Shown: positions 1 through 64,000 of the stretch, one piece after another | How positions within the stretch are numbered: position 1 is the stretch's first letter | Layout: each line of letters opens with the position of its first letter | Origin: Escherichia coli | GTDB lineage: Bacteria > Pseudomonadota > Gammaproteobacteria > Enterobacterales > Enterobacteriaceae | Strand: one strand, 5' to 3' | Length of the DNA: 64,000 nt | NCBI RefSeq assembly: GCF_003991155.1 | Contig: NZ_CP031293.1 | Program-made: the position numbers and the translations under genes | Notes under the pieces: generated by a model | Told to the model about the DNA's origin: nothing | Databases searched by the model: none | What the model saw: only the letters and a program-made list of their open reading frames with translations

Positions 1-769
1 GCAGGCGGTATTTCGGTTCGCCGTACTGATGAAACGGTAACAGATGGATCTGCCTGATATTCAGCGGGATCAGCACGTCCAGCGCCTGCTGCATATTCTC
101 CCGGCTGAGCGTGAAACCAGGGATCAGCGGTAAACGCGGGATCACGTTGACGCCCTCACTCACCAGCAAACGCAGATTCTCCAGCACGCGTGGCAGGTTC
201 ATCTTCACCACATCCCGCGCCTGAGTCGCGTCCATAATTTTTAAATCGAACAACACTTCATCGCACAATTTCGCCAGCGGTAACAGCTTGCTGGCTGGCG
301 CGTCTCCGGCAGTTTCAATGGCGCATGACACGCCCCACAACCGCAGCCGCTGTAAAAAACGGGTAGCAAACTCCGCCTGCATTAACACTTCGCCGCCAGA
401 AAGCGTGACGCCGCCGCCGGACGTGCGAAAGAAAATGTCATCTTTCATCACTTCCCGTTCCAGCGCGTCAAGGCTGATATCGCGGCCAATCCGTTCAAAC
501 GCCCCGGAGGGGCATTCATCCGCATCACGCAAACATTTCGCACAGTGCAGACATTTCGCCTCTCTGCGTACCGTCTGGATTTTGCCGGAGATCGACTCCG
601 GATTAGCACACCATGGGCAAAGATGCGGACAGCCTTTAAAAAAGACCACCGTACGAATGCCCTCGCCGTCATTCAGTGAATAACGCTGAATGTTGAAAAT
701 GCGCGCCACATCATCGCGGCGCGTTTCCACAACGTTACAGCTGATGCGCTGTCCGGCGGATGATGTCAT
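1..769 (-). CDS. pflC: Pyruvate formate-lyase 2 activating enzyme (glycyl-radical activase), 3' end truncated by the window edge
   Basis: Minus-strand translation begins MTSSAGQRISCNVV at 769 and contains the radical-SAM cluster motif CPHLCPWCANPE (around 590-630); overlaps the pflD stop by about 35 bp; runs off the window start. Confidence 0.85.
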   Translation of the reverse strand, partial: MTSSAGQRISCNVVETRRDDVARIFNIQRYSLNDGEGIRTVVFFKGCPHLCPWCANPESISGKIQTVRREAKCLHCAKCLRDADECPSGAFERIGRDISLDALEREVMKDDIFFRTSGGGVTLSGGEVLMQAEFATRFLQRLRLWGVSCAIETAGDAPASKLLPLAKLCDEVLFDLKIMDATQARDVVKMNLPRVLENLRLLVSEGVNVIPRLPLIPGFTLSRENMQQALDVLIPLNIRQIHLLPFHQYGEPKYRL

Positions 770-3032
770 CCTGGATCTCCTTCGACAGTTCGACAAAGAA
801 GGCGCTGTATCCGGCAACGCGCACCACCAGCCCGGCATAATCTTGTGGGCGCTGTTGCGCTTCCCGCAACGTGTCGGCGTTCACCACGTTAAACTGAATA
901 TGCTGCAACTTAAGCTGGGTAAACGCCCGTAAGAAGTCGGCCAGTTTGCGTAATCCCGCTTCACCTTCCAGGGTCGCCGGAGTGAATTTCACGTTCAGCA
1001 ACGTACCGTTAGACAGCAGCGTATTATCGAGCTTACTGACTGACTTCAGTACCGCCGTTGGCCCTTGTGCGTCCTGGCCCAGCATGGGTGACAAGCCGCC
1101 GTCTGCCAGCTGTTCTCCGGCAAAACGACCGTCTGGCGTCGCGCCAACCACCGATCCCAACGGGACGTGAGCAGAAACGGTATACGATCCCGGCGTGAAG
1201 TAGCCGCCGCGCGGGTTCTGGTATTTTTCCACTTCTTTGCAGTAGTGGCGTAACAGTTCGGCGCTGATGTTATCCACCTCGTCGATATCGTTACCGTATT
1301 TCTCGAAGCGGTTAATTAAGCGAGCACGGACTTTTTCGCCTTCTGGCGTTGCGAAGTTGGCTTTTAATACCGACAGCAATTCGTCAAAACTTAAACGCTG
1401 TTGCTCAAAAACCATACCTTTCAACGCATGGAGAGAATCGCTCAGGTTGGCGATACCGATCCCCTGTACGCCGGAGAAGTTATAACGCGCACCGCCATCG
1501 GTAATATCGCGGCCTTTTTCCAGACAATCGCTGATAAACGATGAGAGCAGCGGTACAGGTGCCCAGTCACGGTGACCGATATCGCAAATATTGCTGCCCT
1601 CAACCATCAGGGTGATGTAGTGGCTGATCTTGGCGCGGATCTGCTCCAGTAAACCTTCATAAGTCAGCGCAGCATTGCCTTCATTTTCATGCAGGCAGAT
1701 TTCCATCACTTTCAGCAGATTAAACATCGCGATGTCATGCAAGCCGTAGGTTCTGCCGGGAATAGATAATTCCACACAGCCCACTACGGAATAGTCGCGT
1801 GCATCTTCCAGCGAAACGCCACGGTTGAGGAACGCTGGCACCACTACTTCATCGTTAAAGATTTGCGGAATACCGGTGCCGAGGCGAATGGTTTCGGCGG
1901 TTTTCATCAGGAACGGCGTGTCGATCAAGGCGTTAGTGCGCACCCCCAGGTTCGGTTGCGGTAATTGCACGCTTTGATAGGCGTCAAGGCAAAGGAACGA
2001 AAGCACGTTCACCGCGCTACGTCCGTTCTCGGTTAACCCGCCGAGCAGTGCGGTATAGCCGGTCGGGAAACCGGCGAAATAACGCGCGCTACTGGTGGAG
2101 CGCAACAGCACGATGTCGTTGCATTTCACCCATAAAGATTCGAGCAGTTCTTTCAGGAACGCCGGATCTTCGCCCTGGGTTAATGATGCCTGATAGAACG
2201 GCAACATATACTGGTCGAAGCGCCCTAAAGACAGCGAACTGGCGTTGGATTCGTATTGCAGAATGATGTTCATGTACCAGAACAACTGGCACGCTTGCCA
2301 GAACGTCTGCGGCTTATGTTCGGCGTTATGGCGAGAGATCTCCGCAATAGTCAGCAGTTCTTCGCGACGCTGGGCATCTGTGCAGTTTGCCGCCATCGTT
2401 TCCGCCAGTTCGGCGTAACGCAAAATGTGTTTCTGTGAGGCTTCGAGCAGTAACAGCGCTGCCTGATAAAAGTGATTCTCCGGCTGTTGCTGACAATGTT
2501 GCTGCATTTGCGCTACCAGCTCACCCAGCCCGTGATTCAGCAGGCGCGGGTAATCAATAATAATGTGCCCCTGGCCTTTATCCGTCTGGTTGATGCTGAA
2601 AATCTGCGTGCTGGTCGCGGCTTTTACTTCATCCGTCATCTGCCCGTTGATGAAATCTTTCATCGAACGTTTTTCCCAGTACGGGAACAACTCTTCGCGG
2701 TAGATACGTTTATCTTCTTCGCTGATAGCAAAGCGGTCCTGCGGACGCGTCGGGAATTGATCCAGCTCTTTCAGCAGCCAGTAAGGGTCCATTTCCGGCG
2801 ACATAATCCCGGCGCGTGGTTTTACGGTGCGGTTACCGGCAATCAGTTCTTCATCACGAATCGAAATTTCAACGTGTTCAAGGATATACGCTGTTGCTTT
2901 CGCCCGGCGCAATATCACCGGTTCGCCTTCGGTTTGCCGATGGCTGGCGGTATAAAGCAGCGCCCGCTCCAGCGAGATTTCACGGGTATTGGCAAACAGT
3001 GCAGTTTTGAGGCGAGAGATACGATTCGTCAT
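735..3032 (-). CDS. pflD: Formate acetyltransferase 2-like glycyl radical enzyme
   Basis: 765 aa ORF; C-terminal glycyl-radical region RVAGYSAFF; recognised as E. coli PflD; sits in the frwCB-pflDC arrangement. Confidence 0.93.
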   Translation of the reverse strand: MTNRISRLKTALFANTREISLERALLYTASHRQTEGEPVILRRAKATAYILEHVEISIRDEELIAGNRTVKPRAGIMSPEMDPYWLLKELDQFPTRPQDRFAISEEDKRIYREELFPYWEKRSMKDFINGQMTDEVKAATSTQIFSINQTDKGQGHIIIDYPRLLNHGLGELVAQMQQHCQQQPENHFYQAALLLLEASQKHILRYAELAETMAANCTDAQRREELLTIAEISRHNAEHKPQTFWQACQLFWYMNIILQYESNASSLSLGRFDQYMLPFYQASLTQGEDPAFLKELLESLWVKCNDIVLLRSTSSARYFAGFPTGYTALLGGLTENGRSAVNVLSFLCLDAYQSVQLPQPNLGVRTNALIDTPFLMKTAETIRLGTGIPQIFNDEVVVPAFLNRGVSLEDARDYSVVGCVELSIPGRTYGLHDIAMFNLLKVMEICLHENEGNAALTYEGLLEQIRAKISHYITLMVEGSNICDIGHRDWAPVPLLSSFISDCLEKGRDITDGGARYNFSGVQGIGIANLSDSLHALKGMVFEQQRLSFDELLSVLKANFATPEGEKVRARLINRFEKYGNDIDEVDNISAELLRHYCKEVEKYQNPRGGYFTPGSYTVSAHVPLGSVVGATPDGRFAGEQLADGGLSPMLGQDAQGPTAVLKSVSKLDNTLLSNGTLLNVKFTPATLEGEAGLRKLADFLRAFTQLKLQHIQFNVVNADTLREAQQRPQDYAGLVVRVAGYSAFFVELSKEIQDDIIRRTAHQL

Positions 3033-3082
3033 GAGGAACTCCTGTGGGAAAGCGAACCCGCCCTTACGGGCGGGATAAGAAC

Positions 3083-3403
3083 TTAAGCGGTTTGTGCCAG
3101 GTGAGCTTCAATTTTGCTCATAATGGCATCAGCGCGTTTTACCGCGTCGCTGATGTTGACGCGCACGATGGTCTTGCCAGCAAAACGCTCTTCAAACTTG
3201 ATGCCGATATCTTTGGTCAGAATCACCATATCGGCGCTCGCCACGTCTTCCGCAGTCAGTTCATTTTCCAGACCAATCGAGCCCTGGGTTTCTACTTTCA
3301 CTTCCCAGCCTTTCGCTTTCGCGGCACTTTCCAGCGCCTCTGCCGCCATATAGGTATGGGCAACACCAGATGGACACGCGGTTACTGCAATAATTTTCGT
3401 CAT
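3083..3403 (-). CDS. frwB: PTS fructose-like enzyme IIB component
   Basis: 106 aa ORF starting MTKIIAVTACPSGVAHTYMAAE with the IIB phospho-cysteine motif; position between frwC and pflD. Confidence 0.9.
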   Translation of the reverse strand: MTKIIAVTACPSGVAHTYMAAEALESAAKAKGWEVKVETQGSIGLENELTAEDVASADMVILTKDIGIKFEERFAGKTIVRVNISDAVKRADAIMSKIEAHLAQTA

Positions 3404-3417
3404 GGCTCGTTCCTCAA

Positions 3418-4497
3418 TTAATTAATTTCAAAATCCAAATCCAGGTCGTCTTCTTTTTCATCAGTCGAAGACCCATTTTTACGCGCCAGACTTTTCAGCA
3501 CGTTCACACAAACAGCCGTCACCACTGCTCCGACAGCCACTGCTGCGATATAACCCAGCTTGCCTTCAACCACCGGCAGCACAATCAGACCACCCCAGCC
3601 TGCATAGCACTGCGCACCGACCAGCGCCGCAGTTACTGCACCACAAACTGAACCGCTCATGATGGAAGGAATAACACGCAGCGGATCGGCAGCGGCGAAA
3701 GGAATCGCCCCTTCAGTAACCCCAACGCACCCCATCACCAGCGCCGCTTTACCGGTTTCGCGCTCTTCTGCGGAGAAATTTTTACGACCAATCAGCGTCG
3801 CCAGCCCCATCCCCAGCGGCGGAACACAAATCCCCACGGCAGCAATGGCCACCACGGTATAAACACCCTGAGCAACGCAAATCAGCATGAAGGCATAGGC
3901 CACTTTGTTAACCGGACCGCCCATATCGAACGCCAGCATCAGCCCCATGATCACCGCCAGCATAACAATGCTGCCCTGCTGCATCCCCTGTAGCCACTGA
4001 GTCAGGCTGTTGGTCAACGCCCCCACCGGCTCGCCCAGCCCCCACATCATGACGCCAGCGGTAATCAGTGTGCCGACGATTGGAATGATGAAGATTGGCA
4101 TCACCGAGCGCAGAACTTTATGCACCGGAATTTTCTTCAGGTAATGCACCACGATGCCGCCGATAATCCCGGCGATCAGTGCACCAAAGAAGCCCGCGCC
4201 AAAGCTGTTACCAACCCAGGCACCGATAGCGCATGGAGCCAGCGCAGAACGTTCTGCAATGGAATAACCGATGTAAGCGGCGAGGAAAGGCACCATCAGC
4301 GTCAAACCTGCAACGCCGATATCAAACAGTTTTTTCAGATTCGGATCGGCTACGGCATCCGGCACTGCGCCTTTGCCATACAACATGACGGAAACCGCCA
4401 GCAAAATACCGCCCGATACCACGAAGGGAATCATGTGTGAAACGCCCGTCATTAAATGCTGACGGGTATTTTTCAGGATCTGCACCAACTCATTCAT
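3418..4497 (-). CDS. frwC: PTS fructose-like enzyme IIC permease component
   Basis: 359 aa polytopic membrane protein ORF; synteny with frwB/pflD. Confidence 0.9.
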   Translation of the reverse strand: MNELVQILKNTRQHLMTGVSHMIPFVVSGGILLAVSVMLYGKGAVPDAVADPNLKKLFDIGVAGLTLMVPFLAAYIGYSIAERSALAPCAIGAWVGNSFGAGFFGALIAGIIGGIVVHYLKKIPVHKVLRSVMPIFIIPIVGTLITAGVMMWGLGEPVGALTNSLTQWLQGMQQGSIVMLAVIMGLMLAFDMGGPVNKVAYAFMLICVAQGVYTVVAIAAVGICVPPLGMGLATLIGRKNFSAEERETGKAALVMGCVGVTEGAIPFAAADPLRVIPSIMSGSVCGAVTAALVGAQCYAGWGGLIVLPVVEGKLGYIAAVAVGAVVTAVCVNVLKSLARKNGSSTDEKEDDLDLDFEIN

Positions 4498-4805
4498 AAG
4501 CTGCTCCCGGGCTTGCGAAAGCCCATGTCCATATTTTTGATGGAAGAAACAATAGGCAATCGCAGGCGGAGCAAACAGTGGATAAAAAGGCCATTTACTG
4601 GACTTTTGTAATATCAGTACAAAAATGCGATCCGCCTCATAACTTGCGATAATCCGGAAGCATGCCGCAAAACGGCGTCTTGTGAGACGCGTCGCAAATT
4701 GACGGTTACATTACATTTGTCCAGCTTTTGGCAGATTTGTCACATGGCAGGCCGTTACCGTGCGCTCTTATCCTGTAAACAGAAAACCGTACCGGGAGAA
4801 AGGCA

Positions 4806-7307
4806 ATGGCCCTGATTGTGGAATTTATTTGTGAGCTACCTAACGGCGTCCATGCGCGTCCGGCAAGCCACGTTGAAACGCTGTGTAATACTTTTTCATC
4901 ACAAATTGAGTGGCATAACCTGCGCACTGACCGCAAGGGCAACGCCAAAAGCGCCCTTGCGCTGATTGGCACCGACACGCTGGCGGGCGATAACTGCCAG
5001 TTACTGATTTCCGGGGCCGACGAACAGGAAGCGCACCAGCGTTTAAGCCAATGGCTGCGCGATGAATTCCCCCACTGCGATGCGCCGCTGGCAGAAGTTA
5101 AATCTGACGAACTGGAACCACTGCCGGTTTCACTGACCAATCTGAATCCGCAAATTATCCGCGCCCGCACCGTGTGCAGCGGTAGCGCAGGCGGCATTCT
5201 GACGCCGATCTCTTCTTTAGATCTCAATGCGCTGGGTAATCTTCCCGCTGCCAAAGGCGTTGACGCCGAGCAATCCGCGCTGGAAAACGGCCTGACGCTG
5301 GTACTGAAAAACATTGAGTTTCGTCTGCTGGATAGCGACGGTGCTACCAGCGCGATTCTGGAAGCGCACCGATCCCTGGCTGGCGATACTTCCCTGCGCG
5401 AACATTTACTGGCAGGCGTCAGCGAGGGATTAAGCTGTGCCGAAGCGATTGTCGCCAGTGCACACCACTTCTGCGAAGAGTTTTCCCGTTCCAGCAGCAG
5501 CTACCTGCAAGAACGCGCCCTGGACGTACGCGACGTCTGCTTCCAGTTACTCCAGCAAATCTACGGTGAGCAACGCTTCCCGGCACCGGGCAAACTGACG
5601 CAGCCCGCCATTTGTATGGCGGATGAACTGACCCCCAGCCAGTTCCTCGAACTGGATAAAAATCACCTCAAAGGATTGTTGCTCAAAAGCGGCGGCACCA
5701 CCTCACATACGGTGATCCTTGCCCGTTCGTTCAACATTCCGACGCTGGTTGGTGTGGATATTGATGCCCTCACTCCGTGGCAGCATCAAACGATTTATAT
5801 CGACGGCAACGCTGGGGCGATTGTGGTTGAGCCAGGGGAAGCCGTAGCTCGTTATTATCAGCAGGAAGCCCGCGTACAGGATGCCCTGCGTGAGCAACAG
5901 CGAGTCTGGCTGACCCAACAAGCCCGTACCGCTGACGGTATCCGCATTGAAATTGCTGCTAACATCGCTCACTCCGTGGAAGCGCAGGCTGCATTCGGCA
6001 ATGGTGCGGAAGGCGTTGGTTTATTCCGCACTGAAATGCTCTATATGGATCGCACCAGTGCACCGGGCGAAAGCGAGCTGTACAACATTTTTTGTCAGGC
6101 GCTGGAGTCCGCCAACGGACGCAGCATTATTGTGCGCACTATGGATATTGGCGGTGACAAACCCGTTGATTATCTGAACATTCCCGCAGAGGCAAACCCG
6201 TTCCTCGGTTATCGCGCCGTGCGTATTTATGAAGAGTACGCGTCGTTATTTACCACACAACTACGGTCGATCCTGCGTGCCTCCGCTCACGGCAGCCTGA
6301 AAATCATGATCCCGATGATCTCCTCAATGGAAGAGATCTTATGGGTAAAAGAAAAACTGGCAGAAGCCAAACAGCAACTACGTAACGAACACATTCCGTT
6401 TGATGAGAAGATCCAGCTCGGCATTATGCTGGAAGTGCCGTCGGTGATGTTCATCATCGATCAATGCTGCGAAGAGATTGATTTCTTTAGTATCGGTAGT
6501 AATGACCTGACGCAATATCTGCTGGCAGTGGATCGCGATAACGCTAAGGTTACTCGTCACTATAACAGCCTGAATCCGGCATTCCTGCGGGCGCTCGATT
6601 ACGCCGTGCAGGCGGTGCATCGCCAGGGCAAATGGATTGGTCTGTGCGGTGAACTAGGAGCGAAAGGTTCCGTGCTGCCGTTGCTGGTCGGCTTAGGGCT
6701 GGATGAACTCAGCATGAGCGCACCATCAATTCCGGCGGCGAAAGCGCGGATGGCGCAACTTGATAGCCGTGAGTGCCGCAAGTTGCTCAACCAGGCAATG
6801 GCCTGCCGTACTTCGCTGGAAGTGGAACACCTGCTGGCGCAATTCCGCATGACCCAACAAGACGCACCGCTGGTCACCGCCGAGTGCATCACACTGGAAA
6901 GCGACTGGCGCAGCAAAGAAGAAGTGCTCAAAGGCATGACCGATAACCTGCTGCTGGCGGGCCGCTGTCGCTATCCGCGTAAACTGGAAGCCGACTTGTG
7001 GGCGCGCGAGGCCGTTTTCTCTACCGGTCTGGGCTTTAGTTTTGCCATTCCCCACAGCAAATCAGAACACATTGAGCAATCCACCATCAGCGTGGCGCGT
7101 CTGGCAGCGCCGGTGCGCTGGGGCGATGATGAAGCGCAATTCATCATTATGTTAACCCTGAACAAACACGCCGCGGGCGATCAACATATGCGCATTTTCT
7201 CGCGCCTCGCTCGCCGCATCATGCACGAAGAATTCCGTAACGCGCTGGTTAACGCCGCCTCTGCCGACGCTATCGCCAGCCTGCTGCAACATGAACTGGA
7301 ACTGTAA
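4806..7307 (+). CDS. ptsA: Multiphosphoryl transfer protein (HPr-like, enzyme I-like and IIA-like domains)
   Basis: 833 aa ORF; N-terminal HPr-like domain (GVHARPA), central PEP-utilising enzyme I domain ([19 protein letters not shown]), C-terminal IIA-like domain; divergent from frwC. Confidence 0.93.
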
Positions 7308-7318
7308 AAGGAAACATC

Positions 7319-7981
7319 ATGGAACTGTATCTGGACACCGCTAACGTCGCAGAAGTCGAACGTCTGGCACGCATATTCCCGATTGCCGGGGTGACAACTA
7401 ACCCGAGCATTATCGCTGCCAGCAAGGAGTCCATATGGGAAGTGCTGCCGCGTCTGCAAAAAGCGATTGGTGATGAGGGCATTCTGTTTGCTCAGACCAT
7501 GAGCCGCGACGCGCAGGGGATGGTGGAAGAAGCGAAGCGCCTGCGCGACGCCATTCCGGGCATTGTGGTGAAAATCCCGGTAACCTCTGAAGGTCTGGCA
7601 GCAATTAAAATGCTGAAGAAAGAAGGCATTACTACGCTGGGAACCGCAGTGTACAGCGCCGCGCAAGGATTACTGGCGGCGCTGGCTGGAGCCAAATACG
7701 TTGCTCCATACGTTAACCGCGTAGATGCCCAGGGCGGTGACGGCATTCGTACTGTACAGGAGTTGCAAGCGTTACTGGAAATGCATGCGCCAGAAAGCAT
7801 GGTGCTGGCTGCCAGCTTTAAAACACCACGTCAGGCGCTGGATTGTTTGCTGGCTGGATGTGAATCCATCACACTGCCCTTAGATGTAGCGCAACAAATG
7901 CTTAACACCCCTGCGGTAGAGTCAGCTATAGAGAAGTTCGAGCACGACTGGAATGCCGCATTTGGCACTACTCATCTCTAA
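7319..7981 (+). CDS. fsaB: Fructose-6-phosphate aldolase 2 (transaldolase-like)
   Basis: 220 aa ORF starting [13 protein letters not shown]; TalC/Fsa family; 11 bp after ptsA. Confidence 0.93.
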
Positions 7982-7991
7982 AGGAGTAATT

Positions 7992-9095
7992 ATGGACCGC
8001 ATTATTCAATCACCAGGTAAATACATCCAGGGCGCAGATGTAATTAATCGTCTGGGCGAGTACCTGAAGCCACTGGCGGAACGCTGGTTAGTGGTGGGTG
8101 ACAAATTTGTTTTAGGTTTTGCTCAATCCACTGTCGAGAAAAGCTTTAAAGATGCTGGACTGGTAGTAGAAATTGCGCCGTTTGGCGGTGAATGTTCGCA
8201 AAATGAGATCGACCGTCTGCGTGGCATCGCGGAGACTGCGCAGTGTGGCGCAATTCTCGGTATCGGTGGCGGAAAAACCCTCGATACTGCCAAAGCACTG
8301 GCACATTTCATGGGTGTTCCGGTAGCGATCGCACCGACTATCGCCTCTACCGACGCACCGTGCAGTGCGTTGTCTGTTATCTACACCGATGAGGGTGAGT
8401 TTGACCGCTATCTGATGTTGCCAAATAACCCGAATATGGTCATTGTCGACACCAAAATCGTCGCTGGCGCACCTGCACGTCTGTTAGCGGCGGGTATCGG
8501 CGATGCGCTGGCAACCTGGTTTGAAGCACGCGCCTGTTCCCGTAGCGGCGCGACCACCATGGCGGGCGGCAAGTGCACTCAGGCAGCGCTGGCACTGGCT
8601 GAACTGTGCTACAACACCCTGCTGGAAGAAGGCGAAAAAGCGATGCTTGCCGCCGAACAGCATGTAGTGACTCCGGCGCTGGAGCGCGTGATTGAAGCGA
8701 ACACCTATTTGAGCGGTGTTGGTTTTGAAAGCGGCGGGCTGGCGGCGGCACACGCGGTACATAACGGCCTGACCGCTATCCCGGACGCGCATCACTATTA
8801 TCATGGTGAAAAAGTGGCATTCGGTACGCTGACGCAGCTGGTTCTGGAAAACGCGCCGGTGGAGGAAATCGAAACCGTAGCTGCGCTTAGCCATGCGGTA
8901 GGTTTGCCAATAACTCTCGCTCAACTGGATATTAAAGAAGATGTCCCGGCGAAAATGCGAATTGTGGCAGAAGCGGCATGTGCAGAAGGTGAAACCATCC
9001 ACAACATGCCTGGCGGCGCAACGCCAGATCAGGTTTACGCCGCACTGCTGGTAGCTGACCAGTATGGACAACGTTTCCTGCAAGAGTGGGAATAA
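7992..9095 (+). CDS. gldA: Glycerol dehydrogenase
   Basis: 367 aa from [13 protein letters not shown]; iron-type alcohol dehydrogenase motifs ([12 protein letters not shown]); the ORF-track start at 7953 is an upstream in-frame extension overlapping fsaB. Confidence 0.93.
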
Positions 9096-9103
9096 CCTAC
9101 TCC

Positions 9104-9130
9104 AAACTCCCGGCTTGTCCGGGAGTTTGA
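9104..9130 (+). terminator. Hairpin immediately downstream of gldA (caaactcccgg-cttgt-ccgggagtttg)
   Basis: Perfect 11 bp inverted repeat 9 bp after the gldA stop; no strong T-run, so intrinsic-terminator function is uncertain. Confidence 0.5.
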
Positions 9131-9171
9131 GAGTGCAGGCAAAGTGGCTCACTCGTCACTGCGGGCATGTT

Positions 9172-9282
9172 TTTCCCCCTCGCCCTTTCAGGGAGAGGGG
9201 CGGGGTGAGGGTAAATATTCGCCCCGGAGCTGGCCTGTACCCCTCACCCTAACCCTCTCCCCAAAGGGGAGAGGGGACTGTT
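9172..9282. repeat. GC-rich imperfect palindromic intergenic repeat element (family not assigned)
   Basis: Segments gggagaggggcggggtgagggta and cccctcaccctaaccctctccccaaaggggagagggg are mutually complementary and internally palindromic; located in the gldA-yijF spacer. Confidence 0.5.
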
Positions 9283-9425
9283 CGAGCACTTTTTATACGT
9301 TATCACCCGTCTGAAACTCCCACGTTGTTCAGGAATTTTTTATCCGCTTCTGGACATTTTCTCCACAGAACAATCGTTAGCCCGGAAGGTCGAATCTGTG
9401 ACTCTTATTTTCACGGACGAAACAG

Positions 9426-10043
9426 ATGAAAGCTTCACTGGCGTTATTCAGTCTTCTGACGGTATTTACCAGTTACTCCTTAAAATCTCCCGCCGTTCCA
9501 CCAACCGTGGTACAAATCCAGGCCAACAGCAATCTTGCCATCGCAGACGGTGCCAGACAGCAAATCGGCAGCACGCTATTTTACGATCCGGCGTATGTGC
9601 AGCTTACCTATCCTGGCGGTGATGTCCCGCAAGAACGCGGCGTATGTTCCGATGTGGTGATCCGTGCATTGCGCAGCCAGAAGGTCGATTTGCAGAAACT
9701 GGTGCACGAAGATATGGCGAAGAATTTTGCTGCGTACCCGCAAAAATGGCAGTTAAAGCGCCCGGACAGCAACATCGATCACCGTCGGGTGCCTAATCTG
9801 GAAACCTGGTTTACCCGCCACGATAAAACACGCCCCACCAGCAAGAACCCCAGTGACTATCAATCGGGCGATATTGTCTCCTGGCGATTAGATAACGGGC
9901 TGGCACATATTGGGGTGGTGTCAGATGGCTTCGCCCGCGACGGTACGCCGCTGGTGATACATAACATTGGCGCAGGCGCGCAGGAAGAAGACGTGCTGTT
10001 TAGCTGGCGGATGGTGGGGCACTATCGGTATTTTGTTAAATAA
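9426..10043 (+). CDS. yijF: DUF1287-family secreted protein YijF
   Basis: 205 aa ORF with N-terminal signal peptide (MKASLALFSLLTVFTSYS); recognised as E. coli YijF; synteny. Confidence 0.88.
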   Translation: MKASLALFSLLTVFTSYSLKSPAVPPTVVQIQANSNLAIADGARQQIGSTLFYDPAYVQLTYPGGDVPQERGVCSDVVIRALRSQKVDLQKLVHEDMAKNFAAYPQKWQLKRPDSNIDHRRVPNLETWFTRHDKTRPTSKNPSDYQSGDIVSWRLDNGLAHIGVVSDGFARDGTPLVIHNIGAGAQEEDVLFSWRMVGHYRYFVK

Positions 10044-10069
10044 GCGATCGCCCCACATGAAGAAAAAAT

Positions 10070-10975
10070 TCAGATGTTTTTTACACTGACAGCTTCTTTT
10101 TTCTTACGGCTCACCAGCGCCAGTGCCAGCACAATCAGCACAATACCGCTACCTTCAACGGCCCCCGGATTCTCACCGAGCAGCCACCAGGAAAAGAGTA
10201 CGCCGCAAACGGGAACGGCCAGTGTGCTTAAGCTGGCAATACTGGCAGGCAAGTTTTTCAATACAAACAACCATAAGCTCCACGCCAGCGCTGTCGCCAG
10301 AATCGCACTGTAGGCCAGCGCCCAGAACACGGTGGGTTGCCAGTCAATTTCACGTTGCGGCACCAGTAAAGCGACCACGCTCATCACCAGCGCCGCATAC
10401 AGCATCTGCCAGGATGTTAGCGACAATAAATCCACGCGCGGATGGCGGGCATACAGACGTTTAGCAACAATCGCGCTCGCCCCCCAACTCACACCGGAGA
10501 GGATTGCCAGCATGGCGCTTTTCATCGAAGAGAAATCGAGTTGCCACGGCTGCAACACCAAAAATAAGCCGAAAGCGGCAATCAGTATCGCGAAATATTG
10601 CCCACGTCGCAGGCGTTCACCGAGAAACAACGCGGCGAAAATCACCACCCAGAACGGCATGGTATAGCTCAGGATTGCCACCTTCCCCGCTCCGCCGCTG
10701 ACCAGCGCCCACTGTGCCAGGCCGACCATCCCGCAGGTTTGTAACAGGGCAATGGCTAAGGTGTATTTAAACGGTGTCGGGCGCATTCCGCGACCACGTA
10801 ATAAAAGGACGATGAATAAAACGAGAGCGCCGAAAATGCAGCGTAAGGCGGTAAAGTCGAAGGCACCGATGTAGCTGGTGACTTGCTTCATGAAAATCCA
10901 GCTATAACTCCAGATAAGTGTGAGCACAACCAGGCCACTGATTGCCAGTGGGTTGCTCTTTCCTGCGGCAGACAT
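10070..10975 (-). CDS. yijE: EamA/DMT-family inner-membrane transporter (cystine exporter-like)
   Basis: About 301 aa polytopic membrane protein starting [17 protein letters not shown]; the ORF-track start at 11008 is an upstream extension. Confidence 0.88.
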
Positions 10976-11017
10976 GAGAGATCCAGTGTGTAGTTTTCCT
11001 GTGGACACTATACGCCG

Positions 11018-11062
11018 GTAAAGAAACTTCAGCGACTGCCTGAAAGGCAGTCGCTGAAGAAG
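11018..11062 (-). terminator. katG terminator hairpin (cttcagcgactgcc-tgaaa-ggcagtcgctgaag)
   Basis: Perfect 14 bp inverted repeat just downstream of the katG stop, in the katG-yijE spacer. Confidence 0.6.
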
Positions 11063-11068
11063 GTCAGA

Positions 11069-13303
<2,235 letters not shown>

Positions 13304-13576
13304 TTATAATTGAATTAATCCACGGATGCGATAGTTGAGATCTTACATATTGTTGGTTAAAGAGATGTAGATCAAATTGATCGTAATTAAGCTTTTTTGA
13401 TTATGTCCGATTTCGGACAAATACTTTATAAAAAAGGGTTTTAGATTCGTATCCTTCAAGAAATGAGGGAGAAAACGAGGCTGACTACCTTATTTTCTCA
13501 CTCGCATTTCAGGCAGCATTTTGTGCTCTGTTTAAAATTTGTGATCGCAGTGTGATTTTCACAAAAGTCACAGTAT

Positions 13577-14470
<894 letters not shown>

Positions 14471-14510
14471 TTACCTCATCAATCGCTTGTAGTTATATGT
14501 TGTGTTGTGA

Positions 14511-14542
14511 ACATCTATCCATTTAGACGTCCAGATGTAAAG
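14511..14542 (-). promoter_or_regulatory. Candidate MetJ operator (tandem met-boxes) upstream of metF
   Basis: On the metF strand the sequence reads ctttacatctggacgtctaaatggatagatgt, i.e. tandem 8-bp units resembling the AGACGTCT met-box consensus, about 45-75 bp upstream of the metF start. Confidence 0.55.
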
Positions 14543-14848
14543 ATGAAGGAAAAGCCGAGGGGCGTCAACCGAAAAATGACCAATGATGGTGAGGAAAAAT
14601 CAGGGAAGTTGAAAAAAACTCATCTTAATTAGAGGCGATAAAAGATTTCTCTATAGCGCAATCCACCTCGCACGTTTTGACTGATATTCTGACAACACAG
14701 CGACACCTGGGCTTATTCGAAAAACAACGTCCTGCCACCGGATGGTGATGCTAAGGCATCTGATTCGGCCTGCGCCCTCGCGTAGGCCGAATACTGGATC
14801 TGCAAAATCAACGGGTAACAAACAGATGAATCAACTCAATACGTACTT

Positions 14849-16408
14849 TTACTTGATATCTTTCACGCGCATACCGTTGATCTGTTCATCCGTGATGGTG
14901 TTACCCGCTTTGAAGTAATCAACCACGGCGTGATAAACGTAATAACCGCCCGTTGTGTTACGCGCTTTCCCTTCGGTAAAGGCGGTAAAACCATCTCCAC
15001 CATCAGCAAGGAAACTCTGGGTGGCAATAGAATAAACTGTCGCATCTTCAATGGGTTTGCCATTCAGAGTCAGTGTGATTACCCGCTGACCAACCGGTTT
15101 GCTGCTGTCGTACTTCATTTCCAGGCCTTTCGATACCTGTAAAACGCCATTACTTAAACTTGCGCCGTGTTCCATCAAACTGCGTAATTGTTTACCCGTG
15201 AGTTCCATCGTCACCAGTTCGTTGGGGAACGGGAAGGTACTGATGACGCCGCCCATCGTAATCGCCCCTGCGGGGATCTCATTGCGAATGCCGCCAGAGT
15301 TGGTTAACGCCAATTGGGTGTTTTTACCCGCCGCTACCAGTAAAGCATCAGCCGCCAGGTTCCCGAGGGAAGCCGATTCACCATAGGCACGTTTTAATTC
15401 AACCGGCGATTGCGCGACCGTTTGTTGCACCACTTCATCAAGCTTTTTATTCCAGCCGTCGATCACCTGTTTTGTTTGCGGATCGGGCTTCCACTCGTCG
15501 GCGTAAATGGTTTTAAGCTCGAAGTTTTTCACCGTAAAATCATGCGGCTTCTCTTTGTAGTCCAGTACCAGTTTACCGACATCAATCCCACCGCTGTCAG
15601 TGGAGAGGATGAGCGTATTGCCGACTTTAATCGGTTCCGGCGTACCCACATGTGCATGCCCGGTGATCAAAATATCCAGCCCTTTCACCTGACTTGCCGT
15701 CTGAATATCTTTATCCAGTGCGCGGCGCACATCTGTGCCCCCCATACTGGACTGGCGGGCCGGAACACCTTCGTGAATCAGCGCAACGGTCAAATCAACC
15801 TTGCCTTTGAGTTCATCGATATAACGTTGTAGCCATTTAATTTCATCACGCGCCTCAATACCCACTCGCGTTGCCGCAGATACCGTATCATTAAAGGCAA
15901 ATACACCGTGCAAACCAATCACGCCAATTTTCACGCCGTCTTTTTCAATGATGGTATAGGGCTTATCCCAGAATGATTTACTGCTGTTCTGATAAAAAAC
16001 ATTACCCTGCACAATCGGGAATTTTGCCTGACTCAACTGTAATAACGTATTGTCCCAGCCGTGATCAAATTCATGATTACCTATAGTGACCGCATCGAAT
16101 GGCATGGTATTCATAATATCGATAATCGCCTTGCCTTTAGTCAGGCTGCTGATATACGGCCCGGTAAAATAGTCACCCGCATCAAAAAACCAGGTCGCTT
16201 TGTTTTTAGCTTTTTCTTGTTTAACAAGCGTAGTGATATTTGCCCAGCCGCCAATATCTCGTTTACCGTCAGCAATCCACGGCACTTTATAAGGCTCTAC
16301 ATGTGCATGGAGGTCGTTGGTATAAATGATGGTGACATCTTTGGCGCAAGCCCAAAACGGCAGTGTTAATGCGATACCCGCAGCAAGCATTTTAATTTTC
16401 ATAAACAA
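14849..16408 (-). CDS. Secreted 5'-nucleotidase-family metallophosphoesterase, paralog 1
   Basis: 519 aa; N-terminal signal peptide; calcineurin-like phosphoesterase motifs [32 protein letters not shown]; C-terminal 5'-nucleotidase-type motifs (FPFPNEL, GGDGF). Confidence 0.85.
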
Positions 16409-16534
16409 TCCCTTCCAGTGAGATAAAGGATTGCTACATTACGTTCTGAAAGGCTTTTTTATGTGAGAATACTCACATCCAGAGGCGATAACTGTAGGAC
16501 AAAATCAACGACCTTATGAAATCGTTGGTGATAT

Positions 16535-17662
16535 ATGTCAAATCTGTTTGCGATTAATGTCTGTAAAACGTTCGGTTGTCGAAATTTGGGATTGGCCTCA
16601 TCGGAAGATTACAGTTGGCCAGACTATAAACTGGGTTTTCCGGCACTGCACTGCCAGGCATGCGGAAGTTACCCCCCTTTGTTTGATGAACAACAATTTC
16701 GTGACTGGTTGTCAGTTCACATGACTGCGTGTGCCATAGAAACAGGGCATTTTTGTCCATCATGCTATTGTAAAGAAAAGATTTTTTATGGCCACAACCC
16801 GCAGGGAACACAACGCGTTCAATGCCGTTCATGCAAAAAAGTCTGGACTCCGAAACAGCAGCCAGCAAGAGAAATTACGTATCCCCAGTCCATTGAAACC
16901 GTTCAACTGTTCATGCCCTTTCAAGGAGCCAGCGCAGTACAAAAGCTCTATGTTTTAGTCAGTCTTGACGCCACTCGTGGCAACATCCTTCATCTCTCCA
17001 CGAATTATACGCAACATCAGACAGGAGACAGTCTGCGGTACAGTTACAGAGGCAATACAGAACCAACTGAGCACCATAGCGATATTGTGCAGAGGGTAGA
17101 TATGCGTGAAGCGCAATTCTTGCGCCGGAGCCAGTTCGATGAAATTCAGTATGGCAGTGCTGTGCTCAAGCGCAATGGCAAGGGAGCCATACTACGCCCG
17201 GTTATCACGGCACACGGGCATTTCAGAATACTGAAAATCCGCTTTCCACATGTCAAAACGCATATCATTTCACACGAATGTTTTCTGAGAGGCGCAATTA
17301 TTACAGCCTGGGCAGATCAGTTCCGCCAACAACAAGGCGAACTTTGGTTCGTAGAAGAAGAAATCAGCGACCGTAACGCTGATATTCCCTGGCATTTTCA
17401 GGGAACGACATACCATGGTTGGTGGCAAAATCAGTGGCAACGCTGGGGGCAGGGGAATAACAGCAAGATGGTCTGCCTGCTCACAGGAGTCTCCTTAGAA
17501 AGGGGCGCAAATGTTTCTCTGGCAACCAGTCGTTGCTTTATCACATGGCTGACAGACCAACACGACTTTACCCAAAGCGCGTTATTATCCGCAGGTCGCG
17601 TAACGAAAATGCTGACCTCACTGGCGTTAAAATACAATGAATCGCTCACTCCATCTTGTTAG
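16535..17662 (+). CDS. Hypothetical Cys-rich protein (multiple CxxC pairs, possible zinc ribbon); function unknown
   Basis: 375 aa ORF; no signal peptide or TM segment; N-terminal CKTFGC, CQAC, CPSCYC, CRSC motifs; divergent from paralog 1 and upstream of paralogs 2 and 3. Confidence 0.6.
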   Translation: MSNLFAINVCKTFGCRNLGLASSEDYSWPDYKLGFPALHCQACGSYPPLFDEQQFRDWLSVHMTACAIETGHFCPSCYCKEKIFYGHNPQGTQRVQCRSCKKVWTPKQQPAREITYPQSIETVQLFMPFQGASAVQKLYVLVSLDATRGNILHLSTNYTQHQTGDSLRYSYRGNTEPTEHHSDIVQRVDMREAQFLRRSQFDEIQYGSAVLKRNGKGAILRPVITAHGHFRILKIRFPHVKTHIISHECFLRGAIITAWADQFRQQQGELWFVEEEISDRNADIPWHFQGTTYHGWWQNQWQRWGQGNNSKMVCLLTGVSLERGANVSLATSRCFITWLTDQHDFTQSALLSAGRVTKMLTSLALKYNESLTPSC

Positions 17663-17891
17663 TCAATACACTCGACAAACGACCATAAATTAATGGGATC
17701 ACTATTTCTCATTTAATTAAATATATGAATGTATGACTGAAAAATATAATCACAGTCAATGTTTAATTAATAACATTATTTGTTACTAAGATCACATAAT
17801 ACTTTCCTGACCTATGCTTACATAAAAATAAGACACGGTGTTCCTTTTATTTAAATAATTCAACCAATGTAACAACCCCTATCAAGGAGGG

Positions 17892-19445
17892 ATGATGAGA
17901 ACTGTATTTACGACTTTATCAGTCATATTCAGCGTGATGTTTTCTCACAGTATACTAGCTCAGGACGTTACTATTTATTATACGAATGATATTCACGCAC
18001 ATGTCAATCCGGCAAAAATTCCCGCTGTTGATAAGAACAGACTTGTAGGTGGTATGGCTAATATTGCAGGCATCGTTAATGAAGCGAAGAAAAAAAACAA
18101 AGATGTCTTTTTCTTTGATGCAGGCGACTATTTTACCGGTCCGTATATCAGTACCCTGACCAAAGGTGAAGCTATTATTGATATCATGAACACCATGCCC
18201 TTTGATGCGGTGTCCGTTGGTAATCACGAGTTCGATCACGGCGTGCCCAATATGGTATCTCAGTTATCAAAAGCAAAATTCCCCATTCTGCTGGGAAATA
18301 TTTACTACACCGATACAAATAAACCAGTTTGGGATCATCCGTGGACCATTATCGAAAAAGATGGTTTAAAGATTGGTGTGATTGGATTGCATGGTGCATT
18401 CGCTTTCTATGATACAGTCGCGGCAAAAGCACGTGAAGGCGTAGAAGCCAGAGACGAAATTAAATATTTAAATAAAGCACTTGCAGAATTAAAAGGTAAA
18501 GTCGACATTACCGTTTTGCTAATTCACGAAGGTGTTCCGGCGCGTCAATCAAGCTTTGGTAGTAAAGATGTGGAGCGGCTACTACAGGCAGATATTGAGA
18601 CAGCTAAAAAAGTGAATGGTGTTGATGTCTTAATTACCGGTCACGCACATGTCGGAACACCGCAACCAATAAAAGTTAATAACACATTAATTGTATCTAC
18701 CGATGCATACGGCACCGACATCGGAAAACTTGTGCTTGATTACAATCCGAAAACAAAGAAAATTGATAGTTATAATGGTGAGTTAATCACCATCTTTGCA
18801 GATCAATTTAAACCTGACACCATCGTTCAAAATACTATCGATAAATGGAGCGTAAAACTTAACAAAATAACACAGGAAGTTGTCGGCCATTCTCCCGTAG
18901 TTTTAACACGTGAGTATGGCAGTTCTTCTTCTACCGGTAATCTTATTCTGGATGCAATGATGGAAAAAACACCTGATGCCATTGCCGGATTTCAAAATAG
19001 CGGTGGGATGCGAGCTGATTTTCCTAAAGGTGATATCACACTGGGAGATGTTATTAGCACATTCCCCTTTAATAATGACCTCATCGAGATGGATTTGACG
19101 GGCCGCGATCTCAAATCGTTGATGACGCATGCAACCAATCTAACTAACGGTGTGTTACAGGTTTCAAAAAGCGTTGCGGTTGTCTATGACAGCAAAAAAC
19201 CACTCAACCAACGGTTAATCTCTTTCACCATTAACGGCAAACCCGTGGAAGATAATCAAACATATCGTATTGCCACGCACTCCTTTTGTGCCAGTGGTGG
19301 TGACGGTTTTGAAGCATTTTTGAATGGAAAAAATGTGAAGACGATACCGGGAACAACCTCGGCGGAATCTATCATCGATTATTTCAAAAATCATAAACCT
19401 GTCACCCCAGACTTAACTAAACGAGTCATGGACGTCGCCAAATAA
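17892..19445 (+). CDS. Secreted 5'-nucleotidase-family metallophosphoesterase, paralog 2
   Basis: 517 aa; signal peptide ending SILA-QD; same phosphoesterase motif set ([32 protein letters not shown]); SD aggagg upstream; the true start may be the second ATG at 17895. Confidence 0.85.
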   Translation: MMRTVFTTLSVIFSVMFSHSILAQDVTIYYTNDIHAHVNPAKIPAVDKNRLVGGMANIAGIVNEAKKKNKDVFFFDAGDYFTGPYISTLTKGEAIIDIMNTMPFDAVSVGNHEFDHGVPNMVSQLSKAKFPILLGNIYYTDTNKPVWDHPWTIIEKDGLKIGVIGLHGAFAFYDTVAAKAREGVEARDEIKYLNKALAELKGKVDITVLLIHEGVPARQSSFGSKDVERLLQADIETAKKVNGVDVLITGHAHVGTPQPIKVNNTLIVSTDAYGTDIGKLVLDYNPKTKKIDSYNGELITIFADQFKPDTIVQNTIDKWSVKLNKITQEVVGHSPVVLTREYGSSSSTGNLILDAMMEKTPDAIAGFQNSGGMRADFPKGDITLGDVISTFPFNNDLIEMDLTGRDLKSLMTHATNLTNGVLQVSKSVAVVYDSKKPLNQRLISFTINGKPVEDNQTYRIATHSFCASGGDGFEAFLNGKNVKTIPGTTSAESIIDYFKNHKPVTPDLTKRVMDVAK

Positions 19446-19485
19446 AATATCATTTATCAGTCTATATATTTAACAAGGAATGCGA

Positions 19486-21105
19486 ATGAAAACAGTGCAG
19501 CGTACTTTACTTGCCGCAACATTGCTGACTATTTTTTCGGTCTCAGTCATGGCGCAGGATGTCACGATTATTTATACAAATGATCTTCACGCTCATGTGG
19601 ATTCTTATAAAGTGCCGTATATCGCAGACGGAAAACGCGACATTGGCGGCTTTGCCAATATATCTACTTTAGTAAAACAAGAGAAAGCGAAAAATAAAGC
19701 CACCTTTTATTTTGATGCTGGAGACTATTTCACCGGCCCTTATATCAGCAGTCTGACAAAGGGCGAAGCAATAATTGACATTATGAATACCATGCCTTTT
19801 GACGCAGTATCAATCGGTAATCATGAGTTTGACCATGGCTGGGATAATGCCCTGCGACAATTAAGCAAAGCGAATTTTCCTGTTTTATTGGGCAATGTTT
19901 ATCATAAAGAGAGTGAGAACCCCTTCTGGAACAAGCCCTACACCATCCTGGAAAAAGATGGCATCAAGATTGGTATTATTGGGCTACACGGCGTATTTGC
20001 ATTTAATGATACGGTCTCGGAGCTCTCTCTCCAGGGACTCGATAATGACAATAATAACCGCTTTGATAAATCTTCCGAGACCCTTAAGAATCAGGGGATT
20101 GAAGCACGTGATGAAGTGAAGTATTTGCAGCATTATATCGACGAGTTACGTGATAAGGTTGACCTCACTGTGGCGCTGGTTCATGAAGGCGTTCCGGCGC
20201 GTCAGTCCAGCATTGGCAATACAGATGTTAGACGCGCTCTTGATAAAGATATTCAAACCGCTAGCAAGGTGAAAGGATTGGATATTCTGATTACCGGGCA
20301 TGCCCACGTCGGAACGCCAGAACCAATCAAAGTCGGCAACACCTTAATCCTTTCGACTGATAGTGGCGGTATCGATATTGGTAAATTAGTCCTTGATGTC
20401 AACCCTACAGCTCGTACCCATAAAATGAAGAGCTTTGAGCTGAAAACAGTTTATGCCGATGAATGGATACCCGATCCAACGACACAAAAAGTTATCAATG
20501 GCTGGAATAAAAAACTGGCGGATATTGTACGCCAACCAGTAGGTGAATCATCGATTGCATTAACTCGCGCCTATGGTGAGTCATCGCAACTAGGCAACCT
20601 GTTTACCGATGCAATGCTTGTCGCTGCTCCGACTGCACAGATTGCATTGATAAACTCCGGCAGCTTACGTGCGGATATAAATGCAGGCACGATTACCTTT
20701 GGCGACATTACCAGTACATTCCCCTTCAAGAATGAACTTACTGAAATGGATCTCAGCGGTAAGGATCTGCGTAACCTACTGGAACACGGGGCATCGCTTA
20801 CCAATGGCATCCTGCAAATGTCAAAAGGCGCAGAAATGCGCTATACCCCGCAGAAACCAGTAGGTCAGCGCATAGTATCTTTTAAAATTAATGGTGAAGA
20901 GATCGTTGATACGAATATTTACCATGTTGCAACAACGACTTTCCTTGCACTGGGGGGCGATGGTTTTCTGGCATTCAAAGAAGGGAAAAATGTTCAGGTC
21001 CGCGCCGGAAATAACATGTCCGATGTCGTGATCGATTATTTGAAGAAAGGCCACAAGATTACGCCTGCACAGGTAAATGAAATGCGGGTGGACGTTAGCA
21101 AATAA
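19486..21105 (+). CDS. Secreted 5'-nucleotidase-family metallophosphoesterase, paralog 3 (closest to paralog 1, with an extra low-complexity insert)
   Basis: About 539 aa from MKTVQRTLLAATLL (the ORF track starts two codons earlier at 19480); signal peptide VMA-QD; motifs as in paralog 1; insert SELSLQGLDNDNNNRFDKSSETLKNQ absent from paralogs 1 and 2. Confidence 0.85.
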   Translation: MKTVQRTLLAATLLTIFSVSVMAQDVTIIYTNDLHAHVDSYKVPYIADGKRDIGGFANISTLVKQEKAKNKATFYFDAGDYFTGPYISSLTKGEAIIDIMNTMPFDAVSIGNHEFDHGWDNALRQLSKANFPVLLGNVYHKESENPFWNKPYTILEKDGIKIGIIGLHGVFAFNDTVSELSLQGLDNDNNNRFDKSSETLKNQGIEARDEVKYLQHYIDELRDKVDLTVALVHEGVPARQSSIGNTDVRRALDKDIQTASKVKGLDILITGHAHVGTPEPIKVGNTLILSTDSGGIDIGKLVLDVNPTARTHKMKSFELKTVYADEWIPDPTTQKVINGWNKKLADIVRQPVGESSIALTRAYGESSQLGNLFTDAMLVAAPTAQIALINSGSLRADINAGTITFGDITSTFPFKNELTEMDLSGKDLRNLLEHGASLTNGILQMSKGAEMRYTPQKPVGQRIVSFKINGEEIVDTNIYHVATTTFLALGGDGFLAFKEGKNVQVRAGNNMSDVVIDYLKKGHKITPAQVNEMRVDVSK

Positions 21106-21117
21106 TAAAAAAATTAT

Positions 21118-21150
21118 AATGCCATTCATTCACTGAATGGCATTATTTTT
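21118..21150 (+). terminator. Intrinsic terminator after nucleotidase paralog 3
   Basis: Perfect palindrome aatgccattcattcactgaatggcatt followed by attttt. Confidence 0.65.
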
Positions 21151-21183
21151 CTCTAAATCAACAATAGATAATGAGATATATTT

Positions 21184-22044
21184 ATGTGTATAAAAAAGCA
21201 CGGGATAGCGTTATCGATTCTATTAATACCTTGCATTGGAAACGCTCAGGAAATTAAAAGTGAGGAAGGCTGGTTACATCAAAGCTTGAATGTCATTGGT
21301 CGCACAGACTCTCGCTTTGGCCCAAGGCTGACTAACGACCTCTACCCTGAATATACTGTAGCAGGAAGAAAAGACTGGTTTGATTTTTATGGTTATGTTG
21401 ATCTACCAAAATTCTTTGGCGTCGGCAGTCACTATGATGTTGGGATCTGGGATGAGGGCTCACCCCTATTTACGGAAATAGAACCTCGGTTTTCCATTGA
21501 CAAATTGACCGGATTAAATCTTGCGTTCGGCCCTTTTAAAGAATGGTTCATTGCAAACAACTATGTCTATGATATGGGTGACAACCAGTCATCCCGGCAA
21601 AGTACATGGTATATGGGGCTTGGTACAGATATCGACACGGGTCTACCAATTAAGCTTTCTGCCAATATATACGCCAAGTATCAGTGGCAAAACTATGGTG
21701 CCGCTAATGAAAATGAATGGGACGGATATCGATTCAAAATAAAATATAGCATTCCTCTTACCCATTTATTCGGAGGGCGATTGGTATACAATAGTTTTAC
21801 TAACTTTGATTTTGGCTCCGATCTTGCGGACAAATCACACAATAATAAACGAACCAGTAATGCTATTGCTTCAAGCCATATCCTTTCCCTGCTATATGAA
21901 CACTGGAAATTTGCATTTACACTACGTTATTTTCACAACGGTGGACAATGGAATGCTGGGGAGAAAGTTAACTTCGGAGATGGTCCATTTGAATTAAAAA
22001 ACACAGGATGGGGAACCTATACTACTATTGGTTATCAATTTTAA
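21184..22044 (+). CDS. Tsx-family outer-membrane nucleoside-specific channel protein (paralog of tsx)
   Basis: 286 aa; signal peptide; shares recalled Tsx blocks [79 protein letters not shown]; ends in a C-terminal aromatic residue (GYQF) typical of beta-barrels. Confidence 0.85.
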
Positions 22045-22221
22045 ATCAGGTGATGTTTTAGATATTTTTACTTAATGCCATTTTGTAATTGTCATAAATA
22101 ACTTCACCATTCACACTGTGAATTCATCGCTCAACACAAAAGCCCCCTTATTACCGGGGCACTGACCAAAGGCAAAATGACAATCAATCACCACCTCCGC
22201 AGGAGGTGGTTTAGAGGTGAC

Positions 22222-22250
22222 AACAAAAGCTGGCAACTGCCAGCTTTTGT
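22222..22250 (-). terminator. metL terminator hairpin (aaaagctggc-aact-gccagctttt)
   Basis: Perfect 10 bp inverted repeat flanked by A/T runs, about 12 bp downstream of the metL stop. Confidence 0.7.
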
Positions 22251-22260
22251 TCAATAATCA

Positions 22261-35606: not shown

Positions 35607-36293
35607 ATGGACGTATTCATGCAGAATATTATTCTTTTATTTATATATTTATTACTTATAGTCGTTAACCATTTCCGCTACAAATTCCTTTTGTCTGGCA
35701 ACACGGGTGAAATGATTTTATATTTTGCTAACGTATTTTTTAACCCACTTGCCTTATCATTTATTATCGCCGCAATCATCTGTATAACGATAAAAAAAAG
35801 AAGCAGCCACAGCTTTATTCGCGGCACTTGTTGGTTAATGGGATTATTTCTTATCTATAGCAGCTATACAGTGTGGGAACGACACAGCACATGGGATTAT
35901 ACTTTCCCGGGGCCAGGTATCACCGTCACAGTTCCGAGCAAACAGTGGGTTGCCAATATAGTAAAACAAGGACCAATCCTGGTGACTCGGGATGCCCATG
36001 CTATTTTAGTTATTGTTGCCTTCTCACAAAATGAACTCGGTGTGCATTCAATCGAGGAACTTACCGCGACTCAAAACGGAACTGCACAAATGCATGTTTG
36101 TGATGTTAAGGGATTTGCCTGCGCTTATCAGGAAGGAATTCAAACAATGAGTGATGGCAAAATAAGACATGCTATTTTCATGACTCTACTGGATAACACT
36201 AATTTGATACGACTGGTCGCAGCTATCGACCCAGATTATTTGGACGAATATCAAGAAGAAGTAATGAAAATGATACTTTCTGCCCATCAATAA
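35607..36293 (+). CDS. Hypothetical 3-TM membrane protein, islet paralog A
   Basis: 228 aa AT-rich ORF; three N-terminal hydrophobic helices then a soluble domain; shares motif blocks with the downstream paralog (LLSGxxG, IKK, RGxCWxxG, WxYTF, ITVTxP, MxSA); the start may be the internal ATG at 35619. Confidence 0.6.
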   Translation: MDVFMQNIILLFIYLLLIVVNHFRYKFLLSGNTGEMILYFANVFFNPLALSFIIAAIICITIKKRSSHSFIRGTCWLMGLFLIYSSYTVWERHSTWDYTFPGPGITVTVPSKQWVANIVKQGPILVTRDAHAILVIVAFSQNELGVHSIEELTATQNGTAQMHVCDVKGFACAYQEGIQTMSDGKIRHAIFMTLLDNTNLIRLVAAIDPDYLDEYQEEVMKMILSAHQ

Positions 36294-36325
36294 TCTGATG
36301 TGCATGTTAATAATAAGGGATTGAT

Positions 36326-37042
36326 ATGAGATACGTTATCTTATTAATACTATGGATAATAACTACTTTTCTTAGTCATCTTCAGCACAGCAACCTACTG
36401 TCTGGAGATCCTGGCATGGTTGGCGAGTATATCGGTTCAGTATTTCTGGGGCCGTTGTTACTTCCCGTGCTTGTGTCAGGTATTCTGTGCGCATTTATTA
36501 AAAAAACACGTAACTTCGCCAGTTTTACTCGCGGGTGCTGTTGGGTATTGGGAATCCTGCTTTTATCCAAAGTCGGCAATACGTTTCGTATGTTTACCCC
36601 GTGGCAATATACCTTTGAGAATGCTGCGATAACCGTGACTATCCCGAACCGACACTGGAATACGGTTTCCATTAGTACTAATGAAACCATTGATATAAGA
36701 AGTGAGGATAATAGCGTCTTCATTTCTGCTTTCCGCCTGCCCGCAGGACGTAGCGCCGATGACCCGCTGGAAGCGTTAAAGAAGAAGCAGCGAGACAATC
36801 TCAAGGATCAATACAATGAGGAAGCCTTCCAGTTTCATGATTGTAATGCCAAACATTTCACCTGTAAGTATCAGGATGTGTTGATAAATTTTGATGGTCA
36901 GCAGAAAAGAACCATCAGTGTTTATCTTGAAGACACCCCCAGGGCTGTGGGGATCATTGCATTAATGGCGCCAGATACGGCAGATAAATATCGCCAACAG
37001 GCGATGGAGATTATGCTTTCCGCTAAAAATGCAGTGAAGTAA
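36326..37042 (+). CDS. Hypothetical 3-TM membrane protein, islet paralog B
   Basis: 238 aa AT-rich ORF with the same topology and motif blocks as paralog A; followed by hairpin aaggcgccttgcggcgcct. Confidence 0.6.
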   Translation: MRYVILLILWIITTFLSHLQHSNLLSGDPGMVGEYIGSVFLGPLLLPVLVSGILCAFIKKTRNFASFTRGCCWVLGILLLSKVGNTFRMFTPWQYTFENAAITVTIPNRHWNTVSISTNETIDIRSEDNSVFISAFRLPAGRSADDPLEALKKKQRDNLKDQYNEEAFQFHDCNAKHFTCKYQDVLINFDGQQKRTISVYLEDTPRAVGIIALMAPDTADKYRQQAMEIMLSAKNAVK

Positions 37043-37080
37043 AAAATAAGGCGCCTTGCGGCGCCTCTACATGGAAGAGA

Positions 37081-37374
<294 letters not shown>

Positions 37375-37750
37375 TTACCGGTGACGCCTTAATAAATACG
37401 AGCGCACTTTAGTTAGCTCCGATTGTATGAAGCCGCGCTATCGCTGTCCAGCGGCACGCCTTGCAGATTACGGTTTGCCACACTTTTCATCCTTCTCCTG
37501 GTGACATAATCCACATCAATCGAAAATGTTAATAAATTTGTTGCGCGAATGATCTAACAAACATGCATCATGTACAATCAGATGGAATAAATGGCGCGAT
37601 AACGCTCATTTTATGACGAAGCACACACATTTTAAGTTCGATATTTCTCGTTTTTGCTCGTTAACGATAAGTTTACAGCATGCCTACAAGCATCGTGGAG
37701 GTCCGTGACTTTCACGCATACAACAAACATTAACTCTTCAGGATCCGATT

Positions 37751-40127
<2,377 letters not shown>

Positions 40128-40135
40128 TAATGATT

Positions 40136-40235
40136 GCCTGATGCGACGCTTGCGCGTCTTATCAGGCCTACGAGTCGGATACACATCCGGCATCACGCAG
40201 ACTCTGAAACCGTGCGGGGGCAACCCCGCACACAT
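40136..40235. repeat. REP (repetitive extragenic palindrome) elements in the glpK-glpX spacer
   Basis: gcctgatgcgacgcttgcgcgtcttatcaggcctac matches the REP consensus; a second GC-rich palindrome (gcgggggcaaccccgca) follows. Confidence 0.75.
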
Positions 40236-40297
40236 CAATAATCCAGCCCTTCCCCTGTGCTACACTTCGCGCCATTCCTTACTGCTTAGAGTTTGCT

Positions 40298-41308
40298 ATG
40301 AGACGAGAACTTGCCATCGAATTTTCCCGCGTCACCGAATCAGCGGCGCTGGCTGGCTACAAATGGTTAGGACGCGGCGATAAAAACACCGCGGACGGCG
40401 CGGCGGTAAACGCCATGCGTATTATGCTCAACCAGGTCAACATTGACGGCACTATCGTCATTGGTGAAGGTGAAATCGACGAAGCACCGATGCTCTACAT
40501 TGGTGAAAAAGTCGGTACTGGTCGCGGCGACGCGGTAGATATTGCTGTTGATCCGATTGAAGGCACGCGCATGACGGCGATGGGCCAGGCTAACGCGCTG
40601 GCGGTGCTGGCAGTAGGCGATAAAGGCTGTTTCCTCAACGCGCCAGATATGTATATGGAGAAGCTGATCGTCGGACCGGGAGCCAAAGGCACCATTGATC
40701 TGAACCTGCCGCTGGCGGATAACCTGCGCAATGTTGCGGCGGCGCTCGGCAAACCGTTGAGCGAACTGACGGTAACGATTCTGGCTAAACCACGCCACGA
40801 TGCCGTTATCGCTGAAATGCAGCAACTCGGCGTACGCGTATTTGCTATTCCGGATGGCGACGTTGCGGCCTCAATTCTCACCTGTATGCCAGACAGCGAA
40901 GTCGATGTGCTGTACGGCATTGGCGGCGCGCCGGAAGGCGTGGTTTCTGCGGCGGTGATCCGCGCATTAGATGGCGACATGAATGGTCGTCTGCTGGCAC
41001 GTCATGACGTCAAAGGCGACAACGAAGAGAATCGTCGCATTGGCGAGCAGGAGCTGGCGCGCTGCAAAGCGATGGGCATCGAAGCTGGTAAAGTTTTACG
41101 TCTGGGCGATATGGCGCGCAGCGACAACGTCATCTTTTCTGCCACCGGTATTACCAAAGGCGATCTGCTGGAAGGTATTAGCCGCAAAGGCAATATCGCC
41201 ACCACCGAAACGCTGCTGATCCGTGGTAAATCACGCACCATTCGCCGCATTCAGTCCATCCACTATCTGGATCGCAAAGACCCGGAAATGCAGGTGCACA
41301 TTCTCTGA
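40298..41308 (+). CDS. glpX: Fructose-1,6-bisphosphatase class II
   Basis: 336 aa ORF starting MRRELAIEFSRVTESAALAGYKWLGRGDKN. Confidence 0.95.
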   Translation: MRRELAIEFSRVTESAALAGYKWLGRGDKNTADGAAVNAMRIMLNQVNIDGTIVIGEGEIDEAPMLYIGEKVGTGRGDAVDIAVDPIEGTRMTAMGQANALAVLAVGDKGCFLNAPDMYMEKLIVGPGAKGTIDLNLPLADNLRNVAAALGKPLSELTVTILAKPRHDAVIAEMQQLGVRVFAIPDGDVAASILTCMPDSEVDVLYGIGGAPEGVVSAAVIRALDGDMNGRLLARHDVKGDNEENRRIGEQELARCKAMGIEAGKVLRLGDMARSDNVIFSATGITKGDLLEGISRKGNIATTETLLIRGKSRTIRRIQSIHYLDRKDPEMQVHIL

Positions 41309-41334
41309 GTGATTTGATCGATTGAGCCTTCCAG

Positions 41335-41365
41335 TCCTTCGGGACTGGAATTTTTTTGTTCGGAG
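41335..41365 (+). terminator. glpX intrinsic terminator
   Basis: ccagtccttcgggactgg followed by aattttttt. Confidence 0.7.
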
Positions 41366-41404
41366 AACGAAGATAAGGCAAGTCAATCAAAACAGGAGAA
41401 AAAC

Positions 41405-42151
41405 ATGGCTGATTGGGTAACAGGCAAAGTCACTAAAGTGCAGAACTGGACCGACGCCCTGTTTAGTCTCACCGTTCACGCCCCCGTGCTTCCGTTTACC
41501 GCCGGGCAATTCACCAAACTTGGCCTTGAAATTGACGGCGAACGCGTCCAGCGCGCCTACTCCTATGTTAACTCGCCCGATAATCCCGATCTGGAGTTTT
41601 ACCTGGTCACCGTCCCCGATGGCAAATTAAGCCCACTACTGGCGGCACTGAAACCGGGCGATGAAGTGCAGGTGGTTAGCGAAGCAGCTGGCTTCTTTGT
41701 GCTGGATGAAGTACCAGATTGCGAAACGCTATGGATGCTGGCAACCGGTACAGCGATTGGCCCTTATCTATCGATTCTGCAACTGGGTAAAGATTTAGAT
41801 CGCTTCAAAAATCTGGTCCTGGTTCACGCCGCACGTTATGCCGCCGACTTAAGCTATTTGCCACTGATGCAAGAACTGGAAAAACGCTACGAAGGCAAAC
41901 TGCGCATTCAGACGGTGGTCAGTCGGGAAACGGCTGCGGGTTCGCTCACTGGGCGGATACCGGCGTTAATTGAAAGTGGTGAACTGGAAAGCGCGGTTGG
42001 CCTGCCGATGAATAAAGAAACCAGCCATGTGATGCTGTGCGGCAATCCACAGATGGTGCGCGATACACAACAGTTGCTGAAGGAGACCCGGCAGATGACG
42101 AAACATTTACGTCGTCGACCGGGCCATATGACAGCGGAGCATTACTGGTAA
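41405..42151 (+). CDS. fpr: Ferredoxin/flavodoxin-NADP+ reductase
   Basis: 248 aa ORF starting MADWVTGKVTKVQNWTDALFSLTVHAP with FAD-binding RAYS motif. Confidence 0.94.
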   Translation: MADWVTGKVTKVQNWTDALFSLTVHAPVLPFTAGQFTKLGLEIDGERVQRAYSYVNSPDNPDLEFYLVTVPDGKLSPLLAALKPGDEVQVVSEAAGFFVLDEVPDCETLWMLATGTAIGPYLSILQLGKDLDRFKNLVLVHAARYAADLSYLPLMQELEKRYEGKLRIQTVVSRETAAGSLTGRIPALIESGELESAVGLPMNKETSHVMLCGNPQMVRDTQQLLKETRQMTKHLRRRPGHMTAEHYW

Positions 42152-42155
42152 GCGG

Positions 42156-42584
42156 TTACTTATCGATAAACGGCACGATGAGCAAATCCGCACTCAACTT
42201 ATTGATCATCCCGCGATATGCCGGCATCAAACGGTTGATAAATGAGTGGTGATGACCACAGACAAGGAGGTCGCACTGCTCTTTTTGCATAATTTCCAGC
42301 AGTGTTTCCGGCATTTCTCCGCGTTCAATACGCAGTTTTGTCTTCGGCCATTGAATATTTTTCGTCAGTTTATACAGCTTGTTATCCGACTTATTCTTCA
42401 ACAATTGAAGAATATCTTCTGTTGCAGGGAAGTAGATACCCGGATACAACTCGCTTAAGCCATCATCAATATGAATTAACGTCAGGTGAGCGTCATTATG
42501 TCTGGCGAGCTCCAGGGCTTTATTCACCAGTAAGGCATCTTCTTCATTCCCGGAAATTGCCACGCCAATGTGTTTATAAGCCAT
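42156..42584 (-). CDS. uspD: Universal stress protein D
   Basis: 142 aa ORF starting [27 protein letters not shown]; Usp fold. Confidence 0.92.
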
Positions 42585-42610
42585 GTTTAACTCCTTCTAA
42601 AGCAACTCCA

Positions 42611-42910
42611 TCAAGCTAACGAACGCAGTGATAACTCAAAAATAATCATCTCGGCCTGGCATGAGAAGGTGAAGGCCGCATCAAGCTCAACTTGCCCTTC
42701 CAGATCCTTAATCTTATAGGCTACGCTGGCCCCTTCATCTGCAGAGGATGCAGCGGCGGCAAGCTCTTTCAGTTTGGTCATAAAGGACTCTGCTTCTTCG
42801 CGGGTGGCAAAAAAGCGCGAAAACTTACTGGTACAGTTGTCGTTATCAATCACCGTACCGATATCAATCGCACATCCTTTAGTACTGCATTTATCTACGA
42901 CATCTTTCAT
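42611..42910 (-). CDS. yiiS: UPF0381/DUF406 family protein YiiS
   Basis: 99 aa ORF starting [30 protein letters not shown]; synteny. Confidence 0.85.
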
Positions 42911-43121
42911 AGGGCACCTCTGTATATTCGCCTCTCTGTCGATTACGACTTAAGAATAATGCGCCGTTAAAGGAAGAACAAACAAGTAATGATCTTATGG
43001 ATTACCATTTTTTTTGATATTGCTTAAGGTGAAGAGTTCAGAAGGATTTTCCGGGCATTGTCATTTGCATCGTGGAAATAACAATCCCGGAAAAAAATAG
43101 CAGTAAGAGATATATTAAAGG

Positions 43122-43562
43122 TTAATTACTTGATTTATTGTCGGCTTTATACTTCACATCCTGGGTATCTTTACCATATTTATTTTCGCCTTGTGTGCCA
43201 ACAAACGCACCAAGATCGATAAGCATCATCACCAGAATCAATGTCGGGACAAAACGCCCCACCGCCCATTGCCAGACACCCGGTAAAATCGCCCAGTTAC
43301 CCGCCAGCAGCATCCACGCCACAATCATCAGAAATGCCCATGCGCCGGAACGCCCGCGATCATGCAAGCGCTTAACGGTTACTGCCGCTGTTGGCCAAAG
43401 CAAGCACACAAGGCAAAACGCCGCGGTCTGAATATCGAGTAAATTTTTACCCGCCAGTGAGAAAAGCACCAGCATGCCTGCGAACCACAGGCCTATCCAA
43501 ATCCAGAAATCACGGCGTCCAATACGCCCTTTAAATGAGAATAACCATTGCTGTATGGTCAT
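43122..43562 (-). CDS. yiiR: DUF805 inner-membrane protein YiiR
   Basis: 146 aa ORF with several hydrophobic helices; synteny. Confidence 0.85.
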   Translation of the reverse strand: MTIQQWLFSFKGRIGRRDFWIWIGLWFAGMLVLFSLAGKNLLDIQTAAFCLVCLLWPTAAVTVKRLHDRGRSGAWAFLMIVAWMLLAGNWAILPGVWQWAVGRFVPTLILVMMLIDLGAFVGTQGENKYGKDTQDVKYKADNKSSN

Positions 43563-43662
43563 GTAAGTTCCTTGATGGTTGTCTTTTCCAGGATTCTACC
43601 CTTTTGACAAGGGCGACAGATATCGTTTTAATCGGAGCCAGTCATAACAAAAGGTACTGTCA

Positions 43663-44262
43663 ATGAAGCCAGGGTGTACGCTGTTTTTTCTCTTATATTC
43701 TGCATTAACCGTTACAACAACGGCGTATGCACAAACACCAGATACGGCAACGACCGCGCCTTATCTGCTGGCTGGAGCCCCTACTTTCGATCTCTCCATC
43801 AGCCAGTTTCGAGAAGACTTTAACAGCCAGAATCCCAGCCTGCCACTGAACGAATTTCGTGCCATCGACAGCAGTCCCGACAAAGCCAATCTCACTCGTG
43901 CTGCCAGTAAAATTAACGAGAACTTGTATGCTTCTACAGCGCTGGAGCGCGGTACCTTAAAAATCAAAAGCATTCAAATGACCTGGCTACCCATCCAGGG
44001 GCCAGAGCAAAAAGCCGCGAAAGCGAAAGCTCAGGAATACATGGCAGCGGTGATCCGCACACTCACCCCATTAATGACCAAAACACAAAGCCAGAAAAAA
44101 CTGCAGTCGCTACTAACGGCGGGGAAAAACAAACGTTATTACACCGAGACAGAAGGTGCACTGCGTTATGTTGTCGCGGACAACGGCGAAAAGGGGCTGA
44201 CCTTCGCTGTTGAACCGATTAAGCTGGCGCTATCTGAATCGCTTGAAGGTTTGAATAAATGA
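43663..44262 (+). CDS. yiiQ: DUF1454 secreted protein YiiQ
   Basis: 199 aa ORF with signal peptide; synteny upstream of tpiA. Confidence 0.85.
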   Translation: MKPGCTLFFLLYSALTVTTTAYAQTPDTATTAPYLLAGAPTFDLSISQFREDFNSQNPSLPLNEFRAIDSSPDKANLTRAASKINENLYASTALERGTLKIKSIQMTWLPIQGPEQKAAKAKAQEYMAAVIRTLTPLMTKTQSQKKLQSLLTAGKNKRYYTETEGALRYVVADNGEKGLTFAVEPIKLALSESLEGLNK

Positions 44263-44369
44263 CAAAAAGCAAAGCCTTTGTGCCGATGAATCTCTATACT
44301 GTTTCACAGACCTGCTGCCCTGCGGGGCGGCCATCTTCCTTTATTCGCTTATAAGCGTGGAGAATTAAA

Positions 44370-45137
44370 ATGCGACATCCTTTAGTGATGGGTAACTGGA
44401 AACTGAACGGCAGCCGCCACATGGTTCACGAGCTGGTTTCTAACCTGCGTAAAGAGCTGGCAGGTGTTGCTGGCTGTGCGGTTGCAATCGCACCACCGGA
44501 AATGTACATCGATATGGCGAAGCGCGAAGCTGAAGGCAGCCACATCATGCTGGGTGCGCAAAACGTGGACCTGAACCTGTCCGGCGCATTCACCGGTGAA
44601 ACCTCTGCTGCTATGCTGAAAGACATCGGCGCACAGTACATCATCATCGGCCACTCTGAACGTCGTACTTACCACAAAGAGTCTGACGAACTGATCGCGA
44701 AAAAATTCGCGGTGCTGAAAGAGCAGGGACTGACTCCGGTTCTGTGCATCGGTGAAACCGAAGCGGAAAACGAAGCGGGCAAAACTGAAGAAGTTTGTGC
44801 ACGTCAGATCGACGCGGTACTGAAAACTCAGGGGGCTGCGGCATTCGAAGGTGCGGTTATCGCTTACGAACCTGTATGGGCAATCGGTACTGGCAAATCT
44901 GCAACTCCGGCTCAGGCACAGGCTGTTCACAAATTCATCCGTGACCACATCGCTAAAGTTGACGCTAACATCGCTGAACAAGTGATCATCCAGTACGGCG
45001 GCTCTGTAAACGCGTCTAACGCTGCAGAACTGTTTGCTCAGCCAGACATCGACGGCGCGCTGGTTGGCGGTGCTTCTCTGAAAGCTGACGCTTTCGCAGT
45101 GATCGTTAAAGCTGCAGAAGCGGCTAAACAGGCTTAA
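44370..45137 (+). CDS. tpiA: Triosephosphate isomerase
   Basis: 255 aa ORF; active-site motifs [26 protein letters not shown]. Confidence 0.97.
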
Positions 45138-45147
45138 GTCTGACAGG

Positions 45148-45172
45148 TGCCGGATTTCATATCCGGCACTTA
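45148..45172. terminator. Hairpin between convergent tpiA and cdh
   Basis: gtgccggatttcatatccggcac, perfect 9 bp stem. Confidence 0.6.
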
Positions 45173-45191
45173 CTTTCCTTAACTCCTCGCC

Positions 45192-45947
45192 TTAACGCAA
45201 AATCTCACACTGATGATCCTGGATTTCCTCGGCTGAAGCACGGTTCAGCGTCAGTAGATTTCGTTGTGTCGCCAGCAATACAAATGAGTTATCACTCTGC
45301 CGTACCATTGCCAGCCCGTAGCTTCCCATATGTTCCCGCGCCTCAGGCACTTCTTCTGCAAGCATCATAAATGGGCTGCGTTGTACCAGTTCGCTTTCCG
45401 TTACCCGACGCGCCAGGTACTCATGCCCACGCAAACCACCTGGCAGTGGCAACCAGCGGCTACTGATGTTCGCCAGATTGTTATCCAGCTGTTCGCGCAC
45501 ATCAGGACGAATACAAGAAATATGAATATGAAAATGGTTTTGCGTACGCCCGGTGCGAGAGTTGATCGCCAAAGAAACCGCGCGATCGGGAACCGGCTGG
45601 CCGTATTTTTTGCTCATAAAATCACGCGCCTGCCAGGCCAACCAAAAGAAGTTCGGCGTTGAAGGATCGGTCAACAAAGGACTTTCAGTACCGTTAATAC
45701 GATACGTTGGCATCAACAGATATTGCAGTGGGCCATTAAGATCTTTTAAAACCACGTATCCGGCGTTGGGTTTGACTTCCGCACATGGCGAAGGATTTTG
45801 ATTTTGCTGCTGATTGGGCAAACATTCCTCAAGGACAATCTTACGTAATGTATCCGACTCTTCACCGGTTAATTTCCAGTAACCAATACCGGCAGCCACA
45901 ACGGCGATAACTATCATCACCAAAAAAAGAAGACCCGCTTTTTTCAT
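45192..45947 (-). CDS. cdh: CDP-diacylglycerol pyrophosphatase
   Basis: 251 aa from [26 protein letters not shown]; the ORF-track start at 46139 is an extension overlapping sbp. Confidence 0.9.
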
Positions 45948-46053
45948 CTTTTTTTCCCTGTACCTCAAAGAGATGCAAGGGTAACGCAAAATCGTGACAA
46001 ATAAAAAACCCGGTCGCGAGAAACCACCGGGTTTGATAATTATCCTGGAGAAA

Positions 46054-47043
46054 TCAGCGTTTGCTGATCTGATCGAACGTACCGCCGTTAGCAAAATGCT
46101 CTTTTTGCGCTTTCGTCCAGCCGCCGAACTCTTCATCAATGGTGAATAACTTCAGCTTTGGAAACGCATTTTCGTACTTTTTCGCCACCTCAGCATCGCG
46201 CGGACGGTAGTAGTTTTTCGCGGCAATTTCCTGACCTTCTGGCGAGTAGAGATATTTCAGGTAGGCTTCCGCCACCTCTTTGGTGCCTTTTTTCTCGACC
46301 ACTTTATCGACCACCGACACGGTTGGCTCTGCGAGGATAGACTCACTCGGCGTGACGATTTCGAATTTATCTTTCCCCAGTTCATTCGCTGCCAGCAGAG
46401 CTTCGTTTTCCCAGGCGATCAGTACATCGCCAATTCCGCGCTCGACAAAAGTGTTAGTGGAGCCGCGCGCGCCAGAATCCAGAACTTCGACGTTTTTATA
46501 CAGTGCCCGAACAAAATCCTGTGCTTTTGCCTGATCGTTGTTGTTGTGATGCAGCGCGTAGCCCCAGGCAGCCAGGTAGTTCCAGCGCGCGCCACCAGAG
46601 CTTTTCGGATTAGGCGTGATCACCGAAACACCCGGTTTAATCAGATCGTTCCAGTCATGGATCTGCTTCGGATTGCCCTTACGCACCAGGAAAACAATGG
46701 TGGAAGTGTACGGTGCGGAGTTATCCGGCAGACGTTTGATCCACTCTTTATCAATCCGCCCGCGTTCCGCAATCGCGTCCACGTCATAGGCCAGAGCCAG
46801 CGTGACAACATCAGCTTCAATACCATTGATTACCGACGTCGCTTGTTTGCCTGAACCACCGTGTGACTGACGAATCACCACGTTATCGCCAATTTGCTGT
46901 TTCCAGTGGGCGCTGAATGCCTTGTTGTACTGTTCGTACAATTCGCGCGTTGGATCATATGAAACGTTAAGAAGCTGAATATCCTTTGCCATAACGCTGG
47001 TTGCCGCCAGCAAAAATGTTAACCCTACGCCCCACTTGTTCAT
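46054..47043 (-). CDS. sbp: Periplasmic sulfate-binding protein
   Basis: 329 aa ORF with signal peptide [19 protein letters not shown]; recognised as E. coli Sbp. Confidence 0.94.
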
Positions 47044-47206
47044 CGCCCGACTCTCTTATGTTGTGTTGTGATGAGCAAAGCGTGCCAGAAGGTTAACCAA
47101 ACATTAAAGAATAAAAAAAGATTGGCTATAACTTGCGGGTATATGTTGAGGGATTAAAAAGGCGGAAGAAATCCGCCTCATATTGCTGACAAAGTGCGCT
47201 TTGTCC

Positions 47207-47307
47207 ATGCCGGATGCGGCGCGAACGCCTTATCCGGCCTACAAAAGTTTGCAAATTCAATAAATTGCAGAATTCATGTAGGCCTGATAAGCGAAGCGCA
47301 TCAGGCA
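47207..47307. repeat. BIME: two REP elements in inverted orientation (sbp-pfkA spacer)
   Basis: gccggatgcggcgcgaacgccttatccggcctaca and its inverted partner tgtaggcctgataagcgaagcgcatcaggcat, separated by an AT-rich linker. Confidence 0.8.
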
Positions 47308-47362
47308 TTTTTGCTTCTGTCATCGGTTTCAGGCTAAAGGAATCTGCCTTTTTCCGAAATCA

Positions 47363-48325
47363 TTAATACAGTTTTTTCGCGCAGTCCAGCCAGTCGCCTT
47401 TGAACGGACGCTTCATGTTTTCGATAGCGTCGATGATGTCGTGGTGAACCAGCTGTTCGTTCTGGATACCTACGCAACGACCGCCGTAGCCTGCCAGCAG
47501 CAGATCGATAGCGTAAGCGCCCATACGGGAAGCCAGAATACGGTCGTAAGGCACCGGAGAACCACCGCGCTGGATGTGGCCCAGCACAGTTGCGCGGGTT
47601 TCACGACCGGTTTCTTTCTCGATGAAATGCGCCAGTTCGTCAACATCACACATATGTTCGGTAATCGCCACGATCGCGTGTTTTTTACCTTTCGCGATAC
47701 CCGCTTTGATTTCGTTTACCAGGTCTTCACGGCTGAATTCAACTTCCGGAACTACAACGAATTCACAGCCACCGGCAATGGCCGCAGCCAGGGTCAGATC
47801 GCCACAATAACGACCCATCACTTCCACCACGGAAATACGCTGGTGAGAAGAAGAGGTGTCACGCAGACGGTCGATCGCTTCTACAACGGTGCTCAGCGCA
47901 GTGAAGAAACCGATAGTGTAGTCAGTGCCTTTGATGTCGTTGTCGATAGTGCCCGGCAGGCCGATGCACGGGAAGCCCATTTCGGTCAGACGCATTGCAC
48001 CCATGTAGGAACCGTCACCGCCGATAACCACCAGCGCGTCGATACCACGTTTTTTCAGGTTTTCGATAGCCACGGCGCGGATGTTCTCGTCGCGGAATTC
48101 CGGGAAACGCGCAGAACCGAGGAACGTACCGCCACGGTTGATCATGTCAGAAACGCTGTAACGGTCTAGCTGTACCATACGGTCTTCATACAGACCCAGA
48201 TAGCCGTCATAAATGCCCATTACTTCCAGACCTTCTGTCAGCGCAGAACGAACAACCCCGCGAATTGCGGCGTTCATGCCTGGCGCATCACCGCCGCTTG
48301 TCAACACACCGATTTTCTTAATCAT
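47363..48325 (-). CDS. pfkA: ATP-dependent 6-phosphofructokinase I
   Basis: 320 aa from [25 protein letters not shown]; the ORF-track start at 48421 is an extension. Confidence 0.97.
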
Positions 48326-48505
48326 GACTACCTCTGAACTTTGGAATGCAAAATGAAATCTGTTGCCGGAAGTCTTCTTGCACATCGAAGTGATCCAACG
48401 AATGTGCAAATAGTATAACAATCACTTCCTGCTGAATTGATTCAGGTCAGGCCAAATGGCGGTATTTTATACACAAAATGCGGGTCTGGCTCTCTTTTAT
48501 ACTGA

Positions 48506-49408
48506 TTATGAAAGCATAGACCGTTTACCCTCCCTGGGTACGACGGAACAGGGGTCCTGATGGATAATCACATCCGATCCCGGAAAACGCCGTAAAATAG
48601 CCTGCTCTACCTGATCCGCCACCATATGTGCCTGAACCAAAGGCAGAGAGTCTTCCATTTCCAAATGAATCTGAATAAAGCGGGTCGGCCCTGACTGCCG
48701 CGTGCGAAGATCGTGAGCGCCGCTAACACCCGGCCAGGAAGTCACGATATCAATAATTTCTTGCCGTTCCTCATCAGGTAATGCGCGATCCAGTAATGAC
48801 TGTACCGCCTCATATCCCATGCGTAACGCGCTATATAAAATATAGATGCCGATTCCCAATGCAAACAGAGCATCGGCGCGATGCCAGCCGTACCAGGACA
48901 ACCCCAGCGCCAGCAGAATTGCGCCGTTCATCATAACATCAGACTGGTAATGTAGCATATCAGCCCGCACCGCCTGGCTTTGCGTCCGGCGCACCACCCA
49001 ACGCTGAAACGAGACAAGGATAATCGTACAAATTAGCGCCACAATTGTCACGATAACCCCGACGCCTGGATCTGTCATCGGCGTTGGAGATACCAGATGT
49101 TGAATACCTGTCAAAAACAGGAATAGTGCCGAACCGGAGATAAACATACTTTGCGCCAGCGCCGCGAGGGACTCAGCTTTACCGTGACCAAACGAGTGAT
49201 TATCGTCGGCAGGTTGCAGGGAATATCGCACCACCAATAAATTCGTCAACGACGCGCCGATATCCACCAGCGAATCCACCAGCGCGGCGAGAATACTCAC
49301 CGACCCGGTATACCACCATGCAAAAATTTTAATCAGCAATAGCAGCGAAGCCATCGCCGTCGCAGCAATCGCCGCCCGACTGACCAGCCGTCCATAAGAT
49401 TGATTCAT
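48506..49408 (-). CDS. fieF: Cation-diffusion facilitator (Fe/Zn efflux) FieF
   Basis: 300 aa from [25 protein letters not shown]; the track ORF is extended by 14 codons. Confidence 0.93.
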
Positions 49409-49492
49409 AAATACTCCCGCTATCAACTGACGGTAGTATAACGGAAGCAAATCATCTGCAATGCATTAAGCAGCAGGCAAATTGAGGATAAA

Positions 49493-49556
49493 AAAAACCC
49501 CCACATCATGTGGGGGAAGACAGGGATGGTGTCTATGGCAAGGAAAACAGGGTTTA
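49493..49556 (-). ncRNA. cpxQ: cpxP 3'UTR with intrinsic terminator; location of the 3'UTR-derived sRNA CpxQ
   Basis: On the minus strand, directly after the cpxP stop, a hairpin cccccacatgatgtggggg is followed by a U-run; placement matches the described CpxQ sRNA processed from the cpxP mRNA 3' end. Confidence 0.55.
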
Positions 49557-50057
49557 CTACTGGGAACGTGAGTTGCTACTACTCAATAGCTTCAACGATG
49601 AACTTTTTTGCCATTGCGTCACGTCACGCAACTGCTCCATTCGTTGTTGATGTTTCTCATTTAAAACCGCTTGCTGCTCCGGCGTTAACAGGCGATACAT
49701 TTGGTTGCGGACTTTTGCCATCTCAACCTGACGAGCAATTTGCTCATTCGCCATTTTTTCTGCCTGTGCGCGCACAGCGTTTTCATCAAAATTTTCTGCG
49801 GTGACAAGGCGATGCATTGTCTCCAGTTCGCTAACATTAACAGGAGGCTGTTCGTGCCGGGCCTGTTGCATAAGATCTCGCATCTGCTGACGCTGATGTT
49901 CGGTTAAACTTATGCCGTCGAACATATGGCTCTGCGTACTGCGCTGCGTAAGTTCTTCACCCGGATGCCAGTTATCGCCTGAACCGACTTCAGCAGCGTG
50001 GCTTAATGAACTGACTGCCAGCGTTGAGGCCATGACGGCAGCGGTAACTATGCGCAT
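49557..50057 (-). CDS. cpxP: Periplasmic Cpx-pathway adaptor/inhibitor CpxP
   Basis: 166 aa from [21 protein letters not shown]; two LTxxQ motifs. Confidence 0.94.
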
Positions 50058-50134
50058 CATTTGCTCCCAAAATCTTTCTGTCGCGATTCAACGATAGAGA
50101 GTTTACGATTCAGGCTGCAAACATGCGTCAGGGG

Positions 50135-50153
50135 GTGTAAAACAACGTAAAGT
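50135..50153. promoter_or_regulatory. CpxR-P binding box (GTAAA-N5-GTAAA) in the cpxP/cpxRA divergent promoter region
   Basis: gtaaaacaacgtaaa at 50137-50151 matches the CpxR consensus direct repeat. Confidence 0.7.
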
Positions 50154-50206
50154 CATGGATTAGCGACGTCTGATGACGTAATTTCTGCCTCGGAGGTATT
50201 TAAACA

Positions 50207-50905
50207 ATGAATAAAATCCTGTTAGTTGATGATGACCGAGAGCTGACTTCCCTATTAAAGGAGCTGCTCGAGATGGAAGGCTTCAACGTGATTGTTGCCC
50301 ACGATGGGGAACAGGCGCTTGATCTTCTGGACGACAGCATTGATTTACTTTTGCTTGATGTAATGATGCCGAAGAAAAATGGTATCGACACATTAAAAGC
50401 ACTTCGCCAGACACACCAGACGCCTGTCATTATGTTGACGGCGCGCGGCAGTGAACTTGATCGCGTTCTCGGCCTTGAGCTGGGCGCAGATGACTATCTC
50501 CCGAAACCGTTTAATGATCGTGAGCTGGTGGCACGTATTCGCGCGATCCTGCGCCGTTCGCACTGGAGCGAGCAACAGCAAAACAACGACAACGGTTCAC
50601 CAACGCTTGAAGTTGATGCCTTAGTGCTGAATCCAGGCCGTCAGGAAGCCAGCTTCGACGGGCAAACGCTGGAGTTAACCGGTACTGAGTTTACCCTGCT
50701 CTACTTACTGGCACAGCATCTGGGTCAAGTGGTTTCCCGTGAGCATTTAAGCCAGGAAGTGCTGGGCAAGCGCCTGACGCCTTTCGACCGCGCTATTGAT
50801 ATGCACATTTCCAACCTGCGTCGTAAACTGCCGGATCGTAAAGATGGTCATCCGTGGTTTAAAACCTTGCGTGGTCGCGGCTATTTGATGGTTTCTGCTT
50901 CATGA
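50207..50905 (+). CDS. cpxR: Two-component response regulator CpxR (OmpR family)
   Basis: 232 aa ORF starting MNKILLVDDDRELTSLLKELLEMEGF; receiver plus winged-helix domains. Confidence 0.96.
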   Translation: MNKILLVDDDRELTSLLKELLEMEGFNVIVAHDGEQALDLLDDSIDLLLLDVMMPKKNGIDTLKALRQTHQTPVIMLTARGSELDRVLGLELGADDYLPKPFNDRELVARIRAILRRSHWSEQQQNNDNGSPTLEVDALVLNPGRQEASFDGQTLELTGTEFTLLYLLAQHLGQVVSREHLSQEVLGKRLTPFDRAIDMHISNLRRKLPDRKDGHPWFKTLRGRGYLMVSAS

Positions 50906-52275
50906 TAGGCAGCTTAACCGCGCGCATCTTCGCCATATTCTGGCTGACGCTGGCGCTGGTGTTGATGTTGGTTTTGATGTTACCCAAGCTCGATTCACGC
51001 CAGATGACCGAGCTTCTGGATAGCGAACAGCGTCAGGGTCTGATGATTGAGCAGCATGTCGAAGCGGAGCTGGCGAACGATCCGCCCAATGATTTAATGT
51101 GGTGGCGGCGTCTGTTCCGGGCGATTGATAAGTGGGCACCGCCAGGACAGCGTTTGTTATTGGTGACCACCGAAGGCCGCGTGATCGGCGCTGAACGCAG
51201 CGAAATGCAGATCATTCGTAACTTTATTGGTCAGGCCGATAACGCCGATCATCCGCAGAAGAAAAAGTATGGCCGCGTGGAACTGGTCGGTCCGTTCTCC
51301 GTGCGTGATGGCGAAGATAATTACCAACTTTATCTGATTCGTCCGGCCAGCAGTTCTCAATCCGATTTCATTAACTTACTGTTTGACCGCCCGCTATTAC
51401 TGCTGATTGTCACCATGTTGGTCAGTACGCCGCTGCTGTTGTGGTTGGCCTGGAGTCTGGCAAAACCGGCGCGTAAGCTGAAAAACGCTGCCGATGAAGT
51501 TGCCCAGGGAAACTTACGCCAGCACCCGGAACTGGAAGCGGGGCCACAGGAATTCCTTGCCGCAGGTGCCAGTTTTAACCAGATGGTCACCGCGCTGGAG
51601 CGCATGATGACCTCTCAGCAGCGTCTGCTTTCTGATATCTCTCACGAGCTGCGCACCCCGCTGACGCGTCTACAACTGGGTACGGCGTTACTGCGCCGTC
51701 GTAGCGGTGAAAGCAAGGAACTGGAGCGTATTGAAACCGAAGCGCAACGTCTGGACAGCATGATTAACGACCTGTTGGTGATGTCACGTAATCAGCAAAA
51801 AAACGCGCTGGTTAGCGAGACCATCAAAGCCAATCAGTTGTGGAGTGAAGTGCTGGATAACGCGGCGTTCGAAGCCGAGCAGATGGGCAAGTCGTTGACG
51901 GTTAACTTCCCGCCTGGGCCGTGGCCGCTGTACGGCAATCCGAACGCCCTGGAAAGTGCGCTGGAAAACATTGTTCGAAATGCTCTGCGTTATTCCCATA
52001 CGAAGATTGAAGTGGGCTTTGCGGTAGATAAAGACGGTATCACCATTACGGTGGACGACGATGGTCCTGGCGTTAGCCCGGAAGATCGCGAACAGATTTT
52101 CCGTCCGTTCTATCGTACCGATGAAGCACGCGATCGTGAATCTGGCGGTACAGGTTTGGGGCTGGCGATTGTTGAAACCGCCATTCAGCAGCATCGTGGC
52201 TGGGTTAAAGCAGAAGACAGCCCGCTGGGTGGTTTACGGCTGGTGATTTGGTTGCCGCTGTATAAGCGGAGTTAA
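50902..52275 (+). CDS. cpxA: Sensor histidine kinase CpxA
   Basis: 457 aa; H-box SHELRTPLTR; overlaps the cpxR stop by 4 bp. Confidence 0.96.
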   Translation: MIGSLTARIFAIFWLTLALVLMLVLMLPKLDSRQMTELLDSEQRQGLMIEQHVEAELANDPPNDLMWWRRLFRAIDKWAPPGQRLLLVTTEGRVIGAERSEMQIIRNFIGQADNADHPQKKKYGRVELVGPFSVRDGEDNYQLYLIRPASSSQSDFINLLFDRPLLLLIVTMLVSTPLLLWLAWSLAKPARKLKNAADEVAQGNLRQHPELEAGPQEFLAAGASFNQMVTALERMMTSQQRLLSDISHELRTPLTRLQLGTALLRRRSGESKELERIETEAQRLDSMINDLLVMSRNQQKNALVSETIKANQLWSEVLDNAAFEAEQMGKSLTVNFPPGPWPLYGNPNALESALENIVRNALRYSHTKIEVGFAVDKDGITITVDDDGPGVSPEDREQIFRPFYRTDEARDRESGGTGLGLAIVETAIQQHRGWVKAEDSPLGGLRLVIWLPLYKRS

Positions 52276-52282
52276 ACTCCGC

Positions 52283-53560
<1,278 letters not shown>

Positions 53561-53589
53561 CAACAGCGCCTGACGGCGCTGTGTCTGGC

Positions 53590-53650
<61 letters not shown>

Positions 53651-53658
53651 TCCGGGGG

Positions 53659-54333
53659 TTATTTTCCCCACAACCGGCGGGAAAAATCTTCGATCTTGCC
53701 GCTCAGTCGGCGCTTTTGCATCGTCCGCGTCCAGCTTTTCGATAACCCGGCGGCGGAGAGTAAACGGTGATACTGATCGTCATCAAACGGCATATGCCAT
53801 GCGATGGCGGCAGCCTCCTGCACGGTCACATCACTGACACGGGAAACCAACTCCAGTGGCGCATCAGCAGATACCAACCCTGGTGCAATTACGCTATACA
53901 ACCACCCCACTTTACCCGTGTTTTGCATCAACTGCGCTATGTCGCTGATATCAAAATGGTAATTGAGTTTATAGCAAGGCGAGCGCGGCTGGCTGACCTG
54001 AATTAATGCCTCTCCCCAGCGGAAAATATCGCCCATATAAACATTACTTTCCGTCAGACCGTCGGTTGAGAGATTTTCACCAAACGCAGGCGCAACAAAC
54101 AACTCCGCCTGTTCCGGAAATTCCCGCGCCCAGTAGAGATAGTGCTCACGAGGATAATGACACAGCGCTCTGTCTGGCCCGCCGTGAACCATTTTCTCCG
54201 CCTGCTCGTCACCTTCCAGCCCCAGCTCCGTCAGCATCAACTCACCATCAACCTGGATTTTGGCAATTGCGCTGGGTTTGCCTTCGGGATAAGCCTGAAT
54301 CTTGCCTGTGTATACATCAACCGGATATCGCAT
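53659..54333 (-). CDS. yiiM: MOSC-domain protein YiiM (hydroxylaminopurine detoxification)
   Basis: 224 aa from MRYPVDVYTGKIQAYPEGKPSAIAKIQ; the track ORF is extended by 10 codons. Confidence 0.9.
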   Translation of the reverse strand: MRYPVDVYTGKIQAYPEGKPSAIAKIQVDGELMLTELGLEGDEQAEKMVHGGPDRALCHYPREHYLYWAREFPEQAELFVAPAFGENLSTDGLTESNVYMGDIFRWGEALIQVSQPRSPCYKLNYHFDISDIAQLMQNTGKVGWLYSVIAPGLVSADAPLELVSRVSDVTVQEAAAIAWHMPFDDDQYHRLLSAAGLSKSWTRTMQKRRLSGKIEDFSRRLWGK

Positions 54334-54481
54334 CTGTTCCCTCTCCACGAGAAATTTCCCCATTAGACCATATTTATTTTATGTCAGGCGTGCTGTTTTC
54401 GCGGTATGTATCCAGGCAGGAGCTCAATAGCAAACCGGACGAACGTTAGTTCATCCGGCTGTGGGGATTAAGGAAGCAGGT

Positions 54482-55465
54482 TTATTTCACCGTACCTAAA
54501 ATTTCGATTTTCGCCGCTCTGGCTTTGACTTTACGTGACCAGATAGAGGTAAGAATTGGCACCAGAATCGAAGTCACAATGACCGCCGTCGCGACCAGCG
54601 AAGTTGCTGCCGGAGCCATCGGTTTAAACGCAGGCACCATTTCTGCAATCAGCACAGGTGTCGCTACCGCGGCCCCTGCGGAACTGGAAGCGGCAATTCC
54701 GGCAGTGCCATCGCCACCGCCAATCAATTTATCAGCGATAATCAACGGAATACCGGTCACGATAATTACTGCCACACCCAACAGGATCCCCAGCAAACCT
54801 GTCTGGGCAATTACAGTCAAATCAATGGTATTGCCCAGCGCGAAGGCAAAGAATGGAATCAGCGTCTGCACCGCTTTGCTGAAAAATTCTCGTAATTCAG
54901 GGTCAAGGTTCCCAAGGGCAAAGCCCACCAGGAACGGTAATACTGCGCCGACGAAAACATGCGGTTCAAACGAGGCAATCCCGGCAGTGCCCAGAATAAT
55001 CATCGTCATGAGCGGCCCGGACTCCAATGACATCAACACAAATGCCCCAGCTTCTTCTTTTGTGCCGTACTGCTGCATGATGGAAGCGTAAAGTCCGCCG
55101 TTGGTCATATCCATCGCCGCCACCAGCGCCAGCGTTGAAAGTCCGGCAAAGAATCCAACTTCAACACCATGTTCCGGAATAATGCGCGAGGCAATTGCCG
55201 CAACCACCCACGCGACGGCAATTTTTGTTACCACCAGCGTACCGGATTTACGCAATACCGTTCCCGTCGCGCTTAATTTTATTGACGCCCCCATGCAAAA
55301 AAACCACACCGCCAGAATGGGCACCGTACCGGTAATCATCCCGTTGGTGAATGATCCAAAATATTTCCCCGCCCCCGGCGAGAAGGTGTGGCACAGTGCG
55401 CCAAGGAATAGCGGGACGAGCATCATCCCCCCCGGGATTTTCTCAATCGAGCGTTTTATCTGCAT
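54482..55465 (-). CDS. kdgT: 2-keto-3-deoxygluconate permease
   Basis: 327 aa polytopic membrane protein from [24 protein letters not shown]; the track ORF is extended by 14 codons. Confidence 0.92.
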
Positions 55466-55724
55466 TTCCATCACCTGTCGGCATATTTTTAAGGGCTGAT
55501 GCGTCATTCCTCAATGGAGCATCAGTGTTGATGGAAACGAAGATAGACATTCATTTGATCAATAAAAGTGATCAAAACCACATCAATTGAAACACTGTTT
55601 TATTTTTATCGGATCATTGTTTTTATTTTGAAATTGATCACAAAAAAACCACCGCCGTTGGCGATGGTTCATTTTTTAAGCTGCAATGCGACGTAAACGC
55701 CTCATTGCAGCAGGCGGCAAATGA

Positions 55725-56345
55725 TTATTTTTTCGCCGCGAAACGTGCCGCTGCTTCGTCCCAGTTCACCACGTTCCAGAACTCTTTGATGTAGTCCGGA
55801 CGGCGGTTCTGGAATTTCAGGTAGTAAGCATGTTCCCACACATCCAGGCCCACAATCGGGAAGCCGGAAGCGCCAGAAATAGCTTCACCCATCAGCGGGG
55901 AGTCCTGGTTAGCAGTAGAAACCACCGCCAGTTTATCGCCTTTCAGCACCAGCCATGCCCAGCCGGAACCAAAGCGGGAAGCTGCCGCTTTCTCAAATTC
56001 TGCTTTGAAGTTATCAACGGAGCCGAAGTCACGTTCGATAGCCGCTTTCAGGTCACCCTGCAGGGTGGTGCCTTTTTTCAGACCTTTCCAGAACAGGCTG
56101 TGGTTAGCGTGACCGCCAGCGTTGTTGCGCAGTACGGTTTTCTTGTCTGCTGGCAGCTGGTCCAGTTTGGTGATCAGCTCTTCAACCGGCAGGTTAGCGA
56201 ATTCTGGCAGGCTTTCCAGCGCCGCGTTGGCGTTGTTGACGTAGGTCTGATGGTGTTTGGTGTGGTGGATTTCCATGGTCTGCTTATCGAAGTGCGGTTC
56301 CAGGGCATCGTAAGCATACGGCAGGGATGGCAGGGTATAGCTCAT
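55725..56345 (-). CDS. sodA: Manganese superoxide dismutase
   Basis: 206 aa from [32 protein letters not shown]; Mn ligand region DVWEHAYY. Confidence 0.97.
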
Positions 56346-56419
56346 ATTCATCTCCAGTATTGTCGGGCGGCCGATTGTTAATGCCGCGTAAGCAGTTGGT
56401 TCATTATAGTTAATTAAAT

Positions 56420-56443
56420 GATATTGAAAATGATTATCAATGC
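56420..56443. promoter_or_regulatory. Candidate Fur box in the sodA promoter region
   Basis: gatattgaaaatgattatcaatg resembles the Fur consensus GATAATGATAATCATTATC; about 75-100 bp upstream of the sodA start. Confidence 0.55.
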
Positions 56444-56629
56444 CGTACTTTTCGTAAGGGTATGGTTTTGCAGGAAAATGCCCAAGATGTGAAGCAAATC
56501 ACCCACTTAATGCCGTGATTGCCAGTAAATCGGCAGCGGCGGCAACAGGCGAAAGGTTAATCGACAGCACGATTTTTACACTCATCTCGTCGGAGATGTG
56601 ACGCGACGAAAAATGATGAGGATAAGAAG

Positions 56630-57664
56630 ATGAGTAACGCGATTACGATGGGGATATTTTGGCATTTGATCGGCGCGGCCAGTGCAGCCTGTTTTTACGC
56701 TCCGTTCAAAAAAGTAAAAAAATGGTCATGGGAAACCATGTGGTCAGTTGGTGGGATTGTTTCGTGGATTATTCTGCCGTGGGCCATCAGCGCCCTGTTA
56801 CTGCCGAATTTCTGGGCGTATTACAGCTCGTTTAGTCTCTCTACGCTGCTGCCTGTTTTTCTGTTCGGCGCTATGTGGGGGATCGGTAATATCAACTACG
56901 GCCTGACCATGCGTTATCTCGGCATGTCGATGGGAATTGGCATCGCCATTGGCATTACGTTGATTGTCGGTACGCTGATGACGCCAATTATCAACGGCAA
57001 TTTCGATGTTCTGATTAATACCGAAGGCGGACGCATGACGTTGCTCGGCGTTCTGGTGGCGCTGATTGGCGTAGGGATTGTGACTCGCGCCGGGCAGTTG
57101 AAAGAGCGCAAGATGGGCATTAAAGCCGAAGAGTTCAACCTGAAAAAAGGGCTGGTGCTGGCGGTGATGTGCGGCATTTTCTCTGCCGGGATGTCCTTTG
57201 CGATGAACGCCGCAAAACCGATGCATGAAGCAGCTGCCGCACTGGGCGTCGATCCACTGTATGTCGCTCTGCCAAGCTATGTTGTCATCATGGGCGGCGG
57301 CGCGATCATTAACCTCGGTTTCTGCTTCATTCGTCTGGCAAAAGTGAAGGATTTGTCGCTAAAAGCCGACTTCTCGCTGGCAAAACCGCTGATCATTCAC
57401 AATGTGTTACTCTCAGCACTGGGCGGGTTGATGTGGTATCTGCAATTCTTTTTCTATGCCTGGGGCCACGCGCGTATTCCGGCGCAGTATGACTACATCA
57501 GCTGGATGCTGCATATGAGCTTCTATGTATTGTGCGGCGGTATCGTCGGGCTGGTGCTGAAAGAGTGGAACAATGCAGGTCGCCGTCCGGTAACGGTGTT
57601 GAGCCTCGGTTGTGTGGTGATTATTGTCGCCGCCAACATCGTCGGCATGGGCATGGCGAATTAA
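56630..57664 (+). CDS. rhaT: L-rhamnose-proton symporter
   Basis: 344 aa polytopic membrane protein ORF starting [26 protein letters not shown]. Confidence 0.94.
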
Positions 57665-58509
57665 TCTTTCTGCGAATTGAGATGACGCCACTGGCTGGGC
57701 GTCATCCCGGTTTCCCGGGTAAACACCACCGAAAAATAGTTACTATCTTCAAAGCCACATTCGGTTGAAATATCACTGATTAACAGGCGGCTATGCTGGA
57801 GAAGATATTGCGCATGACACACTCTGACCTGCCGCAGATATTGATTGATGGTCATGCCAGTCTGCTGGCGAAATTGCTGACGCAAAACGCGCTCACTGCA
57901 CGATGCCTCATCACAAAAGTTATCCAGCGCAAAGGGACTTTTCAGGCTGGCCGCCAGCCGGGTAATCAGCTTATCCAGCAACGTTTCGCTGGATGTTGGC
58001 GGCAACGAATCACTGGTGTAACGATGGCGATTCAGCAACATCACCAACTGCCCGAACAGCAACTCAGCCATTTCGTTAGCAAACGGCACATGCTGACTAC
58101 TTTCATGTTCAAGCTGACCGATAATCTGCCGCGCCTGTGCCATCCCCATGCTACCTAAGCGCCAGTGTGGTTGCCCTGCGCTGGCGCTAAATCCCGGAAT
58201 CGCCCCCTGCCAGTCAAGATTCAGCTTCAGCCGCTCCGGGCAATAAATAATATTCTGCAAAACCAGATCGTTAACGGAAGCGTAGGAGTGTTTATCGTCA
58301 GCATGAATGTAAAAGAGATCGCCACGGGTAATGCGATAAGGGCGATCGTTGAGTACATGCAGACCATTACCGCGCCAGACAATCACCAGCTCACAAAAAT
58401 CATGTGTATGTTCGGCAAAGACATCTTGCGGATAACGGTCAGCCACAGCGACTGCCTGCTGGTCGCTGGCAAAAAAATCATCTTTGAGAAGTTTTAACTG
58501 ATGCGCCAC
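57661..58509 (-). CDS. rhaR: AraC-family transcriptional activator RhaR
   Basis: Stop at 57661 is firm; the start is ambiguous: a GTG start giving 282 aa ([13 protein letters not shown]) is used here, whereas the longest ORF extends to 58620 (319 aa). Confidence 0.8.
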
Positions 58510-58582
58510 CGTGGCTACCTCGGCCAGAGAACGAAGTTGATTATTCGCAATATGGCGTACAAATACGTTGAGAAGATTCGCG

Positions 58583-59419
58583 TTATTGCAGAAAACCATC
58601 CCGTCCCTGACGAATATCACGCGGTGACCAGTTAAACTCTCGGCGAAAAAGCGTCGAAAAGTGGTTACTGTCGCTGAATCCGCAGCGATAGGCGATGTCA
58701 GTAACGCTGGCCTCGCTGTGGCGTAGCAGATGTCGGGCTTTCATCAGTCGCAGGCGGTTCAGGTAACGCTGAGGCGTCAGTCCCGTTTGCTGCTTAAGCT
58801 GCCGATGTAGCGTACGCAGTGAAAGAGAAAATTGATCCGCCACGGCATCCCAATTCACCTCATCGGCAAAATGGTCCTCCAGCCAGGCCAGAAGCAAGTT
58901 GAGACGTGATGCGCTGTTTTCCAGGTTCTCCTGCAAACTGCTTTTACGCAGCAAGAGCAGTAATTGCATAAACAAGATCTCGCGACTGGCGGTCGAGGGT
59001 AAATCATTTTCCCCTTCCTGCTGTTCCATCTGTGCAACCAGCTGTCGCACCTGCTGCAATACGCTGTGGTTAACGCGCCAGTGAGACGGATACTGCCCAT
59101 CCTGCTCTTGTGGCAGCAACTGATTCAGCCCGGCGAGAAACTGAAATCGATCCGGCGAGCGATACAGCACATTGGTCAGACACAGATTATCGGTATGTTC
59201 ATACAGATGCCGATCATGATCGCGTACGAAACAGACCGTTCCACCGGTGATGGTATAGGGCTGCCCATTAAACACATGAATACCCGTGCCATGTTCGACA
59301 ATCACAATTTCATGAAAATCATGATGATGTTCAGGAAAATCCGCCTGCGGGAGCCGGGGTTCTATCGCCACGGACGCGTTACCAGACGGAAAAAAATCCA
59401 CACTATGTAATACGGTCAT
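58583..59419 (-). CDS. rhaS: AraC-family transcriptional activator RhaS
   Basis: 278 aa ORF starting [39 protein letters not shown]; C-terminal AraC HTH. Confidence 0.94.
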
Positions 59420-62432
<3,013 letters not shown>

Positions 62433-62439
62433 ACACTGC

Positions 62440-62672
62440 CGGATGCGGCACAAGTGCCTTATCCGGCCTACGGGTCGGCAATAGTTGTAGGCCTGATAAG
62501 ACGCGACAGCGTCGCATCAGGCATTGATTGCCGGATGCGGCACGAGCGCCATATCCGGCCTACGGGTCGGCAATAGTTGTAGGCCTGATAAGACGCGACA
62601 GCGTCGCATCAGGCATTGATTGCCGGATGCGGCACGAGTGCCTTATCCGGCCTACAGATCGTACATCCGGCA
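62440..62672. repeat. Tandem REP/BIME array in the rhaA-rhaD spacer (about 98 bp unit repeated)
   Basis: Unit ccggatgcggcacNagNgccNtatccggcctacgggtcggcaatagttgtaggcctgataagacgcgacagcgtcgcatcaggcattgattg occurs twice in tandem with a third partial copy. Confidence 0.8.
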
Positions 62673-62708
62673 ACAGGCACGGACGTCCAATTAACAGGAA
62701 CACAGAAC

Positions 62709-63533
62709 ATGCAAAACATTACCCAGTCCTGGTTTGTCCAGGGAATGATCAAAGCCACCACCGACGCCTGGCTGAAAGGCTGGGACGAGCGCAATGGTGG
62801 TAACCTGACGCTGCGCCTGGATGACGCCGATATCGCGCCTTATCACGGCAACTTTCATGCACAACCGCGCTATATCCCGCTCAGCCAGCCCATGCCTTTA
62901 CTGGCAAATACACCGTTTATTGTCACCGGCTCCGGCAAATTCTTCCGTAACGTCCAGCTTGATCCTGCGGCTAACTTAGGCGTCGTAAAAGTCGACAGCG
63001 ACGGCGCGGGCTACCATATTCTCTGGGGGTTAACCAACGAAGCCGTCCCGACATCCGAACTTCCGGCTCACTTTCTCTCTCATTGCGAGCGCATTAAAGC
63101 CACCAACGGTAAAGATCGGGTGATCATGCACTGCCATGCCACCAACCTGATCGCCCTTACCTACGTACTGGAAAACGACACCGCGGTCTTCACTCGCCAA
63201 CTGTGGGAAGGCAGCACCGAATGTCTGGTAGTGTTCCCGGATGGCGTCGGCATTTTGCCGTGGATGGTGCCCGGCACGGACGAAATCGGCCAGGCGACCG
63301 CACAGGAAATGCAAAAACATTCGCTGGTGTTGTGGCCCTTCCACGGCGTCTTCGGCAGCGGTCCGACACTGGATGAAACATTCGGTTTAATCGACACCGC
63401 AGAAAAATCAGCACAAGTATTAGTGAAGGTTTATTCGATGGGCGGCATGAAACAGACCATCAGTCGTGAAGAGCTGATAGCACTCGGCCAGCGTTTCGGC
63501 GTTACACCACTTGCCAGTGCGCTGGCGCTGTAA
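62709..63533 (+). CDS. rhaD: Rhamnulose-1-phosphate aldolase
   Basis: 274 aa from [27 protein letters not shown]; the ORF-track start at 62616 runs back into the REP array and is an artefact. Confidence 0.95.
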
Positions 63534-63542
63534 GGAGCAAAT

Positions 63543-63857
63543 ATGATCCGCAAAGCCTTTGTCATGCAGGTTAACCCCGACGCCCACGAAGAGTATCAGC
63601 GTCGGCATAATCCCATCTGGCCGGAACTGGAAGCAGTGTTGAAATCTCACGGTGCACATAACTACGCCATTTACCTCGACAAAGCGCGTAATCTGCTGTT
63701 TGCCACGGTAGAGATTGAATCTGAAGAACGGTGGAATGCGGTAGCCAGTACTGATGTTTGCCAACGTTGGTGGAAATATATGACCGACGTTATGCCAGCT
63801 AACCCGGATAACAGCCCAGTCAGTAGCGAGCTGCATGAAGTGTTTTACCTGCCTTAA
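63543..63857 (+). CDS. rhaM: L-rhamnose mutarotase
   Basis: 104 aa ORF starting [41 protein letters not shown]. Confidence 0.94.
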
Positions 63858-63863
63858 TGAGTT

Positions 63864-63890
63864 GCGGTGCCGGAAAATATCCAGCACCGC
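63864..63890. terminator. Bidirectional hairpin between rhaM and a convergent downstream gene
   Basis: gcggtgccggaaaatatccagcaccgc, 7 bp GC-rich stem. Confidence 0.55.
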
Positions 63891-63897
63891 GCCTTCA

Positions 63898-64000
63898 TCA
63901 GAAGAAGTATTTAAAGCGAACGCGTGCGCCGTAACGGTCATCAGTATCATCACCGTGTTTTTTATCACCGTCGCTATCCAGAATGGAGTAATACGTCCCG
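63898..64000 (-). CDS. 3' end of a convergent gene; C-terminus ...RYGARVRFKYFF suggests an outer-membrane beta-barrel protein (partial, start outside the window)
   Basis: Minus-strand frame ending at a TGA (63898-63900) translates to ...GTYYSILDSDGDKKHGDDTDDRYGARVRFKYFF*; a terminal aromatic residue with alternating pattern is typical of beta-barrel OMPs; only about 34 codons are visible. Confidence 0.4.
   Translation of the reverse strand, partial: GTYYSILDSDGDKKHGDDTDDRYGARVRFKYFF

Follow-up and report, generated by a model that had tools for sequence, protein, structure and literature searches.

REPs at malE-malF and elsewhere were reportedly described as stabilisers of mRNA by Newbury and Higgins in 1987-88, and Choi and co-workers are said to have placed target sites of IS621 in REPs in 2003. 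The natural target of IS621 in REPs is the sequence ATCAGGCCTAC, which has a CT core and is recognised by the bridge RNA (Durrant et al., 2024; PMC11208160). REPs down-regulate translation if they lie no more than 15 nt from a stop codon, according to the account of Liang et al. (2015) that is summarised in PMC12306157. The best experimental model for a combined role as stabiliser and attenuator is REP325 (naRNA1-6) in the yjdM-yjdN operon (Qian et al., 2015, PMC4550694; Harris et al., 2026, preprint). Both protection of the mRNA and attenuation of read-through have been demonstrated for REP325 in yjdMN, and tandem gene pairs that contain REPs have raised upstream/downstream expression ratios genome-wide (bioRxiv 10.64898/2026.03.23.713779). 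For fragments of REP325 with two to four hairpins, Rho dependence was not detectable (bioRxiv 10.64898/2026.03.23.713779).

BIME-2 elements are made up of Y and Z2 REPs in alternating orientation, occur as tandem copies with short linkers, and vary in copy number by locus and by strain (Ton-Hoang et al., 2012; PMC3333891). A BIME-2 between rhaA and rhaD has already been catalogued in E. coli K-12 W3110, under the name 'BIMEs2 rhaA>-rhaD>' and with a length of 401 bp (Sutormin et al., 2019; PMC6379681, Table DS3). Gyrase cleavage sites are over-represented in BIME-2, preferentially in the Y REPs (Sutormin et al., 2019; PMC6379681). The rhaA-rhaD element itself is listed with four sites for Cfx, two for RifCfx, one for Micro and none for Oxo (PMC6379681, Table DS3).

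Here we describe the same locus in a stretch of 64,000 nucleotides from E. coli (GCF_003991155.1, contig NZ_CP031293.1), referred to below as the window. We are highly confident that the feature is a BIME-2-type array with the order Y(+)-Z2(-)-Y(+)-Z2(-)-Y(+), situated in the untranslated rhaA-rhaD spacer of rhaBAD, and that it represents a two-unit allele (n = 2) of a locus with four units in K-12. The array is real but ordinary. The locus is catalogued, and the kind of element, its copy-number polymorphism, its binding by gyrase and its targeting by IS621 are all documented. The positions of the features are given in Table 1.

Table 1. Features of the rhaA-rhaD repeat array, its flanking genes and the resident IS621 copy, with positions in the window.
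Feature	Position	Strand	Remarks
IS621 (IS110 family), 1,279 bp	52368-53646	+	326-aa recombinase ORF at 52560-53540; inserted in a Z2 REP between ATCAGGCCT and AC
rhaA (L-rhamnose isomerase)	61167-62432	+	NCBIfam equivalog, 1.8e-248; TAA stop at 62430-62432
ACACT lead-in	62433-62437	+	5 nt, identical in every allele examined
Repeat unit 1, 92 bp	62437-62528	+	Y REP, 15-nt tail-to-tail linker, inverted Z2 REP, 7-nt head-to-head linker
Y REP 1 (GCCGGATGCGGCACAAGTGCCTTATCCGGCCTAC)	62438-62471	+	30/34 identical to the published Y consensus; RNA hairpin -20 kcal/mol, z = -4.1
15-nt tail-to-tail linker (GGGTCGGCAATAGTT)	62472-62486		
Z2 REP 1, inverted	62487-62522	-	35/36 identical to the Z2 consensus; hairpin -21.9 kcal/mol, z = -6.1
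naRNA4 match	62490-62560	-	70.8 bits, gathering score 59.5
7-nt head-to-head linker (ATTGATT)	62523-62529		
Repeat unit 2, 92 bp	62529-62620	+	3 substitutions relative to unit 1
Y REP 2, variant with CGAGCGCCATAT	62530-62563	+	one upper-stem base pair lost
15-nt linker	62564-62578		
Z2 REP 2, inverted	62579-62614	-	35/36 identical to the Z2 consensus
naRNA4 match	62582-62652	-	74.4 bits, gathering score 59.5
7-nt linker	62615-62621		
Partial unit 3, 35 nt	62621-62655	+	equals the complete third Y REP
Y REP 3	62622-62655	+	
Unique 53-nt tail ('tail A')	62656-62708	+	REP-head remnant CATCCGGCAA at 62664-62673; rhaD Shine-Dalgarno AGGA at 62696-62699
rhaD (rhamnulose-1-phosphate aldolase)	62709-63533	+	NCBIfam equivalog, 2.6e-143; ATG at 62709; downstream of the array

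Tandem Repeats Finder returned a single tandem array at 62437-62655 (period 92, 2.4 copies, 96% matches, no indels, score 417), which takes up most of the 276-bp spacer between rhaA and rhaD (62433-62708). This result, together with the identity of the repeats to the Y and Z2 consensus sequences, bears out the original prediction of a tandemly duplicated REP/BIME unit at this position, and the two oppositely oriented REP palindromes it described are seen in each unit. The predicted unit length of roughly 98 bp was too long, the period being 92 bp. Unit 1 and unit 2 differ by substitutions at 62452 (A/G), 62455 (T/C) and 62459 (T/A), paired with positions 62544, 62547 and 62551, respectively. 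All three fall within the upper stem and loop of the Y REP, in agreement with the few substitutions expected in the first REP stem, for which caagtgccttat and cgagcgccatat had been quoted. A third, partial copy is also present as foreseen, but it does not extend to the ribosome-binding region of rhaD: the unique tail intervenes, and the AGGA motif lies 40 nt past the last REP.

The REPs were located with a custom regular expression; a generic REP pattern allowing at most three mismatches gave only one REP in the window, its loop length being too rigid. The orientations of the five REPs alternate (Y+, Z2-, Y+, Z2-, Y+), as is typical of BIME-2. The Y REPs are identical to the consensus sequences of Durrant et al. 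(PMC11208160) at 29-30 of 34 positions and the Z2 REPs at 35 of 36. Where the Y REPs depart from their consensus, they do so in the upper stem, for the most part by compensatory changes. All five are extragenic, within the rhaA-rhaD spacer, and form stable stem-loops, i.e., GC-rich imperfect palindromes with the conserved CTAC tail. We did not find the IHF consensus WATCAANNNNTTR on either strand of the spacer, and the linkers are only 7 and 15 nt long, as expected of BIME-2. The array is set apart from BIME-1 because its linkers lack the IHF consensus.

Folded alone, every REP gives an RNA hairpin of -20 to -21.9 kcal/mol (z -3.8 to -6.1). The RNA fold of the whole spacer reaches -138.7 kcal/mol (z = -6.8). 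The identity of rhaB, like that of rhaA and rhaD, was confirmed by an NCBIfam equivalog model, and rhaS and rhaR are divergent upstream. The first REP stem starts at 62438, 5 nt past the rhaA stop codon, and so belongs to the class of stop-proximal REPs that lie within 15 nt of a stop (Liang et al., 2015). As with the malE-malF-type REP stabilisers and the stop-proximal REPs of Liang, Rudd and Deutscher (2015), the rha REPs are intercistronic within an operon; an effect of the rha REPs on expression would follow from the analogy.

The closest relative is the K-12 allele. Both alleles occupy the same locus and share Y and Z2 REPs, a 92-bp unit, the ACACT lead-in, and linkers of 7 and 15 nt. The K-12 allele, however, has four Z2-Y units, nine REPs and a 450-bp spacer, against two units, five REPs and 276 bp in the window, and its tail is 43 nt long instead of 53 nt. 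The two alleles further differ at single positions in the loops of the Y REPs. The fourth Y REP of K-12 (L003 1015-1048) ends in a Z2-like tail, TTATCAGGCCTAC, by which the sense strand gains one more IS621 target. A second chimeric REP, with Y-type ends and a Z2-type core, was seen in another record (L013 598-633). The chimeric REPs suggest gene conversion or recombination between neighbouring REPs. The DNA of the array is a preferred binding and cleavage site of DNA gyrase in the K-12 allele, where this has been demonstrated, and by analogy the window allele probably is one as well.

REP325 is likewise an intra-operon BIME-2 with alternating Y and Z2 REPs between co-oriented genes. It differs from the rha array in its period (100 bp vs. 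92 bp), in its linkers (13 and 17 nt vs. 7 and 15 nt) and in its number of units (six vs. two). Its polarity relative to the mRNA is also the opposite: the sense RNA of REP325 reads inverted Y and then Z2, whereas that of rha reads Y and then inverted Z2.

Copy number was compared across E. coli genomes. When 62300-62800 was compared by megablast with 5,426 complete E. coli genomes, virtually all of them had a match at the rhaA-rhaD junction, of varying span. A query made up of the flanks only (400 bp of rhaA and 400 bp of rhaD) found 5,362 genomes, of which 5,341 had the two flanks no more than 900 bp apart. In a spread sample of 59 genomes, the shorter spacers measured 82 bp (11 genomes), 174 bp (10), 176 bp (2), 184 bp (2) and 241 bp (8), and the longer ones 266 bp (8), 276 bp (4), 450 bp (12), 458 bp (1) and 460 bp (1). 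Representative alleles share a single architecture, ACACT-Y-(linker-Z2-linker-Y)n-tail, where n is 0, 1, 2 or 4. With the 53-nt tail of the window these values of n correspond to spacers of 92, 184, 276 and 460 bp; with the 43-nt tail, found in K-12 and O157, they correspond to 82, 174, 266 and 450 bp. One step in length equals one 92-bp Z2-Y unit exactly. Every allele examined retains at least one Y REP, located 5 nt past the rhaA stop, and alleles with this single REP (82 or 92 bp) are common, making up 11/59 of the sampled genomes. The proposal that copy number varies between strains, for which a comparison of rhaA-rhaD spacer lengths had been suggested, is thus upheld by an allelic series on two tail types.

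The spacer also differs between genomes whose flanks are nearly identical. Pairs of 184 and 92 bp, 460 and 266 bp, and 82 and 458 bp were found with flank differences of 1/600, 2/600 and 3/600, respectively. Since copy number differs between almost identical flank haplotypes, whole-unit gains and losses are recurrent.

A third class of spacers, 241 and 328 bp in length, contains the first Y REP only, followed by an unrelated, GC-rich dispersed repeat. This repeat stands in place of the Z2-Y units in 8/59 of the sampled genomes, has inverted-repeat ends (CCCTCACCCC...GGGGAGAGGG) and resembles 'box C', of which it may be a copy (L008 434-674 and L007 434-761). The longer of these two copies includes an exact 87-bp tandem duplication of the GC-rich repeat, and a related copy is found in the window at about 9167-9281 (-).

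In 21 records, a distance of over 900 bp separates the rhaA flank from the rhaD flank. Five of these are IS621 insertions, discussed below, and one is a record boundary. The latter (H100, 50% coverage) had been considered as an insertion in the spacer and was rejected, as the record merely starts and ends inside the array. The remaining 15 or so widely split records may be other insertions or rearrangements.

The window itself contains a complete IS621 copy (Table 1), located by comparison of the whole window with FDAARGOS_497, an otherwise similar strain from which this copy is absent. The genes cpxA and yiiM converge here, and IS621 sits between their 3′ ends, inserted in the Z2 REP that forms part of a BIME-2 unit (52289-52366). 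At its junctions ATCAGGCCT is followed by TG and ACAGTATCT by AC (atcaggcct joined to tgtatt, and acagtatct joined to ac). Homologous copies carry the RefSeq name 'IS110-like element IS621 family transposase'. The original prediction had stated that the IS110-family element of the window was inserted in the same REP type as that of the rha array, and this proved correct. Another candidate for the IS110 element, a 376-aa 'hypothetical protein' near metL, was dropped once IS621 was found; RefSeq shows no IS110 in this region of FDAARGOS_497.

The 11-mer ATCAGGCCTAC occurs four times in the window and was absent from 100 shuffles. Two of the four are perfect targets in the rha array, at 62487-62497 (-) and 62579-62589 (-), one in each Z2 REP. 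We searched for insertions with a synthetic query in which IS621 was placed at a Z2 target of the rha array; hits were judged by contiguity with rhaA or rhaD and then by inspection of the junctions. IS621 was found in the rha array in 5/5,426 complete genomes, in every case exactly between ATCAGGCCT and AC in a Z2 REP. The array had been put forward as a potential further target, with a check for insertions in related genomes, and these five genomes confirm that it is used. The insertions are spread over four array alleles (the 450-, 276-, 184- and 174-bp types), and the recombinase gene is antisense to rhaBAD in all five. One of them (AP021933) carries IS621 in Z2 REP 1 of the window's own allele, including the distinctive variant of Y REP 2, and its flanks show 0/600 differences from those of the window. 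Compared with the IS621 target sites described in REPs (PMC11208160), the rha Z2 REPs carry the exact 11-nt target, the insertions are at the CT core, and the mechanism is the same. What is added to the known targets is the occupation of the rha array in 5/5,426 genomes.

Several other features of the window were noted. FDAARGOS_497 is 100% identical to the window over 501 bp at the rha spacer, but it has several structural differences across the window as a whole. Its rhaT (rhamnose/proton symporter) is annotated as frameshifted (L001 6337-7370), in a strain whose rha spacer is 100% identical to that of the window. Just downstream of rraA, at 35557-37085, the window has two adjacent paralogous ORFs of 228 and 238 aa that look membrane-associated; the corresponding stretch of FDAARGOS_497 is only some 90 bp long. 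The window and this strain also differ over 4.8 kb of the metL-metF region (17454-22262). Around 27119-27127 the window is without a block of about 7.4 kb (rhsC, an RHS fragment and IS1H) that is present in FDAARGOS_497 between rpmE and yiiX. At 47210-47305, an AT-rich linker of 34 nt lies between a Y REP and a Z-type REP of shorter length, in a BIME-1-like arrangement. This arrangement overlaps an above-threshold Rfam match to the ES036/CssrF sRNA (47244-47285, +) and contains a perfect IS621 target at 47278-47288 (-).

With regard to origin, the allelic series points to whole 92-bp Z2-Y units having been repeatedly gained and lost. The likely route would be unequal homologous recombination or replication slippage between the direct repeats, and TnpA-REP, the REP-associated transposase, may also contribute. 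Each Z2 REP offers its 11-nt target to the bridge RNA of IS621. Once co-transcribed from the rhaB promoter, each REP of the array would fold into a hairpin. By analogy with the systems described above, these hairpins would block 3′-to-5′ exonucleases and stabilise the upstream rhaBA message, and they would also partly attenuate read-through into rhaD, so that the rhaA:rhaD ratio is biased upstream. The first hairpin, close to the rhaA stop, may in addition stall terminating ribosomes and lower the yield of RhaA. Because fragments of REP325 with two to four hairpins showed no Rho dependence, the five-hairpin rha array may attenuate only weakly. Nor is the spacer, highly structured and with a C/G ratio of 0.95, a typical Rho-loading site, and REP325, the model for this role, is unlike the rha array in period, linkers and polarity.

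The extra units might instead be selfish or neutral repeat DNA, with a copy number that drifts by slippage or recombination and has no meaningful effect on rhaBAD. We regard this as possible, if rather unlikely. The alleles with n = 0, 1, 2 and 4 are all at appreciable frequency, copy number flips between near-identical haplotypes, some strains have the unrelated GC-rich repeat instead of Z2-Y units, and five sequenced isolates keep an operon that IS621 has split, all of which would agree with drift. Since single-REP alleles are common, the extra units are dispensable and may be close to neutral. However, the stop-proximal Y REP is kept in every allele examined, and both the genome-wide data and those from REP325 show that REPs bias upstream/downstream expression. 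The neutral reading is compatible with the identity of the array as a BIME-2; it disputes only the functional importance of the array.

It is very improbable that the array encodes naRNA4-like nucleoid-associated small RNAs (RF02564) that act with HU in chromosome condensation. naRNA4 is the only Rfam family matched in the spacer, and it has two matches above the gathering score (Table 1) and four in the K-12 allele. The above-threshold matches are, however, exclusively antisense to rhaBAD, the sole known transcription across the array, and the matches on the plus strand stay below the threshold (53.9 and 48.7 bits). The polarity of REP325, opposite to that of rha, accounts for the antisense position of the matches. 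The Rfam model, which scores 95-111 bits on its own REP325 locus, is in effect one Y/Z2 unit of REP325, so a match restates that a BIME-2 unit is present and does not denote an RNA gene. Given the antisense orientation of the model and the lack of a promoter-like site on either strand, we do not class the feature as an naRNA gene. Furthermore, REP325/naRNA4 does not measurably compact the nucleoid according to the 2026 preprint (bioRxiv 10.64898/2026.03.23.713779).

We give slightly less credence still to an internal promoter or intrinsic terminator in the spacer that would separate rhaD from rhaBA, which might be suspected from an intercistronic gap of 276 bp, unusually long for an operon. 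Simple consensus scans of both strands of 62300-62800 found neither a sigma-70-like promoter nor an intrinsic terminator (a GC-rich hairpin with a T-tract), and the REP hairpins are without a U-tract. The array thus lies inside the transcription unit. Moralejo and colleagues reportedly found, in 1993, promoter activity only upstream of rhaB, which counts against an internal promoter. Finally, assemblies made from short reads can get tandem repeats of about 92 bp wrong, and one RefSeq record (H100) begins and ends inside the array, but the suggestion that the duplication is an assembly artefact, i.e., a collapsed or expanded repeat, is ruled out for practical purposes, because the identical 276-bp allele is present in several independent complete genomes (108 records are at least 99% identical to the 62300-62800 query) and in AP021933 with IS621 in one of its units, and because the lengths in different strains fall on an exact 92-bp ladder.

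Read as a BIME-2 array within rhaBAD, the locus is of some practical interest. Expression systems make wide use of the rhaBAD region, whose spacer varies in length from 82 to 460 bp between strains. The use of predicted IS621 targets in the wild is documented here, including in a strain with flanks identical to those of the window. The natural series of n = 0-4 is a ready test bed for the effects of REP dose and orientation within an operon and, as the polarity of the rha array is opposite to that of REP325, the array would test the effect of REP orientation on attenuation as opposed to stabilisation. Tentatively, the natural series (n = 0, 1, 2 and 4, two tails, and the replaced and IS621-split alleles) might be an evolvable dial on the RhaA:RhaD ratio, doubtful as this is at present. 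If so, changes in copy number over short timescales would set the transcription and mRNA stability that reach rhaD.

Follow-up and report, generated by a model that had tools for sequence, protein, structure and literature searches.

The closest described relative of the gene analyzed here is the RafY glycoporin of plasmid pRSD2 (TCDB 1.B.15; PF16966), which belongs to a raffinose operon of the layout rafR-rafA-rafB-rafD-rafY. Members of this family are also known outside such operons. According to Munns et al. (2016, PMC4809568), Escherichia coli O157:H7 carries a rafY homologue without rafRABD, named rafY2, and a GWAS describes rafY as frequently present without rafABD (PMC12987596). In Klebsiella pneumoniae, derepression of the RafY-family porin GlyP confers a fitness advantage in OmpK35/36-deficient strains, and its overexpression compensates for major-porin loss, making it an alternative porin in carbapenem-resistant strains (bioRxiv 10.64898/2026.03.29.715108). 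Lactulose induces a homologue in Salmonella (PMC13304739). A literature search found no functional study of the chromosomal E. coli porin gene. Here, we place the end of such a gene, cut by the edge of the stretch of DNA under study, into the context of these systems by combining genome comparison, family assignment, and structure prediction.

The minus-strand frame at the window edge

The window, that is, the whole 64,000-nucleotide stretch of E. coli DNA that was analyzed, ends within a minus-strand frame at 63898-64000, which we identify with near certainty as the 3' end of a RafY-family porin gene on the basis of sequence, translation, 100% identical genomes, the PF16966 profile, an AlphaFold2 model, and motif conservation. 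Translation of 63898-63999 on the minus strand gives GTYYSILDSDGDKKHGDDTDDRYGARVRFKYFF followed by a stop, amounting to 33 residues and a TGA. The TGA stop occupies 63898-63900 (-) and codons 432-464 occupy 63901-63999 (-), while codon Leu431 has its last base at 64000, such that 103 bases of the gene lie inside the window and the other 1292 bp lie past its edge. On the plus strand, 63890-63999 contains cgccttcatcagaagaagtatttaaagcgaacgcg. The peptide is the one quoted in the first-pass annotation of this DNA, although the register given there was off by one base; as 103 bases are not a multiple of three, 63898-64000 (-) read as a frame gives many stops.

The frame converges on rhaM (63543-63857, plus strand), a separate gene that encodes the 104-aa L-rhamnose mutarotase and appears both as an ORF in the window and as an annotated gene in genomes 100% identical to it. 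A 40-bp spacer lies between the two stops, and the convergence that had been proposed from the letters is confirmed. The open frame of 34 codons was rejected as evidence by itself, because two further frames are likewise open over 63858-64000 (143 bp). Instead, the frame is judged real because it matches other genomes in which an annotated gene ends at this point. The same region also holds a 182-codon ORF at 63420-63968 (-), antisense to rhaM and overlapping the porin stop region; as it is unannotated in every genome examined, it is almost certainly a chance ORF.

The identity to other genomes is complete over the region of interest. Positions 63300-64000 are identical to NZ_AP021933.1 at 701 of 701 bases, and 58000-64000 are identical at 6001 of 6001 bases to at least 12 complete genomes, strain 2016C-3878 among them. 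In the genomes identical to the window, this frame closes an intact 1395-bp gene, which is located between rhaM and frvA on the opposite strand to these two and encodes the 464-aa protein WP_000749944.1, named "carbohydrate porin" in RefSeq. Translated in full in these genomes, a step that the first-pass annotation had proposed, the frame runs uninterrupted and the protein is not a cytoplasmic one. We consider it very likely that the window edge cuts the 3' end of an intact chromosomal RafY-family porin gene with a 464-aa precursor as its product, and, judging from the identical genomes, the gene is in all likelihood intact in the source strain itself. The gene is already known and annotated; it is an ordinary accessory gene cut by the window edge and presents no anomaly.

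As for its distribution, window 63400-64000 has a match through rhaD and rhaM in 5402 of 5426 complete E. coli genomes, and the full query, including the last 103 bp, is covered in 2556 of them; among the full-length matches listed for this query, all are 100% identical and all have a "carbohydrate porin" feature. The full porin gene with its flanks is found at a coverage of at least 80% in 2543 of the 5426 (approximately 47%), and the count of carriers thus ranges from 2543 to 2556, depending on whether gene plus flanks or the porin end is the query. The gene is absent from approximately 53% of complete genomes. The suggestion that it might be strain specific is accurate in that the gene is variable, but it is an accessory gene of nearly half the species and not of one strain only. 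The alleles of O157:H7 and ST131 EC958 have 96.3% and 95.1% nucleotide identity, respectively, and both are intact at 1395 bp. At least 1000 contigs encode the exact protein, which falls into a 90% identity cluster of 3990 sequences.

Family assignment and predicted structure

The porin matches PF16966 (Porin_8, "porin-like glycoporin RafY") with an E value of 3.1e-154 and 513.9 bits against a cut-off of 25, and the match spans profile positions 1-372 of 372 and porin residues 104-464. A copy on the IncF plasmid NZ_CP091039.1 is 78% identical, with 464 of 464 positions aligned without gaps, and is also 464 aa long. This copy directly follows genes for a LacI-type repressor, an alpha-galactosidase, an MFS permease, and a GH32 invertase, which is the classical raf operon layout, and plasmid homologues at 77-82% identity are common. 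Membership in the RafY family is indicated by the full-length profile match above the curated cut-off, by its close resemblance to the porin encoded in the plasmid raffinose operon, and by approximately 16 predicted strands together with a signal peptide at the N-terminus and an aromatic residue at the C-terminus. Linkage to raffinose or other oligosaccharide catabolic genes is not found on the E. coli chromosome, where the porin is flanked by rhaM and frvA or, in ST131, by a yiiG remnant in place of the latter; such linkage describes the setting of the gene and is no defining property of the protein family. The equation of the porin with canonical RafY is a provisional one that draws on operon context and on the Pfam family name.

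The RafY family is small, with 233 clusters at 50% identity, many of which are fragments, and an N-terminal extension of approximately 95 residues is missing in many of its distant members. No NCBIfam family model matches the porin. A PDB sequence search with the porin found no detectably similar chain, and matches at an E value of approximately 1 to dehydroquinase were dismissed as spurious. To our knowledge, no structure has been solved for the RafY family.

An AlphaFold2 monomer model was considered alongside the sequence data, built from a 54-sequence alignment (mean pLDDT 81.6, pTM 0.71, with the barrel mostly above 90). From the N-terminus, MKKSTLSLAIGLLLACSTGMA, the predicted layout comprises a signal-peptide helix, a long helix at 28-70, a disordered linker at 71-97, and 16 long beta-strands between 101 and 463, with a short hairpin in addition within one connecting segment. 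The number of strands agrees with a TCDB-based survey, which predicts 16 for the RafY family (PMC4827864). Comparison of the model with known structures gave scores of 19.3 for OprB and 18.1 for the 18-stranded ScrY and LamB. A lipoprotein reading of LLAC at residues 13-16 was rejected: most homologues have LLVAN at this position, and the Cys is not conserved among them. Beyond the window, strands 13 and 14 are separated by a stretch modeled with low confidence that includes the segment VVCDNDCW (residues 393-402); the two Cys of this segment are kept in both the chromosomal and the plasmid copy and could pair as a disulfide there.

The part of the porin that is visible in the window is its very end. 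In the model, strand 15 covers 427-440 and strand 16 covers 449-463, and the window's 33 residues begin midway through strand 15 (432-440) and continue through the connection 441-448 (DSDGDKKHGDDTDD) and strand 16. The connection is acidic and varies more among homologues than the rest of this region. From porin topology, with both termini periplasmic, it should be the last extracellular loop.

A terminal aromatic residue with alternating hydrophobic residues in the last strand is the C-terminal beta-signal of outer membrane proteins. Strand 16 carries the motif YGARVRFKYFF, in which F464, Y462, F460, V458, and A456 occupy alternate positions in a pattern kept across 54 family members, and the porin thus shows the terminal aromatic and the hydrophobic residues at -3, -5, -7, and -9 that characterize a signal for the BAM complex. 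The family form of this motif, RYGxRVRFKYxF, is kept down to approximately 25% identity, with Y462 invariant and G455, R457, R459, and F464 each kept in at least 90% of family sequences. The outer membrane protein-like C-terminus that was recognized in the window's last bases is hence corroborated by the PF16966 assignment, by the conserved motif, and by the alternation of residues in the terminal strand.

Variation and history of the region downstream of rhaM

In K-12 MG1655, rhaM and frvA are only 300 bp apart, no porin is annotated between them, and the spacer holds no porin ORF. The suggestion in the first-pass annotation that K-12 has no outer membrane protein gene beside rhaM was thus correct, and the comparison that it called for shows a 300-bp spacer in place of the gene. 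The K-12 spacer and the porin-bearing allele have in common a related hairpin just after rhaM as well as approximately 190 bp of sequence upstream of frvA, with boundaries that are approximate in the MAFFT alignment.

The hairpin in the window lies in the 40-bp gap that separates the stop codons of rhaM and the porin gene (63858-63897). Its GC-rich core at 63863-63891 folds on both strands, with a dG of -28.1 kcal/mol (z -5.1) on the minus strand and -21.5 kcal/mol (z -4.0) on the plus strand, and none of 200 shuffles fold as well. A canonical intrinsic terminator in this spacer was rejected, because the hairpin has no U tract on either side and a terminator consensus scan found none between rhaM and the porin. 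The hairpin probably serves both convergent genes as a common 3'-end or terminator structure, and K-12 keeps its related form even though it has no porin. Further into the operon, the rhaA-rhaD spacer (window 62419-62661) contains three tandem copies with a 92-nt period that are 81-88% identical and look like REP/BIME-type elements. In NZ_AP021933.1, an IS621 transposase gene is inserted in this spacer, and the K-12 spacer is longer, at 450 bp.

Other strains differ in what they have kept of the neighborhood. K-12, without the porin, keeps frvABXR and yiiG; ST131 EC958 (locus L014, 1541-4764) keeps the porin, has no frvABXR, and has a truncated yiiG; and in HS30-1 (locus L012, 3041-4713), most of the porin, frv, and yiiG are lost beside an IS1A element. 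As it is the frv operon that EC958 is without, the rhaM-fdhD interval as a whole is variable.

A porin convergent on rhaM is also found in Citrobacter (83-85% identity), Kluyvera, and Klebsiella, and because the position is the same in these genera, it looks ancestral, with a probable loss in K-12. The K-12 lineage is more likely to have lost the porin than the source strain is to have gained it, as the porin is present in approximately 47% of E. coli and occupies the same site near rhaM in the other genera. In Klebsiella sp. B345, the porin comes after rafR-, rafA-, and rafB-like genes; in K. grimontii, a cassette of a LacI-type regulator, an MFS transporter, and a beta-helix protein lies between the porin and rhaM; and in Buttiauxella, a family member of 62% identity is the last gene of a different oligosaccharide operon. 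The simplest reading of this synteny is that an ancestral sugar-utilization cassette that included the porin adjoined the rha operon, that E. coli, Citrobacter, and Kluyvera retained only the porin of this cassette, and that K-12 and approximately half of E. coli lost the porin too.

Comparison of the chromosomal copy (L001, 12499-13893, minus strand) with the plasmid copy (L003, 7001-8395) reveals a mosaic. Codons 241-360 are 92-97% identical in DNA, with few synonymous differences, and codons 1-120 are only 53-70% identical, a pattern suggestive of earlier gene conversion involving plasmid rafY and its chromosomal counterpart. The IncI-gamma/K1 conjugative plasmid CP057400.1 (L004) carries, at 5621-11584, a rafB-like MFS permease gene, a rafD-like GH32 invertase gene, the porin, rhaM, and rhaD. 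Its porin is 100% identical to the chromosomal allele. Apparently, recombination between a plasmid raf operon and the chromosome took place via the porin gene, and the plasmid operon thereby acquired the end of the rhamnose operon. The 100% identical porin is also present on five further plasmids, NZ_OQ534115-OQ534119. Upstream of the gene, alignment of the E. coli, plasmid, Klebsiella, and Citrobacter copies is poor, except for some similarity between E. coli and Citrobacter and at the ribosome-binding region, and gives no evidence of a promoter shared with plasmid rafY.

Proposed function and relation to known porins

From these observations, a route from gene to channel can be proposed. The precursor would be exported via Sec by its N-terminal signal peptide, with signal peptidase I likely cleaving at GMA|KT, near residue 21. 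The C-terminal strand ending in YGARVRFKYFF, the part seen in the window, would then serve as the beta-signal for insertion by BAM. The mature protein is predicted to be a 16-stranded beta-barrel, probably a trimer, to which a periplasmic N-terminal coiled-coil helix (approximately 28-70) would be joined by the flexible linker at 71-97. By analogy with plasmid RafY, it could form a wide diffusion channel that speeds the entry of di- and trisaccharides of the raffinose, sucrose, maltose, and lactose type, and of other solutes, into the periplasm, and it would not be a LamB-type channel with a specific binding site. The E. coli gene, an orphan with no raf catabolic genes adjacent, would most likely be the survivor of the ancestral cassette by the rha operon. 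Taken together, it is probable that the product is a 16-stranded, likely trimeric, wide diffusion channel that favors oligosaccharides, is anchored by a coiled coil, and is inserted by BAM via the strand seen in the window; the trimeric state and the pore size are suggested by the monomer model and by analogy.

It could alternatively be argued that the porin is a sugar-specific channel of the LamB/ScrY type, with an 18-stranded barrel and an internal sugar-binding track for one oligosaccharide. The RefSeq name "carbohydrate porin" points in this direction, as do the placement of the RafY family nearest to the LamB sugar-porin family in the survey cited above (PMC4827864) and the position of family members at the end of oligosaccharide operons. 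The N-terminal helix also weakly matches PF11471 (Sugarporin_N, the maltoporin/ScrY N-terminal extension) at residues 27-54, with an E value of 0.024 and 15.3 bits, below the cut-off of 25.7, and precomputed PF11471 matches exist in several porin homologues. The LamB domain itself (PF02264; TCDB 1.B.3) gives no match to the porin at E values up to 1, and the predicted barrel does not have the 18 strands of the LamB/ScrY family. We regard such a sugar-specific channel as quite unlikely. A further possibility is that the gene is a silent relic, an orphan left after its raf-type neighbors were lost, unexpressed or useless and heading to deletion as in K-12. No raf genes adjoin the E. coli chromosomal locus, approximately 53% of complete genomes are without the gene, IS1-mediated truncation has occurred in at least one strain, and the upstream region has a single weak promoter-like site, fewer than in shuffles. 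Against decay, the gene is full length in lineages as distant as O157:H7, ST131, and that of the window, and the orphan arrangement also persists in Citrobacter and Kluyvera. The porin gene is, moreover, under strong purifying selection, as measured against the plasmid and Kluyvera copies, because dN/dS is 0.16 against the plasmid copy (0.11 in the barrel) and pN is 0.10 against a saturated pS of 0.79 for the Kluyvera copy. With the apparent exchange of the E. coli allele with plasmid raf operons also speaking against it, a relic seems unlikely.

A more local form of loss would be that the source strain has only a truncated 3' remnant of the porin and hence no functional gene. The window does end after 103 bp of the gene, and an allele of this kind exists in HS30-1, in which a 75-bp remnant adjoins IS1A. 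In window coordinates, that remnant stops at 63974, whereas the match between the window and the intact gene runs on to 64000. The gene is intact in all listed genomes that match the window at 100% over 6 kb, and only approximately 13 of approximately 2556 genomes with the porin end are without most of it. Truncation in the source strain is thus extremely improbable, and an intact gene for a wide diffusion channel remains the reading that we prefer.

It can tentatively be speculated, as a possibility that we would not yet call likely, that the orphan porin is functional, is conditionally expressed, and alters permeability, while its locus acts as a recombination bridge with raf plasmids. By analogy, approximately half of E. 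coli, O157:H7 and ST131 included, may have a large-channel porin; the entry of oligosaccharides, antibiotics, phages, or colicins could be altered by it, as for GlyP; and recombination at the locus with conjugative raf plasmids may be able to move chromosomal rha genes to plasmids. As GlyP, a member of the same family, can replace lost major porins, the presence of a RafY-family porin in major pathogenic lineages could affect nutrient competition and possibly permeability.

When the E. coli porin is set beside plasmid RafY, the two share a Pfam family over its full length, a 464-aa precursor that aligns without gaps to the plasmid-operon copy, and a layout of signal peptide, N-terminal helix, and barrel that ends in RFKYxF. 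They differ in that the E. coli copy is a chromosomal orphan between rhaM and frvA, without rafR, rafA, rafB, and rafD, and in that the N-terminal third (37-63% amino acid identity) and the last inter-strand connection diverge strongly. In identity, the E. coli porin is nearer to its chromosomal orthologues in Citrobacter and Kluyvera (83-85%) than to plasmid RafY. With O157:H7 rafY2, the likeness extends to the locus, as O157:H7 genomes have the intact, 96.3% identical allele between rhaM and frvA, and rafY2 is most probably the same locus as the porin of the window. GlyP is likewise a chromosomal RafY-family porin, but it is encoded in a LacI-regulated permease-hydrolase-porin operon; the gene in E. 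coli is on its own.

Outside the family, the solved 16-stranded trimeric porins OprP (2o4v), Omp32 (1e54), and DcaP (6eus) have only 8-14% identity to the E. coli porin, belong to different families, and have different substrates, namely phosphate, anions, and dicarboxylates. The N-terminal coiled coil of the porin has parallels in both DcaP and ScrY, the latter through the extension that is weakly matched via PF11471, and with the 18-stranded ScrY and LamB the porin would share a role in the entry of oligosaccharides across the outer membrane.
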